Of a stretch of DNA of 64,000 nt, positions 1-64,000 are shown one piece after another (the stretch's first letter is position 1; each line of letters starts with the position of its first letter). The DNA comes from Gemmatimonadota bacterium (GTDB lineage: Bacteria > Gemmatimonadota > Gemmatimonadetes > Gemmatimonadales > GWC2-71-9). The position numbers and the translations under genes were made by a program. Under the pieces are notes generated by a model. It was not told the DNA's origin. It searched no databases and saw only the letters and a list, made by a program, of their open reading frames with translations. The DNA is taken from NCBI GenBank assembly GCA_039586365.1, contig JBDHKN010000033.1, forward strand, positions 1 through 64,000. Reading direction: 5' to 3'.

Positions 1-84
1 CAAGCGCGGGTCGGTGACGACCCGTTCGATGTTCCCCCTCGTGAGATCGACTTCCAGGTTGAAACCTGTCTCTGCATATCTCAT
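1..84 (-). CDS. bamB: 5' end (28 codons, runs off window) of an aldehyde:ferredoxin oxidoreductase-family tungsten enzyme, BamB-like subunit of class II benzoyl-CoA reductase
   Basis: Manual translation from ATG at 84-82: MRYAETGFNLEVDLTRGNIERVVTDPRL. Closely matches the Geobacter metallireducens BamB N-terminus as I recall it (MRYAETGYVLEVDLTKGSIERVATDPR). Lies downstream of bcr/dch/had/oah. Confidence 0.8.
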   Translation of the reverse strand, partial: MRYAETGFNLEVDLTRGNIERVVTDPRL

Positions 85-114
85 TCGTCACTCGCTGCGT
101 CTTCGTTGGAGGTG

Positions 115-145
115 GAAGAGAAATACGCCGCCGCATGAGCCGGCG
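115..145 (-). terminator. Possible weak intrinsic terminator or attenuator before bamB
   Basis: Minus strand CGCCG-GCTCATGCGG-CGGCG followed by TATTTCTCTT; stem is only 5 bp. Confidence 0.25.
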
Positions 146-160
146 AACGGATTGCTCAGT

Positions 161-247
161 TCAAGCGTGTTTCCACGTCGGTTGTCGCTTCTCCAGGAAG
201 GAGTTGAGTCCCTCAAGAGCGTCGTCGTCCACCGCCATTGGCGTCAC
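161..247 (-). pseudogene. 28-codon remnant of an enoyl-CoA hydratase (Dch-like C-terminus)
   Basis: GTG at 247-245 overlaps the upstream TGA (GTGA). Translates [28 protein letters not shown]; compare the Dch C-terminus [24 protein letters not shown] near 4701-4775. Confidence 0.75.
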
Positions 248-555
248 TCTCTTTCCCTCTTCCGTGTGTAGATCGTCTGGAACTGGAGCAGCGCCACCAA
301 CTTGCAGTCCTCGCATTCATCACCCAGCTCGTGGGGTCCGAGCGCCCGGGTGCACACCTCGTAGCCGAGCTGCTCGTACAATTCCATGGCTTCACTGGCA
401 CGTTGCCTGTCAGCGACGAATCTTCGCTCCCAGCCGGCTGCGAGCAGTTCCGGATCAGCCTCGAGCTGCGTTTCAGATAGCAGCCGTCGTGCTTCCTGTT
501 CGACCACCGGGCCCATCCGCTCGGATATGTCGCGCTCGGATCCGCGGTTGCCCAT
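244..555 (-). CDS. Small hypothetical protein with CxxC motif, directly downstream of the reductase genes
   Basis: 103 aa; AGGAG RBS; 6 nt after the upstream stop; GWERRF and CEDC motifs. Confidence 0.7.
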   Translation of the reverse strand: MGNRGSERDISERMGPVVEQEARRLLSETQLEADPELLAAGWERRFVADRQRASEAMELYEQLGYEVCTRALGPHELGDECEDCKLVALLQFQTIYTRKRERE

Positions 556-561
556 ACTCCT

Positions 562-1383
562 CTAGACGCGGCCCAGCGCGGCACCGTCTCTGCTCAGCGT
601 GAGCAGCCGACGGTGCCCGAGTATTGCCGCTCCCAATGCCGCCGTGTACTGCACCAGATCGCCGGTTGGCACGTTTACCCCCGTCTTGAGTTCTTCACTC
701 ACCACGCGCACCATTGTCTCGAACCGCAGGATTCCACCTATCAGAGTGAACTCGGGTTCCATGCGCACTCGCTTCATCAGCTGTACGGACCTGCCCACGA
801 GGGACACTATCGCGCCATACATGATGTCGGCTGGGGCGACGCCTTCCGACAGATGGTTGATCACTTCCGATTCGGCGAACACGGCGCACACCCCTGAGAT
901 GGAACTGGCCTCCTTGGAAGTCGCCACGAGGGGACCGATCTCCGAGGTCGAATAGCCCATGTAGCGCGCCGTCTTCTCGAGGAACGCACCAGTACCGGCT
1001 GCGCACTTGTCGTTGAGGCGAAATGATTTGACCTTGGCGCCGTCGGTGAGGCGACTGGCCTTCATGGTCTGTCCGCCGACATCGAGAATAGTCCGGGTGT
1101 TGGGGAAGAAGTACGTCGCTCCTCGTGCACCCGCCGTCAGGTCGGTCACCTGGACGTCGCTGAAAGTGGCCTGGTGGCGGCCGATACCCGTCGCAACCAC
1201 ATAGGTCACGACGTCCGGGGACAGGCCCGCAGCGGCGACCGCCTTCTTGTACGTGTTGTCCGCGACTTCCGCCAACTTGAATCCAGTTGGCTCCATCGCG
1301 CGGCCTACGATCTCTTTGCCTTCGCTCAGGATGAGCGCCTTGGTATAGGTCGAGCCAATATCGATGCCGGCCGTGTAGGTCAT
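562..1383 (-). CDS. bcrD: Class I benzoyl-CoA reductase ATP-binding activator subunit (BcrD-like, ASKHA fold)
   Basis: [37 protein letters not shown] overlap with upstream gene. A versus D label follows gene order. Confidence 0.85.
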
Positions 1384-2198
1384 GACGCGTCACTCCGATC
1401 CTTGTGCGGTACTCGACTGGCGAAGATGTGATCGAGACCAAACAACGCCGCACCGAGTGCGCCCATGTAGTGCGACTCTTCACTCACGTTCACCTTGGTG
1501 CCAAGGCGCTCGTTGAGTGTGGCTATCATGGCGAGATTGCGAGCAACGCCCCCGGTGAACGTCACCTCGTCCTCAATGCCCACCCTACGTAACAGGCCGA
1601 CGGAGCGAGTGGCGATGGACTGATGCACGCCGAGCAGGATGTCTTCGATCTTCTTACCCTTGCCCAACCATGACAGCACCTCGGACTCGGCAAAGACAGT
1701 GCACGTCGTGCTGATCTTGACCGGTCTCTCTCCTTTCAACGCGGTAGGTCCTAGCTCTGCGAGCGGGATATCCAGAGCGCTGGAAGCGGCACCCAGAAAG
1801 CGTCCGGTCCCCGCAGCGCATTTGTCGTTCATGCAGAAGTCAACTATCTCTCCACTGCCGGAAACACGGATGGCCTTAGTGTCCTGGCCACCCATGTCGA
1901 CTACGGTCCGGGTGTCGGGGAACATGTGGACGGCACCGCGCCCGTGACAGGAGATCTCTGTCACCTGCGTGTTGCCGAACGTGACCTTGTAGCGACCGTA
2001 ACCCGTACCCACCACGTACTCGATCTCCTCTTCCCGCAGGTCTCCCGCATGCAGTGCTTCTTGGAATGCGTGCTCCGCGGCGCGCATGACGTTAGCGCCG
2101 GTCTCCGTCAGCGCCCGGGACACGATTTCCTTTTCCTCGTTGACGATCACGGCTTTGGTCTGAGTGGAGCCGACATCCACACCGGCTGCATAGGCCAT
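1380..2198 (-). CDS. bcrA: Class I benzoyl-CoA reductase ATP-binding activator subunit (short BcrA/BzdQ-like)
   Basis: [51 protein letters not shown]. Confidence 0.85.
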
Positions 2199-2220
2199 GA
2201 GTTCTCCTTTCCCTTACGGT

Positions 2221-3522
2221 CTATGCCAGGTCGACGGCAGCCCGGTGGCGCCGTGATGCCAATCCTTCGAAGAAGGCGTCCACCCGATTCTTTAGTTGTG
2301 CTTCCGACACTACTCGCTGGTCCATCAGGTCGGACTCTATGAACAGACTTGGGATATCCCGTGTCTCCAGCAGTTCCCGCCGGTTGTCTGCCAACCCGGT
2401 CGACACAGTGCGGCAACTCTTGATGGGGTGGTATACGATTCCATCCGCACTGTACTCGTCGATCATCTGCAATAGTGCGTTTGACTGGAAGAACATGCTG
2501 TCCATCGCGTCACGCACGCCTATCAGGACACCCTCCGCAAGACTCTCCAACGGATTCTCGAGATCGTATTGGTACCCCAGATTCGAGCCGCCCGACGCAA
2601 ACCACAGATAGGTTGAGTTTACGAAGGTGCCTCCCAGCTCGGTGAAGAACTCGTTGAAGCGGCGAAATATCGGGTAGCACGGCACTCCCACGAATATCAG
2701 GCGGTAGTGCTCGTCGGTCAGAGTGCCGATTCCGTTCGCGGCCTTGTATTCCATCTCTTCCACCAGGTCGGTGAAGTACCTGGCGCCGACCGGCGAACCC
2801 CTGAAGCCGTTGGCGACCCCGAGGTAGATGGTGCCATCGGACAGGGCGTTGAACAGAGACGGGCGGCTCTGGTTCAACTCGAGGAGTCGTTGCCACGCCT
2901 GGTTCATGGTGTTGGTGTGCGCCATCGCTTCCCGCAGCCTGGCCACATCGAACCGCTTGCCGGTTACCTGCTCCAGCAGGGCGATCAACTCCCGAATCTG
3001 AGCGGCAACATAGCGTCTATCGTTGTCGAAATCGGGATCGCCGGGCCATGTCTGGCCCCCCGCTTGGCGAGTTCCCGGCACATCCAGCGTGAAGGTGGGT
3101 ACGCCGTGCATCCGCTCCCAGATCTCTGCCCACTTGATGTAAGTGTTGCACGCGTTGGTGTAGACGGCGATGGCCGGTTTTGGTATCCGTCCCATTGGGA
3201 GTACACCCGCGCGCAGTTGGGTGGCCACGTCGGCTTTCACATAGCCACAGATGTCCGGCGAGTAGCCATAGTCTTCCGCTTCATTCAGGTACTCAAGGGC
3301 TACTCGGCGCACGGCGGTCTGCAGTGAGTTGATCTCTGGAAAGACAATCGGCAGGTCGAAGGTCCGTAGCAGCTCCGACATGCTGCCCATGACGAACACG
3401 TACGCTCCGCCCCTGCCCTGTTCCGCAGCCTCGGTGAGTCCCTCAAACCACGTTCGAAAGAGTTGGGCACCCTCCTTGTTGCCCCGGCCGACCATGGTCC
3501 CATCAATTTTCAGGTCTGTCAT
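2221..3522 (-). CDS. bcrB: Benzoyl-CoA reductase subunit B (2-hydroxyacyl-CoA dehydratase family)
   Basis: PEINSLQ...AEDYGYSPDICGYVKAD, NACNTYIKW, KSCR; resembles Thauera-type BcrB. Confidence 0.88.
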   Translation of the reverse strand: MTDLKIDGTMVGRGNKEGAQLFRTWFEGLTEAAEQGRGGAYVFVMGSMSELLRTFDLPIVFPEINSLQTAVRRVALEYLNEAEDYGYSPDICGYVKADVATQLRAGVLPMGRIPKPAIAVYTNACNTYIKWAEIWERMHGVPTFTLDVPGTRQAGGQTWPGDPDFDNDRRYVAAQIRELIALLEQVTGKRFDVARLREAMAHTNTMNQAWQRLLELNQSRPSLFNALSDGTIYLGVANGFRGSPVGARYFTDLVEEMEYKAANGIGTLTDEHYRLIFVGVPCYPIFRRFNEFFTELGGTFVNSTYLWFASGGSNLGYQYDLENPLESLAEGVLIGVRDAMDSMFFQSNALLQMIDEYSADGIVYHPIKSCRTVSTGLADNRRELLETRDIPSLFIESDLMDQRVVSEAQLKNRVDAFFEGLASRRHRAAVDLA

Positions 3523-3534
3523 CAGTCCTCTTTC

Positions 3535-4704
3535 TCAATCGAAGAGAATGTTCTCCACAAAGGTCTCCAGTTGGATCTCGAGCTGTTCGAAGCTCGTCAT
3601 GTTCTCCTCGAACTCGCTGACGAAATACGGCACATTTTCCCGGTCTAGGGCGCGCGTGTAGGCGACTTGCTCCTCCAATCCCGGTTCACACATCTTGGCA
3701 GCCGTGACGATCGCTGCCTGGGCCCGAGAATCTGCGATGCGCTGGAGCAGCATCTTCTCCTTGGGCTTACGCAGGTCGTGTTGCACCGGGCTGTAGGAGG
3801 ATTGTTCCAGGTAAGCTGCGGCCAGATTGAACAACGGGTCACCATCGACGGGCACGTCTTCCAGGATCCAGCGCAGTCCGATGAGCAGGTCGTCGTCCAC
3901 GACATAGCACGACCGGCCGATGGCCCGGATCAAGTCCAGCGGTGGCTGTTCGCAGAACCCGCCCTCGAATACCACACGTATCCTGTCCTGCCGCTTGGCT
4001 GGCCGCTGCTTGATCAAGGGCAAGACGGTATGGAGCAAAGCGTTGTGTTCTTCCCTGGTAACCAGGCCTCCCAGGGCTACCAGTACGTATGTCTCGTCCA
4101 AGGACACCAGCCACGGAGAATCGCGCTTGATGGTGTACAGCTCGCGCAGCAAAGCTCGGTTCTCGTTGAACACGCTCAGCGAGTGGCGCAGCTGGTCGTC
4201 GGTGATGCTGCAGTCGGCGATGTCCTCGATGCTGCGCCGCAGCCGATCGTACTCACCGCGGAGATACTCAAGCGCGTGCTGCGAGTTGGCGTTCTGGGGG
4301 AGGTATAGGATTTGACATGGGTAGCTGAAGTTCCGTCCCCACACGGCCGCCAGATTGCGCGCGGCGTCGCAGATCGGGTGCGTCACGAACATGTCCAATT
4401 CCACGCTGTTGGCCAGCACCAGCTCCAGTGATGTCTTGATGATAGAGCACAGGTAGGACCCAAAGCGGGAGTCTGCATTGGTCGCCTCTACAGGCGCCCC
4501 CCGGACCTTGAAGGGCAGTACGCCCGCGGCGTGCGCGATCTCCTCGGGAAAGTAGACCTGGAAATGGCCGACGATCTTCCCTCCCGCTTCGCGCCAGCGT
4601 CGCAGCGTCGGGAAGTTGGTGTCCTCCACGAGTTCCCGGCAGTGATAGAGAATCTCGTCGAGGGGTTTGCCCCGCCACTCGGGAAGAAGCCGGTCGTTGA
4701 TCAC
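3535..4704 (-). CDS. bcrC: Benzoyl-CoA reductase subunit C
   Basis: [49 protein letters not shown] align with Thauera BcrC. Start placed at GTG 4704 (GTGA overlap with dch stop). Confidence 0.88.
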
Positions 4705-5459
4705 CGATGCTTCCACTCAGGTTGCCGTTTCTCCAGGAACGAACTGAGTCCCTCCAAAGCGTCCTCCGTCGCCATCAGGTCGTCGACGTAGACCTTCCCT
4801 GCCGCCGACATCGCGGCGGTTCTCGTGACGGCCGTAGCGGCTCGCAGGGTACGCTTGGCAATTCGTAGAGCGGCACTGCTGTGTCGTGCGATGCGGTTGG
4901 CGACTTCGAGTGCGTAGTCGTTCAATTGGTCTTCAGGCACTACCTGCCACACTATCCCCGCCGCTGCTGCCTGCGCGGCACTGAGTGGATCTCCGGTGAA
5001 CACGATCTCGGACGCGACACCGCGCGAACAGATACTGGGCAGTAGTGCCACTGCTGCTGGGGGAATCACGCCCAGCAATATCTCCGGTTGTCCGAACTTG
5101 GCGCCCTCGCTCGCGACGACGAGATCCACTGCCTGGATCAACTCGAACCCACCTCCCAGGCAACGGCCCTGAACAGTTGCGATGACGGGCACAGGAAACG
5201 CGTCGATTGCTGCGACGGTGTCGAGGAATTCAGGGATCATCTCCCGGTAGTGAGGCGGCAGATGCTCGCCTACATCAGCCCCCGCCGAGAAGTGCTTGCC
5301 TTCGGAACTGAGCAGGAGTACCCGCAGGGATTGGTCGCCCTGGAGACTCTCCAGTTCGCGGCGCAGCGCCGCCATTACATCTCTGGTGAGAATGTTGAGC
5401 GGAGGATTGCACATCCTAACACGGCCAATACCGTCTGCGACGGCGACTTCGATCGTCAT
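4701..5459 (-). CDS. dch: Cyclohexa-1,5-diene-1-carbonyl-CoA hydratase (crotonase family)
   Basis: [35 protein letters not shown]; adjacent to bcrC. Confidence 0.85.
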
Positions 5460-5521
5460 TGGTTCTCGCTCCGTGTCTGAGTTCTGCTGGCGACGGTAGT
5501 CAGGCAGACGCTAGCTCGGCC

Positions 5522-5974
5522 TCACCAAGTGCGCTCCACCTGCGACCAGGTCGTGCCGGGCTGCTCCAGGCTATAGTAGACCTTGATGTCTTCCACCTCT
5601 TCGAAGATGCGGGGCACCACCTGAAGCTCCATCCCGATCTCGATAGCCTTCTCTGGCACGCTGTCCCCGAACCAGGCAAGCGCACGGCCACCCTCGGCGA
5701 GATCCACCACCCCCACGATGTAGGGGACCTCGTCCTCGAAGCCCGTGGGTGCAGCCACGATCTTGGTGAACGTGTTGAGTGTGGCTTTGCCGCTGACTTC
5801 ATAGAACTCGAAGTCACCGCTGGTGCACGCCTCGCAGTCAGCTCGTGGTGGAAAGGAGGTCGCACCGCACTTCTTGCAGCGCGAGCCCATGAGGTGCCCA
5901 TCCCTCAAGTAACGGGCGAAATCGCTGACCTTCGTGTACGGCGTGAAATTGACCTTCCCAAACCACTCGAACAT
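5522..5974 (-). CDS. DUF35 Zn-ribbon/OB-fold protein (thiolase partner)
   Basis: CKKC...PPRADCEAC Zn ribbon followed by OB-fold; directly downstream of the thiolase. Confidence 0.9.
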   Translation of the reverse strand: MFEWFGKVNFTPYTKVSDFARYLRDGHLMGSRCKKCGATSFPPRADCEACTSGDFEFYEVSGKATLNTFTKIVAAPTGFEDEVPYIVGVVDLAEGGRALAWFGDSVPEKAIEIGMELQVVPRIFEEVEDIKVYYSLEQPGTTWSQVERTW

Positions 5975-5977
5975 CGA

Positions 5978-7132
5978 TCAATCCCTCTTCAAGACTTGAA
6001 CGAAACAATACTGACCGATGCCGCCGACATTGTGTGTCAGGCCGACATCGGCGTCGGGAACTTGGCGTTCTCCCGCCTCGCCGCGCAGTTGCTTGGCGAT
6101 CTCGTACGTCATCGAAACACCGGTTGCGCCGATCGGGTGACCCTTGGCCTTCAGACCGCCATCAACGTTGACGGCTACCTTGCCTCCGATGTAGGACTGG
6201 CGCTCTGCGATGAACGGTCCTCCTGCTCCCTTCTTGCAGAACCCGAGATCCTCGTATGCCATTATCTCGGCGACCGTGAAGCAGTCGTGCACATCCGCTA
6301 CTTTGACGTCTTCCGGTCCGATTCCCGCCATTGCGTAGGCGTCGGCCGCTGCCTTCTCTGCGCTGGGTAGACCTGTGAGACTGGGTCGTCTCAGCACCGA
6401 CATGCTGGCGGTCGCGCATGCCATCCCGTCCAACCAGACCGTATGCTGAGTTATCTCCCTGGCACGCGCTTCAGTTGCCAGGATCACACAGGCAGCACCG
6501 TCTGCGTTTGCGCAGCAGTCGTACACTTGGAACGGCGTCGCGACCTCTTCGGATGCGGTGGCCTTCTCCAGGGTGATCTCTTTTCTGAACAGAGCGTTGG
6601 GGTTCTTGGCGCCATAGAAGTGGTTCTTCACAGCGACCTGCAATAGCTGCTCGCGAGTCGTGCCGTACTCATGCATGTGGCGTTTGGCGAACATCGCGTA
6701 GTAGCCGGGGAACGTGGTTCCGAACCCGGACTCCCATTGCACTTCACCCACTCTGCCCATCAGTGCGAGGATCTCGGCCGTAGACATCTCGGTCATCTTC
6801 TGGCAACCGATGACAGCCACGACATCGTGAAGGCCGGCCTTGATCGACATCCAGGCGGTACGAATGGCTGCACTGCCCGACGCACAGGCGACCTCAGTGA
6901 GCCAAGTCGGCTTCGGCACGAGCCCAAGGTACTCTTGCACGACACCCGCGAGGGACCGCTGCTTGTGGTACTCGGGAACTGCACCGATGACCGATGCGTC
7001 AATGGCAGCCCGATCGATACCCGCATCGTCCAGCGCATCTCGGAAGGCTTCGAATGCCAGTTCTTGCACAGTGGCATCGCTGCGACGGCCGAAAACACCG
7101 TGTCCTACTCCAACGATTCCGACTCTAGTCAT
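5978..7132 (-). CDS. Thiolase, SCP-x/archaeal-type acetyl-CoA C-acyltransferase
   Basis: EVACASGS (catalytic Cys), VHDCFT, GGLKAKGHPIGATG, HNVGG. Confidence 0.92.
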   Translation of the reverse strand: MTRVGIVGVGHGVFGRRSDATVQELAFEAFRDALDDAGIDRAAIDASVIGAVPEYHKQRSLAGVVQEYLGLVPKPTWLTEVACASGSAAIRTAWMSIKAGLHDVVAVIGCQKMTEMSTAEILALMGRVGEVQWESGFGTTFPGYYAMFAKRHMHEYGTTREQLLQVAVKNHFYGAKNPNALFRKEITLEKATASEEVATPFQVYDCCANADGAACVILATEARAREITQHTVWLDGMACATASMSVLRRPSLTGLPSAEKAAADAYAMAGIGPEDVKVADVHDCFTVAEIMAYEDLGFCKKGAGGPFIAERQSYIGGKVAVNVDGGLKAKGHPIGATGVSMTYEIAKQLRGEAGERQVPDADVGLTHNVGGIGQYCFVQVLKRD

Positions 7133-7149
7133 AGTCCTCTCACGGACGG

Positions 7150-7899
7150 CTACATGTACTGTCCGCCGTCGATCTTGATTGTCTCACCTGTGATATGGCG
7201 TGCTCGATCGGAACAGAGAAAAGCGACCAGATCGGCGCACTCTTCCGCTGTCGCAAATCGGCCCAGCACCGTTTCGCTCATTGCCTTGGTCAGGAACTCA
7301 GGGGGGATGTTTCGGGCCATGTCGGTCATGACCATTCCGGGAGCAACCACGTTGACGTTCACGTTGAACTTGCCCAGCTCCCGGGCCAGTGACTTGCTCA
7401 GCGCTATCTCCCCACCCTTGGAGGCGGCGTAATTGGTTTGGGCAAACTTGCCCCGCAATCCGTTGATCGAGGAAATGTTGACGATCTTGCCGCTCTTCTG
7501 GTCCTTGAAGACTATGGCGGCGGCTTTGTTGTAGTTGAAGTAGCCTTTCAAATTCACATTGATCACGGTGTCCCACTGTTCTTCCGTCATCTTCCAGATC
7601 ACGCCGTCCCAGTTGATACCGGCGTTGCACACCATGATGTCCAGACTGCCGAACTGCTCGACAACAGAGCGTACCATGTTCTGGGCGTCGTCGTAGCTAC
7701 TCACGTCCGCCTTTATCGCCAGCCCGCGGCGACCCAACTTCTCAACTTCTCGGATCACCTGTTTCGCTTCGGTGTCATGCCGCCGATAGTTGATGGCTAC
7801 GTTGCAGCCTTCCTTTGCCAGCGTCACGGCGATGGCAGAGCCTATGCCGAGGCTACCTCCCGTAACGATGGCGTTCTTGCCTTCCAATCCTAGGTCCAT
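7150..7899 (-). CDS. Short-chain dehydrogenase (FabG-like; candidate 3-hydroxypimeloyl-CoA dehydrogenase)
   Basis: TGGSLGIG, NAG, YAASK motifs; substrate inferred from context only. Confidence 0.85.
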   Translation of the reverse strand: MDLGLEGKNAIVTGGSLGIGSAIAVTLAKEGCNVAINYRRHDTEAKQVIREVEKLGRRGLAIKADVSSYDDAQNMVRSVVEQFGSLDIMVCNAGINWDGVIWKMTEEQWDTVINVNLKGYFNYNKAAAIVFKDQKSGKIVNISSINGLRGKFAQTNYAASKGGEIALSKSLARELGKFNVNVNVVAPGMVMTDMARNIPPEFLTKAMSETVLGRFATAEECADLVAFLCSDRARHITGETIKIDGGQYM

Positions 7900-8057
7900 A
7901 CCAGCCTTTCCCCTTCCATTCCGCTCACGGACTCGCCTGGCCCGTGCTCCACTGCTTCAGGTCGTTTGCGGTGCTTGCCGCACGCCAACAGGGCCGGCAA
8001 CCGCAGGATCGAGTCGGTGTGGCGCGAGGGTACTGGGGTGCGCCCGCGCCACGTCGA

Positions 8058-9149
8058 TCAAGTTTCTTGATACTGTGGCGAGATTGCCCGTATCAGCTCG
8101 TCATCCCAGGGATGTCCCTGTGCGAGTAGCTGGCGCAGCTTGATGAAATCGACTTCCCGTTTGTCCTTGGGACCCTCGTTGAATGCCCGAAAACCGGCCT
8201 TGGCTTCGGTCATCATATTGAGTGCAAGCCATTCACGGTTCGTGACGTTGGTGTTGTCCCAGTGCCACTGCTTGTGCTTGCGGAGACCGTTCACTGTCTT
8301 GGACACACAGTCCGGCATCAGCATCAGAATCTTGGTGCATAGAGCTTCCACAGCCTCGTCCAGCTTGCTGAGATCTGTCTCCGCTTTTGCCAAGATCTCC
8401 TTAGCCGCGTTCCTCTCGGCACCCACCTTGAAGTCCCCGTAGACGATGTTGCCGAACTCGTCGACAAACCGATCGGTGATGACCATCGGGTTGGGAATCC
8501 ACTTGCCGTCTACCTTGAGGACCGGTACGATCTGGTTCAACAGACCAATGAACAAGGCCTTGTGGGCGCTCCACATATCGCAGAGGATTCCGCTCTCCAT
8601 CGCACGGGAGAACCCGACATAGAGCGGTAGAAAGTCGGTGGAGCCACCGTCGGGTGCCGATCCGTGTTTGGGTCCAGCCTGTCCAAAGCGAGCGGTGTCG
8701 GCGGCTACGGAGAAATCGCAGGCCATCCCGATCTCCTGACCGCCTGCTATGCGCATGCCGTTGACACGATTGATGACCGGTTTGTCGCACCGCAGGATGG
8801 AATCGATCATGTCATTGAACAGTCGCATGTATTGCTTGTACTCCTGCGGGTTGCCCGCATAGTACTCGGCGTACTCCTTGGTGTTTCCGCCCGTACAGAA
8901 TGCCTTGTCACCGACAGCCGTGAAGACACATGCGACCACACTGCGATCCATGCTGGCCTGTCGGAACGCAAGGATCACCTCCTTGACCGCGTCTGTGGTG
9001 TAGCTGTTGAACTGTTTTGGGTTGTCCAGGGTTATCCACGCATTGTGCAGACCGTCCACCGGGTTGCCCGCCGGGTTGAGGACGGGACGAAGCTCATACT
9101 GGATCTCTGTGAATTTCAGATCGTCGACGAGGGTGTGACTATTCAGCAT
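8058..9149 (-). CDS. oah: 6-oxocyclohex-1-ene-1-carbonyl-CoA hydrolase (Oah/BamA, Thauera/Geobacter-type)
   Basis: LDNPKQFNSYTT, AFCTGGNTKEYAEYYAGNPQEY, NGMRIAGGQEIG, GQAGPKHGSAP signatures. Confidence 0.96.
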   Translation of the reverse strand: MLNSHTLVDDLKFTEIQYELRPVLNPAGNPVDGLHNAWITLDNPKQFNSYTTDAVKEVILAFRQASMDRSVVACVFTAVGDKAFCTGGNTKEYAEYYAGNPQEYKQYMRLFNDMIDSILRCDKPVINRVNGMRIAGGQEIGMACDFSVAADTARFGQAGPKHGSAPDGGSTDFLPLYVGFSRAMESGILCDMWSAHKALFIGLLNQIVPVLKVDGKWIPNPMVITDRFVDEFGNIVYGDFKVGAERNAAKEILAKAETDLSKLDEAVEALCTKILMLMPDCVSKTVNGLRKHKQWHWDNTNVTNREWLALNMMTEAKAGFRAFNEGPKDKREVDFIKLRQLLAQGHPWDDELIRAISPQYQET

Positions 9150-9191
9150 GGTTGCTGTCTCCCATTCTAGCGGTTCACGGATGCAGTGTCT

Positions 9192-10247
9192 TCACGAAAC
9201 CCAATCCGGAACCAGGACGGCGCGTTTGTCGATTTGATGATCGGCGACCTGCTGCATGACATCAGGTCCATCGCTCATCGGGTAGGTCTTGATAAAGGGC
9301 TTCAAGTTCACCTTGCCACTTGTCACCAGCTGCAGCGCTTCCGGATACAGTTCCGGCTTACAGCCCCATGTTCCCTGTACTGTGGCATCGAAGGCCATGA
9401 GATTACTCAGGCGCACTTCGATCTTTTCCAGAGTAAAACCAACAACCATCAGCGTCGCCGCGAAGGTGAGCAACCCATACGCAGTGTCCTGCCCGCGAGG
9501 TTGACCGGAGCACTCAAAGATCTTCCAACTGTGCGCGGCGGTGCCCCATTTCTTGGTCTGGGCCTTGATCTGGTTCTTGGTTGCCTTGAAATCGGTCGTC
9601 GAGGAGTTGATCGTGAGAGCCGCTCCGTGGCTGGCCACCGCGGCGAGCTTTGCGTCATCTACGTCAATCGCCACCACATGAGCACCTGACGCTGCAGCGA
9701 TTTGCACGCAGTATGTTCCGACACCTCCCACCCCAACCACGATCGCGAGGTCTCCCGGACGTAGACCGCTGCGGACGATGGCCTGATAGGGTGTAGTGAC
9801 CGCATCGGCGATGACCGAGAGTTCCTCCAGGTCGTAGCCGCCACGGTCCTCCACGACGCACAGGCCGCGGCCCGGTGCGAGGATAAACTCCGCAAAGCCG
9901 CCATCGATGTCGTTGCCCGGCATCAGCTGCGCGCGGCAGACGTTGCCTCGGCCCTCTTTGCACAAGACGCATTCACCACAGGGAATCACGGCCGGGACGA
10001 TGACCTCGCGGTTCAGCAGGTGCTGATAGTTGGACCCTGCCTCCACGACAATGCCGCTGACCTCGTGCCCCAGGGTGAGCGGGAGTTGTTTCTTGGTGGG
10101 AACACCATCCTTCCAGAACCCGATATCCGTGTGGCATACACCACATCCGGCGACACGCACTGTCACCTCGTCCTCCCCCGGCTCGGGCTTGGGGACGTCC
10201 TGGATGTTCAGCGGCTCTCCTACCGCTGTCAGCTGGATTGCCTTCAT
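9192..10247 (-). CDS. had: 6-hydroxycyclohex-1-ene-1-carbonyl-CoA dehydrogenase (Zn alcohol dehydrogenase family)
   Basis: GCGVCHTD, LGHE, PCGECVLC...C, MPGND, ADAVTTPYQA, RLSNLMAFDA; start placed at ATG 10247. Confidence 0.93.
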   Translation of the reverse strand: MKAIQLTAVGEPLNIQDVPKPEPGEDEVTVRVAGCGVCHTDIGFWKDGVPTKKQLPLTLGHEVSGIVVEAGSNYQHLLNREVIVPAVIPCGECVLCKEGRGNVCRAQLMPGNDIDGGFAEFILAPGRGLCVVEDRGGYDLEELSVIADAVTTPYQAIVRSGLRPGDLAIVVGVGGVGTYCVQIAAASGAHVVAIDVDDAKLAAVASHGAALTINSSTTDFKATKNQIKAQTKKWGTAAHSWKIFECSGQPRGQDTAYGLLTFAATLMVVGFTLEKIEVRLSNLMAFDATVQGTWGCKPELYPEALQLVTSGKVNLKPFIKTYPMSDGPDVMQQVADHQIDKRAVLVPDWVS

Positions 10248-10329
10248 GACGCACACTCTCTGGCGTAGGGTACTTTCAGCAGTGCGAACTCTCCAGACGT
10301 TGCTGCTCCTCGTGGTCCCATCGCCATAG

Positions 10330-10947
10330 TTACCGACACATCAACCCCCCAACCAAATGGCTGGCAAACTCAGTCCCCAACTCGGGGGCTTGGAGTGATC
10401 CTTCTGGTCGGTACCAGCGGGCGATCCAGTTTATGGCGCCGAGTATGGCGAACACGGCGATCTTGGAATTCACCGGCCGAAACTCACCGTTCTTGATACC
10501 TTCGTCGATGATCTTGCGTAGTTCCCGCTCGTAGCGGTCGCGGGCCGCGATAACCTCTTGCTGGCGTTCGGTCGACAACGCCGTTACCTCGAACGCCAAC
10601 GGCGATCCCTCGAGTGTGTCCGTCATGACGCGAACGTGCTCACGGATCACGTGTGTCAGGCGCTCCGACGCAGTATCGAGCTTGCGGGCCTCTTTCGTCA
10701 GCCGTACGATCTCGTTGAGTGACTCGCGGTGACACTCGTAGAGAATGGCTTCCTTGTCGGGGAAGTAGTGGTAGAGAGCAGTCTTACGAACACCCACATG
10801 TTCGGCAATGTCGTCCAACGTGGTGGTGTGATAACCACGCTCACGGAAAGCTCGCAGCGCCGCGTGGAGGATCTCAGCCCGCCGGCGGCGGTGCTTCTCT
10901 CTGACATGCGGTGATGCGTTCGTCGCAATACGACCAGGTGGCATCAC
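10330..10947 (-). CDS. TetR/AcrR regulator (KstR2/PaaR-like C-terminus), first gene of the benzoyl-CoA cluster
   Basis: HTH TTLDDIAEHVGVRKTALYHYFPDKE; C-terminal GAINWIARWYRPEG. Confidence 0.9.
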   Translation of the reverse strand: MMPPGRIATNASPHVREKHRRRRAEILHAALRAFRERGYHTTTLDDIAEHVGVRKTALYHYFPDKEAILYECHRESLNEIVRLTKEARKLDTASERLTHVIREHVRVMTDTLEGSPLAFEVTALSTERQQEVIAARDRYERELRKIIDEGIKNGEFRPVNSKIAVFAILGAINWIARWYRPEGSLQAPELGTEFASHLVGGLMCR

Positions 10948-10965
10948 ATCGCTCCAGATGTCCAG

Positions 10966-11011
10966 TTTGAACTACCGTTAGAATTTTGAACCTCCGGTAG
11001 GTTGGCGTCAA
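10966..11011 (-). promoter_or_regulatory. Putative sigma70 promoter overlapped by two imperfect operator copies
   Basis: Minus strand TTGACG-17 nt-CAAAAT; spacer holds near-palindrome AACCTACCGGAGGTT; degenerate second copy at 10966-10984. Confidence 0.55.
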
Positions 11012-11053
11012 GTCTGCGTACGTCGCGGTTCGCGGTGTGGAAGCTGCCCTGTG

Positions 11054-11902
11054 CTACCGCAAGTGTGCTTGCAGGAATTCGTGGAAGCGACTGACGTACA
11101 TGGCGCCACCAACTCCATAGGTATCGTTGTGCCCCGCTCCTGGTATCTCAATGAAAGCTTCGGCCCGTCCGGCCCGGGCTACCGCACGTCCCATCTCGAC
11201 TGGGGCAATGCGGTCCTCGGTACCATGGAACACCAACAGCGGCACGGTGAGACGCTCGGCGCGTCCGATATTGTCGAGCGAGAGGCGCAGCAATGAGCGC
11301 GGCAGGAACCGGTAATGTACGTCGGCCATGTCCCGGCCACTGGTGAAGGGAGAGTCGAGAATAACCGCTCTCACCGGCCGCTCCGTTGCCAGGTGCAGAG
11401 CCACCGCACTACCAACGGATCGCCCGTACACGGCGATACGGGTCGAGTCGATTGCCGAACGCCCAACCAGATACGACCAAGCGGCCTCTGCATCCAGATA
11501 CACCCCCTGTTCAGTCGGCTCCCCACCACTGGATCCGTAGCCACGGTAGTCGAGTGCCAGCACAGCGATGCCGGGAGGGCGGAAGTGCTGCAACGCTGGA
11601 GCTATACCTTCAATAGTCTCCATGTTGCCGTAGAACCAGATTAGTCCGGGCGCAGCAGTGCCCTGTACAGGAGCAGGGTTGGGTGGCAAATACCAACCCT
11701 GTAGAGCGACACCATCGCTCGTGCGGACGGTGACGCGCTCGCCATCAGAGATACCCAGCGAGGTCGGATGGGGTAAGGGACCTCGCGGCGCGGGAAAGAC
11801 CATGCGGTCCTGGTACCTCCATGCCATTCCAGCGACGACCAGGTACCCCAGAACCGCCATGATGGCGAGCCCGATCAGGACCTTGAGTACAGTCGTGAGC
11901 AT
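11054..11902 (-). CDS. Membrane-anchored alpha/beta hydrolase (Bem46/ABHD13-like)
   Basis: N-terminal TM, DYRGYG, GRSVG nucleophile elbow, HGTED, GHND. Confidence 0.88.
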   Translation of the reverse strand: MLTTVLKVLIGLAIMAVLGYLVVAGMAWRYQDRMVFPAPRGPLPHPTSLGISDGERVTVRTSDGVALQGWYLPPNPAPVQGTAAPGLIWFYGNMETIEGIAPALQHFRPPGIAVLALDYRGYGSSGGEPTEQGVYLDAEAAWSYLVGRSAIDSTRIAVYGRSVGSAVALHLATERPVRAVILDSPFTSGRDMADVHYRFLPRSLLRLSLDNIGRAERLTVPLLVFHGTEDRIAPVEMGRAVARAGRAEAFIEIPGAGHNDTYGVGGAMYVSRFHEFLQAHLR

Positions 11903-11915
11903 TACTACAAGCTAA

Positions 11916-13196
11916 CTAGTCGCCGCACGCGCGACCCGCAGCCCGCACCCAGACGCGAATCTCCGGTGCAGTCGGACGCGGTGCTGCGGACCTGCGGCTG
12001 ACTTCCCAACTAAGGATGTCCGGATCTTGCCGCGCCAGCGCGCAGATATCGTCGATCCCAAGCTCAATGAGTACCGCAGCGTGCCGCGTCCCGATCCCCC
12101 GTAGCGTCGCTAACCGTGCTTTGTCAACCAGCTCACGCGCAACTCGCGCTGAGAGGTGTCCAGTGGCATGGAGCTGCTGCGGATCGGAGCCAGCCAAGGC
12201 AAACACCGATCGCACATCCGCAGTTTCGAGTTGATCGATTTGAGGCACAGTCATACCCGGCACGTCCTCTAGCCGAGGCACCGTCGAGCTGATGGTGCGG
12301 CTCTCCATTCCAAGCAGGATAGTCACGGCGAAGCCCGCTGCCACCACCGCCGCGGCTGCAGTGGGAGTGCGCGAACACTTGCTTGTTCCCCCCATTGGGA
12401 CGGCGATGCGGAGAGCACAGAGAGCGTGGTACATCGACCACGCCTCGAGCGCAAAGAACGGGAAACCCAAGAATCCAACCGGTGGCATTTCGAACAGCTT
12501 GGTGTGCTCGAGCCACGGCACCGTGTATATCCATTTCCCACGAGCCCAGAAGTTGTAGCACTCCCACAGCAGACCGATACCGAGTCCACCCAACATGAGG
12601 CGACCGACCCTGCCCCAGTGGCCTCGGGAAAGGTCTCCTATGAGTGACCAAGCAGGGGTTCTATGGAACAGGATCGGATCGACGATCAGGAACACGGCCC
12701 CCCAGATCAGTGGAAAGAAGCTGCGCGGGCTTCCCAGTGCCAGGACAGCCATCCCGACCCCCAGCGCGATGGCCCAGCGAGTATCGCTGGGTCGTACTGT
12801 GACGACAGGACCTCTTCCGTTGCTGAACACGCCAGCTGCATGCAGCGTGCGCTCCGCTAACAGCACCATGGGGACCACTGTGGCAAACGAGAGTATGATT
12901 CCCGTCCAGCGCTGCCAGGCCGCGTGAGGCAGGAACACGTAGTACCAATTGTGCAGCCGGAAATTGGCGGCCTCGAACAGCAACCAGACGATGGGCGACC
13001 AGGCCAGTGCAAACAGCATAGGTCGCCGCCACAACATCGATGGCCCTGCGTCCAACCGCGATGCAGTCGCATCGAGCAGGAAGAGCGTCGGATACCAGGC
13101 GAAGACATAGAACCAGGTCGGGATCGGATCGATCTGGAAGTACAGCAGGATCCAGGCTGCCAGGATTACCATGGCTGGGAGAGCGAGTCGCATCAT
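11916..13196 (-). CDS. Polytopic membrane protein with C-terminal helix-hairpin-helix (DUF4332-like) domain
   Basis: Several TM helices, WLLFEAANFRLHNWYY, LFEMPPVGFLGFPFF, C-terminal LRGIG. Start moved to ATG 13196 to avoid overlap with the divergent ABC gene. Confidence 0.7.
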   Translation of the reverse strand: MMRLALPAMVILAAWILLYFQIDPIPTWFYVFAWYPTLFLLDATASRLDAGPSMLWRRPMLFALAWSPIVWLLFEAANFRLHNWYYVFLPHAAWQRWTGIILSFATVVPMVLLAERTLHAAGVFSNGRGPVVTVRPSDTRWAIALGVGMAVLALGSPRSFFPLIWGAVFLIVDPILFHRTPAWSLIGDLSRGHWGRVGRLMLGGLGIGLLWECYNFWARGKWIYTVPWLEHTKLFEMPPVGFLGFPFFALEAWSMYHALCALRIAVPMGGTSKCSRTPTAAAAVVAAGFAVTILLGMESRTISSTVPRLEDVPGMTVPQIDQLETADVRSVFALAGSDPQQLHATGHLSARVARELVDKARLATLRGIGTRHAAVLIELGIDDICALARQDPDILSWEVSRRSAAPRPTAPEIRVWVRAAGRACGD

Positions 13197-13278
13197 CTCA
13201 ACCTGGTGAAGCCACGGGCCGTGCGCCAGGCTCGGGGGAGAGCTTGATTCTGCTGGCACGGCACAATTCATTGCGCGT

Positions 13279-14208
13279 ATGTCTGAGTCAGCCATTTCCT
13301 GCCGTGGTTTGGTGAAGCGCTACGGATCGGTAGTCGCCGTGGACGGCCTCGATCTAGAGGTCAGTCGCGGTGAGTGCTTTGGGATGCTGGGTCCCAACGG
13401 GGCGGGAAAAACGACGACGATCGAGATCATCCAGGGGTTGCTCGAGCCGGATGCAGGGGAGGTGAGGGTACTAGGTCTTAGTTGGGATTCGCACGAACCG
13501 GAGTTGCGGCAACGGATGGGTTCTCAGTTGCAGGAAACGAAACTCGCCGAGCGGCTGACTGTACGAGAGACAGTGACCATGTTTCGCAGTTTCTACCGCG
13601 AAGGCTGTGCGGTTGACGACGTGTTGGAGCAGGTCCAGCTGCAGGAGAAGCAGGACTCCTGGATAGTCAAGCTCTCTGGTGGTCAGCGGCAGCGACTCGC
13701 GGTAGCATGTGCTCTGGTGTGTACGCCAGAAATCCTCTTTCTCGACGAACCTACCACCGGTCTCGATCCACAATCGCGCCGGCAGCTGTGGGAGATCGTC
13801 TCCGCGTTCGGGAAAGATGGCGGAACGGTGTTGCTGACTACCCACTACATGGAAGAGGCTGAGCAACTGTGTGACAGAGTAGCAATAGTCGACCATGGCC
13901 AGATAATCGCTCTGGGATCTCCGCAACAGCTCATTGCGTCTCTCGGAGCCGAGGATGTAGTCGAGTTCGCACTGGAGGATGCAAGCTCCGTTGAATCGAG
14001 CGTGTTGGCGACGCTGCCTGGTGTGCAGCACGTACGCGTTGAGAATGGGACGGTGCATTTGACTGTCAGGCGGGTCCATGAGGCTGTACCTGCTTTGATG
14101 GAACTACTGGCCCAACGGGGAGCCCGCCTGAGCGAAATGCTCACGCATCACGCAACGCTGGAAGACGTATTTCTGTCACTGACCGGAAGACACCTGCGGG
14201 ATGAGTAG
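13279..14208 (+). CDS. ABC-2 type exporter ATP-binding protein
   Basis: GPNGAGKT, LSGGQ, FLDEPTTGLD, TTHY. Confidence 0.95.
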   Translation: MSESAISCRGLVKRYGSVVAVDGLDLEVSRGECFGMLGPNGAGKTTTIEIIQGLLEPDAGEVRVLGLSWDSHEPELRQRMGSQLQETKLAERLTVRETVTMFRSFYREGCAVDDVLEQVQLQEKQDSWIVKLSGGQRQRLAVACALVCTPEILFLDEPTTGLDPQSRRQLWEIVSAFGKDGGTVLLTTHYMEEAEQLCDRVAIVDHGQIIALGSPQQLIASLGAEDVVEFALEDASSVESSVLATLPGVQHVRVENGTVHLTVRRVHEAVPALMELLAQRGARLSEMLTHHATLEDVFLSLTGRHLRDE

Positions 14209-15241
14209 TCCGGTGGGCGGGCCTCTCCTGCAGCTAACGCTGTGGCGGATCCGGGATTTCATCCGCGAACCCGAGGCTTTGTTTTGGGTTTTCGCATTCC
14301 CGATCATTCTGGCGTTTGCTCTCGGCCTGGCCTTTAGCAGTCGTGGGCCCGCTATCGTCAGGATTGCGGTGGAGGATGGACCTGGCGGGCGGCAGCTGCA
14401 CGAGAGCCTGGACTCGATGCCCAACATCATGTCGGTGCTGCTGGCAGGAGATGAAGCCCAGCGACGTCTCAGCACTGGTCGGGTGGCGCTGGTCGCTGTG
14501 GCTGGAGAGCCCGCACTCCTGCGCTATGACTCCACGCGCAGCGAAGCCAATCTCGCGCGGTTAGTGGTTGAAAACGCTATTCAGGAAGCCTCCGGCCGCA
14601 GGGATGTGCGTGAGATAAGGGAGCAGCGGGTCACGGATCCGGGCAGCAGATACATCGATTTTCTGATACCGGGCCTGATCGGAATGAACATCATGGGTAC
14701 CGGGTTGTGGGGTGTGGGCTACGGCATCGTTCGCCAGCGCAACCACAAGCTCTTGAAACGGTTGCTGGCATCCCCGATGCGCAAGAGTCAATACATGCTG
14801 TCCCATGTGTTGGCGAGAATGGTGTTCCTGGTTGGCGAAGTGGGTGCTGTGCTGCTGTTTGGACACCTGGCGTTCGGCGTTCCTGTACGCGGCTCTCTCC
14901 TTTCCATCGCGGCTATCGTGTTCACGGGCGCGTTGACGTTCTCAGGAATCGGGCTGTTGGTGGCGAGCCGCGCTCGTACCATAGAAGGCGTGTCCGGACT
15001 GATGAACCTGGTCATGGTGCCGATGTGGATCTTCTCTGGGATTTTTTTTGCCTATTCCAACTTCCCGGAGGTCTTGCATCCATTCATCGTGGCCATTCCG
15101 CTGACTGCTCTCAACGATGCACTGCGAGCGGTGATGCTGGAGGGGACCTCAATCTTCGCTGTCGGCGGACTGCTGGCGATCGTGGCCGGTTGGGGACTTG
15201 CCTCTTTTGGTGTGGCGCTGAGGATGTTTAGGTGGGAGTAG
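14201..15241 (+). CDS. ABC-2 type exporter permease
   Basis: TM helices, FLIPGLIGM, LKRLLASP; overlaps ATPase stop. Confidence 0.92.
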   Translation: MSSPVGGPLLQLTLWRIRDFIREPEALFWVFAFPIILAFALGLAFSSRGPAIVRIAVEDGPGGRQLHESLDSMPNIMSVLLAGDEAQRRLSTGRVALVAVAGEPALLRYDSTRSEANLARLVVENAIQEASGRRDVREIREQRVTDPGSRYIDFLIPGLIGMNIMGTGLWGVGYGIVRQRNHKLLKRLLASPMRKSQYMLSHVLARMVFLVGEVGAVLLFGHLAFGVPVRGSLLSIAAIVFTGALTFSGIGLLVASRARTIEGVSGLMNLVMVPMWIFSGIFFAYSNFPEVLHPFIVAIPLTALNDALRAVMLEGTSIFAVGGLLAIVAGWGLASFGVALRMFRWE

Positions 15242-15387
15242 GGGGAGCAGAGAGCGGGGAGCAGAGAGCGGAGAGCAGAGAGCAGAGAGCAGATCACGGG
15301 GTGCATTGCCTGACAGCTGACAGCTGTCAGTTGATAACAGATGGCTGTTGGCTGATAGCTGTTCGCTGTTGGCTGCCAGCTGTTGCC
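15242..15387. repeat. Degenerate 7-bp tandem repeats (GCAGAGA array, then GCTGACA/GCTGTTG-type array)
   Basis: gagcagagagcggggagcagagagcggagagcagagagcagagagc, then gacagctgacagctgtcagttgataac...gctgttggctgatagctgttcgctgttggctgccagctgttg. Confidence 0.85.
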
Positions 15388-15409
15388 GACCGCCAAAGGA
15401 GCACGCGAC

Positions 15410-15766
15410 ATGGGTTCCAAGCTAAGCACTCGCGCTCAGATGAAACTCGCTGCCCTCGAAGAGGCAAGACGGAAATGGGACAGAGTACATCATCTGGTCG
15501 AGATGGTCGCGATACAGAAGGTTGGGCAGGATATGTACCTCACCCAGATACGACGGGCCTCCGAGGATGTGGGCCGCGTTTTTCTCAACAACGGCTACGG
15601 TCCACTGGCGGATGGTGCCAAGCAGATGGCTCTACTGGTGCGGAGGGGCGGGACTATACAGTCCAAAGTGCGCTCGATGAGAGAGCAGGTCGGCAGTGTA
15701 CGAGCAGGCATTGAGCGGGCTGAAAAGGCGGTCATCACTGAGGACCAGGCGCCACCCAGCGACTAA
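15410..15766 (+). CDS. Hypothetical all-helical protein
   Basis: AAGGAG RBS before ATG 15410; 118 aa of amphipathic helices. Confidence 0.7.
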   Translation: MGSKLSTRAQMKLAALEEARRKWDRVHHLVEMVAIQKVGQDMYLTQIRRASEDVGRVFLNNGYGPLADGAKQMALLVRRGGTIQSKVRSMREQVGSVRAGIERAEKAVITEDQAPPSD

Positions 15767-16632
15767 CGCTGCAGCAGATCCTGTACTGAGCGCACCACCT
15801 CTGCACCATGTGTCAGCGGTAGGGCGTGTCCCGCACCGGCTATCAGACGCAACTCGGCGCCGGGGATTCCGGCGGTGAGTTCTCGCGCTGCAGCAGTATC
15901 GAACAGTGTGTCCTCGGTGCCATGGACGACAACTGTCGGAACTGCGACACTCGCCAGGCCTTCTCTCACATCGAATCCTTCCATTGCCAACCGGTAGGAT
16001 CGCATGGCTCGCCAGTCCGTGTTGCGCCAGCCGGCCAAGTCCAGTTCCAGGTCTGATCGTATCGTCAGGGTGCGGAAGTTGACGGGATCACTGTCCAGGC
16101 TGCCGCAGATCAAGTTCTTCACCGAGCGCGTTACGAAAGGTCGGTTCCACCACGGCATGGCTGCACCGGCACGCACTCGTATGTCCCACCCCCCCAGCTT
16201 GAACAGTCGCAGATTCAGATTGTGGTACATCGGGCCTGCTGTCGTGGAGATGAGCACCAGGCCATCGATCCGTGCCAGGCCGTCACCGCCGTGCAGAATC
16301 AACCAGCGGAGAGCCAGCATCCCGCCGAAACTGTGGGCGATCACTAGTCGAGTGTCTGCCCGCCAGTCGTCACAACCCTGCAGCAAGTCATCGAGCAACG
16401 CCGCGTAGAAGTCCATCCGCTGCTCGAGCAGTTGCGGACTCGACCCGTCCGGTCCCACGGCCAGGCGGGAGAAATCCGCCGTCACGGTGGGCATCACCAG
16501 GTCGGGGAACACGGTCTCGTTCAGCGTCATGCCCGGCAGCAGCAAGGCGACAGGCGTCCCCAGCACGCTACGGAACCCTCCAATCTGGGTGGTCAGGATC
16601 CAGCGGGGATCGCCGTGAAACTTACTCAGCAC
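15763..16632 (-). CDS. Alpha/beta fold hydrolase
   Basis: AHSFGG nucleophile, HGTED, GAGHAL; start uncertain. Confidence 0.8.
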   Translation of the reverse strand: MLSKFHGDPRWILTTQIGGFRSVLGTPVALLLPGMTLNETVFPDLVMPTVTADFSRLAVGPDGSSPQLLEQRMDFYAALLDDLLQGCDDWRADTRLVIAHSFGGMLALRWLILHGGDGLARIDGLVLISTTAGPMYHNLNLRLFKLGGWDIRVRAGAAMPWWNRPFVTRSVKNLICGSLDSDPVNFRTLTIRSDLELDLAGWRNTDWRAMRSYRLAMEGFDVREGLASVAVPTVVVHGTEDTLFDTAAARELTAGIPGAELRLIAGAGHALPLTHGAEVVRSVQDLLQR

Positions 16633-16640
16633 CGACCCCG

Positions 16641-16686
16641 TAGGTTAACGGTGTTAGGTTAACGCCGTTAGGTTGACAACGTTAAC
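16641..16686. promoter_or_regulatory. Three tandem 14-bp palindromic repeats, candidate TetR operators
   Basis: TAGGTTAACGGTGT / TAGGTTAACGCCGT / TAGGTTGACAACGT, each forming T(A/G)AC-n3-GTTA with the next unit; third copy contains TTGACA. Confidence 0.7.
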
Positions 16687-16729
16687 TTCGCATGCACAGC
16701 CTATCTAATCCTTTATACGGCAACGCTTT

Positions 16730-17431
16730 ATGACGGTAGTTGAGAAGGACCAGGACCGGGCCGAACCAGCCCATGGCGAGACGGCCATATTGGAGGCAGC
16801 CCGCGATCTGTTGGTGAACCGTGGGGTAGATGGCCTTTCGATGCGGCAGGTTGCCGAGCAGGTCGGTGTTAGTGCGACGGCCATCTACCACTACTTCAGC
16901 GGCAAGCAGGATCTGGTCAACCGGGTTGTGCTCAGGGCGTTTGAACGGTTTGGCAGCTATCTCAGAGATGCCATGGCCCAGCACCCGGAGGGATCCATCG
17001 AGCGGATTGAGGCTCTGGGCTACGCCTATCTGCGGTTTGCCCTGGAGAACCAGGAGTACTACCGGGTCATGTTCCACATCCATCCCGAGCAACGCGACAG
17101 TCTTGAAGCATTGCCTGACGGGGGCGGTTACGATCTGCTGCGTCAGGCGGTGGTTGATGCCGTTGCGGCGGGAACAATTCGAGGCCAGCGTGGGTCCGGT
17201 GATGCGGATCTCACGCTGTCACAGGATGCATATCCAGACACACTGGCCATGTATCTCTGGAGCACGGTGCATGGGCTTGTGACGTTGGCTCTCTGTGGTG
17301 CAACCGACCACTGTAACATCGGAGGACCGGCATCCGTGTTCAGTCTATACGAGGCGTTCACTCCATTCATAGCCGAAGGTATCGTGGTACCTCAGCACGG
17401 CAATGAGGCGAAAAAGGAGAGCAACCAGTGA
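16730..17431 (+). CDS. TetR/AcrR regulator with WHG-type C-terminal domain
   Basis: SMRQVAEQVGVSATAIYHYF; LWSTVHGLVTL. Confidence 0.9.
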   Translation: MTVVEKDQDRAEPAHGETAILEAARDLLVNRGVDGLSMRQVAEQVGVSATAIYHYFSGKQDLVNRVVLRAFERFGSYLRDAMAQHPEGSIERIEALGYAYLRFALENQEYYRVMFHIHPEQRDSLEALPDGGGYDLLRQAVVDAVAAGTIRGQRGSGDADLTLSQDAYPDTLAMYLWSTVHGLVTLALCGATDHCNIGGPASVFSLYEAFTPFIAEGIVVPQHGNEAKKESNQ

Positions 17432-18921
17432 TCGTGAAGTTGAACAACGTGAAGCAGGGGATGCGGGTGACCCTGGCGGCTGCAGGGTGGATGGCTTTGG
17501 TGGTTGTCGAGTCGGTCGCGCAATCCCCTGAGGAAGCGGAGGTCTACTCCCTCGCTCGAGCGCTCAATGTTGCACTGGCCAACAGCCAAACGCTGATCGA
17601 CACCGAAATGGATCTCGCAGTGGCGAAGCAGCAGGTGCGCGAGGCCTGGTCGAGCATGCTACCCGACGTTAGGGTCACGGCATCGTACACGCGCAACATG
17701 TTGACGCAGCAGATATTCCTGCCCGCTTTCTTCTTTGACCGGAACGCGGCACCGGACGAAGTCCGGGCTGTGGAGATAGGCCAGGACAACAGCTGGCAGG
17801 CGACCGTGAATGCTTCTCAGCCTCTCTTCGAGTACCCTGTGCTTGTAGGCCTTGGCGCGGCAGATCGATTCAGAGAACTGCAGGAGGAGCGAGTTAGGGG
17901 CACGGGCCAGCAGGTGGTGACCAATGTGAGGTTGGCGTATTTCGGCGTGCTCCTCGCCCAGGAGAACGTGCGCCTCACCGAGGAGAGCATAGAACGGGTG
18001 CGGCAGACCCTGCAAGAGACGGAGGCGCTGAACCGAGCGGGCATGGCGAGCAACTATGATGTGCTGTTGCTCGAGGTGCAGCTGTCGAATCTCACGACCA
18101 ACCTCAGCCGTGCGACATATGACCTGGCGGCGGCTAAGCGAACGTTACTCGTCGAGATGGGACTCGATCCCAGCACGCCGGTTGAGCTTGAGGGGCGGCT
18201 CAATGAAGTGGATCTGCTTGACATGAGCAGGAACACTCCTGAGAATGACGCCTTGCTCAGAGTCTCAGGCATGACCGTTTCAGAAGACACGGATCTGGAT
18301 CAACTGATGCGGGTGGCGCTGGTGCGGCGCACCGATTTACGGCAGATCCGAGCCTCTATCGTACTAGAAGAGGCTCGGCTGCAATTGCAGAGGGGCGAGT
18401 ACTTTCCCAAGTTGAGCCTGTTCTCCAACTACAATATCACTGCGCAGCAGGACGGCAGTCCGGTCTTCTTTGGAGATAACCCTAACCAGCGCACGAAGCT
18501 GGCAGCTGCTGGGATCCAAGTGGAGATCCCGATCTTCACAGGATTCTCGCGAGACGCCAGAGTGCAGCAATCCAAGGCTCTGGTCCGTCAAAACGAGGCT
18601 CGGCTGGATCTGCTCGAGCGGGAGACTGCGAACCAGCTGCGCACTATGATGGACAACGTGTTGGAAGCGCACCAGCGGGCGGAGAGCCAGCGGCAAACCG
18701 TAGCACAGGCACAGCGTGGTTTCGAGATTGCGTCGGCAGAATACAACGCGGGGATCGGGTCGCGGCTGCAGACCACTGAAGCCGAGTTGGTGCTCCGTCA
18801 ATCAGAATTCAACTATGCGCAAGCTGTGTATGATTACCTGGCAGCACGCGCCAACCTCGAAGCTGTGGTGGGAACCGTTCCGGAAGAGGCGGGCAGTTTC
18901 GCGGCACAGTATGGTGGATGA
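17428..18921 (+). CDS. TolC-family outer membrane efflux protein
   Basis: Signal peptide, repeated OEP helices, YFPKLSL, IPIFTGF. Confidence 0.9.
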   Translation: MIVKLNNVKQGMRVTLAAAGWMALVVVESVAQSPEEAEVYSLARALNVALANSQTLIDTEMDLAVAKQQVREAWSSMLPDVRVTASYTRNMLTQQIFLPAFFFDRNAAPDEVRAVEIGQDNSWQATVNASQPLFEYPVLVGLGAADRFRELQEERVRGTGQQVVTNVRLAYFGVLLAQENVRLTEESIERVRQTLQETEALNRAGMASNYDVLLLEVQLSNLTTNLSRATYDLAAAKRTLLVEMGLDPSTPVELEGRLNEVDLLDMSRNTPENDALLRVSGMTVSEDTDLDQLMRVALVRRTDLRQIRASIVLEEARLQLQRGEYFPKLSLFSNYNITAQQDGSPVFFGDNPNQRTKLAAAGIQVEIPIFTGFSRDARVQQSKALVRQNEARLDLLERETANQLRTMMDNVLEAHQRAESQRQTVAQAQRGFEIASAEYNAGIGSRLQTTEAELVLRQSEFNYAQAVYDYLAARANLEAVVGTVPEEAGSFAAQYGG

Positions 18922-20060
18922 CCATGGGAACAAAGTCACGAGGCCGGATTCAATTGGAGCCGCAAAGCATGCGAGCGAATGTACTCATAGCTGTCCTCAC
19001 CGTCGGGGCCATGACTGCGGGTTGTTCACGGGCCGCAGGCGACGCCGCTGACGGATCAGCTCAGGAACAACTCGACGTTCGAGTGGTGAACGTGGAGGTT
19101 ACCCCTGTCGAACTCTCCGAGTTCACCGCTTTCATACGCGTGACCGGCGAGGTCGAAGCTCTCAACGACGTGACCGTCTCGGCGGAGGAAAGCGGACGGA
19201 TAATAGAGTTCTTGGCGCAGAAGGGCGATCGCGTCGAAGCAGGTGAGCCTGTTGCCAGGCTGGAGGACGACTTCCTGTCTGCGCAGGTGGCAGAAGCGAG
19301 CGCCGCTGCGGAGTTGGCTCATGAGGAATGGGAGCGACAGCGCAACCTCTGGGAGGAGGACAGCGTCGGCACCGAACTGATGTATCTGCAGCGCAAGTAC
19401 CAAGCGGATATTGCGGCCGCGAGACTAGCTCAACTCCAATCGCGCCTCGAACGCACGATAATCCGTGCACCGGTCGACGGTCTGTTTGATGACCGCTTTC
19501 TGGAGTCGGGCGAGGTGGCTGTCGTCGGAGCGCCGGTATTCCGGGTGGTTGCCATCAGCAGAGTGAAGGTCACCGCTGGGGTACCGGAGCGTTATGCCCG
19601 TGCAGTGAGACGAGGTGACGTCGCAATCGTCAGTTTTGACATCTTCCCGGGTCGCGAATTCACCGGCCGCGTCAACTTCGTTGGCGCCAGCGTCGATTTG
19701 GCTAATCGCACATTCCCGATAGAGATAGTCCTGAACAATCCTGAAGGCATCATGAAGCCCGCGATGGTGGCCAACCTACAGGTGCAGCGCGAGCAGCTGT
19801 CAGATGCGATCGTGATTCCTCAGAACGTGGTCCTGCGTTCAGCAGATGGGTACAAGGTGTTTGTGGTGGAGTCACGTGACGGTGGAGACTTCGCCAAGGC
19901 CCGTGCTGTGGAGCTCGGGCCGGCTTCGGGTAATGACGTCGTGGTCGAGCAGGGTCTCGATGTTGGTGACTTGTTGATCACAGTGGGTCATCAGTTAGTA
20001 GACGACGAGAGCCGGGTTCGGATAGTGAGCGAGCAATATTCTGTAGCAGGGGAGAACTGA
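18918..20060 (+). CDS. RND periplasmic adaptor (membrane fusion) lipoprotein
   Basis: TAGC lipobox, GDRVEAGEP, IRAPVDG. Confidence 0.92.
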   Translation: MTMGTKSRGRIQLEPQSMRANVLIAVLTVGAMTAGCSRAAGDAADGSAQEQLDVRVVNVEVTPVELSEFTAFIRVTGEVEALNDVTVSAEESGRIIEFLAQKGDRVEAGEPVARLEDDFLSAQVAEASAAAELAHEEWERQRNLWEEDSVGTELMYLQRKYQADIAAARLAQLQSRLERTIIRAPVDGLFDDRFLESGEVAVVGAPVFRVVAISRVKVTAGVPERYARAVRRGDVAIVSFDIFPGREFTGRVNFVGASVDLANRTFPIEIVLNNPEGIMKPAMVANLQVQREQLSDAIVIPQNVVLRSADGYKVFVVESRDGGDFAKARAVELGPASGNDVVVEQGLDVGDLLITVGHQLVDDESRVRIVSEQYSVAGEN

Positions 20061-20061
20061 G

Positions 20062-23000
20062 ATGGCGCGGCAGGAAGGTCACGGGATCTTCAAGGAGTTC
20101 AAACTCACATCCCTCGCAGTGAACCATCCGACCAGCGTGTTGGTGTTGACCGTCATCATCATTCTGTCGGGGTTGTCGGGATACGTGTCGATCCCAAGGG
20201 AGTCGAGTCCGGAGATTACGATTCCGTTCATTGTCGTTCAGACGGTGTACCCTGGAGTAGCTCCCAAAGACATCGAGACATTGCTGACCCGGCCCATTGA
20301 AGACGAGCTGAACTCCATCGCTGACGTGAAGACCATCACGTCTCAGTCGGTGGAGGGTTACTCGGTGATAAACGTCGAGTTCAATGCAGGCGTCGACATG
20401 ACGGATGCCAAGCAGGAAGTCCGTGAGAAGGTGGACCTGGCGAAATCGGAGCTGCCGGAAGCCGCCGAAGATCCCCAGGTCATTGAACTCAACTTCTCCG
20501 AGTTTCCGATCATGCAGGTCAATGTATCGGGGGACTACGATCTGGTACGCCTCAGGGACGTGGCGGAAGATCTGCAGGACCGGCTGGAGCAGATTCCGAT
20601 GGTTCTCGAGGTGTCACTGGCTGGTGGTCTAGATCGGGAGGTCCAGGTCGATGTGGACCTGGCGAAGCTCCAGTTCTACGGGCTCGCCTTTGACGACGTG
20701 ATTGGTGCGATCCAAGCGGAGAACATCACGGTACCCGGCGGTTCAATTGACGTGGGTGATATGAAGTACTTGGTCCGCGTGCCGGGTGAATTCGAAGCCA
20801 CTGCGCCTATTGCCGATATCGTTGTCGACACCCGCAAGGGACGCGCGATCTATGTGCGAGACGTTGCCACAGTCGATTTCGGCTTCAAGGAACGTGATAG
20901 CTTCGCGCGGCTCGACGGAAGACCCGTGGTGACATTGAGCGTCTCCAAGCGGAGCGGTGAGAACATCATCGCCACTGCCGACGAGGTTCGGACCGCGATC
21001 GCCGCCATGGAACCGGAGCTGCCACCGGGTACCGTGGTGAAGATCACATCGGACCAGTCTGAGGATATTCACCAGATGGTGAGCAGCCTGGAGAACAACA
21101 TCATCTCCGGGTTGATCCTCGTGGTGGGAGTGTTGCTCTTCGTGCTCGGTGTGCGCACCGCTTCCTTCGTTGGCACCGCGATCCCACTGTCGATGCTGAT
21201 GTCATTCAGCGTCATGCAGCTGGTCGGGATCACCCTGAACTTCGTGGTGCTGTTCAGCCTCATCCTGGCGCTCGGGATGCTGGTGGACAACGGGATTGTA
21301 GTGGTGGAGAACATCTACCGTTTCAGGGAGCGCGGTTACGACCGGGTTGCTGCGGCTAAGCTTGGCACCGGAGAGGTAGCGGTCCCAATTATCGCCTCGA
21401 CTGCCACGACCCTCGCGGCCTTTGCCCCTATGGCGTTCTGGCCCGGAATCATCGGTGAGTTCATGAAGTACCTGCCGCTCACTTTGATAATCACGCTGAG
21501 TTCTTCGCTGTTTGTGGCGCTGGTGATCAACCCGGTGTTCTGCTCGCTGTGGTTGAACACCGAAGACGCTCCCTCCACCGAGCTGCCACGGGCAACCAAG
21601 CGGGTACTGATTGGTGCCACTGTCCTGGCAGTCTTGATCGGCCTGGCCAGCGGCTGGCTCCCCACGCTGCTCCTAGTCCTGACGGCTGTACTGCTGCGTG
21701 TGCTCTACCAGCGTGTCTTGCGCCCGACTGGGCACTGGTTGATGACGCAGGGCATGCCGCAGGCCATACGGTTGTATGAGGGACAGTTGCGGTGGGCACT
21801 CAAGCACAGGTTCCTGATGCTGTCCGGGGCCGGTGCCCTCCTGGTGTTGGTTGTGATGGTTTTTGGCGTCCTCAACGCTGGAATCGAGTTCTTCCCGGAA
21901 GACATTCCGCCTTCGACAGCGTTCGTCCAGGTAGAGGCCCCCTTGGGCACCGGGCTAGAGCAGACCGACCAAATCGTGTACAGGATAGAGCAGGCGGTAG
22001 CAGATGTTCTGGGGCAGGGGGACGTGAAGTCGGTCGTAGCAACCGTGGGCCAGAGCACCAGCGGGTTCGCGGGAGGTAGGGGTACGCACCTCGCAACGGT
22101 GACCGTCACTTTCATCGACTATGAAGACAGAGCGAGGGACGCATCCGACGCCTTGGAGGACTTGCGTCAGCGACTAGAGGGGGAAATCGCCGGAGCCGAA
22201 GTTTCGGTGGAGTTGTTGGAAGAGGGACCACCGACCGGGCTGCCAGTCAACATCGAGATCGCGGGCGAGGATCCCGATCTCTTGAAGGATCTCGGTGCGA
22301 CCGTCGTAGCGAGGCTCGAGCAAGCACCGGTATTCTACAAGCTGGACGGTCTGGAAAGCGACATGGAGAACGCCCGTCCCGAGTTGGTGGTGGACGTGGA
22401 TCGGGAGAAGGCTGCACTGTACGGCCTCAACACGCGAGACGTCGGTTTCACCGTACGCAGTGCGATCAATGGTTCTGAGGCGTCCAAGTACCGGGATGGC
22501 AAAGACGAATACGACATCACGGTGAGGTTGGCGAAAGAGTACCGTGACAACCTCAGCGCTCTGGGGGACCTCCATGTAGTTGCCGAAGGCGGCATTCAGA
22601 TCCCGCTATCCTCGATCGCCACGTGGCGGGTGGGCGAGGGATACGGAGGTGTGAACCGCAAGGACCTCGAGAAGGTGGTGACCGTGTCTTCCGACGTGCG
22701 ACAAGGGTACAACGCGAACGCAGTGCTCGCCGAGGTGAAGGGGGAGCTGGGTGAATTCGCAGCCTCGCTGCCTAGCGGGTACCGGATGAGCTATACCGGG
22801 CAGCAGCAGGAACAAGAGGAGTCACAGGCTTTCCTGTTCGGTGTGTTCATCACCGTGGTTCTGTTGATGGGCTTCATCCTCGTGACCCAGTTCGACTCGG
22901 TGACGAAGCCGATTATCATATTGAGTTCTGTGGTGCTTTCCACCATCGGTGTTCTGATAGGTCTGATGTTGTTCCGAATGCCATTTGGGATAATCATGAC

Positions 23001-23493
23001 TGGAGTCGGAGTGATCAGTCTCGCCGGCGTGGTGGTGAACAACGCCATAGTGCTGATCGACTACGTTGACACGTTGCGGATCCGGGATGGACTCAGCCGG
23101 TTCGAGGCACTCATCAGGGGTGGTAAGACCAGGTTCCGACCCGTGATTCTCACGGCTGTTACAACCGTTCTGGGTCTGGTGCCGCTGGCGATCGGATTGA
23201 ACTTCGACTTCATCGGTCTGTACTCGAATCTGAATCCCGATCCCTACTGGGGCGGCGAAAATGCAGCTTGGTGGGGGCCGATGGCGATCGCCGTGATCGC
23301 GGGACTGACGTTTGCCACGTTCCTCACTTTGGTGCTCGTACCGGTGATGTACGCGCTACTCGACGACCTGGACGCACTCATCGCCCGCTACTTCAAGCCG
23401 GCTCGGCTGGACGAAGAAGAGGAGCGGATCGCGCGCGAGATCGAAGAAGCAATAACTGGTGAGCACCGTTTACCGGAGCCAGCCAGCATATAG
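20062..23493 (+). CDS. RND efflux permease (AcrB/AcrD/AcrF family)
   Basis: YPGVAP, LGMLVDNGIVVVENI, RFRPVILTA. Confidence 0.95.
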   Translation: MARQEGHGIFKEFKLTSLAVNHPTSVLVLTVIIILSGLSGYVSIPRESSPEITIPFIVVQTVYPGVAPKDIETLLTRPIEDELNSIADVKTITSQSVEGYSVINVEFNAGVDMTDAKQEVREKVDLAKSELPEAAEDPQVIELNFSEFPIMQVNVSGDYDLVRLRDVAEDLQDRLEQIPMVLEVSLAGGLDREVQVDVDLAKLQFYGLAFDDVIGAIQAENITVPGGSIDVGDMKYLVRVPGEFEATAPIADIVVDTRKGRAIYVRDVATVDFGFKERDSFARLDGRPVVTLSVSKRSGENIIATADEVRTAIAAMEPELPPGTVVKITSDQSEDIHQMVSSLENNIISGLILVVGVLLFVLGVRTASFVGTAIPLSMLMSFSVMQLVGITLNFVVLFSLILALGMLVDNGIVVVENIYRFRERGYDRVAAAKLGTGEVAVPIIASTATTLAAFAPMAFWPGIIGEFMKYLPLTLIITLSSSLFVALVINPVFCSLWLNTEDAPSTELPRATKRVLIGATVLAVLIGLASGWLPTLLLVLTAVLLRVLYQRVLRPTGHWLMTQGMPQAIRLYEGQLRWALKHRFLMLSGAGALLVLVVMVFGVLNAGIEFFPEDIPPSTAFVQVEAPLGTGLEQTDQIVYRIEQAVADVLGQGDVKSVVATVGQSTSGFAGGRGTHLATVTVTFIDYEDRARDASDALEDLRQRLEGEIAGAEVSVELLEEGPPTGLPVNIEIAGEDPDLLKDLGATVVARLEQAPVFYKLDGLESDMENARPELVVDVDREKAALYGLNTRDVGFTVRSAINGSEASKYRDGKDEYDITVRLAKEYRDNLSALGDLHVVAEGGIQIPLSSIATWRVGEGYGGVNRKDLEKVVTVSSDVRQGYNANAVLAEVKGELGEFAASLPSGYRMSYTGQQQEQEESQAFLFGVFITVVLLMGFILVTQFDSVTKPIIILSSVVLSTIGVLIGLMLFRMPFGIIMTGVGVISLAGVVVNNAIVLIDYVDTLRIRDGLSRFEALIRGGKTRFRPVILTAVTTVLGLVPLAIGLNFDFIGLYSNLNPDPYWGGENAAWWGPMAIAVIAGLTFATFLTLVLVPVMYALLDDLDALIARYFKPARLDEEEERIAREIEEAITGEHRLPEPASI

Positions 23494-24291
23494 CTCTGGC
23501 CTGCGGTCGCGCCAGAACAGCGTTCTTGCAGGGGAGGTGGCACAAGTCGACAGATCCAGTTCCGCCAGGACCAAGTCATCAGCGAGCCGCTTCCCGCGAG
23601 CAACTACACCGCCTCGAGGATCCACCACGAAAGACTCACCTGCGAAGGTGAGTCTTTCCTCTTCTCCCACCCGGTTACACAAGGCAGCGTAGTAGCCATT
23701 CTGAAATGCCGCGGTGCGCACCTCCGCCTCAAATAGGCCCTCCGGCCATTCGTCCAGCGCACCAGCCTGAGGAATCACGACCAACTCCGCACCGGCCACA
23801 CCCAGCGCCCGCATGTACTCGGGATAGTGCCGGTCGTAGCAGATGGCGACTCCAATCCTCCCGACCCGAGTCTCGTAGACGGGTGCCCCTCGATCACCGG
23901 CGTGATAGTACTCCCGCTCATGAAAGCACGCATAGTCGGTGATGTGGACCATGCGAGTAACACCCAACAGCGTACCGTCGGCATCGAATACGGGTGAGGT
24001 ATCAAAGCGGCGACCGGACTCGTCTCTCTCGTACATGTTGAATACCGTCACGAGCGACAACTGAGCAGCCTTGGCTGCAATAGCGTCGGCCGTGGGGCCC
24101 GGAATGGGTTCGGCCCGGCCCTCAGCAGCCGTATCGTGCTCATGCTGAGGGAAGAACCGATCTATTGCCAGTTCTGGAAACGCTATCAATTCAGCGCCGG
24201 CGTCTTGGGCGCGCTCCATGGCCTCGATTGCTCGGCGGAGGTTGGCCTGTCGGTTGGGGGCAGCGGATTGCTGGGCAAGTGCCAAACGCAT
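23470..24291 (-). CDS. Carbon-nitrogen hydrolase (nitrilase superfamily; N-carbamoyl amidase-like)
   Basis: FPEL (Glu), ICYDRHYPE (Cys), NRVG; expected catalytic Lys position reads RMVH. Start placed at ATG 24291. Confidence 0.85.
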   Translation of the reverse strand: MRLALAQQSAAPNRQANLRRAIEAMERAQDAGAELIAFPELAIDRFFPQHEHDTAAEGRAEPIPGPTADAIAAKAAQLSLVTVFNMYERDESGRRFDTSPVFDADGTLLGVTRMVHITDYACFHEREYYHAGDRGAPVYETRVGRIGVAICYDRHYPEYMRALGVAGAELVVIPQAGALDEWPEGLFEAEVRTAAFQNGYYAALCNRVGEEERLTFAGESFVVDPRGGVVARGKRLADDLVLAELDLSTCATSPARTLFWRDRRPELYAGWLR

Positions 24292-24360
24292 GGTGTCTTC
24301 CTGTCGTCTGTAAAGCATTGAGCTGAAAAGTGCGTGCCGTCAGCTATCAGCCGTCAGCTG

Positions 24361-25437
24361 CTAGCTCTTTTCGACCACCAAATCTAGCAGCCGTTGCGCC
24401 GTGTCATCGAGTTTGTATTCCGCAGCTCTCGCTAGGTTTGCCTGCCCCATGGCTGCTCGCAGGTTGGTGTCTTCCAGGCAGCGCACCAGCTTCTCCGCCA
24501 AGTCGTGGTCGTCGTAGGGCTGCGCCAGCAACCCGTTGACTCCGTCTTGGATCAACTCTGGTGCTGAACTGGTCCTACATGCCACAACGGCCTTGCCACT
24601 GGCCATGGCTTCGAGAAAGACGAGACCGAACCCCTCCTGCAGACTTGGCAGACAAAACAGATCGCATGAGGCAAACTCCCGCAGCAGGTCGGCGTGGGAC
24701 AGCGAGCCCAAGAACTCGATGTGGTCCGAGATGCCGAGGGAGGCGGTCAGCTTGCGGAGGCGGGGTAACTCGGGTCCTTGACCGACAATGCGAACGCGGA
24801 TTGCCGCAGCCCGCGAGGTGACGAGCCTGGTGGCTCTGATCAACGCTGCGATGTTCTTGCGTGGATACATGTGTGCCACGCAAAGGACCGTCGGCGGCTG
24901 TCCTGTCCGTGCCCGCTCGAAATCAATCCCGGTGAGGTCGCGCTGCCATCGCACGACGTCGAACGCTGGTGGGACCACGCCGATCCGGTTACGAGGCAGA
25001 TCGTAGAGTTGGGCGATTCGGTTGCGGCTGTACTCACTCGTTGTGATCACGGCGTCGGCACGCCTGGCACTATGCCTCTCGGCCCGTGCCTGCAGCATCA
25101 GCAGCTGGGCTACAACGCCTTGCTCGAACCTAGCCTCGTCCGCCAGGACACCCATTACGTAGCAGACAAAACGGTGAATGCGTCCCGACAGAGTGAAACC
25201 ATCCATGTCCATGCCGAACACGATGTCGCTGTCGGCGGCACAACGCTTGGTGAGCTGGAGATTGAAGGCGAACCGTTGGAAGGTGTGTCCCATTCTTCCG
25301 GGTAGCCCGTCGGGTCGGATGAATCGCACGGTATGCCCCAGCTGCTGTAACCCTCTTTGCAGGGCCGCCCCAGCGATGAAGGTGCCGCTACCGTGGGATA
25401 CGTTGAACGGAGTGGATGTGATCAGCGTGAGGTTCAC
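24361..25437 (-). CDS. Glycosyltransferase family 4
   Basis: PRKN, PSLQEGFGLVFLEAMASG. Confidence 0.92.
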   Translation of the reverse strand: MNLTLITSTPFNVSHGSGTFIAGAALQRGLQQLGHTVRFIRPDGLPGRMGHTFQRFAFNLQLTKRCAADSDIVFGMDMDGFTLSGRIHRFVCYVMGVLADEARFEQGVVAQLLMLQARAERHSARRADAVITTSEYSRNRIAQLYDLPRNRIGVVPPAFDVVRWQRDLTGIDFERARTGQPPTVLCVAHMYPRKNIAALIRATRLVTSRAAAIRVRIVGQGPELPRLRKLTASLGISDHIEFLGSLSHADLLREFASCDLFCLPSLQEGFGLVFLEAMASGKAVVACRTSSAPELIQDGVNGLLAQPYDDHDLAEKLVRCLEDTNLRAAMGQANLARAAEYKLDDTAQRLLDLVVEKS

Positions 25438-27200
25438 AGGTTGCGTCTGGGGATTTGGCCGCCAACGAACCGCTTGAAGCGCTCGAGCGGACCACCCGAG
25501 TCCGGGCCCATGCTCTCAGCTATCGCTTGGGCGTATTGCTCAGCCGAATCAAATCGGTCCGACGGTTCCAGGGTTGCTCCCTTGACCAGAGTCCGGACCA
25601 GTTTTTCTGGCAGGTCACCACGGACAGCTGCGATGTCAGGCAGCCTTCCCACAGTGTGGCGCGCAACGACGGCGGCCGGTGTCCCTCCTCGGAAGGGAAC
25701 CGACCCGGTTAGAGCGAAGTAGGCGCACAACGTGAGTGAGTACAGGTCAGCGCGGTGATCTACCGGTTCACCGAGCATCTGCTCAGGGGCCGCGAACTCA
25801 GGGGTGCCAGACCGCGACGATGCACCTGCGTGCCAATCTGGTCGTTGCAGCGCCAATGCCAGTCCGAAGTCGGCGATCCGCACGCTGCCCGACCCGTCCA
25901 GTAGGATGTTCTCGGGCTTGATATCCCGATGGACCAGACCGTAGCCGTGCGCGTGTCTGAGCGCGGCCAGAGCCTCCTGCATCAACCTCACCACTCGTTC
26001 TACCGGTAGGCGGCCGCCTCTCTCGACGATCTGAGCCAAGTTCCCGCCAGGCACGTACTCCATCGTGTACCACAGTAACCCGCCGCGTCCCCCGATGTCG
26101 TATGTGTTCACTATGTTGCTGTGAACGACCCTGGCCGACAACTGCGCTTCCCGGCGAAAACGCTCCACCACTGCTGGATCGGTAGTGAGAAACGGATGCA
26201 GGATCTTCAATGCGACTTCTCGCTCCAACTCCAAGTCGCGCACCCGATAGACGCGCCCGAATCCACCGGAGCCGAGTGCGTCGAGCAGCTCGTAGTCATC
26301 ACCCAGCAGGCGCCTGAGGTGCTTCTCCCAAGCCCCGGCATCGTCATAGGCAATCCTCTGCGGAGCTACTGGTATGAGGATGTCGGAGTCGCCCAAGTCG
26401 GAGAGTAAGTCGTCGATCATCTCGGCGGCTGAGAAGAATCGTTCGCCAGGGTCCTGCTTGAGGGTTCTCATGAGGATACGATTGAGTGCTTGGGGAGACA
26501 TCGGTCGCAACTCGCGTGGCGGCACGATATCGTAGGGATCAGTCGCTGGAATCTGACCGGTGAGAGCGAAGTACACGAGAGCTCCCGCCGTGTAAATGTC
26601 ACTCCTGGGATCGCCACCACCACCGGCCCGAATCTCCGGTGCGATGAATGGCACGCTCTCGGGATCCCACTCGTCGGCCACGTCGAGGCAGACACTGGCA
26701 AACCTGAGGTCGATCACTCTGGTGCGGCCGGTCGTCTCGAGCATCACAATCGCTGGGACTATACGGCGTACCGCGATCTGATTGGAATGGATGTATTCCA
26801 GCAGGCTTGTGAGGGTGCGCGCGATCCGAAGAACATTGGGGATCGGCCGGGGACCGCGTGCCACAGCGGCTGCGAGACTCTCACCTTCTATCCACTTCAC
26901 GACGCGGTAGGCCCAGGGGTCCCGATATCCGGCGCTATAGATGGTGCGGAGCCCAGGGTGATCCAGCGATGCCAGCAACTCAGTCTCCCGTTCAAACCAG
27001 GTGCGGCTTCGCGTATCGGGCTGCAGGTGAATGCGGAGCGCTGCTTCCCGCTTGAGTATTCTATCACGTACCACGAACAGGGCGCGCTCCGTCGATGCCG
27101 CAACGAGCGTCTTGATTTCGAGTATGTCGTGAAACACCTCTTGGGCGCGACCGAAAAGGTCAGGTGCGTTGATCTCGGCTGAGATGAGAGGCTGAATCAT
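25434..27200 (-). CDS. Tandem pseudokinase-kinase Hanks-type Ser/Thr protein kinase
   Basis: C-terminal domain canonical (GSGGFG, VALK, HRDIKPEN, DFG, APE); N-terminal domain degenerate (AALR, RRIVPAI, DLRF, APE). Confidence 0.9.
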   Translation of the reverse strand: MIQPLISAEINAPDLFGRAQEVFHDILEIKTLVAASTERALFVVRDRILKREAALRIHLQPDTRSRTWFERETELLASLDHPGLRTIYSAGYRDPWAYRVVKWIEGESLAAAVARGPRPIPNVLRIARTLTSLLEYIHSNQIAVRRIVPAIVMLETTGRTRVIDLRFASVCLDVADEWDPESVPFIAPEIRAGGGGDPRSDIYTAGALVYFALTGQIPATDPYDIVPPRELRPMSPQALNRILMRTLKQDPGERFFSAAEMIDDLLSDLGDSDILIPVAPQRIAYDDAGAWEKHLRRLLGDDYELLDALGSGGFGRVYRVRDLELEREVALKILHPFLTTDPAVVERFRREAQLSARVVHSNIVNTYDIGGRGGLLWYTMEYVPGGNLAQIVERGGRLPVERVVRLMQEALAALRHAHGYGLVHRDIKPENILLDGSGSVRIADFGLALALQRPDWHAGASSRSGTPEFAAPEQMLGEPVDHRADLYSLTLCAYFALTGSVPFRGGTPAAVVARHTVGRLPDIAAVRGDLPEKLVRTLVKGATLEPSDRFDSAEQYAQAIAESMGPDSGGPLERFKRFVGGQIPRRNL

Positions 27201-27324
27201 GATATTGCAGTGGTTTCTGGCGCCCGGAAAATAACCAAAGTCTGACTGGCAAGTGGCTTTTCTGTCCCGCTGGTCTGTCCATCGGCCACTTCTGCCTCTT
27301 CGGCTACCTGAATAACTTCACCGG

Positions 27325-29298
27325 ATGCCTTTCCTTCGCTTGCGTAACGAGCGTTCGGGTGAGATCCATGAGTTCGCTTGTACGGAAGTCGGCGTCGGGC
27401 GGGACCCTGGCCTGCAGCTGTCGATGGCAGATGAGGGCCGCAAGGTCGTGTCCGCACATCACGCTCGCCTGTTCCACCGAGACAATGGCTGGTGGATAGA
27501 GGATTCCGGTAGCCGCAACGGCACGTTCCTCGACGACCAGCGTCTCGCAGCAAGATCCCCACGACCCGTGACTCCCGGCGGAATCATCAGGCTGGGCAGG
27601 ACTGGACCCCGCTACTCGGTTCAGGCTGTAACGGAAGCCCGGTCGTCGACCACCCTATTGGAGGGTGATGTGCCGGTGAGTCCGTCAGCTCCCACTGTGC
27701 CGCTCGAGGTAGTGACGGCTGATCCCGCATCGATAGCTGAGCCGCCGAAGCGGGGACCGCGTCTGGTGCTGTTTGCCGAGAGCACCGGGGAGCGGATGGA
27801 AGCACATGGGCCGCGCACGCGGATCGGTCGTGCCAAGGAGTGCGAGCTGCGTCCAGTTGCTGATAATGACACCTCGATATCCCGCATGCATGCCGAGATC
27901 GAGTGGCGGCGTGATGGATCGCTGGTCGTGCGGGATCTCGGGAGTCGCAACGGTACCTACGTAAACGGCACCAGGGTCGACGACGAGCACCCACTCAAGC
28001 TCGGAGATCGTCTCTCACTCGGGCCCACCGGACCGACGTTCCTCATAGAGGAACTGCAGGAGATGGTGGCAGCTGTGCCGCCGAGCAGTCGGGGAAGCAA
28101 GCGAGGCACGCTCTTCTTCCAGAACCTGATCGAGGAGTCGAATCGCAAGACTAGGGCACGCATAAGATGGATCGTGTGGACCTTCGTGTTCCTCCTCGCT
28201 GGCGCAGTGGGCGTGATGTATTGGATCAGTGAGCAAAAGGTGCGTGAGACCACAGCCCGACTTGAGGAGCAGTCGAGGTTGCTCGCCGAGCAGGGAGCGG
28301 TTGCGGATTCGCTGCGCCGCGCTGCCGCGGATGAGTACGAGCGGCTGCGTGAAGAGCTGGAGCAGGCTCGTCAGTCCGCCGCGCCTGCAACGGTGTTGGA
28401 CAGTCTACGTGACGCGCTGACCGAGGCACGTCAACGCACCGACGCGCTAGAGGTGAATCTGTTGCAGGCCCAAGAGTCCCTCAACCGGCAACTGGCAGTC
28501 GGTGACTCCTTGCAGCGGGCCGCGCAACAAGAGTTGCTGAGAGTCAGGTCCGAGTTGAACAGAGCCGTTGGCTCGCGGGAGTCAGCTGCTCTACTCGACA
28601 GCCTGCGACAGGCGGTGAGACTGGCTGAGGAACAGGCCGGCGACATGGAAGCGCGGCTGCGGGCGGTCAAGGGTTCTGATCTGTCAGCAGTGATTCAGGC
28701 GAACACAGACGCAGTTGGCTTGGTGACCGCGTTCTTCCGGTCGGGCCAGTTCGAAGGCTCTGGCTTCGTTCTCGCACCATCAGGCCACTACGTGACCAAC
28801 CGTCACGTCGTCGTACTGGATGGACAGTGGCCGGACTCGGTGTACGTCATCATGAATGAACAGCGCCGGAGGTTACGGGCTGACGTGATCAACGTTGGGG
28901 CACCGGACGGACCGGACCTGGCTGTTCTCAGAATCCGCGACTATTCAGGCCCGTACGTGAGGAGTGTGGACTGGACAGGGCACAAGATGGAACTTGGCGA
29001 GCCGGCTGCATTGATCGGCTTCCCGGCAGGAATGGCTATGGCACTGGATGAAGATTTGACGGTTCGCGTGTCCGTCAACGCCGGGATATTCAGCAAGGTC
29101 GAATCAGAACGAGTCCAGTTCGACGGGTTCACTATCAGTGGTTCGAGCGGAAGCCCCATCTTCAATGCGGACGGTGATGTCGTGGCCGTTCACCGAGCTG
29201 GCCTCAAGGATGCAGTCGGCATGGGGTTCGCCGTCAAGATCGGCCTGTTGATTCCCTTGTTGCCTTCTCAAGTGAAGGCGGAGCTCGGGCTGCCATAG
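27325..29298 (+). CDS. Double-FHA / TM / coiled-coil / trypsin-like serine protease
   Basis: Two FHA signatures (GR...SAHHA...SRNGT; GR...SRMHA...SRNGT), one TM, triad TNRHVV, PDLAVL, GSSGSP. Confidence 0.9.
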   Translation: MPFLRLRNERSGEIHEFACTEVGVGRDPGLQLSMADEGRKVVSAHHARLFHRDNGWWIEDSGSRNGTFLDDQRLAARSPRPVTPGGIIRLGRTGPRYSVQAVTEARSSTTLLEGDVPVSPSAPTVPLEVVTADPASIAEPPKRGPRLVLFAESTGERMEAHGPRTRIGRAKECELRPVADNDTSISRMHAEIEWRRDGSLVVRDLGSRNGTYVNGTRVDDEHPLKLGDRLSLGPTGPTFLIEELQEMVAAVPPSSRGSKRGTLFFQNLIEESNRKTRARIRWIVWTFVFLLAGAVGVMYWISEQKVRETTARLEEQSRLLAEQGAVADSLRRAAADEYERLREELEQARQSAAPATVLDSLRDALTEARQRTDALEVNLLQAQESLNRQLAVGDSLQRAAQQELLRVRSELNRAVGSRESAALLDSLRQAVRLAEEQAGDMEARLRAVKGSDLSAVIQANTDAVGLVTAFFRSGQFEGSGFVLAPSGHYVTNRHVVVLDGQWPDSVYVIMNEQRRRLRADVINVGAPDGPDLAVLRIRDYSGPYVRSVDWTGHKMELGEPAALIGFPAGMAMALDEDLTVRVSVNAGIFSKVESERVQFDGFTISGSSGSPIFNADGDVVAVHRAGLKDAVGMGFAVKIGLLIPLLPSQVKAELGLP

Positions 29299-29432
29299 GG
29301 CTCGGGGTCTTCGGCTTGGGACGGAATCCCGTGGGTCTGACCGACCGTACGCATGACTGTCGGGATGGTCTGGTGAGCCTGGGGTTGCCGTATGGGATGA
29401 GCGGGCAGCTGGGAGATGTCGTCTGCTGCGGC

Positions 29433-30314
29433 TTAGGTTTGAGGGAGTTGGGTGCGGCGGCGTCGAGTTACGGTGTGGGGGTCGAGCGCGTCGCGGGCAC
29501 CGTCTCCCAGCAAGTTGCATCCTACTACTGCCAGGACGACCATCAAGCCCGGGAACGTGGCGATCCAGGGAGCGTTCACGAGTGCTTCGCGGCCCCCTGC
29601 AATCATGTTGCCCCAGGATGGTGCAGGTGGAGGGATACCCAGACCCAAAAAGGAAAGACCGGCTTCCAGCATGATGGCGTTGCCCACACCGAGCGCGGCC
29701 GCGACGAAGACCGGTGTCAGAGCGTTGGGCAGGAGATGGAGCGCCAGCAGCCTGATGTGACCCAATCCAGCAGCGCGGGCGGCCGTCACAAATGGTCGTT
29801 CCATAAGACTTTTTGTCTCAGCGCGCGTGAGGCGCGCGATTCCCATCCAACCGGTGAATCCCAGGACCAGCACGACCAGGGTGAGGCTCGATTCCCACAG
29901 TGTCACCAGTGCGAGCAGCAGCACCAGCCGGGGCAGCGCTAGCGCAGCGTCCGTCAGAGCCATGAGCGCGCGCTCGACCGCTCCCTCTGCGTACGCTGCG
30001 ACCAGCCCTACTCCGGTCCCGAGCGTCACCGATACCGCCACCGACATGAAACCGACAGCGAGCGATATGCGTGCCCCAAACAGGATGCGGGACAGCAGGT
30101 CACGGCCAAAGCGGTCGGTACCCAGCCAATGCATGATCCCGTCGGGCCCGACTGACAGTGGAGGAATGAAGCGGGTCCGCAGAACGTCTTGTTGGACCGT
30201 CGGGTCGGATCCGGCGATAAGCGGAGCCAATAGTCCAAGCAGACACAGGCCGGCGAGGATGGTGAGGCCGGTGGCCGAACGGCGGTCTTCGAACAGGGCC
30301 TGGAGTGTCTTCAC
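29433..30314 (-). CDS. Peptide/nickel ABC transporter permease (DppC/OppC-like)
   Basis: LGTDRFGRD, HLLPN, EAGLSFLGLG, NLLGDG. Confidence 0.93.
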   Translation of the reverse strand: MKTLQALFEDRRSATGLTILAGLCLLGLLAPLIAGSDPTVQQDVLRTRFIPPLSVGPDGIMHWLGTDRFGRDLLSRILFGARISLAVGFMSVAVSVTLGTGVGLVAAYAEGAVERALMALTDAALALPRLVLLLALVTLWESSLTLVVLVLGFTGWMGIARLTRAETKSLMERPFVTAARAAGLGHIRLLALHLLPNALTPVFVAAALGVGNAIMLEAGLSFLGLGIPPPAPSWGNMIAGGREALVNAPWIATFPGLMVVLAVVGCNLLGDGARDALDPHTVTRRRRTQLPQT

Positions 30315-31303
30315 CCGTCACTCCCTATGCGTGGATCGGCCAGCGCGTAGAGGGCATCGGCGAGGAGATTCCCAAGTACAACCAACATGGCGAATACTGC
30401 GGTCGTTGCCATTACGACGGGATAGTCTCGTCCACCGACCGCATCGACCATTACCCTGCCCATTCCGGGCCACGCGAAGATGACCTCAACGAACACCGTT
30501 CCCGAGAACAACGCAGGCAGAGAGAGGCCCAACAGGGTGATTATCGGTAGCAGTGCGTTGCGCAGGACGTGTCGGATTTCAACGACTAACGGTCTCACTC
30601 CCTTGGCACGGGCGGTTCGCACGAACGGGAGCGGCCTGACATCCAACACGGCACCACGCACGAATCGCGCGGTACCCGCAATGCCGATCGCAGCAAGAGT
30701 GACGAGTGGAAGAGCGAGGTGTCTGAGGCGATCGGCGACCCGGCCCCAGGGTCCGAGGAATTCCGCGTCCAGTGAGGTGACTCCCATGGCGGGGAACTGC
30801 AGCCATGCGGGCCAACCGAACCTGGCCGAAAGGTATGAGAACACCAACACCAGCATGATCGCGAGCCAATAGGCCGGCATGCCATAGATTACGAGGGTCG
30901 AAATGGTGAGTCCTGTGTCGAGAGCGCTACGTTGACGGATAGCCTGCACAGCACCAACCAGAATGCCTCCAAGGTAGGTCAGCAACAGTGAACTGGCCGA
31001 GAGGAGCAGCGTGTGGGGCAAGGCAGCTAAGATCACTCGCACGGCGGAGCGCTGCTGTACCAGGCTGACGCCCCAGTCGCCGCGAATGAAGTCCGCCAGC
31101 CAAGATACGTAGCGCGCTGAGAGCGGCTTGTCGAGCCCGAGGGCACGGCGTGCATTCGCGATTTCCTCTGCACCAGCTCCCGGCGCTACCCAGAGGCGAA
31201 CCGGGTCGCCGGGCGCGAGGTGAATTAACAGAAAGGTGGCCGTGACTACGAAGAACACGATACCCAGGCCCAAGCTGATGCGACGCACGAGTTGGCGGAG
31301 CAT
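30311..31303 (-). CDS. Peptide/nickel ABC transporter permease (DppB/OppB-like)
   Basis: PGDP, TARAKG, HVLRNALLP, FAWPGMG, RDYPVV, DPRI. Confidence 0.93.
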   Translation of the reverse strand: MLRQLVRRISLGLGIVFFVVTATFLLIHLAPGDPVRLWVAPGAGAEEIANARRALGLDKPLSARYVSWLADFIRGDWGVSLVQQRSAVRVILAALPHTLLLSASSLLLTYLGGILVGAVQAIRQRSALDTGLTISTLVIYGMPAYWLAIMLVLVFSYLSARFGWPAWLQFPAMGVTSLDAEFLGPWGRVADRLRHLALPLVTLAAIGIAGTARFVRGAVLDVRPLPFVRTARAKGVRPLVVEIRHVLRNALLPIITLLGLSLPALFSGTVFVEVIFAWPGMGRVMVDAVGGRDYPVVMATTAVFAMLVVLGNLLADALYALADPRIGSDG

Positions 31304-31343
31304 GCGCTACTGTTGCGCCCTGTGGGGGTGTGCGTCAAGGGAC

Positions 31344-32909
31344 ATGACCGTTTTCATTGCAGCTGGGGTCCTTTGTGTCATCCTCTCCTCTTGCGGGCCG
31401 GCATCGTCCGGTGAGCGTCGGGCCACAGTAGTCTATGCTTCAGGAGCTGATCTCCAGTCTATCAATCCACTGCTGACCGTCCACCCACTAGCTAAGGCTG
31501 TGCAAAAGCACGTTCTGTTCACGACCTTAGCAGCATACGATGCGGAGTTCCAGCCGATCCCGCGCTTGGCCGAATGGGCCTGGAACGAAGACAGAAACAC
31601 GCTCACCTTTCGGCTTCGTGCCGACGTGTGGTGGCACGACGGGGTCCCAACCCGGGCACGTGACGTTGTGTGGACGATTCAGTCGGCGCTCGATCCGGTG
31701 GTTGCCTATCCGAGGCGCCGGGACCTTGCGACGATCACATTGGTGCGAGAAGTGGACTCGCTCACTGTGCTGCTGCATTTTGAACGGCCCCAACCCGTCT
31801 TTCCGGACGTGCTCACCGACCTCGCGATCCTGCCGGTGCACCGCTTGGGAGCGTTGGCACCCTTGGAACTCCGCACGGCTCAGTTCAACCGGGCTCCGGT
31901 TGGCAACGGTCCGTTCCGATTCGTCGAGTACTGGCCGAACTAGAGGTGGATCTTTCGGCGCTCTGAAATGTTCCCAGCTGATCTGGGTCGGCCGGAGATC
32001 GAGCAGTTTGTGGTAGTGGTGGTTGACGAGCCAACGACCAAACTGGCCGCGCTCACATCGGGAGAGCTGGACTTCGCGGGCATCAGTCCCGCGCACGCGT
32101 CATTCGTCAACCGCGATCCAAGGTTGCAGGCTATCGACTATCCGATTCAGCTCGTATACGCCATCGTTTGGAATCTGAGGCGACCGCCGCTTGACGACGT
32201 GCGAGTGAGGCGGGCTCTAGCAGCAGCGCTCGATCGGCGACTGATTGTGGATGCATATATCTACGGTTTCGGAATCGTGGCCGATGGTCCGGTACCGCCA
32301 GAACACCCGTGGTACGTTGAGGTTGAGGCGATTCCGTTCGATCGTGACCGGGCCATTGATCTACTGGAACAAGCGGGCTGGCACCTGGGAGCGGGTGGCG
32401 TGCGACACAAGGGTGCGGAGAGACTTGCAATCGATCTGATGACTGTGGGCAGCGGTGACGCGCCGTTGGAGCAGATGATTCAAGCTCAACTGAGGAGTGT
32501 TGGCGTGGAGGTCAGCATCCACCAGTTCGAGCTCACTACCTTTCTGGCGAGGGCGCAATCACCCGAACGCGACTTCGACGCGCTGGTCACGGGCATCCCC
32601 GGGGACTTCTCGCTGGGGTACGTTGCCGCCATGTTCGAGAGTACTGATCCTGGGCCGCTTGCCTACCCGGGATACGGTAGTGTCGATTTGGATCTTGCCC
32701 TGCGGAGAGCGCGCGATGCGGCTTCGGAGCCTGAGCTGAGATCGGCTTGGCACGAAGTACAACGAAAACTCGCTCGCGGCTATCCGTGCACATGGTTATA
32801 CCACGCTAGGGGCTTACAGGGCGCGAACCGCCGCATCTCGAATGCTGGAATCGATCTTCGCGGTGAGCTGGCGGGGATCGCAAGCTGGCGGTTGGGAGAC
32901 ACGCCATGA
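31344..32909 (+). pseudogene. Family 5 (DppA/OppA-like) substrate-binding lipoprotein interrupted by an in-frame TAG at 31941-31943
   Basis: LSSC lipobox, WHDG, PVGNGPF. ORFs 31236-31943 and 31968-32909 share a frame and read EYWPN*RWIFRRSEMFP. Confidence 0.8.
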
Positions 32910-33928
32910 CGGCGCACTCACGGGCACCTCTGCGACTCGATTTTGCGGGAGGATGGTCGGACGTGGCGGACTTTGCCGACCGGGAAGGTGGTACGGTCGT
33001 CAACGCCGCGGTGAACATCTTCGTGCACGTAGATTTCCTGCTCGGCGGGAACCGGATTCGATTGCATGCCGAAGATATGGGCGAGCACCTGACGGTGGAG
33101 TCGCCTGCTCTTATCGAATACGACGGTAAACTCGATCTTCACAAAGCGGCTCTCAACCTGCTCCCCATCACGGGTGGCATCGAGATACTGTCTCGCTCCG
33201 ATGCACCACCCGGATCGGGGTTAGGGGGGTCCGGTGCCTTGGACGTGGCACTTCTTGCTGGACTGGCACACTGTAGACAGGAGTCCTACGAGCCAGCCGA
33301 GTTGGCCGAACTCGGTTTCGTCCTAGAGGCGGGTGAGCTGGGCTTGCTCGGCGGGAAGCAGGATCAGTATGCCGCGGCCCTGGGTGGCTTCCACCAGCTC
33401 GATTTCGAGCACGGCTCGGTGCGGGTCCGCAGTCTTTCCATTTCCGAATCGGCGGCGCAAGACCTGGGGCGGCATCTGGTTCTGCTGTACACGGGAAGGA
33501 CGCACTTCTCGTCTCAGACCCATGCCCGAGTCTGGGACTCGTTCCACGGAGGCAACGCCACGGTTGCCGGAGCCATCCGCGCCATGCGAGACGTAGCTCG
33601 TCTGGTCGGACCCGTGCTGGAGTCCGGGGATTGGCGCCGCTTGGGTGAATTGATGGACGAGACCTGGCGCAACCAGCAGTTGCTGGATGCCACCATGTTT
33701 ACGGCGGCAATTCGTGCCGTGGACTTTGCCGTCCGTGAAGCAGGTGCATGGGGACTCAAAGCTACTGGAGCCGGTGCTGGAGGTTGCATGGTCGTGATCT
33801 GTCCCCCCGAGCGGTGTGATGCCGTGGCTGGCGCCGCACGCGCCCACGGTGCGGAGGTGCTCCCGTACGACTTCACGTTCGAGGGCGTGAGAGTGTGGCA
33901 GCGAGACGATGCAGCTCCTCACATCTGA
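32906..33928 (+). CDS. GHMP-family sugar kinase (HddA/fucokinase-like)
   Basis: APLRLDFAGGWSD, PPGSGLGGSG, GGKQDQY, GAGAGG. Confidence 0.9.
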   Translation: MTAHSRAPLRLDFAGGWSDVADFADREGGTVVNAAVNIFVHVDFLLGGNRIRLHAEDMGEHLTVESPALIEYDGKLDLHKAALNLLPITGGIEILSRSDAPPGSGLGGSGALDVALLAGLAHCRQESYEPAELAELGFVLEAGELGLLGGKQDQYAAALGGFHQLDFEHGSVRVRSLSISESAAQDLGRHLVLLYTGRTHFSSQTHARVWDSFHGGNATVAGAIRAMRDVARLVGPVLESGDWRRLGELMDETWRNQQLLDATMFTAAIRAVDFAVREAGAWGLKATGAGAGGCMVVICPPERCDAVAGAARAHGAEVLPYDFTFEGVRVWQRDDAAPHI

Positions 33929-36692
33929 AGCGATCGATTGCCGCCGTCTGGAATTGCAGAATTCGTCAGAACTGCGCAATCTGGCGGATCGGCTCAAGCG
34001 TCTGATTGCGCCCTTGCTCGAAGGGCCAATGTACTTTCCCGAACAGAAAGCACTGCTGTCGCGTGACGGGGGAGTCTGCGTGGCCGACGGGAGTCGCCTT
34101 GGGTTTGATCCACTCGAGCCGCAGCGACATCGCTGTCCTCGCTGCGGTAGGGTGCATGAGGGCGAGCGCCACCACCGCGCCTGGGTGTGGCGCTACCACA
34201 TATGGCTTTCCGAACGAGCGATACACCTGTCTCTGCTTGGCCTCCTCAATGACCAGCCCGAGTTGCTCGAGCGGGCCCGCTACATTGTCGATCTCTACTC
34301 AGAGCGCTACGCGGACTTCCCCAACAGCGACAACGTGCTCGGTCCGACGCGGCTGTTTTTCTCGACGTACTTGGAGTCCATTTGGCTGATCCAACTGATC
34401 ATTGCTGCGTCACTGTTGCGGACCAGGCCAACGGCAAGAACTTCCAGCTGGGCGCCATTCAATCGCATCGTGCGGCAGTCAGCGGATCTGATTGCTTCGT
34501 TCGATGAAGGTTGGTCGAACCGCCAGGTATGGAACGATACAGCAATGATAGCCGCCGGACTCTGGCTTGGTGGTCTGCCTGAGTCACCGGGTCAGTTGGA
34601 TCGCCCTGACCGACGTGCTCGACATCCCATGCTGGTGCAGGGGCTCGACGGGACTCATGGCATCAGGGCCCAGCTCGTGCAAGCGGTGAGTGAAGAAGGC
34701 ATGTGGTGTGAGGGTGAGAACTACCACTTCTTCGCGCTGCGCGGATTCCTGCTCGCCGCCGAGCTGTTGCGGACCCTGGGAATCGACCTCTATGGCCCCG
34801 AGGACTCGGCCGATCGCCTGCGGGACATGTACACTGCACCGCTCCTGACCACCCTGCCAGACCTCAGCTTGCCGGCAAGGGGTGACTCACCGTTCGCAGT
34901 GTCGCTCCTGCAGCCGCGCTTCGCCGAACTGTGGGAGATCGGTTGGGCTCGAACAGGCGATGACCGGTTGGAAAGTATTCTCGCCCACCTCTATTCGTGT
35001 GATGCAGCAGAGAGTAGCGACCCCGGCCTTGCCGAGATGGCTGAGCAGGAACAGAACCGGCCACCACAGAGACTCAGTCGCGAGCTACTTGGCTGGAAGG
35101 CACTCTGTTGGATGAGTCCGCGACGGCCGAGCGCACCCGAGGAGATGTGGCAACGCGACTCTGTACTCCTGCCTGGCAGTGGACTCGCCGTACTGCGTAC
35201 CGCCCGGAACCGCTACGTAAGCGTTGAGTGCGGTAGACGGCAAGCCGGCCACGGGCATCCGGATCTGCTGCATGTCACGCTCCACTGGGACTGGCCGCTG
35301 TTAGTGGACATGGGAACCGGGTCCTACGTGTCGCCGTCGCTGCATTGGTACAGGTCTGCACTGGCGCACAACGCTCCAGGGATCTCCGGCATCGGCCAAG
35401 TGGAACGCAACGGTTGGTGCGCGGCATTCGATCATGTGGGGGAGTGGGCATGGTGTCGTGTTGTCGCCGAAGATCTGTTGGGGAACGAGACTGAGGCCGT
35501 GCGCACGGTAGTGATTGGACCATCTAGTGTGTTGGATGTGGTAGAGGTTCTCGTTGGAGAGGAGAATCCGATCGAGCTGCCGATTCACACGATGGGTCGT
35601 GTCCCATTGGTGCTCGCACAGGTGGCATCCGATTTAGGGTTGGGCGTGCGGAGCGACGATGTCTTGGGATCTGTGATCGATATCGGCGCGCCGAAGGTAG
35701 CACGCGAGGTGGGCAATCGGTTAGGGGTCCTTCTGCTGTCTCGTATGGGCGAACAGCTGTACATGGTCGAGCGACGGGGCCCACCAGATATTCAGTTTGC
35801 CGATGGTCCACCGTGCGCCTTCGTGATCCGCCGAGCCAGGGGGAGTGGGGTGTGGGTGCAGTGCTATAATGTGGGAACCGATTCGCCGACGCGAGTGAGT
35901 AATCGCGAGGCCGAGATTGTGCTCGAGTATGCTGACGCATCGCACGAGCTAGTCGAGATCGCACCTGAGCGTTGCCGCATAGTCGATCGTCATGGAGGAC
36001 GGCATGAGCTCGGCGGAGTGCAGCCAAAGCCCGTAACAACAGCCAGAGCCCGAACCACCGGTCCGGTGATCGAGTGTCCCCGGGTCCCGAAGCTACCGGA
36101 TGTGGCTGCTTGGGAATCACAACTGCCTCCTGCAGCAATACTGGTTTTGGGAGCCGAAAACCACCGGCGGTCTGAGCTGGAATACGGTTCGGCTGGTGAG
36201 TTCAGGGCCAAGGTCGCCGTGTTTGTGAGCGGTACTGACGTGTGTTACGCAGCGGACGTAGTGAAACGCCACCTCTGTGTTCGTCGCCCTGAAGATCCGG
36301 ATCCGGAACTCGACAATGAGGTAGCCGACATTCACTCAGACGGGCTCCAGTGTTATCTGGGTGTGGATAGTTGGAGCGGCTTCTTGCTGTTGCCCGATCT
36401 CGATTCACCAATCATGCGCGGAGCAGTTGTTGCCGGAACGGCGGGAGAGCTATCGAATCTCGAAGCGGAGTGGACTAGGACGGACGAAGGCTACCGGGCG
36501 CTGGTCCGGGTCAACATTGGACGGGAGTTGCAGCCGGGCGCGAGATTCCCAGTCAATCTGGTGGTGAACGAGATGTATCCGGGACGCACACGCAGAGCAG
36601 GGCAGTTGGCGTTGGCGGGCGGTGGCGGTTGGGTGTACTTGAGAGGAGACCGTGAGGATCCGGTGTTGGCTGCCGTGGCGGAGGTCGTGTGA
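33909..36692 (+). CDS. Heparinase II/III-like polysaccharide lyase-type protein with possible C-terminal CBM9/DOMON-like domain; no signal peptide
   Basis: WCEGENYHFFAL, GHGHPD, DMGTGSY, LAHN; N-terminal C...CPRC. Confidence 0.75.
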   Translation: MQLLTSEAIDCRRLELQNSSELRNLADRLKRLIAPLLEGPMYFPEQKALLSRDGGVCVADGSRLGFDPLEPQRHRCPRCGRVHEGERHHRAWVWRYHIWLSERAIHLSLLGLLNDQPELLERARYIVDLYSERYADFPNSDNVLGPTRLFFSTYLESIWLIQLIIAASLLRTRPTARTSSWAPFNRIVRQSADLIASFDEGWSNRQVWNDTAMIAAGLWLGGLPESPGQLDRPDRRARHPMLVQGLDGTHGIRAQLVQAVSEEGMWCEGENYHFFALRGFLLAAELLRTLGIDLYGPEDSADRLRDMYTAPLLTTLPDLSLPARGDSPFAVSLLQPRFAELWEIGWARTGDDRLESILAHLYSCDAAESSDPGLAEMAEQEQNRPPQRLSRELLGWKALCWMSPRRPSAPEEMWQRDSVLLPGSGLAVLRTARNRYVSVECGRRQAGHGHPDLLHVTLHWDWPLLVDMGTGSYVSPSLHWYRSALAHNAPGISGIGQVERNGWCAAFDHVGEWAWCRVVAEDLLGNETEAVRTVVIGPSSVLDVVEVLVGEENPIELPIHTMGRVPLVLAQVASDLGLGVRSDDVLGSVIDIGAPKVAREVGNRLGVLLLSRMGEQLYMVERRGPPDIQFADGPPCAFVIRRARGSGVWVQCYNVGTDSPTRVSNREAEIVLEYADASHELVEIAPERCRIVDRHGGRHELGGVQPKPVTTARARTTGPVIECPRVPKLPDVAAWESQLPPAAILVLGAENHRRSELEYGSAGEFRAKVAVFVSGTDVCYAADVVKRHLCVRRPEDPDPELDNEVADIHSDGLQCYLGVDSWSGFLLLPDLDSPIMRGAVVAGTAGELSNLEAEWTRTDEGYRALVRVNIGRELQPGARFPVNLVVNEMYPGRTRRAGQLALAGGGGWVYLRGDREDPVLAAVAEVV

Positions 36693-37417
36693 ACCTAGTC
36701 GTTATTCTCAACGAGACACAGGACCTGGTGAATGTCGCCAGCGTTGTGAGGGCGATGAAGAATTTCGGCCTGAGTGATCTCAGGTTGGTGGCCCCAGCGG
36801 AGGAGGTCGAGACGCGTCGCATCATGGGGATCGCTCACGGGAGCGACGACTTGGTCAAGCGGATTCGGACGTTCGAGGATCTCGATGAAGCGCTGGAGGA
36901 CCGCACCTACGTCGTGGGAATGACCGCACGGCAGCGGGCTGCGAAGCGAAACATGCAGCGCCCAGCAGAGGCTGCGCGAGGCCTGTTGGCGGCTGCTTCG
37001 GACGGAGCAGCGGGACTCCTGCTTGGGCGCGAGGACCGTGGGCTCACCAATGAGCAACTGGATCGCTGCCACCGTATCGTGACCATTCCGACGAATCCAA
37101 GCTATGCAGCTCTCAATCTTGCGCAGGCCTTCACGATCATGGCATACGAACTCTTCGTTGCCCGTGAGGATCCGGAGTTCAAGTCCCCTCGGCGCGATGC
37201 TCCTCCGGCCACGTACGAGCAGCTGGAGCAGCTCTTCGAGCGCGCCGAAGCTGCGCTTGCAGCTATCGAATTCTTCAAGACGCGCCAGACCGCGAGCATC
37301 ATGCGTACCGTACGGGAAGTGGCGCACCGCACTCCGCTGGATGCTCGCGAAGTCAATCTGCTCCGAGCCATGTCCATCGAAGTCGTTCGCTTCCTCGAAC
37401 GAAAGGGCGTGCGGTGA
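36689..37417 (+). CDS. trmJ: TrmJ/LasT-family SPOUT RNA methyltransferase
   Basis: NVASVVRAMKNFG, GMTAR, GREDRGLTNEQL, LNLAQA. Confidence 0.88.
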   Translation: MNLVVILNETQDLVNVASVVRAMKNFGLSDLRLVAPAEEVETRRIMGIAHGSDDLVKRIRTFEDLDEALEDRTYVVGMTARQRAAKRNMQRPAEAARGLLAAASDGAAGLLLGREDRGLTNEQLDRCHRIVTIPTNPSYAALNLAQAFTIMAYELFVAREDPEFKSPRRDAPPATYEQLEQLFERAEAALAAIEFFKTRQTASIMRTVREVAHRTPLDAREVNLLRAMSIEVVRFLERKGVR

Positions 37418-38568
37418 GAATTCCAGGATACACCTCCACGGGTAGCAAGCGGCCCGAAGTTATGTTTGGCTGTCCGGATGCCGATCCGCGCGCGATGCTA
37501 CGTGCCGAGGGGTGTAGGCTGTGGGACGAGTTCGGGACAGAATACATCGACATGATGATGGCGTTGGGTGCCGTCGCCCTGGGATACGGGCATCCTGCCG
37601 TTGTCGCAGCGGCCGTGCAGGCCTTACGTGACGGGGGAGTTGGATCGCTGGCGCCAAGAGTGGAGGCAGAGGTTGCTGAGCGACTGGTCGCAGTGATTCC
37701 AGGTGCAGAGGCTGTACGCTTCCTCAAGACCGGAGCGGAGGCTGCAGCCGCAGCAGTGCGCGTCGCGCGGGTACACACTGGCCACGCCAATGTAATCACC
37801 TGCGGCTACCATGGTTGGTTGGACTGGTGCCAGGACGAGCATGGTGTTCCGTGCAGCGTCAAGCGGCTGCGGCGCACCATACCGTTCAACGACCTGGCGG
37901 CGCTGGGTGTCGCCGTTGCTCGGCACTCGCCGGTTGCGGCAATCGTGATCGAGCCAGTGGTCGACGGTTTACCGAACATCGAGTGGCTGCATGCACTGCG
38001 TGAAACGGCAACTGCGTCAGGTGCCGTCCTCATCTTTGACGAGGTGAAGACGGCCTTTCGCCTGGCTGTCGGCGGTGCAGCCGAGTACTACGGAATCGCG
38101 CCGGACCTGACGGTGGTTGGAAAGGCACTGGGAAATGGGCTCCCGATAGCGGCCGTGTGTGGGCCGACTGAGCTGATGAGCGCAGCGGAGCACACGTGGA
38201 TTTCTTCTACTCTGGCAACCGAGTACGTGAGTCTCGCCGCGGCGCTGGAGGTACTAAAGGTGTTTGAGCAGACGGATGTAATCGGACATCTGCGACACGT
38301 GGGGAGTATGCTGGTCACAGGGCTCGAACGCCTGGCAGCTGGTTTCCCCAGCATGATAGCCGGCGTCTGTGCCGTACCCCAGATGTGTTACCTGAAGTTC
38401 CGGGATGATGAGCTATCGGGCACGGTGGCGCTACAGGCCGTGCGAATGGGGCTGTTGTGGCGGAGGACCGCCTATAATTTCGTGTCGTTGGCTCACACCG
38501 AGGAAGTGGTACGAGATGTCTTGCAAGGTCTCGAGGCTGCGCTGCAGGACGTGGAGGCGACGTGCTGA
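37414..38568 (+). CDS. Class III PLP aminotransferase (glutamate-1-semialdehyde aminomutase-like)
   Basis: LGYGHP, KTGAEA, GYHGW, FDEVKTAFR, GKALGNG. Confidence 0.88.
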   Translation: MRIPGYTSTGSKRPEVMFGCPDADPRAMLRAEGCRLWDEFGTEYIDMMMALGAVALGYGHPAVVAAAVQALRDGGVGSLAPRVEAEVAERLVAVIPGAEAVRFLKTGAEAAAAAVRVARVHTGHANVITCGYHGWLDWCQDEHGVPCSVKRLRRTIPFNDLAALGVAVARHSPVAAIVIEPVVDGLPNIEWLHALRETATASGAVLIFDEVKTAFRLAVGGAAEYYGIAPDLTVVGKALGNGLPIAAVCGPTELMSAAEHTWISSTLATEYVSLAAALEVLKVFEQTDVIGHLRHVGSMLVTGLERLAAGFPSMIAGVCAVPQMCYLKFRDDELSGTVALQAVRMGLLWRRTAYNFVSLAHTEEVVRDVLQGLEAALQDVEATC

Positions 38569-39353
38569 TAGATGTGCATGCCCACTTCTTGACTGAGTCA
38601 TCCGGCCGGTCCGATTGGCGGACTCTCAATTCGGCTCGCTTCGAGGCCGGTGCGAGGATCGGCATCACGGTCCACGTCGCCTCGATTCTGGGGAGCTGGG
38701 GTGCGAGATCACCGGTCTATTTCCCATCACCGGACGACGTGGACCGCGCCAATGATGCTCTGATCGAGCTGATGCGGGCACACCGGGAGATACGTGGCTA
38801 CTGCTTGGTGAATCCCAACTTCATCGAACACGCGATGAGCGAGATAGCGCGTCGAATCGACCAGGGAATGATCGGCATCAAGCTCGCAGCGAGCCGCCGC
38901 GCCGATGATTTCCTGTTGGATCCGATAGCGCGACTGGCCGGGCAGCGAAGAGTACCGATACTGCACCATGTCTGGCATCACCGAAGAAGAGACTGGCCCG
39001 GACAGGAGGCGTCGGACGCCATGGAGCTAGCACTCCTTGCTGAGCGCCATCCCGAAACACGGTTCATTCTAGCACATCTCGGTGGAGGAGGTGATTGGGC
39101 CCATTCCCTACGGGTCGTACGCGAGACCCCCAACATCTGGATCGATCTCTCAGGCAGCGGGATAGACGTGGACATGTTGGAGCGTGCTTTGGACGTGCTC
39201 GGTGCAAGCCGCCTGCTGTGGGGCTCCGACATCACGATGGACACCGCGTGGGGCAAGCTGCGTTACTTGGAGGTGAGTGGAGCTTCTGCCGCCGAGCTCG
39301 ATCTGATCAGGTTCGGCAACGCTCGCCAGATCTTTCCTGAGGGCGCCTTCTAA
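38562..39353 (+). CDS. Metal-dependent amidohydrolase (amidohydrolase_2-like)
   Basis: IDVHAH, ILHH, LAHLGGG, LLWGSD. Confidence 0.88.
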   Translation: MLIDVHAHFLTESSGRSDWRTLNSARFEAGARIGITVHVASILGSWGARSPVYFPSPDDVDRANDALIELMRAHREIRGYCLVNPNFIEHAMSEIARRIDQGMIGIKLAASRRADDFLLDPIARLAGQRRVPILHHVWHHRRRDWPGQEASDAMELALLAERHPETRFILAHLGGGGDWAHSLRVVRETPNIWIDLSGSGIDVDMLERALDVLGASRLLWGSDITMDTAWGKLRYLEVSGASAAELDLIRFGNARQIFPEGAF

Positions 39354-40132
39354 TGAGGGTGACTGATATCGCGGCCTTTGTCGGGGAGTATCCCTATCGG
39401 GAACTCACACACACGTCTGCTGATTGGCTGATCCGGCAGATGGACAGAGTAGGTATAGAGCGGGCGTGGGTGGGTTACCTACCCACTTTGCTGCACCGTG
39501 ACCCGGCAGCGGGTAATGCCAGACTGCACGAGGAGATTGCTGGCTACCCCGGACGACTCGCAGCGGTACCGGTTGTTCATCCCGGCCTGCCCCGCTGGGA
39601 GCAGGATCTGAATGCGGCAATAGAGGCGGGGGCTCCCGCAGTGCGAGTGTATCCCAGCTACCACGCACTCGATCCCAGCGGCCCCGAGATGCGGGTGTTG
39701 GCAGCAGCAACAGCAGCAGCCGGGTTGCCAGTAGTACTCACCGTCAGAATCGAGGATTCTCGGCAGCGCCATCCACTGGACGTGGGCACAGATCTACCGG
39801 CATCGTCCGTCCGCAACCTGGTGCGCAGCGACAGCGAGCTGCGGCTCCTGGTGACCCACGCCGACCGGCCATTTGTAGAAGAAGTCCATTTCGGTCTGAC
39901 TCCACGCGAGAGCGAGCGAGTTCTCTGGGACTTTTCCTGGATATGGGGCCCGCCCGAGAATCATCTTGCATTGCTCCTCACCACAGTCGGCATCGAGCGG
40001 TTCACACTTGGCACAGGGATGCCACTGAGGATCCCGGACTCAGCGATGGCAAAGCTCGATCTGCTGGATATCGCAGATTCGGAACGCGGGAGGCTGCTGG
40101 GTGGCAACCTCGAGACTTGGAGCGCGTCGTAG
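39353..40132 (+). CDS. Degenerate amidohydrolase-fold protein, likely partner of the preceding gene
   Basis: Same fold pattern, but HxH replaced by DIAAF and GSD by GTG; TAATG coupling. Confidence 0.72.
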   Translation: MRVTDIAAFVGEYPYRELTHTSADWLIRQMDRVGIERAWVGYLPTLLHRDPAAGNARLHEEIAGYPGRLAAVPVVHPGLPRWEQDLNAAIEAGAPAVRVYPSYHALDPSGPEMRVLAAATAAAGLPVVLTVRIEDSRQRHPLDVGTDLPASSVRNLVRSDSELRLLVTHADRPFVEEVHFGLTPRESERVLWDFSWIWGPPENHLALLLTTVGIERFTLGTGMPLRIPDSAMAKLDLLDIADSERGRLLGGNLETWSAS

Positions 40133-40214
40133 TGATGTGCGTCAGAATTCCAGTAGATGCCGCAGTGACTCCTCATCACACCGCCGCGAATCGGACACTG
40201 TTTCACTCTGTAAA

Positions 40215-41183
40215 GTGAAAGCACTCGTCAGACAGCTCCGCCATACAGTGATCCCAGCCGTCCCTGTGCCCTTCAATCGCGAGGGAGCGATCGACACTCC
40301 GGCGATGAGTCTATACGCACGCTGGATGGCTGTTCAGAGAATCGGCGCTGTGGCGGTGTGGGCCCACACGGGTCGTGGACTTCGATTGACATCGTCCCAG
40401 CTTGCGCTTGTGCTGTCCGTTTGGAGGGAGGCGTTGGGCAGTACGCCGGTGATTTGTGGGGTCGGTGTGCAGCCAGGAGAGCCGTTACCCGGCAGTCCGG
40501 GTGCGAGGACTGACAGAGTCGTTGATTGCTCGGTTGCCATGGCCGAGTTGGCAAGAGACGGTGGAGCCGCAGCAGTCCTCGTATACCCCCCAACGCCACT
40601 GCGGGACTTACCGGATGCCGATCGCCGCTGCGTCGAGGTTCACCGCGCGATCACCCAGGTCGGCCTGCCGGTCATCGCCTTCTACCTCTATGAAGCCGCC
40701 GGTGGCGTCTCTTACCAACTGGACACCGTTGAGACCTTGCTGGGTCTGGACGGTGTAGTGGGGGTCAAAATCGCCACCCTCGACAGTGTGATGACCTTCC
40801 AGGACGTTGCAGCGGCTGTGTTGCAGCGGACTGATAGACTGCTGTTCACCGGTGAAGACAGGTTTCTCGGATACACCCTCATGTGCGGAGCGCATGCTGC
40901 CCTGATCGGGATGGCAGCGGCCTGCACGGACCGCTGTGTGGAACTGGTAGATGCCTGGTTTCGCCAAGACCTACCCCGATTCGTAGAATGTTCCAAAGCG
41001 TTGGACCAGTTTGCCGCAGCTACTTTCCTGGCCCCGCTCGAGGGATACGTACAGCGGATGCTGTGGGCGCTCGAAGTGGACGGAGTGATTCCCCTAGGCG
41101 CAACGGATCCGTTTGCACCGCGCTTAACTGCAGCTGAGCGGCACCGAGTGGAGCAGGCGGTACGGGCCCTACGGTCTCAATGA
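40215..41183 (+). CDS. DHDPS/N-acetylneuraminate lyase-family Schiff-base enzyme
   Basis: PAVPVPF, AHTGRG in place of GxTGE, FYLY, GVKIAT (Lys), TGED; start placed at GTG 40215. Confidence 0.82.
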   Translation: MKALVRQLRHTVIPAVPVPFNREGAIDTPAMSLYARWMAVQRIGAVAVWAHTGRGLRLTSSQLALVLSVWREALGSTPVICGVGVQPGEPLPGSPGARTDRVVDCSVAMAELARDGGAAAVLVYPPTPLRDLPDADRRCVEVHRAITQVGLPVIAFYLYEAAGGVSYQLDTVETLLGLDGVVGVKIATLDSVMTFQDVAAAVLQRTDRLLFTGEDRFLGYTLMCGAHAALIGMAAACTDRCVELVDAWFRQDLPRFVECSKALDQFAAATFLAPLEGYVQRMLWALEVDGVIPLGATDPFAPRLTAAERHRVEQAVRALRSQ

Positions 41184-42397
41184 TCCGCCTTCCCGTCGAG
41201 CCGCGGGTCTCATGGGAATGGCGGAGCCGGCTCATCCGTCTGCTGGATCTCACGCGCAATGATCCACCCACAGATCTTGCAGCTGCGGTGCGTGAAGAAC
41301 TCGGCGTCGATCTGAGCGCTCGCTATGCCGGCGTGAGATTGCCCCATCCTTTCGGTAAGGCGTCGGGGCAACTGTCGCTCAATCTCAGCCAGGTGAGAGC
41401 TGATGTTGCCGCCGGTGTCGCGTTCGTCGTCCTGAAGACGGTGATAGCCGAAGACGCGGAGGAGGGGCGTTCGATGGGTGAGTGGGCAGTAGATGAAAGC
41501 AGAATGACGGTTGAACGGAAGACCTCGCGGAGCGGCCGAATCGGCTGGACGGTTACGTGGCAAGGCCGGGGCTGGGCCGGGTCACTCGACGACTATCTGC
41601 AGTTCTTCGCACAGGCGCAGGTCCTAGCCAAAGACAGGAATGTCCCCGTGATTCCGTCGGTGAAGTATCACTTGCCGGTCGGAGGAGAATCGTTTCGGAC
41701 CTCGGAGTACGAGCATACGACTCGGAGCCTGCTGCGAGCATGGCAGCAACCACACTGTGGCGCCGAGATGATTCTGGAAAAGGATCTGAGTCCCACGCTG
41801 GCCGGTGATGGCCGGTCAGGGAATCGTGATCGAGTGCTCGCCTGGCTCGCGACCATTCCTCGGCTGATTCAGGATGCTGCGTTGGGGCGAGTTCGTTTGG
41901 GAGTCAAACTCATGAACGCGCTGTTCGACGACCAGTTCCAAGTAGAGATGATGCGCGTACTGAGCGAGTGTGCTGACTCGAAGCCCGCATTCCTCGTGAC
42001 TTTCAACCGGCTGTTCGATCCGGAGCGGGGTGTTGCATACGGTGGCTGGGACCTGAGCGATCGGAACCTCCGCGTACTCGATCTAGCCAGACAGCAGCTC
42101 GAAGCGCTTCCCGGTCTGTCTGCCACTGGTAACATCTGCAGTGGGCGTGTCATGTTAGAGTACGCGCTACGTGGCTGCGAGAACGGGCAGTTGCATACGT
42201 TCTTTCAACTCCCATTTTCCGAGTACACGGCCACCGCTGGAAGTCGAAGTGCCCGAGCGTTGCACACCCTGATTCTCCACCCAACCCGTGGATTGGCTGT
42301 CTGGCTGCGTCACTTGTGTGAATGCGGTGCGCTGGAGGAGCGTGATGGTGCGGTGCGTTTCATCGATTTGACCGAGCAATGTCGGAGAGCCGCGTGA
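41180..42397 (+). CDS. Dihydroorotate/dihydropyrimidine dehydrogenase-like FMN TIM-barrel protein of unknown function
   Basis: LPHPFGKASG, VVLKT, GVKL, TFN, YGG, SATGNI motifs in DHODH order. Confidence 0.62.
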   Translation: MIRLPVEPRVSWEWRSRLIRLLDLTRNDPPTDLAAAVREELGVDLSARYAGVRLPHPFGKASGQLSLNLSQVRADVAAGVAFVVLKTVIAEDAEEGRSMGEWAVDESRMTVERKTSRSGRIGWTVTWQGRGWAGSLDDYLQFFAQAQVLAKDRNVPVIPSVKYHLPVGGESFRTSEYEHTTRSLLRAWQQPHCGAEMILEKDLSPTLAGDGRSGNRDRVLAWLATIPRLIQDAALGRVRLGVKLMNALFDDQFQVEMMRVLSECADSKPAFLVTFNRLFDPERGVAYGGWDLSDRNLRVLDLARQQLEALPGLSATGNICSGRVMLEYALRGCENGQLHTFFQLPFSEYTATAGSRSARALHTLILHPTRGLAVWLRHLCECGALEERDGAVRFIDLTEQCRRAA

Positions 42398-43554
42398 GGG
42401 ATGTTGTGGTAAGGCGGGCCTGTCTCTACGACGTGGCGATTCCGCTCAAGGAACCATTCCGCATTAGCGGCGGTGCCATCAGTGTCCGCCGTTCGCTCAT
42501 TGTCGAACTCGAGGACGATCTCGGACACTTCGGCTACGGTGAGTCAGCTCCTTTCGAAAAGCCGTTCTACTCGGAGGAAACGCTCGACTCTGCCCGCTGG
42601 ATGCTCGAGAATCATTTCATCCCGCTGTTGGTCGCTCGACCAGTCGCCCATCCAGGCGAACTGCTCCAGCTGTTGACCGACGGCACAGTCGGCAACCGCA
42701 TGGCCTTGGCTGGGGTGGAGAGCGCTTGGTGGGATTTGTGTGCGGAGCGTGACGGTGAGCCGTTGAGTGCGTTGGTCACTGCAAGACTCAGGGAGCTGGG
42801 AGTGACCGAAGCTTGGCTGCAGCGGTCGGATCGAATCGAGTGTGGTATTGCTCTCGGGATCCCGGAGGATGGCAGACCCGAGACGATCGAGTCTAAAGTC
42901 GGGGATGCTATCCATCAGGGGTATCGCCGTGTAAAACTCAAGGTCAAGCCCGGTTGGGACGTCGAGCCGGTTATGGCGGCCCGGCGGGTGTTGGAACGAT
43001 TGGCTCCTGGTCTCCCGCTGACGGTGGACGCAAACGGGGCTTACGACCTGGAGAATCACTGGGATAGTCTGGTCCGACTCGATCGGCAACGGCTGACGTA
43101 CATTGAGCAACCGCTACCAGGTGATGCTCTTTGGGACCTTCGCAAGCTAGGGACATCAATGGCGACACCGATCTGTCTCGATGAATCACTAACCTGTGAT
43201 GCTGTAGCTCGTCAGGTTGTCGAAATGGGTGGGCCGCTCGTATGGAACATCAAGGTCCAACGGGTCGGAGGTCTCGAGGAGGCTTGCCGTATCTACACCA
43301 GAGCAGCGTCCTCAGGGGCCAGGGTGTGGGGTGGAACGATGCCCGAGACCGGTATAGGGGTGCAGGCCATGCTTGCGTTGGGCTGCCACGCGGGATTCTG
43401 CTATCCCTCCGACCTCGAACCCAGTGATAGGTGGTACGCAGCCGGGTCGGATACCATAGAGGTGATGATGGAGCCTGATGGTACGATGGAGGTACCGTTG
43501 CGGCGCCCTCCCGTAAGGCGCAATGGATGGAGACAACTGGCCGAAATTTCGTGA
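42379..43554 (+). CDS. Enolase-superfamily OSBS/N-acylamino acid racemase-like enzyme
   Basis: PFYSEET, KLK, DAN, EQP, DES, NIKVQRVGG; no men genes nearby. Confidence 0.85.
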   Translation: MSESRVRDVVVRRACLYDVAIPLKEPFRISGGAISVRRSLIVELEDDLGHFGYGESAPFEKPFYSEETLDSARWMLENHFIPLLVARPVAHPGELLQLLTDGTVGNRMALAGVESAWWDLCAERDGEPLSALVTARLRELGVTEAWLQRSDRIECGIALGIPEDGRPETIESKVGDAIHQGYRRVKLKVKPGWDVEPVMAARRVLERLAPGLPLTVDANGAYDLENHWDSLVRLDRQRLTYIEQPLPGDALWDLRKLGTSMATPICLDESLTCDAVARQVVEMGGPLVWNIKVQRVGGLEEACRIYTRAASSGARVWGGTMPETGIGVQAMLALGCHAGFCYPSDLEPSDRWYAAGSDTIEVMMEPDGTMEVPLRRPPVRRNGWRQLAEIS

Positions 43555-43769
43555 ATTTGGTTGCGGTTTGGACGCCATGCTGGTATGAGAATGAGGCGGT
43601 TGTGCTGCCAGTGTCGGCGAGTATCTTAACTGGCGGCCGCATGTGTAGTCGTGAACCAGGTTTTCTCGGGCGGCCATCTCAATCATGAAGTGAACGATTC
43701 CGCCCTCCCCGGCGGGTGACAGGGTAACCTGCCACTCCGGAGTCGCTGCGTGTTTCATGAAAGGGTGAT

Positions 43770-44378
43770 ATGACAAGACGGGTGTTGCTGTCCGCGGGGA
43801 CTCTGACTGCCGCGGGGGCTCTCGTCTTTGTTCTCGGTGTGCCCCGAGGAGCTGCGCAGGGAAGGCCGCAACAAGCTGGGTTAGCTGATACTGTGTTTGA
43901 AGCTCCTGAAATCTCCGACACGGCAGCTCTCGAAGGCCCTCGCCAACCGATATTCTTCCGCCACGATGTGCACGCCGGACAGTATGAGATCGACTGCCAG
44001 TACTGTCACGTGAATATCGAGATAAGTCCCAAGCCTGGTATTCCGACTCTCACATCGTGCATGAACTGCCACTTGATCGTGGGCAGTGGCATTGCGGAGG
44101 TCGATTCGGTCAGGGCCTACTTCAACGAAGGACGAGCAGTTGAATGGGTTGAGGTACACGTGCTCGCTCAATTCGTGCATTTCCCGCACCACTTGCACGT
44201 CAATGCGGAGCAGGATTTCGAAGTCGTCTGCGAGGACTGCCACGGGCAGGTGAATCGGATGCCACAGATCTACCAGTTCGCACCGTTGAAGATGGGTTGG
44301 TGCTTGGACTGTCACAAACAGAAGGCCGCGGAAACGGGTAAGCCGGTTTCGACCGATTGTTCGGTGTGCCACTACTAG
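43770..44378 (+). CDS. actA: Alternative Complex III pentaheme cytochrome c subunit
   Basis: Five CxxCH motifs (CQYCH, CMNCH, CEDCH, CLDCH, CSVCH), QPIFFRHDVHAG, MGWC. Confidence 0.92.
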   Translation: MTRRVLLSAGTLTAAGALVFVLGVPRGAAQGRPQQAGLADTVFEAPEISDTAALEGPRQPIFFRHDVHAGQYEIDCQYCHVNIEISPKPGIPTLTSCMNCHLIVGSGIAEVDSVRAYFNEGRAVEWVEVHVLAQFVHFPHHLHVNAEQDFEVVCEDCHGQVNRMPQIYQFAPLKMGWCLDCHKQKAAETGKPVSTDCSVCHY

Positions 44379-44390
44379 AATGGAGCGACT

Positions 44391-47300
44391 TTGTCTGACG
44401 GGATGAATCGGAGGCGGTTTCTCAAGGTACTCGGTGTGACTGGCGGGGGTGCAACCGCCCTCACGGGGTGCTCTACTGATAGGGTCGAGAAGCTCATTCC
44501 CTACTTGGTTCCTCCCGAGAACGAGATCCCTGGCCTGGCTACCTACTACGCCTCTACTTGCCGCGAGTGTCCGGCGGGATGCGGGCTCCATGTCCGAGTT
44601 CGCGAAGGCAGGGCGGTAAAGGTCGAGGGCAATCCGAGCAATCCCATCAATCAAGGCAGGCTCTGCGCGCGTGGCCAGGCCTCGCTACAAGGACTCTACA
44701 ATCCCGATCGCGTTCGGGGCCCTATGGCCCGCGTGGCAGGTGGTGGTTTCGAGCCGATCTCGTGGGAAGCTGCACTGACACGGATCGCCGAGCAGCTTGC
44801 CACGTTGCCCAGCGATGAGGTGTGGTTTGTCACCGGACAAGAGGCTGGTTCTTTTGATGCGCTGGTCTCGGAGTGGTTGGATGCGATCGGCAGCAGCCAT
44901 CGAGTCGTGCACGAGCCGTTCGCGTACGAGGCTTTGCGACAGGCCAACCGGACAGTCTTCGAGCTCGATTCCATTCCACAGTATGACTTTGCTGCGGCGC
45001 GCTACCTGGTGTCGTTTGGGGCTGACTTCTTGGAGACGTGGCTGAGCCCCGTGGAGCAGAGTCTGCTATCAAGGTGGTGAGATGGGCCGCTACGTGCATA
45101 TCGAGCCCCGGATGAGCATGACGGCGATGAGTGCCGACGAGTGGATCGCCCCGGTTCCTGGCACCGAGGGCTTGCTGGCTCTGGCCATGGCACACGTGAT
45201 CGTGCGAGATCAGCTCGCCGACGTGCCGACCGATGCTTCGCGAGTCGGCTCTGTTTGGGCAGAGCATACGCCCGCTGCCGTGTCCGCCCAAACGGGCGTG
45301 GCGGCCGACGTCATAGAGCGTTTGGCCCGCGAGTTCACCCAGCATGCGAGCTTGGCTGTTGCCGGAGGTGTCGGCACCCAGCATGCTGGTGCCGACTCCA
45401 CCGCAGCTGCCGTGAACTTGCTGAACTACGTCGCCGGGAACGTTGGTCGCACGGTGGCGTTCCATGCCGCTCAGAGTTCAGCTACCCAGGGAGGCTACTC
45501 AGGCACCGTAGACTTAGTGGAGGCCATGAGATCGGGTCGGGTTGGCGCATTGTTCATCCACGGCGCCAATCCAGTCCACACGTCACCCGCGGGACTGGGG
45601 CTCACGACAGCACTGGCGAATGTGGTGTTGAAGGTGAGTTTTGCCAGGTTCTTCGACGAGACGGCAGTGGAGGCTGATCTCGTGCTGCCGGATCACGATC
45701 CGCTCGAGCAGTGGAATGATTTCGAGGCGCGCCCCGGGGTGCACACGTTGCAGCAGCCGGCCATGCGTCCCGTGTTCGACACGCGGCAGACGGGAGACGT
45801 GCTGCTATCGCTGGCTCGGCAGCTGGACGAGCGAGTGACCGGGACGTTAGCTGCCAACGACTACAAAGAGTATGTGGCGGGTAGGTGGCAGGCGCTGCAG
45901 CGTCGAATCCGTGACCAACGTCCCTTTGAGGCGTTCTGGAACGAGGCGCTGCAACGGGGTGGGATTTGGGTCGCTGAACCGACTCGACAGGTGCGGTTGG
46001 CTGCGAGCGCTGGCAGTGTGAGGGCTGACGCCTGGTCGGCCCCTGCGGGTGATCAGCTCACCCTAATAGCCTATCCGTCGCCCGCGCTCTTTGACGGGCG
46101 CGGCGCCAACAGGCCGTGGCTGCAAGAGCTGCCCGACCCGGTGACCAAGGTCGCTTGGAGCAGCTGGATCGAGATCAATCCCGCGACCGCAAGCCGGCTC
46201 GGAATTGCTGAGGGTGAGTTCATTGAGGTCACATCCGAGCACGGATCCGTCACTGTGCCGGCCTACCCCTATCCAGGTATCCGCGAGGATACCGTGGCGA
46301 TTCCAATTGGACAGGGGCATGCTGCGTTTGGTCGTTACGCTGAGAACCGCGGCGTAAATGTGTACGGTCTGTTGCCTGCTAGCGCCACAGGATTCGGTGC
46401 GGTTGAGCACTATGTTGCGGTGACGCTACGGAACACGAAGGACTACGAGCGGATAGCCAAAACGGAAGGCAACAGCCGGCAGATGGGTCGTGGCATCGCT
46501 CAGGCAACGACACTGCAGGCACTCGCCCATCCGGAGGAGCATCAGGAGGAACACGGTGATCACGCTGCACCGGTCCCGGACCACATCGAGGAGATAATCG
46601 ACGAGTGGCAGGAGGACCAATACCGCGAGTGGATGCAGCGCGGTAATTATGCGCGTGAAGACCTACCGCGTTGGGCGATGGCCGTTGATCTATCCAAGTG
46701 CACAGGGTGCAGCGCCTGTGTAACGGCGTGCTACGCCGAGAACAACATCCCGACCGTGGGGCCGGATCTGATCCGTCGCGGCCGAGAGATGTCGTGGATA
46801 CGCATAGAGCGATACTTCGAGGATGGTGCACACGGCGAGATCGAGTCGCGCTTCCTCCCGATGATCTGTCAGCACTGCACTAATGCGCCTTGTGAACCGG
46901 TCTGCCCGGTGTTTGCTGCATATCACACGCCGGACGGGCTCAACGCACAGGTCTACAACCGTTGTGTGGGCACCAGATATTGCTCTAACAACTGCCCTTA
47001 CAAAGTGCGCTACTTCAACTGGTTCGATCATCAAAACGAGGCTGATGCGGCGTATGCGTGGCCCGATCCGTTGCACTGGCTGCTGAACCCGGATGTGACT
47101 GTCAGGGTCAAGGGTGTGATGGAGAAGTGCACCTTCTGTGTGCAGCGCATTCGAGACAAACAGCATCAATCGAAGCTGAGTGGTGATCCGCTGGTGGACG
47201 GCGATGTGGTGACTGCATGTCAGCAGACGTGCCCCGCCGATGCAATCGTGTTCGGCGACATCAATGACCCCGCTTCGAGGATCAGTCAGCTTGCCGGAGA

Positions 47301-47394
47301 CAATCGGGGGTACCACGTGCTCGAGGGTCTCAACACTAGGCCAGCAGTAACGTATCTGAAGAAGGTGCGGAACGTAGCGGAGGGAGAGGCCTAG
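44391..47394 (+). CDS. actB: Alternative Complex III subunit B (molybdopterin-oxidoreductase-like plus Fe-S domain), split by a frameshift near 45060-45066
   Basis: Tat RRRFLK, KLIPYL, KVEGNP, WLQELPDP, CTGCSACVTAC, CQHCTNAPCEPVCP, CVGTRYCSNNCPY, MEKCTFC; the two ORFs are in different frames. Confidence 0.88.
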
Positions 47395-48744
47395 ATGGCG
47401 ACGATCGTGCAGCCGCTGCAAGAGAAGTTGCCTACTTACAACGAGGTGACGCGCGATGTCGCGGCGACGCTCGGTCGTCCCAAGAGGGGCTACTATGTCC
47501 TGCTCGGGATCGTGTTGGTTGTTCTGGTGTTCGGCTTCAGCGCGCTCCTCTATCAGATCAGGCTGGGTCTCGGTGTTGCCGGATATACCCCGCCGGTGTT
47601 GTGGGGTGTATACATCACGACGTTCGTGTTCTGGGTCGGGATTGCGCACTCCGGTACGCTCATCTCGGCGATCCTATATCTGTTCAGGTCGACCTGGCGT
47701 ACTTCGGTCTACCGTACCGCCGAGGCGATGACGGTCTTCGCCGTGATGACAGCGGGGTTGTTCCCGCTGATTCACGTCGGACGGATCTGGTATGCCTACT
47801 GGCTATTCCCCTATCCGAACCAGCGTCAGCTCTGGGTCAACTTCAAATCACCGCTGGTGTGGGACGTTTTCGCCGTGTCGACATATTTCACGGTGAGCAC
47901 GGCGTTCCTGATTGTGGGGTTGATTCCCGACCTCGCTGCGATACGCGACCTGTCCACCGGCTGGCGCAAGAAGCTGTATCGCATAACGGCTCTGAGTTGG
48001 CAGGGGACCGACCAGCAGTGGCGTCACTATACGCGAGCCTATCTCTACCTGGCGGCTCTGGCGACACCCCTCGTTCTCTCGGTGCACAGCGTGGTGTCTT
48101 GGGACTTCGCGATGTCGATAGTCCCAGGTTGGCATGCCACCATCTTCGCACCGTATTTCGTGGCCGGCGCGATCTACTCCGGTGTGGCGATGGTGGTGAC
48201 CCTGCTGGTACCGCTCCGCAAGATCTTCAAGGTCGAACGCTACATCACGGCGCGCCATTTCGACAACCTGGCCAAACTGCTGCTGCTGACGGGGCTGATT
48301 GTTGGCTACGCCTATGGCGTTGAGTACTTCATGGCTTGGTATAGTGGCAATCAGTTCGAGCGGGCTTCCTTCTGGAATCGGGCGTTTGGCGAATACTGGT
48401 GGGCGACCTGGACAATGATCCTGTGCAACGGGGTGTTGCCAGTGTTCCTGTTCTTCAAGAAGATCAGGCGCAGCATTCCAGCCCTGTTCGTGCTTTCGCT
48501 GTTTGTTAATCTCGGCATGTGGTTTGAGCGTTTCGTGATCATCGTTGTGTCGTTGTCGTTCGAGTACGAACCATACGCCATGGGTCACTACACGCCGTCT
48601 TGGGTCGAGTGGGCGATCCTCCTGGGCAGTTTTGCCTGGTTCTTCATGTGGTTCTTGCTGTTCGCCAAGAACTTCCCGACGGTTTCCATCACCGAGGTGA
48701 AGGAGATCACCCCAATGCCACGGAAGAGACCGGTGCAAGCATGA
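47395..48744 (+). CDS. actC: Alternative Complex III quinol-binding subunit (NrfD family)
   Basis: FVFWVGIAHSGTLISAIL, HVGR, SPLVWD, LSVHSVVSWDFA. Confidence 0.95.
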   Translation: MATIVQPLQEKLPTYNEVTRDVAATLGRPKRGYYVLLGIVLVVLVFGFSALLYQIRLGLGVAGYTPPVLWGVYITTFVFWVGIAHSGTLISAILYLFRSTWRTSVYRTAEAMTVFAVMTAGLFPLIHVGRIWYAYWLFPYPNQRQLWVNFKSPLVWDVFAVSTYFTVSTAFLIVGLIPDLAAIRDLSTGWRKKLYRITALSWQGTDQQWRHYTRAYLYLAALATPLVLSVHSVVSWDFAMSIVPGWHATIFAPYFVAGAIYSGVAMVVTLLVPLRKIFKVERYITARHFDNLAKLLLLTGLIVGYAYGVEYFMAWYSGNQFERASFWNRAFGEYWWATWTMILCNGVLPVFLFFKKIRRSIPALFVLSLFVNLGMWFERFVIIVVSLSFEYEPYAMGHYTPSWVEWAILLGSFAWFFMWFLLFAKNFPTVSITEVKEITPMPRKRPVQA

Positions 48745-49256
48745 AGAAGAAACGGCACCCGAGTGGCGTGATTGGAGCCTTCTACCAGGTCGACGCAGCC
48801 TGCGACGCGATCAAGGAGATCAAGCAACAGGGCTACGAGGACTACATCGTCTATACACCGGTGCCGAACGTCGAGGTGGCTGCGGCTGTGGGCCACAAGG
48901 TGAGCCCGGTCCGACGTTGGACACTGGTCGGCGGTCTCATCGGTGTCACCACCGGCTTCGCTATGACGCTCTGGATGTCGTATGACTATCCGCTCGTTGT
49001 GGGAGGCAAACCACTCGGGTCCGTCGTGCCTTACGTGGTGATCGCGTTCGAGCTGACTATTCTGTTCGGTGCTTTGGCCACCCTGTTGGCAGTGGCGTAC
49101 TACGCCTGGAAGACTTTTCAGCACGGTCCGCACGAGCCGCGCTTCACCAACGACACAATTGGCATCTTTGTGCCCTGTCCGGTCGAGGGCCGTCAGGCTG
49201 TGCAAGATCTGTTGTTGAGAAACGGGGCGGAGGAGGTGCGCGTTGAAGAAGTCTAG
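48741..49256 (+). CDS. actD: Alternative Complex III subunit D (DUF3341)
   Basis: YTPVP, two TM helices, DYPLVVGGKP, FELTILFG; ATG 48741 overlaps the actC stop. Confidence 0.9.
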   Translation: MKKKRHPSGVIGAFYQVDAACDAIKEIKQQGYEDYIVYTPVPNVEVAAAVGHKVSPVRRWTLVGGLIGVTTGFAMTLWMSYDYPLVVGGKPLGSVVPYVVIAFELTILFGALATLLAVAYYAWKTFQHGPHEPRFTNDTIGIFVPCPVEGRQAVQDLLLRNGAEEVRVEEV

Positions 49257-49788
49257 CCTGGTGGGCGCTGGGCTGGTGCTCGTCTTGACGGGCTGCTCGA
49301 GGGAGGCTTGGCAACGAGCGCCCGGACCCGACGATCTTGTGGCATTGGTTCCCTGGTTTGCGGTGATGCGTACAGGCCCGGCGATCCATCCGTTCAAGAT
49401 GATGCGGGAGCCGGCCGAGGGATCGGTTCCAATAGATGGTGTTGAACCTTCGTTGGCCGTGATACCGGCGAACTTCGACGCTATCGATCGGCTGCGGAAC
49501 CCCACTCAGCGGACCGCCGAGTCGTTGGAAACGGGCAGGAAGTACTATGACGTTTTCTGTTTGCCGTGCCACGGCGAAGCCGGTGCCGGAGACGGTCCAG
49601 TCAATGCCAAGCTGTTCATCGCTCCGAGCTTGCTGACGGACCGAGCCGATGGCCTGAGTGATGGCATGATCTACAGCATTATCCGTAACGGACGCGGTGC
49701 CATGCGTTCATATGGTGAAGGAGTGCGGGGTATCGATCGCTGGCATGTGGTCAACTACGTGCGTCAGCTGCAAGGAGCTGCGCAGTGA
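49243..49788 (+). CDS. actE: Alternative Complex III monoheme cytochrome c lipoprotein
   Basis: LTGC lipobox, CLPCH, GRGAM, DRWHVVNYVRQLQ. Confidence 0.9.
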   Translation: MKKSSLVGAGLVLVLTGCSREAWQRAPGPDDLVALVPWFAVMRTGPAIHPFKMMREPAEGSVPIDGVEPSLAVIPANFDAIDRLRNPTQRTAESLETGRKYYDVFCLPCHGEAGAGDGPVNAKLFIAPSLLTDRADGLSDGMIYSIIRNGRGAMRSYGEGVRGIDRWHVVNYVRQLQGAAQ

Positions 49789-51038
49789 GCGGTGAGAAGC
49801 TGCTGGACGTCTATAAACGGGGACTGAACGTACCGACGCAGGCGTTTGTACTTGGGGGTGCCGGATTGGCGGTGTTGGGGTTCGCCTGGTTCAGCGTGCT
49901 ATTGCTGGGTGACGATCCCGGACGGGCCTGGCGTACATTCCACATCAACTTCCTGTTCTTCACCGGCTCTTCGATGGGGGCCATCATCTTCGTGGCCGCG
50001 CAGAAGATAGCGAAGGGCCACTGGTCCGGGCCGATCGTGCGTTTCGCCGAGGCCACTGTCGCTTTCCTGCCGGTATCGTTGGTGTTGTTTTTCGTCCTCT
50101 TCCTGGGTCGGAACCATCTGTTCCCCTGGATCGAGCATCCCACTCCGGCCCGCGGCAACTGGCTCACGGTACCGTGGGTGTTTTGGCGTGACTTGGTTGC
50201 CCTCATTGCCTTGTTCACCGCTGCAATCGTATTCGTCTACAACGACATGAAGCCGGACGTCGCCCAACTCAAAGAGCACGTCACCGGTTGGAGGCGCAGA
50301 CTATTCGAGCGCATTGCCGGAGACTATGATGGAACGCCTGAAGCGCTGGCGCGGGTTGAGCACCGAATCCACTGGCTCGCTCCGGTGCTCTGTCTACTGT
50401 ACGCGTACATGTTCAGCTTGATAGGATTCGATCTGATCATGTCACTCGCTCCGTATTGGTTGAGTAACCTGTTCGGGACCTTCTTCTTCGTGGGCGCGTT
50501 CCTGACCGGGCTCACGATGCTTGCGATGATGATGGTCTATTGGCGCAAGCGGCTCCACCTGGAGGAAGTGATCGACGTTCACGACTTTCACGATTTGGGC
50601 AAGCTGATCTTCGGGTTTTCAGTCTTCTGGGCCTATCTGATGTTCAGCCAGTTCCTGGTGATCTGGTACGGCAATCTCCCGGAAGAGACGTCGTTCCCGT
50701 TCTACCGGTTCTGGGGTGAGTGGCGACCGATAGCGATTACCGTCGGGCTCATGGTGTTCCTGATTCCATTCTGGGGTCTTATCTGGGTGAAGTCGAAGAT
50801 CACGCCGTTCACGTTCACCCTGTTTGCGGCAATCAGCTTCGCCGGTGTATGGCTCGAGCGATACCTGCTGGTGCAACCATCCCTCACCGAGCAGGGACCG
50901 ACGTTGGGACTGCCAGAATTCGGCATTACGCTGGGGTTCGTGGGACTGTTCTTGTTTGCTTACGGAACGTTTGCCAAGACCTTCCCCATGTTGAGTCCGA
51001 GGTTGACCGACAAAGCGATGGTGATAACGCACCACTAG
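49785..51038 (+). CDS. actF: Alternative Complex III subunit F
   Basis: FDLIMSLAPYW, HDLGKLIFGF, FSQFLVIWYGNLPEE. Confidence 0.92.
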   Translation: MSGEKLLDVYKRGLNVPTQAFVLGGAGLAVLGFAWFSVLLLGDDPGRAWRTFHINFLFFTGSSMGAIIFVAAQKIAKGHWSGPIVRFAEATVAFLPVSLVLFFVLFLGRNHLFPWIEHPTPARGNWLTVPWVFWRDLVALIALFTAAIVFVYNDMKPDVAQLKEHVTGWRRRLFERIAGDYDGTPEALARVEHRIHWLAPVLCLLYAYMFSLIGFDLIMSLAPYWLSNLFGTFFFVGAFLTGLTMLAMMMVYWRKRLHLEEVIDVHDFHDLGKLIFGFSVFWAYLMFSQFLVIWYGNLPEETSFPFYRFWGEWRPIAITVGLMVFLIPFWGLIWVKSKITPFTFTLFAAISFAGVWLERYLLVQPSLTEQGPTLGLPEFGITLGFVGLFLFAYGTFAKTFPMLSPRLTDKAMVITHH

Positions 51039-51064
51039 GAGCGTGGTATCCCTCTACCAGCGCT

Positions 51065-51128
51065 GCCGCCACTGTCTCCCACCGTCCTTCACCGTCTTTC
51101 ACCATCCCCTACCGCCGCTACCAGCCTT
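51065..51128. repeat. Degenerate roughly 10-bp tandem repeat (CACCGTCCTT-like)
   Basis: cactgtctcc-caccgtcctt-caccgtcttt-caccatcccc-taccgccgc-taccagcc. Confidence 0.6.
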
Positions 51129-51203
51129 TCATAGATTTCTCCGTCCATCGAGGAGTACAAATGGTCGAGACCCTGCTTCATAACAGCTGATAACTGCTTC
51201 ACC

Positions 51204-52295
51204 ATGGATGATCGCGCTTCGATCTGGCTAGCTGCTCGCGAACTTGCGGAACAGGGTATCACAGCCGCCTTGGCAACCGTTTCTCGCCGTAGGGGCTCTC
51301 TACCGATGGCCAGTGACGCAAAGATGTTGATCGCGGCAGACGACCGGCAGTGGGGCACGATTGGGGGCGGCTGTGTTGAGGCGGACGTCATCGGTCAAGC
51401 GCTCGCTGTGGCAGAGCGAGGCCAGCCTGTAGTGGTCAGTCATACACTAAACGCGGATGTCGCTGGTGACATTGGACTCTCCTGCGGTGGGACTGCTGAT
51501 TTCTTTCTGGAGCCAGTCGTCAGCTCGGAAGAGATGGCGCGACTGTACGGGGTAGTAGCCGACGCTATCAGCAACCGGCGGCCAACTACGGTCACAACGG
51601 CCTTGGACTGGAGCGGCGGGCCCCGCAAAGTCGTCGTGATCGAGTCAGAGCGGCGGGATGGTGCTGTATTCCCTGCTGAACTCTCGCCGGAGCCTCGTGA
51701 GGAGCGCTGGGTTGAGGCTGTCGGCAGCCTGTCAGCGTTCCCAGAACCGGCTGACTCGGCAGCAAGCCAGGCACCAGTGTACTTCGACGAGGCGGCTGGG
51801 CTTCTCGTCGAGCAGTTGCCGCGGATGCCGCGTGTGGTCGTCTTTGGCGCCGGCCACGTCGGTGTCGAGATAGCGAAGATTGCGAGGGGCGTTGGCTTCT
51901 ATGTAGTGGTGATCGATGACCGGGCGGATTTCGCTAACCGGGAACACGTGCCCTGGGCGCATGAAGTCATTGCTGAGGATTTCCGCACTGTGCTCGATCG
52001 ACTCAGGTTCGATGCAGACGATTGCGTGCTTGCCACGACACGAGGCCACAGTTTCGATGCCTACATAGTCGAGCGCACTGCAGGGTCTCCTGCTCGCTAT
52101 ATCGGGATGCTGGGCAGTCGGCGCAAGCAAGCGGTGATCCTGCGAGCACTCGAGAAAGCCGGGGTTCCCCCCGAGGACTTGAGGCGTGTGAAGACCCCGA
52201 TCGGGCTCGACATCGGTGCGGATACTCCTGCTGAAATCGCAGTCTCGGTGGTGGCAGAGTTGATCAGGGTTAGACGGTTGGGAGAAGTCAGGTAG
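51204..52295 (+). CDS. xdhC: XdhC/CoxI-family molybdenum cofactor insertion chaperone
   Basis: GTIGGGCVE, GLSCGG, FGAGHVG, YIGMLGSRRK, PIGLDIGADTPAEIA. Confidence 0.92.
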   Translation: MDDRASIWLAARELAEQGITAALATVSRRRGSLPMASDAKMLIAADDRQWGTIGGGCVEADVIGQALAVAERGQPVVVSHTLNADVAGDIGLSCGGTADFFLEPVVSSEEMARLYGVVADAISNRRPTTVTTALDWSGGPRKVVVIESERRDGAVFPAELSPEPREERWVEAVGSLSAFPEPADSAASQAPVYFDEAAGLLVEQLPRMPRVVVFGAGHVGVEIAKIARGVGFYVVVIDDRADFANREHVPWAHEVIAEDFRTVLDRLRFDADDCVLATTRGHSFDAYIVERTAGSPARYIGMLGSRRKQAVILRALEKAGVPPEDLRRVKTPIGLDIGADTPAEIAVSVVAELIRVRRLGEVR

Positions 52296-52515
52296 GGAGG
52301 GACTGCACGGTTCCCCGGCTACCCCCCGCTGCAGTAGTTCTCCAGCTCCCAGCGGGCAACATGAAGAAAGAAGCTGTTACCCAATCCGTTCCATTCGGGA
52401 ACGTCCATGCGGCGCCGGCCCCTTGGTGCATGAGCTCCGGAGGACCTCTCGCCTGCCACCAGTGGTATTAACTGTGTTCACCTGAAAAGGAGAAACCTTC
52501 ATCGAGGCTTGAGCA

Positions 52516-53358
52516 ATGTCTGCGTCAAACGAAGTCGGTTCCATTGGTCCCCGCCACGGGTGTGTCAAGGGATCCCGTGCGAAATCCCGTGCGCCCCGCG
52601 TGGCAATCCTTCTCATCGCAGCTCTGTCGTTCTCCTGTGGTCATCCCGAACGTGTCGGCCCCGAGGTAGGTTCTCCGCCTCAGTTAGTGTGGAGTCCGCC
52701 ACTCGCGTATCCTCCCGAGATGTTCGAGGCAGGAATCGAAGGGTCCGTAGTGCTTCAGGCACTGGTCGACAGCACAGGTCGGGTGGAACCCTCCTCAATC
52801 GAGGTTGTGAGGTCTACCCGCCACGCGTTTGAAAGGCCGGCGACGGAAATGTTGCGCAACAGCCGGTTCCAGCCCGGTAGCAGCGGGGGTCGCCCGCTGC
52901 GGACTCAAGTGCGGGTACCGATCGTCTTTGACATCCAGCGCGAAGGCTCGATTGCGGAATCTGACAGCTCCGCGGCCGCCGAGTTGGCATCCCAAGGCGA
53001 GCGACTGGTACGCGATGGCAACATCGACGAAGCGCTATCCGCCTATGCGGAAGCGCAGGGACTCGATTCGAGGCTGAACGGCTCAGTCGGGTTCTGGTAC
53101 GGGCTCTGTTGGCACGGGAGTCTGTGGGGGTACGCCGCTGACGTGATCTTCGCCTGTGATCAAGCGGTGGCGCTCGCGCCCAAGGAGGCCCGCACGCGCT
53201 ATGCTCGGGGTGTAGCGCGGGCGCTGACGGCGGACTACGCAGGAGCAATTGAGGATCTGGAGGCTTCAGCAGCCGGACCGGCGGCTGCGGAGGATCGCGC
53301 GCAGTGGCTAGCCTGGGTCGTGACGTTGCGTTCAGGAAGCAACCCGTTCACCCCTTAG
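52516..53358 (+). CDS. TonB C-terminal domain plus TPR-repeat protein (probable lipoprotein; true start probably further downstream)
   Basis: YPPEMFEAGIEGSV...VDSTGRV...RFQPG...VPIVF; TPR-like C-terminus; LSFSC lipobox-like. Confidence 0.75.
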   Translation: MSASNEVGSIGPRHGCVKGSRAKSRAPRVAILLIAALSFSCGHPERVGPEVGSPPQLVWSPPLAYPPEMFEAGIEGSVVLQALVDSTGRVEPSSIEVVRSTRHAFERPATEMLRNSRFQPGSSGGRPLRTQVRVPIVFDIQREGSIAESDSSAAAELASQGERLVRDGNIDEALSAYAEAQGLDSRLNGSVGFWYGLCWHGSLWGYAADVIFACDQAVALAPKEARTRYARGVARALTADYAGAIEDLEASAAGPAAAEDRAQWLAWVVTLRSGSNPFTP

Positions 53359-53674
53359 CTGCTGGCACAGCTGCGCGGTCAGCGCTAAGTCGGCTGACGG
53401 TCACTATGTAGTCGGGCCGCGGTTCAGGTTCCTCGGCGGAGGAATCGGTCGTGCCTGATCTGCGCGGCTGGGAGCCGCGGCCCGGACAGTTTCGTGCGAC
53501 CCTTGTCGTATTTGGACCTGTGCGGCTGGAGACCGCGTAGACTTCGGCTCTCATCCCAGTCCCGAACCATCCCCTAGCCCATACAGTTTCCGATCTCTAC
53601 CTTAGACGCCGGCTAATCGCGGAGCCAGAGACGTGCATGCAGCGCTGAACCGCATCGGATACTGCCGCTAGAGC

Positions 53675-55360
53675 ATGGGCCCACAGGATCGTCCCGACGA
53701 CGCGTCGCTCAGCGATCGGCCTCGTCACGACCAACACCCCCGAGTCTTTGAGCCCACCACGATCGTTCTCATGGCAGTTGTAGGAGTCGTGGGTGCCATC
53801 ATCGGTTTGCAGATCCTCACGACGCTTGGGTTTACCCCCAACACATCCATCATCGGCGTTCTTCTGGCCATCGTTGTTTCGCGTATTCCGCTACGGATGT
53901 TCAAGCAGTTTCGTTCGATCCACCGGCAGAACCTCGTCCAAACGAATATCTCCAGCGCCACCTTCGGCGCCGCCAACTCGCTGTTGGTCCCCCTCGGAGT
54001 CCCCGTCTTGGTAGGGCGGCCCGATCTCGTGGTACCGATGCTCATCGGGGCCACGATGGGCATGCTGATCGATCTGGCGATGCTGTACTGGTTCTTCGAC
54101 TCGCGGTTGTTCCCGGGACCGGCTCCGTGGCCATTGGGGATCGCCGCCGCCGAGGCAATTCTGGCTGGGGATGAAGCGGGTAGGAGAGGTACTCTGCTGG
54201 GTGCTGGTGCAGCAGCGGGAGTGCTCGGATCGTCGGGTCTGTTTGGATTGCTGAATCCGATCCTCGGCGCGGGCGGTATTCCCATGGCAGCGCTCGGAAT
54301 TGCTTTCCTGGGCAATGTCTGGGCCCTGGCGATGTTTGGCGTCGGACTGCTTGCCCGGGCCTACTCGCCAGGGCTGCTGGGGGTGAATCTCGACCAGAGG
54401 TTTGTGCCGCACGGCATAATGATTGGTGCGGGTCTGGTGGCCTTGGTGCAGGCAGTGCTCTTCGTGGTGCGCCGACGTCGCCAACCGGACGACGAGGGAG
54501 CGGACTCCGAGGTTGGCGCAGCTGCTGAAGACCACGCTACGCAGCCAACGCGGACGGACCGCGACGCCCGCAGGGGGCTATTCCGCGGACTCGGTCTCTA
54601 TCTGATTGCGGCTCTCCTATTGACTGCGCTCGCAGGTTTGTGGACGGAAATGTCGGTTGCTCAACTCGCTGAATGGGTGATTTTCGCCGCAGTTGCCTGT
54701 ATCGCTGCGGAATTCATCGTCGGGTTTTCCGCGATGCACGCCGGCTGGTTTCCTGCCTTCGCAACGGCGCTGATCTTTCTCGTCGTGGGTTTGGCTTTGG
54801 GGTTTCCGGCTCCAGCCGCCGCGTTGTTGGTGGGATTTGTTGCCTCGGGAGGGCCGGCTTTCGCAGACGCCGGGTACGATTTCAAGGCAGGGTGGTTGTT
54901 GCGCGGCATGGGCCGCGACCCGGATTTCGAGCGTGAGGGCAGGAAACAGCAGACTGTCGCGGCGGGCGTGGGGCTAGTCACCGCACTCGTGGTGGTGGCT
55001 GCGTTTCACCACCTCTACTTCGACAACGGGATGTTCCCGCCGGTAGCGCGTGCCTACGCTGCTACGATCGAATCCGGGGTCGATCCTACCCGGGCCTTGA
55101 GCCTTGTCTTGTGGGCCATTCCCGGTGCCGTCATCCAGCTAGTTGGTGGCCCGCGACGGCAACTGGGCGTGTTGTTTGGAACCGGTCTGTTGATTCTGAA
55201 CCCTGCGGCGGGATGGGTCGTGCTGGCAGGCGTTGGTGTCCGAGTCCTGCTTGCGAGGTGGTGGGGGAATGAAGCAGGCTCGCCGCGCGCGGTCGTTGCG
55301 GCAGGGTTCATCGCAGGAGATGCGCTTTGGGCGTTCGGGAGTTCGTTAGTGAGGTTGTAG
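53675..55360 (+). CDS. OPT/YSL-family oligopeptide transporter
   Basis: PNTSIIG, QNLVQTNISSATFGAAN, AMHAGWFPAFA; highly hydrophobic. Confidence 0.82.
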   Translation: MGPQDRPDDASLSDRPRHDQHPRVFEPTTIVLMAVVGVVGAIIGLQILTTLGFTPNTSIIGVLLAIVVSRIPLRMFKQFRSIHRQNLVQTNISSATFGAANSLLVPLGVPVLVGRPDLVVPMLIGATMGMLIDLAMLYWFFDSRLFPGPAPWPLGIAAAEAILAGDEAGRRGTLLGAGAAAGVLGSSGLFGLLNPILGAGGIPMAALGIAFLGNVWALAMFGVGLLARAYSPGLLGVNLDQRFVPHGIMIGAGLVALVQAVLFVVRRRRQPDDEGADSEVGAAAEDHATQPTRTDRDARRGLFRGLGLYLIAALLLTALAGLWTEMSVAQLAEWVIFAAVACIAAEFIVGFSAMHAGWFPAFATALIFLVVGLALGFPAPAAALLVGFVASGGPAFADAGYDFKAGWLLRGMGRDPDFEREGRKQQTVAAGVGLVTALVVVAAFHHLYFDNGMFPPVARAYAATIESGVDPTRALSLVLWAIPGAVIQLVGGPRRQLGVLFGTGLLILNPAAGWVVLAGVGVRVLLARWWGNEAGSPRAVVAAGFIAGDALWAFGSSLVRL

Positions 55361-55586
55361 GTGGCAGGTATGCTCTGACCGCAATTCGCTTCCGCTGTCA
55401 ATCAGTAGCTCTCAGTTTCCCTATCGATCCAGTCAGCATCTTCCAGACGTACCCCAGGGTTTCTTGCGGCATCGCGTGTTGTTTTTGGCCGCTGTACTAC
55501 GGCCCGATCTCTATCCGACCAGGTTTCGCAGTGGTATTCTTCCTTGGCAGGCAGGTACCATTCAGCTGGTGGACAGCGGATAGCGG

Positions 55587-56534
55587 ATGGCGCTGAGACA
55601 GGTCCTCGATATCATCGAATTGCTCGACCGGCCCACGATTAATGGTGCGGACGTGGCGGAGCTTTTTGCCGCTCGGGGGCTCGCCGACATCGAACTGACG
55701 CCGGTTGAATCGGATCTTGGCTCGACGACGTTCGTGAAGTTCGTTGTTCCTGGTAGACAGGGGCAGAGTGGGGGCGGGACGGCTCCTACCTTGGGTCTGA
55801 TTGGGTTCTTGGGTGGGGTGGGTGCCCGCCCCGCGGTGGTTGGACTCGTCTCCGATGGAGATGGTGCCGTTACATCCCTGGCGGCTGGCCTCAAGTTGGT
55901 GGACATGTACCGTGTTGGTGACCAACTGGCTGGCGATGTGATCGTTGCCACACATGTGAGTCCGAACGCTCCGGTTATCCCGCACGAACCGGTGCCTTTC
56001 ATGGGGTCTCCCGTTTCGGTCGGTGAGATGTGCGAGCAGCTCGTCGACGATCGCATGGCTGCCATCCTGGCGGTCGACACGACAAAGGGAAACCGGATCA
56101 TCAACCACCGCGGCTTCGCGATATCGCCCACGATCAAGCAAGGATACGTGCTACGGGTGAGCGACGATCTACTGACGATACAACAGTACGTGACAGGCAG
56201 GTTGCCGGCGGTGTTCGCCGTGACCACGCAGGACATCACTCCCTACGGCAATGGACTGTTTCATTTGAACAGCATCCTGCAGCCCGCGACTGCAACCACT
56301 GCGCCTGTAGTGGGAGTGGCGATAACCACCGAGACCGCGGTTCCCGGTTCAGCGTCCGGTGCTAGCCATGCGGTGGACATTGAACTGGCAGCGCGGTTCG
56401 TGATTGAAGTAGCCAAGGCTTACACCGCTGGACGGGCTCAGTTCTACGACGCTGGGGAATTCACACGACTTGTCAGTCTGTATGGCTCGATGGGACATCT
56501 GCAGACCCTGGGGAAGGGCGGAAGCGATGAATGA
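55587..56534 (+). CDS. DUF1177 family protein
   Basis: LGGVGARP, VSDGDGA, PHEPVPFM, DTTKGNR, QDITPYGNG, HLNSILQP. Confidence 0.85.
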   Translation: MALRQVLDIIELLDRPTINGADVAELFAARGLADIELTPVESDLGSTTFVKFVVPGRQGQSGGGTAPTLGLIGFLGGVGARPAVVGLVSDGDGAVTSLAAGLKLVDMYRVGDQLAGDVIVATHVSPNAPVIPHEPVPFMGSPVSVGEMCEQLVDDRMAAILAVDTTKGNRIINHRGFAISPTIKQGYVLRVSDDLLTIQQYVTGRLPAVFAVTTQDITPYGNGLFHLNSILQPATATTAPVVGVAITTETAVPGSASGASHAVDIELAARFVIEVAKAYTAGRAQFYDAGEFTRLVSLYGSMGHLQTLGKGGSDE

Positions 56535-57195
56535 CGCGACTATTGGGGCCATAACCATAGGACAGTCACCGCGCGACGATGTGTTGCCCGAGGTACTGGG
56601 CGTGCTGGGACGAGGAGTGCAAGTGATCCAACGCGGTGCGATAGATGATCTAACCCTAGAGGAGATCGAATCCGAGGCTCCGGCACCGGGAGACAGTGTA
56701 TTGGTGAGTCGGATGCGTGATGGCACCGAGGTGATGTTGCGGAGAGAGTTCGTCATCCCGCGCCTCAAACAGTGCATTCACGCCATAGAGGATCAGGTCG
56801 ACCTCATCCTGATGTTGTGCACTGACCCGTTCTGTGGGCTCGAATCAAAGAAGCCACTGCTTTCTCCGGGCCGTATCATCGTGAAGCTGGTCGCTGCGCT
56901 GGGATTCCGACGCATCGGGGTGGTGACCCCTGTTGCTGCACAGTTCAGGGAACAGCGTAACAAGTGGAGTGCGGTAGCCCGCGACGTGTTCCTGCAGGCT
57001 GCCTCGCCCTACGGTGATGCTGAACAGATCATTCAGGCTGCGAGCGCGCTTGCCGAGAAGGATGTCGAGTTAGTTGTGATGGACTGCATCGGCTATACGC
57101 GCGCGATGAAGGCTGAGGTACGACGAGTCACGGGCCGCCCGACCGTGCTTCCGACCACGACGATAGCGCGGGTGGCGGCGGAGTTGTTGGGGTGA
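56527..57195 (+). CDS. AroM family protein
   Basis: TIGQSPRDD, LVSRMRDG, LCT, AASPY, MDCIGY; ATG 56527 overlaps the upstream gene end. Confidence 0.85.
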   Translation: MNDATIGAITIGQSPRDDVLPEVLGVLGRGVQVIQRGAIDDLTLEEIESEAPAPGDSVLVSRMRDGTEVMLRREFVIPRLKQCIHAIEDQVDLILMLCTDPFCGLESKKPLLSPGRIIVKLVAALGFRRIGVVTPVAAQFREQRNKWSAVARDVFLQAASPYGDAEQIIQAASALAEKDVELVVMDCIGYTRAMKAEVRRVTGRPTVLPTTTIARVAAELLG

Positions 57196-57317
57196 ACAGT
57201 TCAGAAGATCGTACCAGGTGGTGCCGCAACTGAGTCGTGTGGTCAGAGGTTACGGCAGCGACATGTCCGCTGACGGCTCATCAACACAGCAGCCGCAAGA
57301 CTCCAGTTGTGCATACG

Positions 57318-58289
57318 TCACACCAAAACTTCGCGACCTCGCTGCACCACTCGGCCATCGATTTCGATAGTGGGTTGCCACATCAACAAGTCATAGTGGG
57401 TGGGAGCTACTACGTTGCCGCCCAGAGTGTGACTCGTACCGATGCCAATGTGGATGGTGCCCATGACACCTTCGTCATCCAACATACGTCCCGTCAGCTG
57501 AGCGTTGGGATTGAGCCCGATCCCGAGTTCGGCGACGTTGTAACAATTGCGGTCGTTGTGTGAGTCGAGAGCTGCCCTCAGTATCTGTGCCTGTTTGCCT
57601 CCCCGCATGCTAGTGATATACCCATCCTCCACAGAACACTCTATGGGCTGATCCAAGATGCCGATGCTCAGGTAAGGAACGCTGGCATCGGCTACCAGCC
57701 GACCTTGGCTCGAGCCTTCGACAGGCACAACGTTGACCTCGATATCTGGTACCGGCGCTAGCTCGCCGGGGTCCGGAATGTTGGTGAGCACGTTGGCCGT
57801 GCGCCCAGTGATGGAAAACGTGAGGTCCGTTCCATGAGGTGACCTGAGTCGGAGGCGTTCGCCACGAGCTAAAACTGTTCCGAGCCTCCTGCAGAGTGCA
57901 GCTTGCGCCTGGAAGTCTGTCTCCAGCAGTGCTGCCGAGGTGAGGATTTCCTCAGTGTATGCAGTCATCAAGATGGCCCGAGCGCCGCTATCCAGCGCGT
58001 TGCGCATGGCTCGGGTATGGGTAATCGATACCGATACCGCAGAGAAGATCACATGAGCCTGCCTCATCGCAGCCGCTGCCGGCAATGGTGGCTCTTGTCC
58101 GTCTTGCTCACGCTTTGGTATGACGCACGTAACCACTTCCGCGCCGAGGTCCCGAGCGGCAGACGCAACGAGGTCAGCTATCACCGCCAAATCCCTGTCT
58201 GCTATCACAACGACTGACTCTCCCGGCTGGACTCGGCCGTTCACCTCCACGAGCTTCCTGGCTCCGCGTTGCATCAGCTCCTGGGTCAT
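57318..58289 (-). CDS. Aminopeptidase T (M29)/NicX-like metalloenzyme
   Basis: GQEPP, GTDLTF, AELGIGLNP, DEGVMGTIHIGIG, THYD. Confidence 0.8.
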   Translation of the reverse strand: MTQELMQRGARKLVEVNGRVQPGESVVVIADRDLAVIADLVASAARDLGAEVVTCVIPKREQDGQEPPLPAAAAMRQAHVIFSAVSVSITHTRAMRNALDSGARAILMTAYTEEILTSAALLETDFQAQAALCRRLGTVLARGERLRLRSPHGTDLTFSITGRTANVLTNIPDPGELAPVPDIEVNVVPVEGSSQGRLVADASVPYLSIGILDQPIECSVEDGYITSMRGGKQAQILRAALDSHNDRNCYNVAELGIGLNPNAQLTGRMLDDEGVMGTIHIGIGTSHTLGGNVVAPTHYDLLMWQPTIEIDGRVVQRGREVLV

Positions 58290-58403
58290 GTTTCCTCCTT
58301 ACCGTGGGAACAAAGATGCTCTATTCTGTAGGCTTCTTGTACTGAGAGAGTCGTGGTTGTGGCGCCAACGGGCCCACAGCTGATGGCTGTCGGCTGATCG
58401 CTG

Positions 58404-59597
58404 ATGAAGAGACTGGCCGTGATTCCTGCCTACGCCTGGACATTTCTGGCCCTTGTAGCTGGGATCGTGCTCGGCGGGTCGCTACCAGGATTGTTGGAAC
58501 CCGTCGCTCGCGGCACAGCCAGTTTGATCCGGCTGATTGTTACGCTGGTGCCGCTTCTCATCGTCGCGGCGTTGAGCCCTGCGATAGCTACTCTGCTGCG
58601 TCGGGGTCTTGCTGGCAGGTTTGCTGGGTCGGTCATTCTCTGGTATGTGGGTAGCTCGGCGTTAGCCGGACTGATCGGGTTGATCGTCGCCTCACTCGTT
58701 TTCGGCCTACCGGTTTCCACGGGTTCAGCGGGTGCCTGGGCGGAAGCGGCGCACATGTTTCGGGCGCTGGCAGAGCAACGCAACGCTTCGCTTCCTCTGC
58801 TAGCTATCGTGATCTCAGTCCTATTGGGAGCGGTGGCACTCAGATTCGAGCCACTGTTTGGTGTCCTCGCGAGGGTGGAGCAGGGGATCGCCAATATCGG
58901 CAACCGAGTGGGCTTTGCGATGATCCCACTCATCTTCCTGTTCGGGATCTCAATTGGTGTGCGATTCGGGGCACGCTTGGGCATGGGGCACTATCTCACG
59001 ATGACAGGCTACACGGCGGCGTTGTGCTTGGTCTGGTCGTCGTTCTATGTGTTCATCGTGATCCGCTACTTGGCGCGACGAGACGTTGGCAAGGTGATCA
59101 CTGAGTATTACGTACCCACGGCCATCTTTGCCGCCGGAACCTGTTCTTCGCTTGCGACACTCCCGGTGAACCTGGCAAACTCGAAACGATACGGAGTCCG
59201 TGACGAAGTGGCTGACTTCGTACTGCCATTCGGTGCGGTAGTGAACCTGGACGCCTCCACCTTGATGTACATGGCGTACGCTCCGTTCGTGCTGACATAC
59301 ATCTTTGGCATCGAGATCGGCTGGACCATCTTGCTCGTCGCGTGGCCGGCACTCGTGCTCTTCACCATCGCAGCCCCGGGGCTCCCAGCAGGCATCGGAA
59401 CGGCTCTGTGGAGTTCCACACTTTTTGCGTCGATGGTAGGGCTCAAGGGCCAGGAAAGTGCTGACTTCATCGCCACCTGGATCGCGCTTTCGGGAGGGCT
59501 CCCCGATATGTTTCGTACCGCCACCAACTGCTCCGGTGACGGCTTCACGGCGATAGTGTTCGATAGTCTGTTTGAGCGATTCTTTGCCAAATCATAG
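58404..59597 (+). CDS. Dicarboxylate/amino acid:cation symporter (DAACS family)
   Basis: TCSSLATLP, LPFGAVVNLDA, DMFRTATN. Confidence 0.88.
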   Translation: MKRLAVIPAYAWTFLALVAGIVLGGSLPGLLEPVARGTASLIRLIVTLVPLLIVAALSPAIATLLRRGLAGRFAGSVILWYVGSSALAGLIGLIVASLVFGLPVSTGSAGAWAEAAHMFRALAEQRNASLPLLAIVISVLLGAVALRFEPLFGVLARVEQGIANIGNRVGFAMIPLIFLFGISIGVRFGARLGMGHYLTMTGYTAALCLVWSSFYVFIVIRYLARRDVGKVITEYYVPTAIFAAGTCSSLATLPVNLANSKRYGVRDEVADFVLPFGAVVNLDASTLMYMAYAPFVLTYIFGIEIGWTILLVAWPALVLFTIAAPGLPAGIGTALWSSTLFASMVGLKGQESADFIATWIALSGGLPDMFRTATNCSGDGFTAIVFDSLFERFFAKS

Positions 59598-59762
59598 CCG
59601 AACTTGATCGCCACCACAGATTGGCGGATCTTCCTTGTCGTACCAGCACATCGATGTCACGTCGGTGACGGGCCAGCCGAGCCGCGGCTGGAGACCGTGA
59701 CATGACTCGAACAAAGGCTGTTGACTTCGACGAAAGCGCGATGAAGGAGCTAAGGAATAACC

Positions 59763-61481
59763 ATGAAACAGCAACCGAAGTATTCACTACAGCTTTGCCT
59801 TCTCATCGCCCTTCTCGTGCCTCTGGTCGCACAGGGTCAAAGAGAAGACGCCCTCAGCCCTTCCTGGGACCGTTACCACAGCACCGCTGACGCGCACGCC
59901 TTGCTCCAGGCTTGGGCCGAGGAGTACCCTCAGCTCACCGAGTTGTACTCGATCGGCGAAACGCTGCAAGGCACGCCTCTCATGGTGCTAGAAATCACCA
60001 ACAAGGAGACAGGCAAGGCTCTGGAGAAGCCAGGGTACTACTACGACGGCAACATCCATGCGGGGGAGTTGACGGGAGCAGAAGTAGCCTTGCACTTCGC
60101 GTGGTATCTGCTGGCCAAGTATGGTGAGGACCCTCGTGTGACTCGCCTCGTCGACACCCGTACGCTGTATGTCCGTCCCAAGTTCAACCCGGATGGTGCG
60201 GACGTGGCGCTCACGTCCGTGCACAGCCCGCGCAGCACGCCGCGGCCCTATGACGAAGACAGCGACGGTCTACTCGACGAGGATCCTCCCAACGATCTCG
60301 ACGGGGATGGTGCAATCACACGGATGCGGATCAGGAACCCGGGTGGGCTGTGGAAGCAGAGTCCCCAGGATCCTCGAGTCATGGTTCGTCGCGGAGACGG
60401 CGAGGTGGATGGGGAGTTCTACGATCTCTATTCCGAAGGTATCGACGACGATGGCGACGGCTACTTCAATGAGGATGATGTCGGTGGCATCGACATGAAT
60501 CGGAATTTCCCGCGCAACTGGGGCCTCGAATTCGAACAGAGTGGAGCCGGCCCCTATCCCCTGTCAGAGCCAGAGACGCGCGCGACGATCGAGTTCATCA
60601 ACGGACACCGGAACATCACAGGCGTGTTTCACGGACACACGTCCGGCGGGTTTCTCTATCGACTGCCCTCGACTACGTCGTGGGACAACTTCGATATGGC
60701 GGACCAGAACCTCATTTTGGAATTGTCGCAGAAGTACGGCACAACCACGGGTCAGCCGGTGAGACCCAGTTACAGCAACCCCCGAGTTCACCGTTACGGT
60801 ACGCTAATCAGTTGGGCGTATTGGGATTTCGGAGTCGTTGGTTTCGTGCCGGAATTCTGGGGTGGTTTCGGCAGCGACTATGACGGCAACGGCTCCGTGA
60901 CCGAGGCAGAACGGCTGCGGTGGGATCAGGAGGTGCTGGGAGGAACGGGCTTTGCCGCTTGGACGACCCACGATCATGCGCAGCTCGGCGTCGTGGAGAT
61001 CGGCGGCTGGCGGACCCGGTTCACCCGCCAAAACCCTCCACCTCAGTTGCTCCGAGGGGAGATCGAGCTCTATGTGCCCTGGATGCTGTGGCTCGCCGAG
61101 GTTAGTCCGCGCATTGTGGTGCGGGACGCTGCGGGGACGCGAGTCAGCGACGGTGACATCTACAAAGTGACCGCAGAGGTCGAGAACGAGGGGTATCTAC
61201 CCACCAACATCACCCAGCGCGCGCTCGACACCGAGGTCGCGGTTCCGGTTCGCGTTACGGTCAGCCTCCGCGATGCCACATTGGTTGCCGGCCAAGAGCG
61301 AACGGAACTGGGCCATATCGCGGGCTCGCGTGATACGCAGGGGAGTGAAGGCAGAGCCGACTCTCGGCGTAGCGTCGAGTACGTAGTGCGGGTCACAGGT
61401 AGTCGGCCGGTGCTGGAGCTGACTGTATTCTCGGAGAAGGGAGGGGTGGTCCGGAGAGAGGTCGAGTTGCCGCGTCGCTGA
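59763..61481 (+). CDS. Secreted M14 zinc carboxypeptidase with DxDxDG Ca-binding-like loops
   Basis: Signal peptide, IHAGE, NPDG, DMNRNF, PLSEPET, HTSGG. Confidence 0.9.
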   Translation: MKQQPKYSLQLCLLIALLVPLVAQGQREDALSPSWDRYHSTADAHALLQAWAEEYPQLTELYSIGETLQGTPLMVLEITNKETGKALEKPGYYYDGNIHAGELTGAEVALHFAWYLLAKYGEDPRVTRLVDTRTLYVRPKFNPDGADVALTSVHSPRSTPRPYDEDSDGLLDEDPPNDLDGDGAITRMRIRNPGGLWKQSPQDPRVMVRRGDGEVDGEFYDLYSEGIDDDGDGYFNEDDVGGIDMNRNFPRNWGLEFEQSGAGPYPLSEPETRATIEFINGHRNITGVFHGHTSGGFLYRLPSTTSWDNFDMADQNLILELSQKYGTTTGQPVRPSYSNPRVHRYGTLISWAYWDFGVVGFVPEFWGGFGSDYDGNGSVTEAERLRWDQEVLGGTGFAAWTTHDHAQLGVVEIGGWRTRFTRQNPPPQLLRGEIELYVPWMLWLAEVSPRIVVRDAAGTRVSDGDIYKVTAEVENEGYLPTNITQRALDTEVAVPVRVTVSLRDATLVAGQERTELGHIAGSRDTQGSEGRADSRRSVEYVVRVTGSRPVLELTVFSEKGGVVRREVELPRR

Positions 61482-61626
61482 AGTGCAGTCGGCGTATTTG
61501 CACGCGATTCGACGGTGCTTGCGCCGTCCCACGACATCCGTTATTGACACTTGTCCGCGGGTCGGCTTGCTGGCCGACCCCGCCGGGGTGGCGTAACTTA
61601 GACTGGATGATCTCGAAAGTGCTCAG

Positions 61627-64000
61627 ATGACGGAAGACCTGCTGCAAGACCTCAAGGCGGCCCTGGCTAACCAGTACGACATAGAGGGCGAACTTGGTGA
61701 AGGCGGAATGGCCTACGTCTTCGTTGCCCATGACATCAAGCACGACCGCAAGGTCGCCATCAAGGTACTGAAACCCGATTTAGCGTCTTCCATCGGAACC
61801 GAGCGTTTCCTCCGGGAGATCAAGAACGCGGCCAAACTCAGTCACCCGCACATCCTGCCACTGTACGATTCGGGCGAGGCCGACGGGATTCTCTACTACG
61901 TGATGCCCTTGGTCGAGGGAGAATCTCTCTCCGACTACATCGCCAGAGAAAAGCAGCTCTCCATCGAAGAGGCGGTGAAGATCACCCGCGAAATAGCGGA
62001 GGCACTGAGCGTCGCGCACAGTTACGGACTGGTCCATCGCGACATCAAGCCGGATAACGTGATGATGACGGGGGGCCATGCTTTGGTGGCCGACTTCGGT
62101 ATTGCCCTCGCGGTAGATCAAGCGGGCGGCGAGAAACTCACGCAGACGGGCATGTCCATCGGGACGCCTGCGTACATGAGCCCCGAGCAGGCAGCCGGCA
62201 ATCCCAACCTGGACGGGCGGTCCGATATCTACAGCCTGGGCTGCATACTGTACGAGATGTTGATCGGGCAGATTCCTTTCACCGCCCCGACCCCCCAAGC
62301 AATGATCGCACGGCACACGATGGATCACATCACGCCGCCGAGCATCATGCGCGACACCATCCCGCCCGATCTGGAGAACATCATCATCACGGCGATGGAG
62401 AAGACGCCCGCCGATCGGTTCCGCACCGCTCAGGAGTTTGTCGAGGCGTTGGGTGCGGTAGAGCAGGGTGTTGCCCCGAAGGTACGCCTGTCCACGATGA
62501 CCCGCCGCCACACGACCGGAGTGTACGCGCCCCGAGCAGCGGACCGAAAGCGCAGCTGGGTCATCGGTGTCGTGGCTGCGGTGGTCCTGATAGCCGGAGG
62601 CGTCGCAGTCTGGCAGGTCTTCGGTGGGCCCACCTCGCGGACAGTTGGCGAGCTGGGTGGGCTCAACCCGCGCAGTGTGGCGGTGCTCTACTTCGATGAT
62701 TTGAGTCCCGATGGATCGCTGGGGTATGTGGCCGACGGCATCACCGAAGGATATCTCGCAACGGCGTGGCTCGCTATCGAGGGTCCGGCATTTCCGAAGA
62801 TAGCATAGCGCGCGCGCTCGAGACCGGCAGCTTGGTTACGGGTAGCGTCGAGCCCGAGGGTGATCGGCTGCGAGTCACGGTCAGGCTGGTTGATGGGTTC
62901 AGCGGCGCCGACGTAGAGCGCACGACGGTGGCGCTGCCGGCAGAGAGACTGCTGGCGGTGCAGGATTCCGTCGCCGAGAACGTGGCGAGTTTCCTGCGGC
63001 AGCGTCTGGGCGAAGAGGTGAGACTGCGGGAGCGGCGGGCCGGTGCGACGGATGCCGTAGCATGGACGCTGGTGCAACGTGCCGAGCGTTTGCGGAAGGA
63101 CGCTTTCGAGCTGGAACAGGACGACCCGGAGCGAGCGATCCGGACCTACCGGGAGGCAGATTCCTTGGCGGCCCAGGCCGCAACGATCGATCCGCAATGG
63201 GTGGTGCCAGTAGTGTTGCGCGGCTGGCTTGCCTACGACCTGTCGTTCATGGCGGACGATATGCCGCAGCGGGTTGAGCGGGTGGAGAGCGCCATCGAGT
63301 ATGGCAATGCGGCTGTGGCCTTGGATCGGACTTACGGCGATGCGCTGCATCTGCGCGGCAGATCGCGTTATCTGCTGCGGCGCATGGAAATCACACCCAA
63401 TCCCCAGCAATTGGAACAGCTGCTCGAGGACGCGCGAGCCGATCTCGAGGCAGCGGTGGACGCGGACCCCACGTTGGCCAACGCCTGGTACGCGCTGAGC
63501 CAGCTGCATTACCATCGGGAGGACATCATGTCGGCCGTCATTGCTGCCAGACGAGCCTATGAGGCCGACGCGTTTCTCAGCAACCAGGATTATAACCTGT
63601 TGCGGCTGTACCAGACCCATTACGACCTGGAGCAGTTTTCCGATGCCCAGCGGTGGTGCGACGAGGGTGCCCGCCGGTTCCCCAGCGACTACCGGTTCGC
63701 CCAATGCCGGCTGTGGATGCTGATCTCGCCGTGGGCCCCGGCCGACGTGGATCTGGCTTGGCAGCTGGCCGGTGCCTTTGACACGCTCGTGCCTGCGCAG
63801 ATTGGAGAGCTGGAGCGGCATCGAACACGCATGGTGGTAGGGGGTGTTCTCGCCCGGGCTGACCTGGCCGACAGCGCACGCCACCTGCTGGAGGCGGCGC
63901 GGGCCGGGCCGGACATCGATCCCGACCAGCAGCTGGCCTCGGACGAGGCCGTGATGCGCATCCTGCTCGGCGATTACGACGAGGCTATCGAGCTGTTGAA
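61627..64000 (+). CDS. Hanks Ser/Thr kinase with TM, TolB-like N domain and TPRs; frameshift near 62750; 3' end outside window
   Basis: GEGGMA, VAIK, HRDIKPDN, DFG, GTPAYMSPEQ, SVAVLYF. From 62751 another frame continues ISRNGVARYRG...IARALETGSLVTGSVEPEGDRLRVTVRLVDG, apparently with no stop before the window end. Confidence 0.85.

Follow-up and report, generated by a model that had tools for sequence, protein, structure and literature searches.

The start of bamB, the gene for the tungsten subunit in benzoyl-CoA reductase of class II, is at the tail end of a native and intact cluster for an ATP-driven (class I) reductase of the MBR type. The cluster is in a stretch of 64,000 nucleotides (the window) from the genome of an uncultured sediment bacterium of the Gemmatimonadota. 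We think it likely, with a probability of roughly 55%, that this bamB is the head of a horizontally acquired bamBCDEF module that is taking over from the ATP-driven enzyme in this genus.

The window belongs to a metagenome-assembled genome that is 86% complete (G000). The genes of the cluster are co-oriented, in the order tetR-had-oah-sdr-thiolase-OB-dch-bcrCBAD, followed by a 103-amino-acid ORF, the remnant of another dch, the tail of another tetR, and bamB (Table 1). The contig (C57) ends at window position 1, so the assembly contains just 28 codons of bamB. The initial annotation had placed bamB less than 500 bp downstream of bcrD and in the same orientation, and had described BamB and a class I reductase in one TetR-led cluster that share dch/had/oah. 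Both descriptions hold, the class I reductase is intact, and the gap between the bcrD stop and the bamB start is 478 bp. Among the genes linked to the class I reductase, had and oah score above their family cut-offs, while dch has the expected family as its best match yet falls below the cut-off. The initial annotation had left out the 103-amino-acid ORF and the two gene remnants. The 103-amino-acid protein has no Pfam or NCBIfam family, and its matches in the Atlas are to unnamed clusters. The gene that comes next after this ORF in a relative (G003) was not found in G000.

Table 1. Features of the two-reductase cluster, by window position.
Feature	Position	Strand	Evidence or remark
TetR-family regulator, cluster head	10330..10947	-	G006 and family relatives have it in the same place
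Had dehydrogenase	9192..10256	-	TIGR03201, above cut-off
Oah, ring-opening hydrolase	8058..9149	-	TIGR03200, above cut-off
OB-fold protein, thiolase, and short-chain dehydrogenase (lower pathway)	5522..7899	-	family search
Dch-like enoyl-CoA hydratase	4701..5459	-	best NCBIfam TIGR03189, 187 bits (cut-off 292.5)
BcrC/MbdN-type subunit	3535..4716	-	best PDB match MbdN 9G87_B, E = 1.6e-162
BcrB/MbdO-type catalytic subunit	2221..3522	-	best PDB match MbdO 9G87_A, E = 1.2e-154; runner-up 8e-30
BcrA/MbdQ-type ATPase subunit	1380..2198	-	best PDB match MbdQ 9GAI_D, E = 9.2e-124
BcrD/MbdP-type ATPase subunit	562..1383	-	best PDB match MbdP 9GAI_C, E = 1.1e-93
Conserved 103-aa protein, CxxC motif	244..555	-	always behind bcrD
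Junction of native class I cluster DNA and bam-side segment	223..224		short microhomology
dch remnant (stop and final 20 codons belonging to another dienoyl-CoA hydratase gene)	161..223	-	continues as a longer dch piece in L160 and as whole dch in L158
76-nt leader	85..160	-	95-99% identity to G006, L158-L160, and L163
Donor tetR 3' tail (about 118..81), stop overlapping bamB start	81..118	-	as in tetR-bamB loci
bamB start, 28 codons	1..84	-	PDB match 4Z3W; 96% identity to first 28 residues of G007 BamB

The class I reductase has two distinct ASKHA ATPases and two iron-sulfur subunits, and these four subunits pair one-to-one with MbdONPQ, with large margins over HAD dehydratases and Bzd. The cysteine motifs align (three in the B subunit, three in the C subunit, and two in each ATPase), and there are no internal stops. 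Judging from these comparisons, the class I enzyme is of the MBR type (MbdONPQ). We rejected assignment to the Thauera Bcr or the Bzd type, as all four subunits score under the NCBIfam cut-offs for these (TIGR02259-63 and TIGR03190-92). A GTG at 4704 is a possible alternative start for BcrC. Benzoate-CoA ligase was above the cut-off in none of the five genomes that we searched (0/5).

The initial annotation had taken 84..1 to be the N-terminus of BamB. Indeed, the sole significant match of its 28-residue translation in the PDB is BamB (4Z3W; E = 2.2e-8; 22/27 identical). The longer proteins of relatives give the family placement: the 460 codons from G007 score 800 bits against 4Z3W versus 193 bits against AOR (193 or less against AOR, WOR, or FOR), and in a quick tree, whose root is for drawing only, BamB from this genus groups with the BamB reference rows and apart from the genus's own generic AORs. 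The scores of full-length relatives and the tree placement rule out a generic AOR. The tungsten ligand Cys322 and the active-site residues Glu251, His255, Glu257, and His260 (named in PMC12096430) are kept in G007, L163, L093, and L062, where we made the ligand and active-site check that had been proposed; in G000 these positions lie past the end of the contig. The open part of bamB is 28 codons in G000, 43 in G006, 222 in L160, 460 in G007, and 543 in L163, out of ~650 for the full protein, and in every case it stays open until the contig stops or a gap begins. A search of G000 for the remainder of bamB gave no match to AFOR_N or AFOR_C and no contig that overlaps the contig end.

Orthologs of bamC, bamD, bamE, and bamF, and other AOR-family sequences, were not found in G000 (86% complete). 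BamC was found in 0/5 genomes from the genus, as was an ortholog of BamE; all five are incomplete and those with bam break inside bamB. Because of this, we infer the bamC-F module for the genus from other genera. The related loci in Gemmatimonadota are bamBCDEF without adjacent bamGHI: bamG or bamH follows bamF in 0/5 of these loci versus 21/39 others, and the best BamH-like matches in five genomes are at 43-58% versus 62-77% for most adjacent BamH. The proposed search for bamC-I found none of these genes in G000, and the suggestion of a reduced BamBC module does not fit loci that have bamBCDEF and lack only the adjacent bamGHI. The missing bamGHI lowers the odds of a canonical eight-subunit complex, and would not lower those of a class II-like mode of working.

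The DNA between bcrD and bamB suggests how bam arrived. The 139 nt upstream of the bamB ATG are common to relatives and hold scraps of two other genes. The tetR tail matches the end of tetR from L058 at 21/21 nt, and the overlap with bamB and the C-terminal residues are alike in L058, L066, and L099. These dch and tetR scraps probably mark bam as a graft from the tetR-bamBCDEF loci of related Gemmatimonadota. Contrary to an earlier suggestion, a weak hairpin (146..128) is unlikely to separate the transcripts. It is at chance level (one terminator-like site versus 0.4 ± 0.6 in shuffled sequences, with a folding z of -0.87), and we rejected it as a terminator. We also rejected the leader as a known RNA family: its single match in Rfam, to a snoRNA, is a chance one (E = 1.1). 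The leader had 0 matches in viral contigs. No separate promoter-like site was found in window positions 1-700. There is no shift in composition at the junction, with just 223 nt on the bam side to compare.

A survey of bcr-bamB synteny, as the initial annotation had recommended, showed that the linkage recurs in G007, which has the same order as the window, and in four metagenome contigs (L159-L162). All six of the leader-only metagenome contigs have DNA from the benzoate cluster upstream of bamB, with class I genes in these four and dch directly before bamB in the other two (L158 and L163). (L083 and L112 have activase- or dehydratase-like genes, at 30-38%, near bamB; these were left out of the class I counts.) In G006 (93% complete), dch and ~20 codons of bcrC are followed by the same leader and bamB, and BcrA and BcrB were not found in that genome. 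G003 (94% complete) and G001 (74% complete) contain bcr without BamB. Going by these assemblies, the relatives are of three kinds: some have class I alone, some have both classes, and in G006 bcr is deleted and bamB is present. Even if the join in G000 is wrong, the recurrence in other contigs indicates that the linkage of class I and bam genes is real for the genus. In the lineage of G007, dN/dS is ~0.04-0.08 for bcr and ~0.11 for bamB, which implies purifying selection on both halves. (For bcr, purifying selection is equally compatible with a stable dual system.)

Across the phylum, this class I type (at least 61% identity) is present in 66 of 401 sampled genomes, BamB is present in 4, and no genome has both; therefore, bam is the newcomer. 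One sister genus has five genomes with tetR-bamB, and in a quick tree the allele of L160 falls among tetR-bamBCDEF loci (SH-aLRT of 99). We propose that the module was acquired from a relative with tetR-bamBCDEF, that its own tetR regulator was lost, and that transcription of the class I operon now continues into bam. The two reductases would feed the same dienoyl-CoA to the single set of Dch, Had, and Oah. The ATP-free enzyme would be favored during respiration of sulfur compounds, when the cell gains little ATP. The bcr genes would then be dispensable: they might be deleted in some lineages, and both enzymes could be retained for a long time in others.

The gene content of G000 provides the respiratory breadth that a switch would require. 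It carries aprAB, sat, dsrAB, and dsrMKOP, as well as NapA and both aa3-type and cbb3-type oxidases. Which way the dsr pathway runs is our inference because DsrD was not confirmed by searches of Pfam, NCBIfam, or the PDB. dsrA is above the cut-off in 15 of 16 Gemmatimonadota with bamB, versus 8 of the 401 genomes sampled across the phylum; related genomes do not count independently, and the two sets differ in completeness. Sulfur respiration does not force a change of class, because three Gemmatimonadota (G079, G086, and G326) have dsrA with class I only. As for the tungstate transport and selenocysteine genes that had been suggested as a check, G000 has selA (above cut-off), tRNA-Sec, ModA, and domains for Moco synthesis, and it has no match to the tungstate-specific TupA family.

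Could the join in G000 be a chimera, which the initial annotation had named as a refutation, with 223 nt on the bam side from a co-occurring relative that has dch-leader-bamB? None of the contigs listed from four runs bridges 223/224, and in X1, positions 1-223 and 225-457 are in separate pieces that each extend beyond the matched part. Also, the join is 223 nt from the contig end, the remainder of bam is unbinned, and several metagenome contigs have serial microhomology jumps. Apart from the one in L161 and L162, the junctions are all different, and most are 85-225 nt from a contig end. On the other hand, the junctions share ~3-16 nt, which is shorter than assembly words, and the partners are benzoate-cluster genes in 6/6 cases. 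The junction of L161 and L162 recurs in two separate assemblies (98.7% across 1750 nt). Furthermore, bamB continues for 460 codons (G007) and 222 codons (L160) past the join. We consider a chimera to be improbable. We have similarly strong doubts that bamB in G000 is a dead stub, left by a module that was gained and then lost downstream. Just 28 codons are visible, and G000 lacks matches to bamC-F, another AOR-family gene, or TupA. However, the reading frame has no stop before the contig end, which contigs in X1 and X4 pass: they extend 116 and 80 letters beyond it, and the 28 codons differ from those of relatives by one amino-acid change versus many silent changes. G446, which has a whole bam module, likewise has no clear TupA (its best match looks like a phosphate-binding protein). 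Electrons might instead pass from the class I ATPases to BamBC in a hybrid enzyme, which would suit the position of bamB downstream of the ATPase genes and the lack of adjacent bamGHI in the nearest bam loci (0/5). It is hard to credit: intact partners (BcrBC) are already in place for the ATPases, the nearest bam loci retain BamDEF, whose BamF has a ferredoxin-like domain, and in G006, L158, and L163 bamB is kept while the ATPases are absent.

A stable dual system maintained by selection, close to the initial suggestion of a switch by energy state or tungsten supply or a split by substrate, deserves more weight, although we still think it unlikely. The MBR-type enzyme would work with nitrate or on meta-substituted benzoyl-CoAs, and the tungsten enzyme would work under sulfate reduction. 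G000 has dsr, NapA, and both types of oxidase, and an acidobacterium has been shown to switch between sulfate and oxygen (PMC10564751). Also, bcr is intact, with all of the cluster cysteines, and is under purifying selection in bam-linked lineages; 5 of 50 genomes with bamB have this class I type; and L093/G446, which is dsrA-positive, has a second, unrelated arrangement on a 218-kb contig (bamBCDEF, then bcrCBAD). However, the donor tetR is just a tail and positions 1-700 have no promoter-like site, which leaves no visible means of separate control. One class has been lost in relatives, and bcrD of G446 is frameshifted around codon 42-49 (an error or decay). The later grafting of bam and the loss of either class in relatives, which the initial annotation had not anticipated, seem to fit better with displacement than with a fixed dual design. 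In a related reading, which is also less likely than not, a facultative sulfur-respiring member of the Gemmatimonadota may use one operon for an MBR-type enzyme and a short tungsten/selenium BamBCDEF without an NADH/ferredoxin input module, and shift between them with the electron acceptor.

Class I reductases are associated with energy-rich facultative anaerobes and class II reductases with energy-poor strict anaerobes, a rule built on comparisons between distant organisms. In the present case, a single genus appears to show all three states at one locus, where the scars left by gain and by deletion are readable, and within the phylum class II goes along with dsrA, so the energetic explanation becomes testable among close relatives. 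If the two enzymes do shift with the electron acceptor, then natural strains with class I only, both, or class II only could be used to probe how energy metabolism sorts the classes. The findings also caution against taking bamB and bcrC as markers that tell sediment guilds cleanly apart.

Having both classes in a single genome is already published and is not new: they have been reported together in Desulfotomaculum gibsoniae (PMC4148979), in MAGs of Desulfatiglandales (PMC10570749), and in two mangrove Desulfobacterota MAGs (PMC11704145). In these sulfate reducers, both classes are within one genome or one order. Our findings add the Gemmatimonadota to the carriers of class II; we found no earlier report of this in the literature searched. 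The class I enzyme resembles the 3-methylbenzoyl-CoA reductase MbdONPQ (PDB 9G87 and 9GAI) in all four subunits and in the cluster cysteines. That enzyme is from a denitrifying Thauera, while the host here is a dsr-bearing member of the Gemmatimonadota, and these class I genes are trailed by the conserved 103-amino-acid gene and then bamB. The class II reductase of Geobacter metallireducens is Bam[(BC)2DEFGHI]2 (BamB, PDB 4Z3W-4Z40; cryo-EM preprint 10.64898/2026.04.10.717634). Unlike in Geobacter, bamB is behind a class I operon in a host with oxidases and NapA, bamC-I were not found in G000, and the nearest loci in Gemmatimonadota lack adjacent bamGHI and encode a BamF with a C-terminal 4Fe-4S domain. 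As in Geobacter, the window has the N-terminus of BamB, G007 and relatives have the full active-site set, and the related Gemmatimonadota loci have BamC, BamD, BamE, and a BamF whose selenocysteine position is an in-frame TGA.

The 28 codons of bamB at the end of the window (see table) give the peptide quoted in the initial annotation, which had read it as the N-terminus of BamB. The sole significant match of this 28-mer among solved structures is BamB of G. metallireducens (4Z3W; E = 2.2e-8, 22/27 identical). The contig (C57) ends at window position 1, and the genome (G000) is an 86%-complete MAG. Because a whole-genome search of G000 found no other AOR-family sequence and no orthologue of BamC, BamD, BamE, or BamF, we tested the identity of BamB in relatives. 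G007, from the same genus, repeats the window's gene order, starting at oah and running through the 103-aa gene, and then has 460 open codons of BamB, up to the contig end. This protein scores 800 bits against BamB and at most 193 bits against AOR, WOR, or FOR, which bears out the annotation. It also retains the tungsten-ligating and active-site residues that the annotation had proposed to check (Glu251, His255, Glu257, His260, and Cys322, as given in the accessible text of PMC12096430). Among the best 80 of its 558 confirmed candidate relatives, records titled Gemmatimonadota come first, which identifies the phylum. Both motifs are present as written in 78 of 87 tree rows; the rest comprise five rows of generic AORs, a single short row, and three BamB proteins whose first motif is a variant.

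Features of the window and of other contigs of the same genome (G000)
Feature	Location	Strand	Remark
bamB start	84..1	minus	28 codons
leader	between dch remnant and bamB	minus	76 nt
tetR tail	last part of leader	minus	21/21 nt match to tetR end in L058
end of second dch	223..161	minus	63 nt, after 103-aa gene
103-aa CxxC protein	244-555	minus	
dch	4701-5459	minus	
tetR, had, oah, sdr, thiolase, OB-fold, dch, four reductase subunits, 103-aa ORF	upstream of bamB	minus	same strand as bamB
molybdopterin/FeS and NrfD genes	44709-48744	plus	like alternative complex III; molybdopterin-type gene matched in two pieces (44709-45038, 45094-45816)
apr-qmo-sat-dsr cluster	C97:36591-58399		near-complete
split HdrA, NuoE/F-like-GltD fusion, MvhD, NiFe hydrogenase, formate dehydrogenase-like genes	C14:1-17000		~50% identical to BamH/BamE

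Because the four class I subunits pair one-to-one with MbdO, N, Q, and P of 3-methylbenzoyl-CoA reductase, keep their cysteine motifs (with no stops), and do not reach the Thauera or Bzd model cut-offs, we assign this reductase by sequence to the MBR type, one of three named class I types in the accessible text of PMC11971306. The 103-aa protein lies behind bcrD in nearly every MBR-type cluster that we saw (39–63% identity; homologues in L035-L050 and L149-L157). It belongs to no Pfam or NCBIfam family, its Atlas matches are unnamed clusters, and it is possibly an accessory factor of these reductases. In the class I clusters of family relatives (L040, L042, L043, L044), isopropylmalate dehydrogenase/synthase-like genes, as read from sequence, follow the 103-aa gene. 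One genome (G032) has two identical-scoring copies of bcrB (on C1 and C3). The window's dch shares only 63% identity with its counterparts in G007 and G003 but 72% with the dch linked to bam in L158; for the neighboring genes, identity is 76–93%. The dch itself may have been replaced from the bam donor.

The combination of class I genes and bamB in one cluster, as first annotated, recurs in G007 and in metagenome contigs. A 26-nt pattern over the bamB start retrieved six metagenome contigs, all (6/6) with benzoate-cluster DNA upstream: class I cluster genes in four (L159-L162) and an entire dch immediately ahead of the leader in two (L158 and L163; BamB of L163 is open for 543 codons). Since the bcr parts of L159, L160, and L161 are only 88–90% alike (their leaders are 99–100% alike), these contigs appear to come from different species or distant strains. 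A separate arrangement is found on a 218-kb contig (L093, genome G446): had-oah-dch-tetR-bamBCDEF and then bcrCBAD, with a frameshift in bcrD. Among the 80 best relatives, MBR-type class I lies within 10 kb of bamB at 2 loci. In whole-genome searches of 50 of these 80 bamB-locus genomes, 5 had MBR-type class I at 65% or above, 3 of them on stretches that lack bamB.

Could the window's own join, at 223/224, be a chimera? No contig among the pieces listed from four public runs (contigs only; 59 further pieces are outside the list) bridges it, so the exact join is unconfirmed. One run (X1) spans 1-223 and 225-457 as two pieces, each with unaligned letters at the facing ends; past window position 1, X1 continues for 116 letters and X4 for 80. 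Against a chimera, all six metagenome contigs have benzoate-cluster DNA upstream of bamB, and L161 and L162, from two assemblies, repeat one junction. We consider a chimera improbable: the linkage is real for the genus and probably for this genome. Two other readings are that bamB is a dead stub in G000, which seems quite unlikely, and that the two classes form a hybrid enzyme, which is very improbable. All three are weaker than a regulated switch between the two reductases. In the G007 lineage, both the bcr and bamB parts are under purifying selection, so the dual state can apparently last, which keeps the switch alive as a doubtful alternative.

We favor a gain of bam, followed by loss of bcr in some lineages. 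MBR-type class I is present in 66 of 401 phylum-sample genomes (79 matches, of which 13 at 34–37% were dropped), BamB in 4, and both in none, and we infer that class I is native and bam was gained. The stop of the tetR tail overlaps the ATG of bamB, an overlap shared with tetR-bamB loci; such loci are present in five genomes of one sister genus in the 401-genome family sample. The bam-side DNA joins class I DNA at 139 (G000), 93 (L159), 90 (G006), 57 (L161/162), or 23 (G007) nt before the ATG, and no join cuts into the start codon. The G006 join falls ~20 codons inside bcrC, and a search of that genome found no BcrA or BcrB; in G003 and G001, bcr is followed by an unrelated gene and there is no BamB. 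The gene identities and order, the dch and tetR scraps, and these three states of the locus are direct observations. Deletions between short repeats would have trimmed duplicate genes, or removed bcr, after the gain of bam. In L159, L160, L161, L162, and L035:8310-8350, a second bcrC/bzdN-like gene begins after the 103-aa gene and is cut at ~12 to 190 codons; L160 has three short-repeat jumps in succession. These varied cuts may come from serial deletion or from template switching. The nearly identical leaders of different species and the mosaic bamB alleles may reflect recent recombination or a role of the leader itself. Because tetR is lost, and in the bamB-side region of the window no promoter-like site was found and the hairpin is at chance level, bamB would be read through from the class I operon, and both reductases would supply one Dch/Had/Oah set.

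The ATP-free enzyme would pay under sulfur respiration, which would account for the loss of bcr in some lineages. G000 has aprB, aprA, sat, and dsrC, M, K, O, P, A, and B over cut-off, along with Qmo-like genes (QmoC just under cut-off) and a DsrL-like gene. It also encodes NapA and subunit I of aa3-type and cbb3-type oxidases, which makes it a candidate facultative sulfate reducer. Because the small ORF flanked by dsrB and dsrL can be named DsrD by position only, we call sulfate reduction likely and no firmer; the accessible text of PMC5573963 describes a Gemmatimonadetes bin with a sulfate-reduction set. Sec genes, another proposed check, were found (selA and tRNA-Sec), as were ModA and Moco genes. 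Of 16 genomes that have bamB and are titled Gemmatimonadota, 15 have dsrA over cut-off and the remaining one has dsrB; dsrA also passes the cut-off in 1 of 3 further genomes tested and in 8 of 401 phylum-sample genomes. Three dsrA genomes carry class I alone. Because these genomes are related to one another and vary in completeness, we treat the relation of bamB to dsrA as an association only.

The accessible parts of earlier reports describe both classes in one genome in D. gibsoniae (PMC4148979), across Desulfatiglandales MAGs (PMC10570749), and in two mangrove MAGs (PMC11704145); partial texts of PMC5736913, 10.1101/2023.07.10.548433, PMC10591310, and PMC10564751 gave further context. In literature without most subscription journals or supplements, where MAG tables could list such cases, we found no publication that describes a co-oriented cluster with both classes, or bamB in a member of the Gemmatimonadota. 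The enzymes are known; the arrangement is new, with a readable series of gains and losses.

The window's class I reductase is like MbdONPQ in all four subunits and in the cysteine motifs. For class II, the complete modules closest to the window's are of the form bamBCDEF; their bamF has an in-frame TGA, and BamF carries a 4Fe-4S domain. Adjacent bamGHI is present in 0 of these 5 and in 21 of 39 others (the query's own locus included). Short operons of this form, which have a bamF of the selenocysteine type and a fused 4Fe-4S domain but lack adjacent bamGHI, lie downstream of bamB in L058, L062, L065, L068, and L093, and the form is also found in several Planctomycetota and Myxococcota loci. 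The C14 genes are a candidate electron-bifurcating module. In G. metallireducens, according to the accessible part of a preprint (10.64898/2026.04.10.717634), BamGHI serves as the NADH/ferredoxin input, and the high-potential acceptor is ETF. Because the nearest Gemmatimonadota modules, in contrast, lack adjacent bamGHI, the short form would have to take in electrons differently from the G. metallireducens complex.
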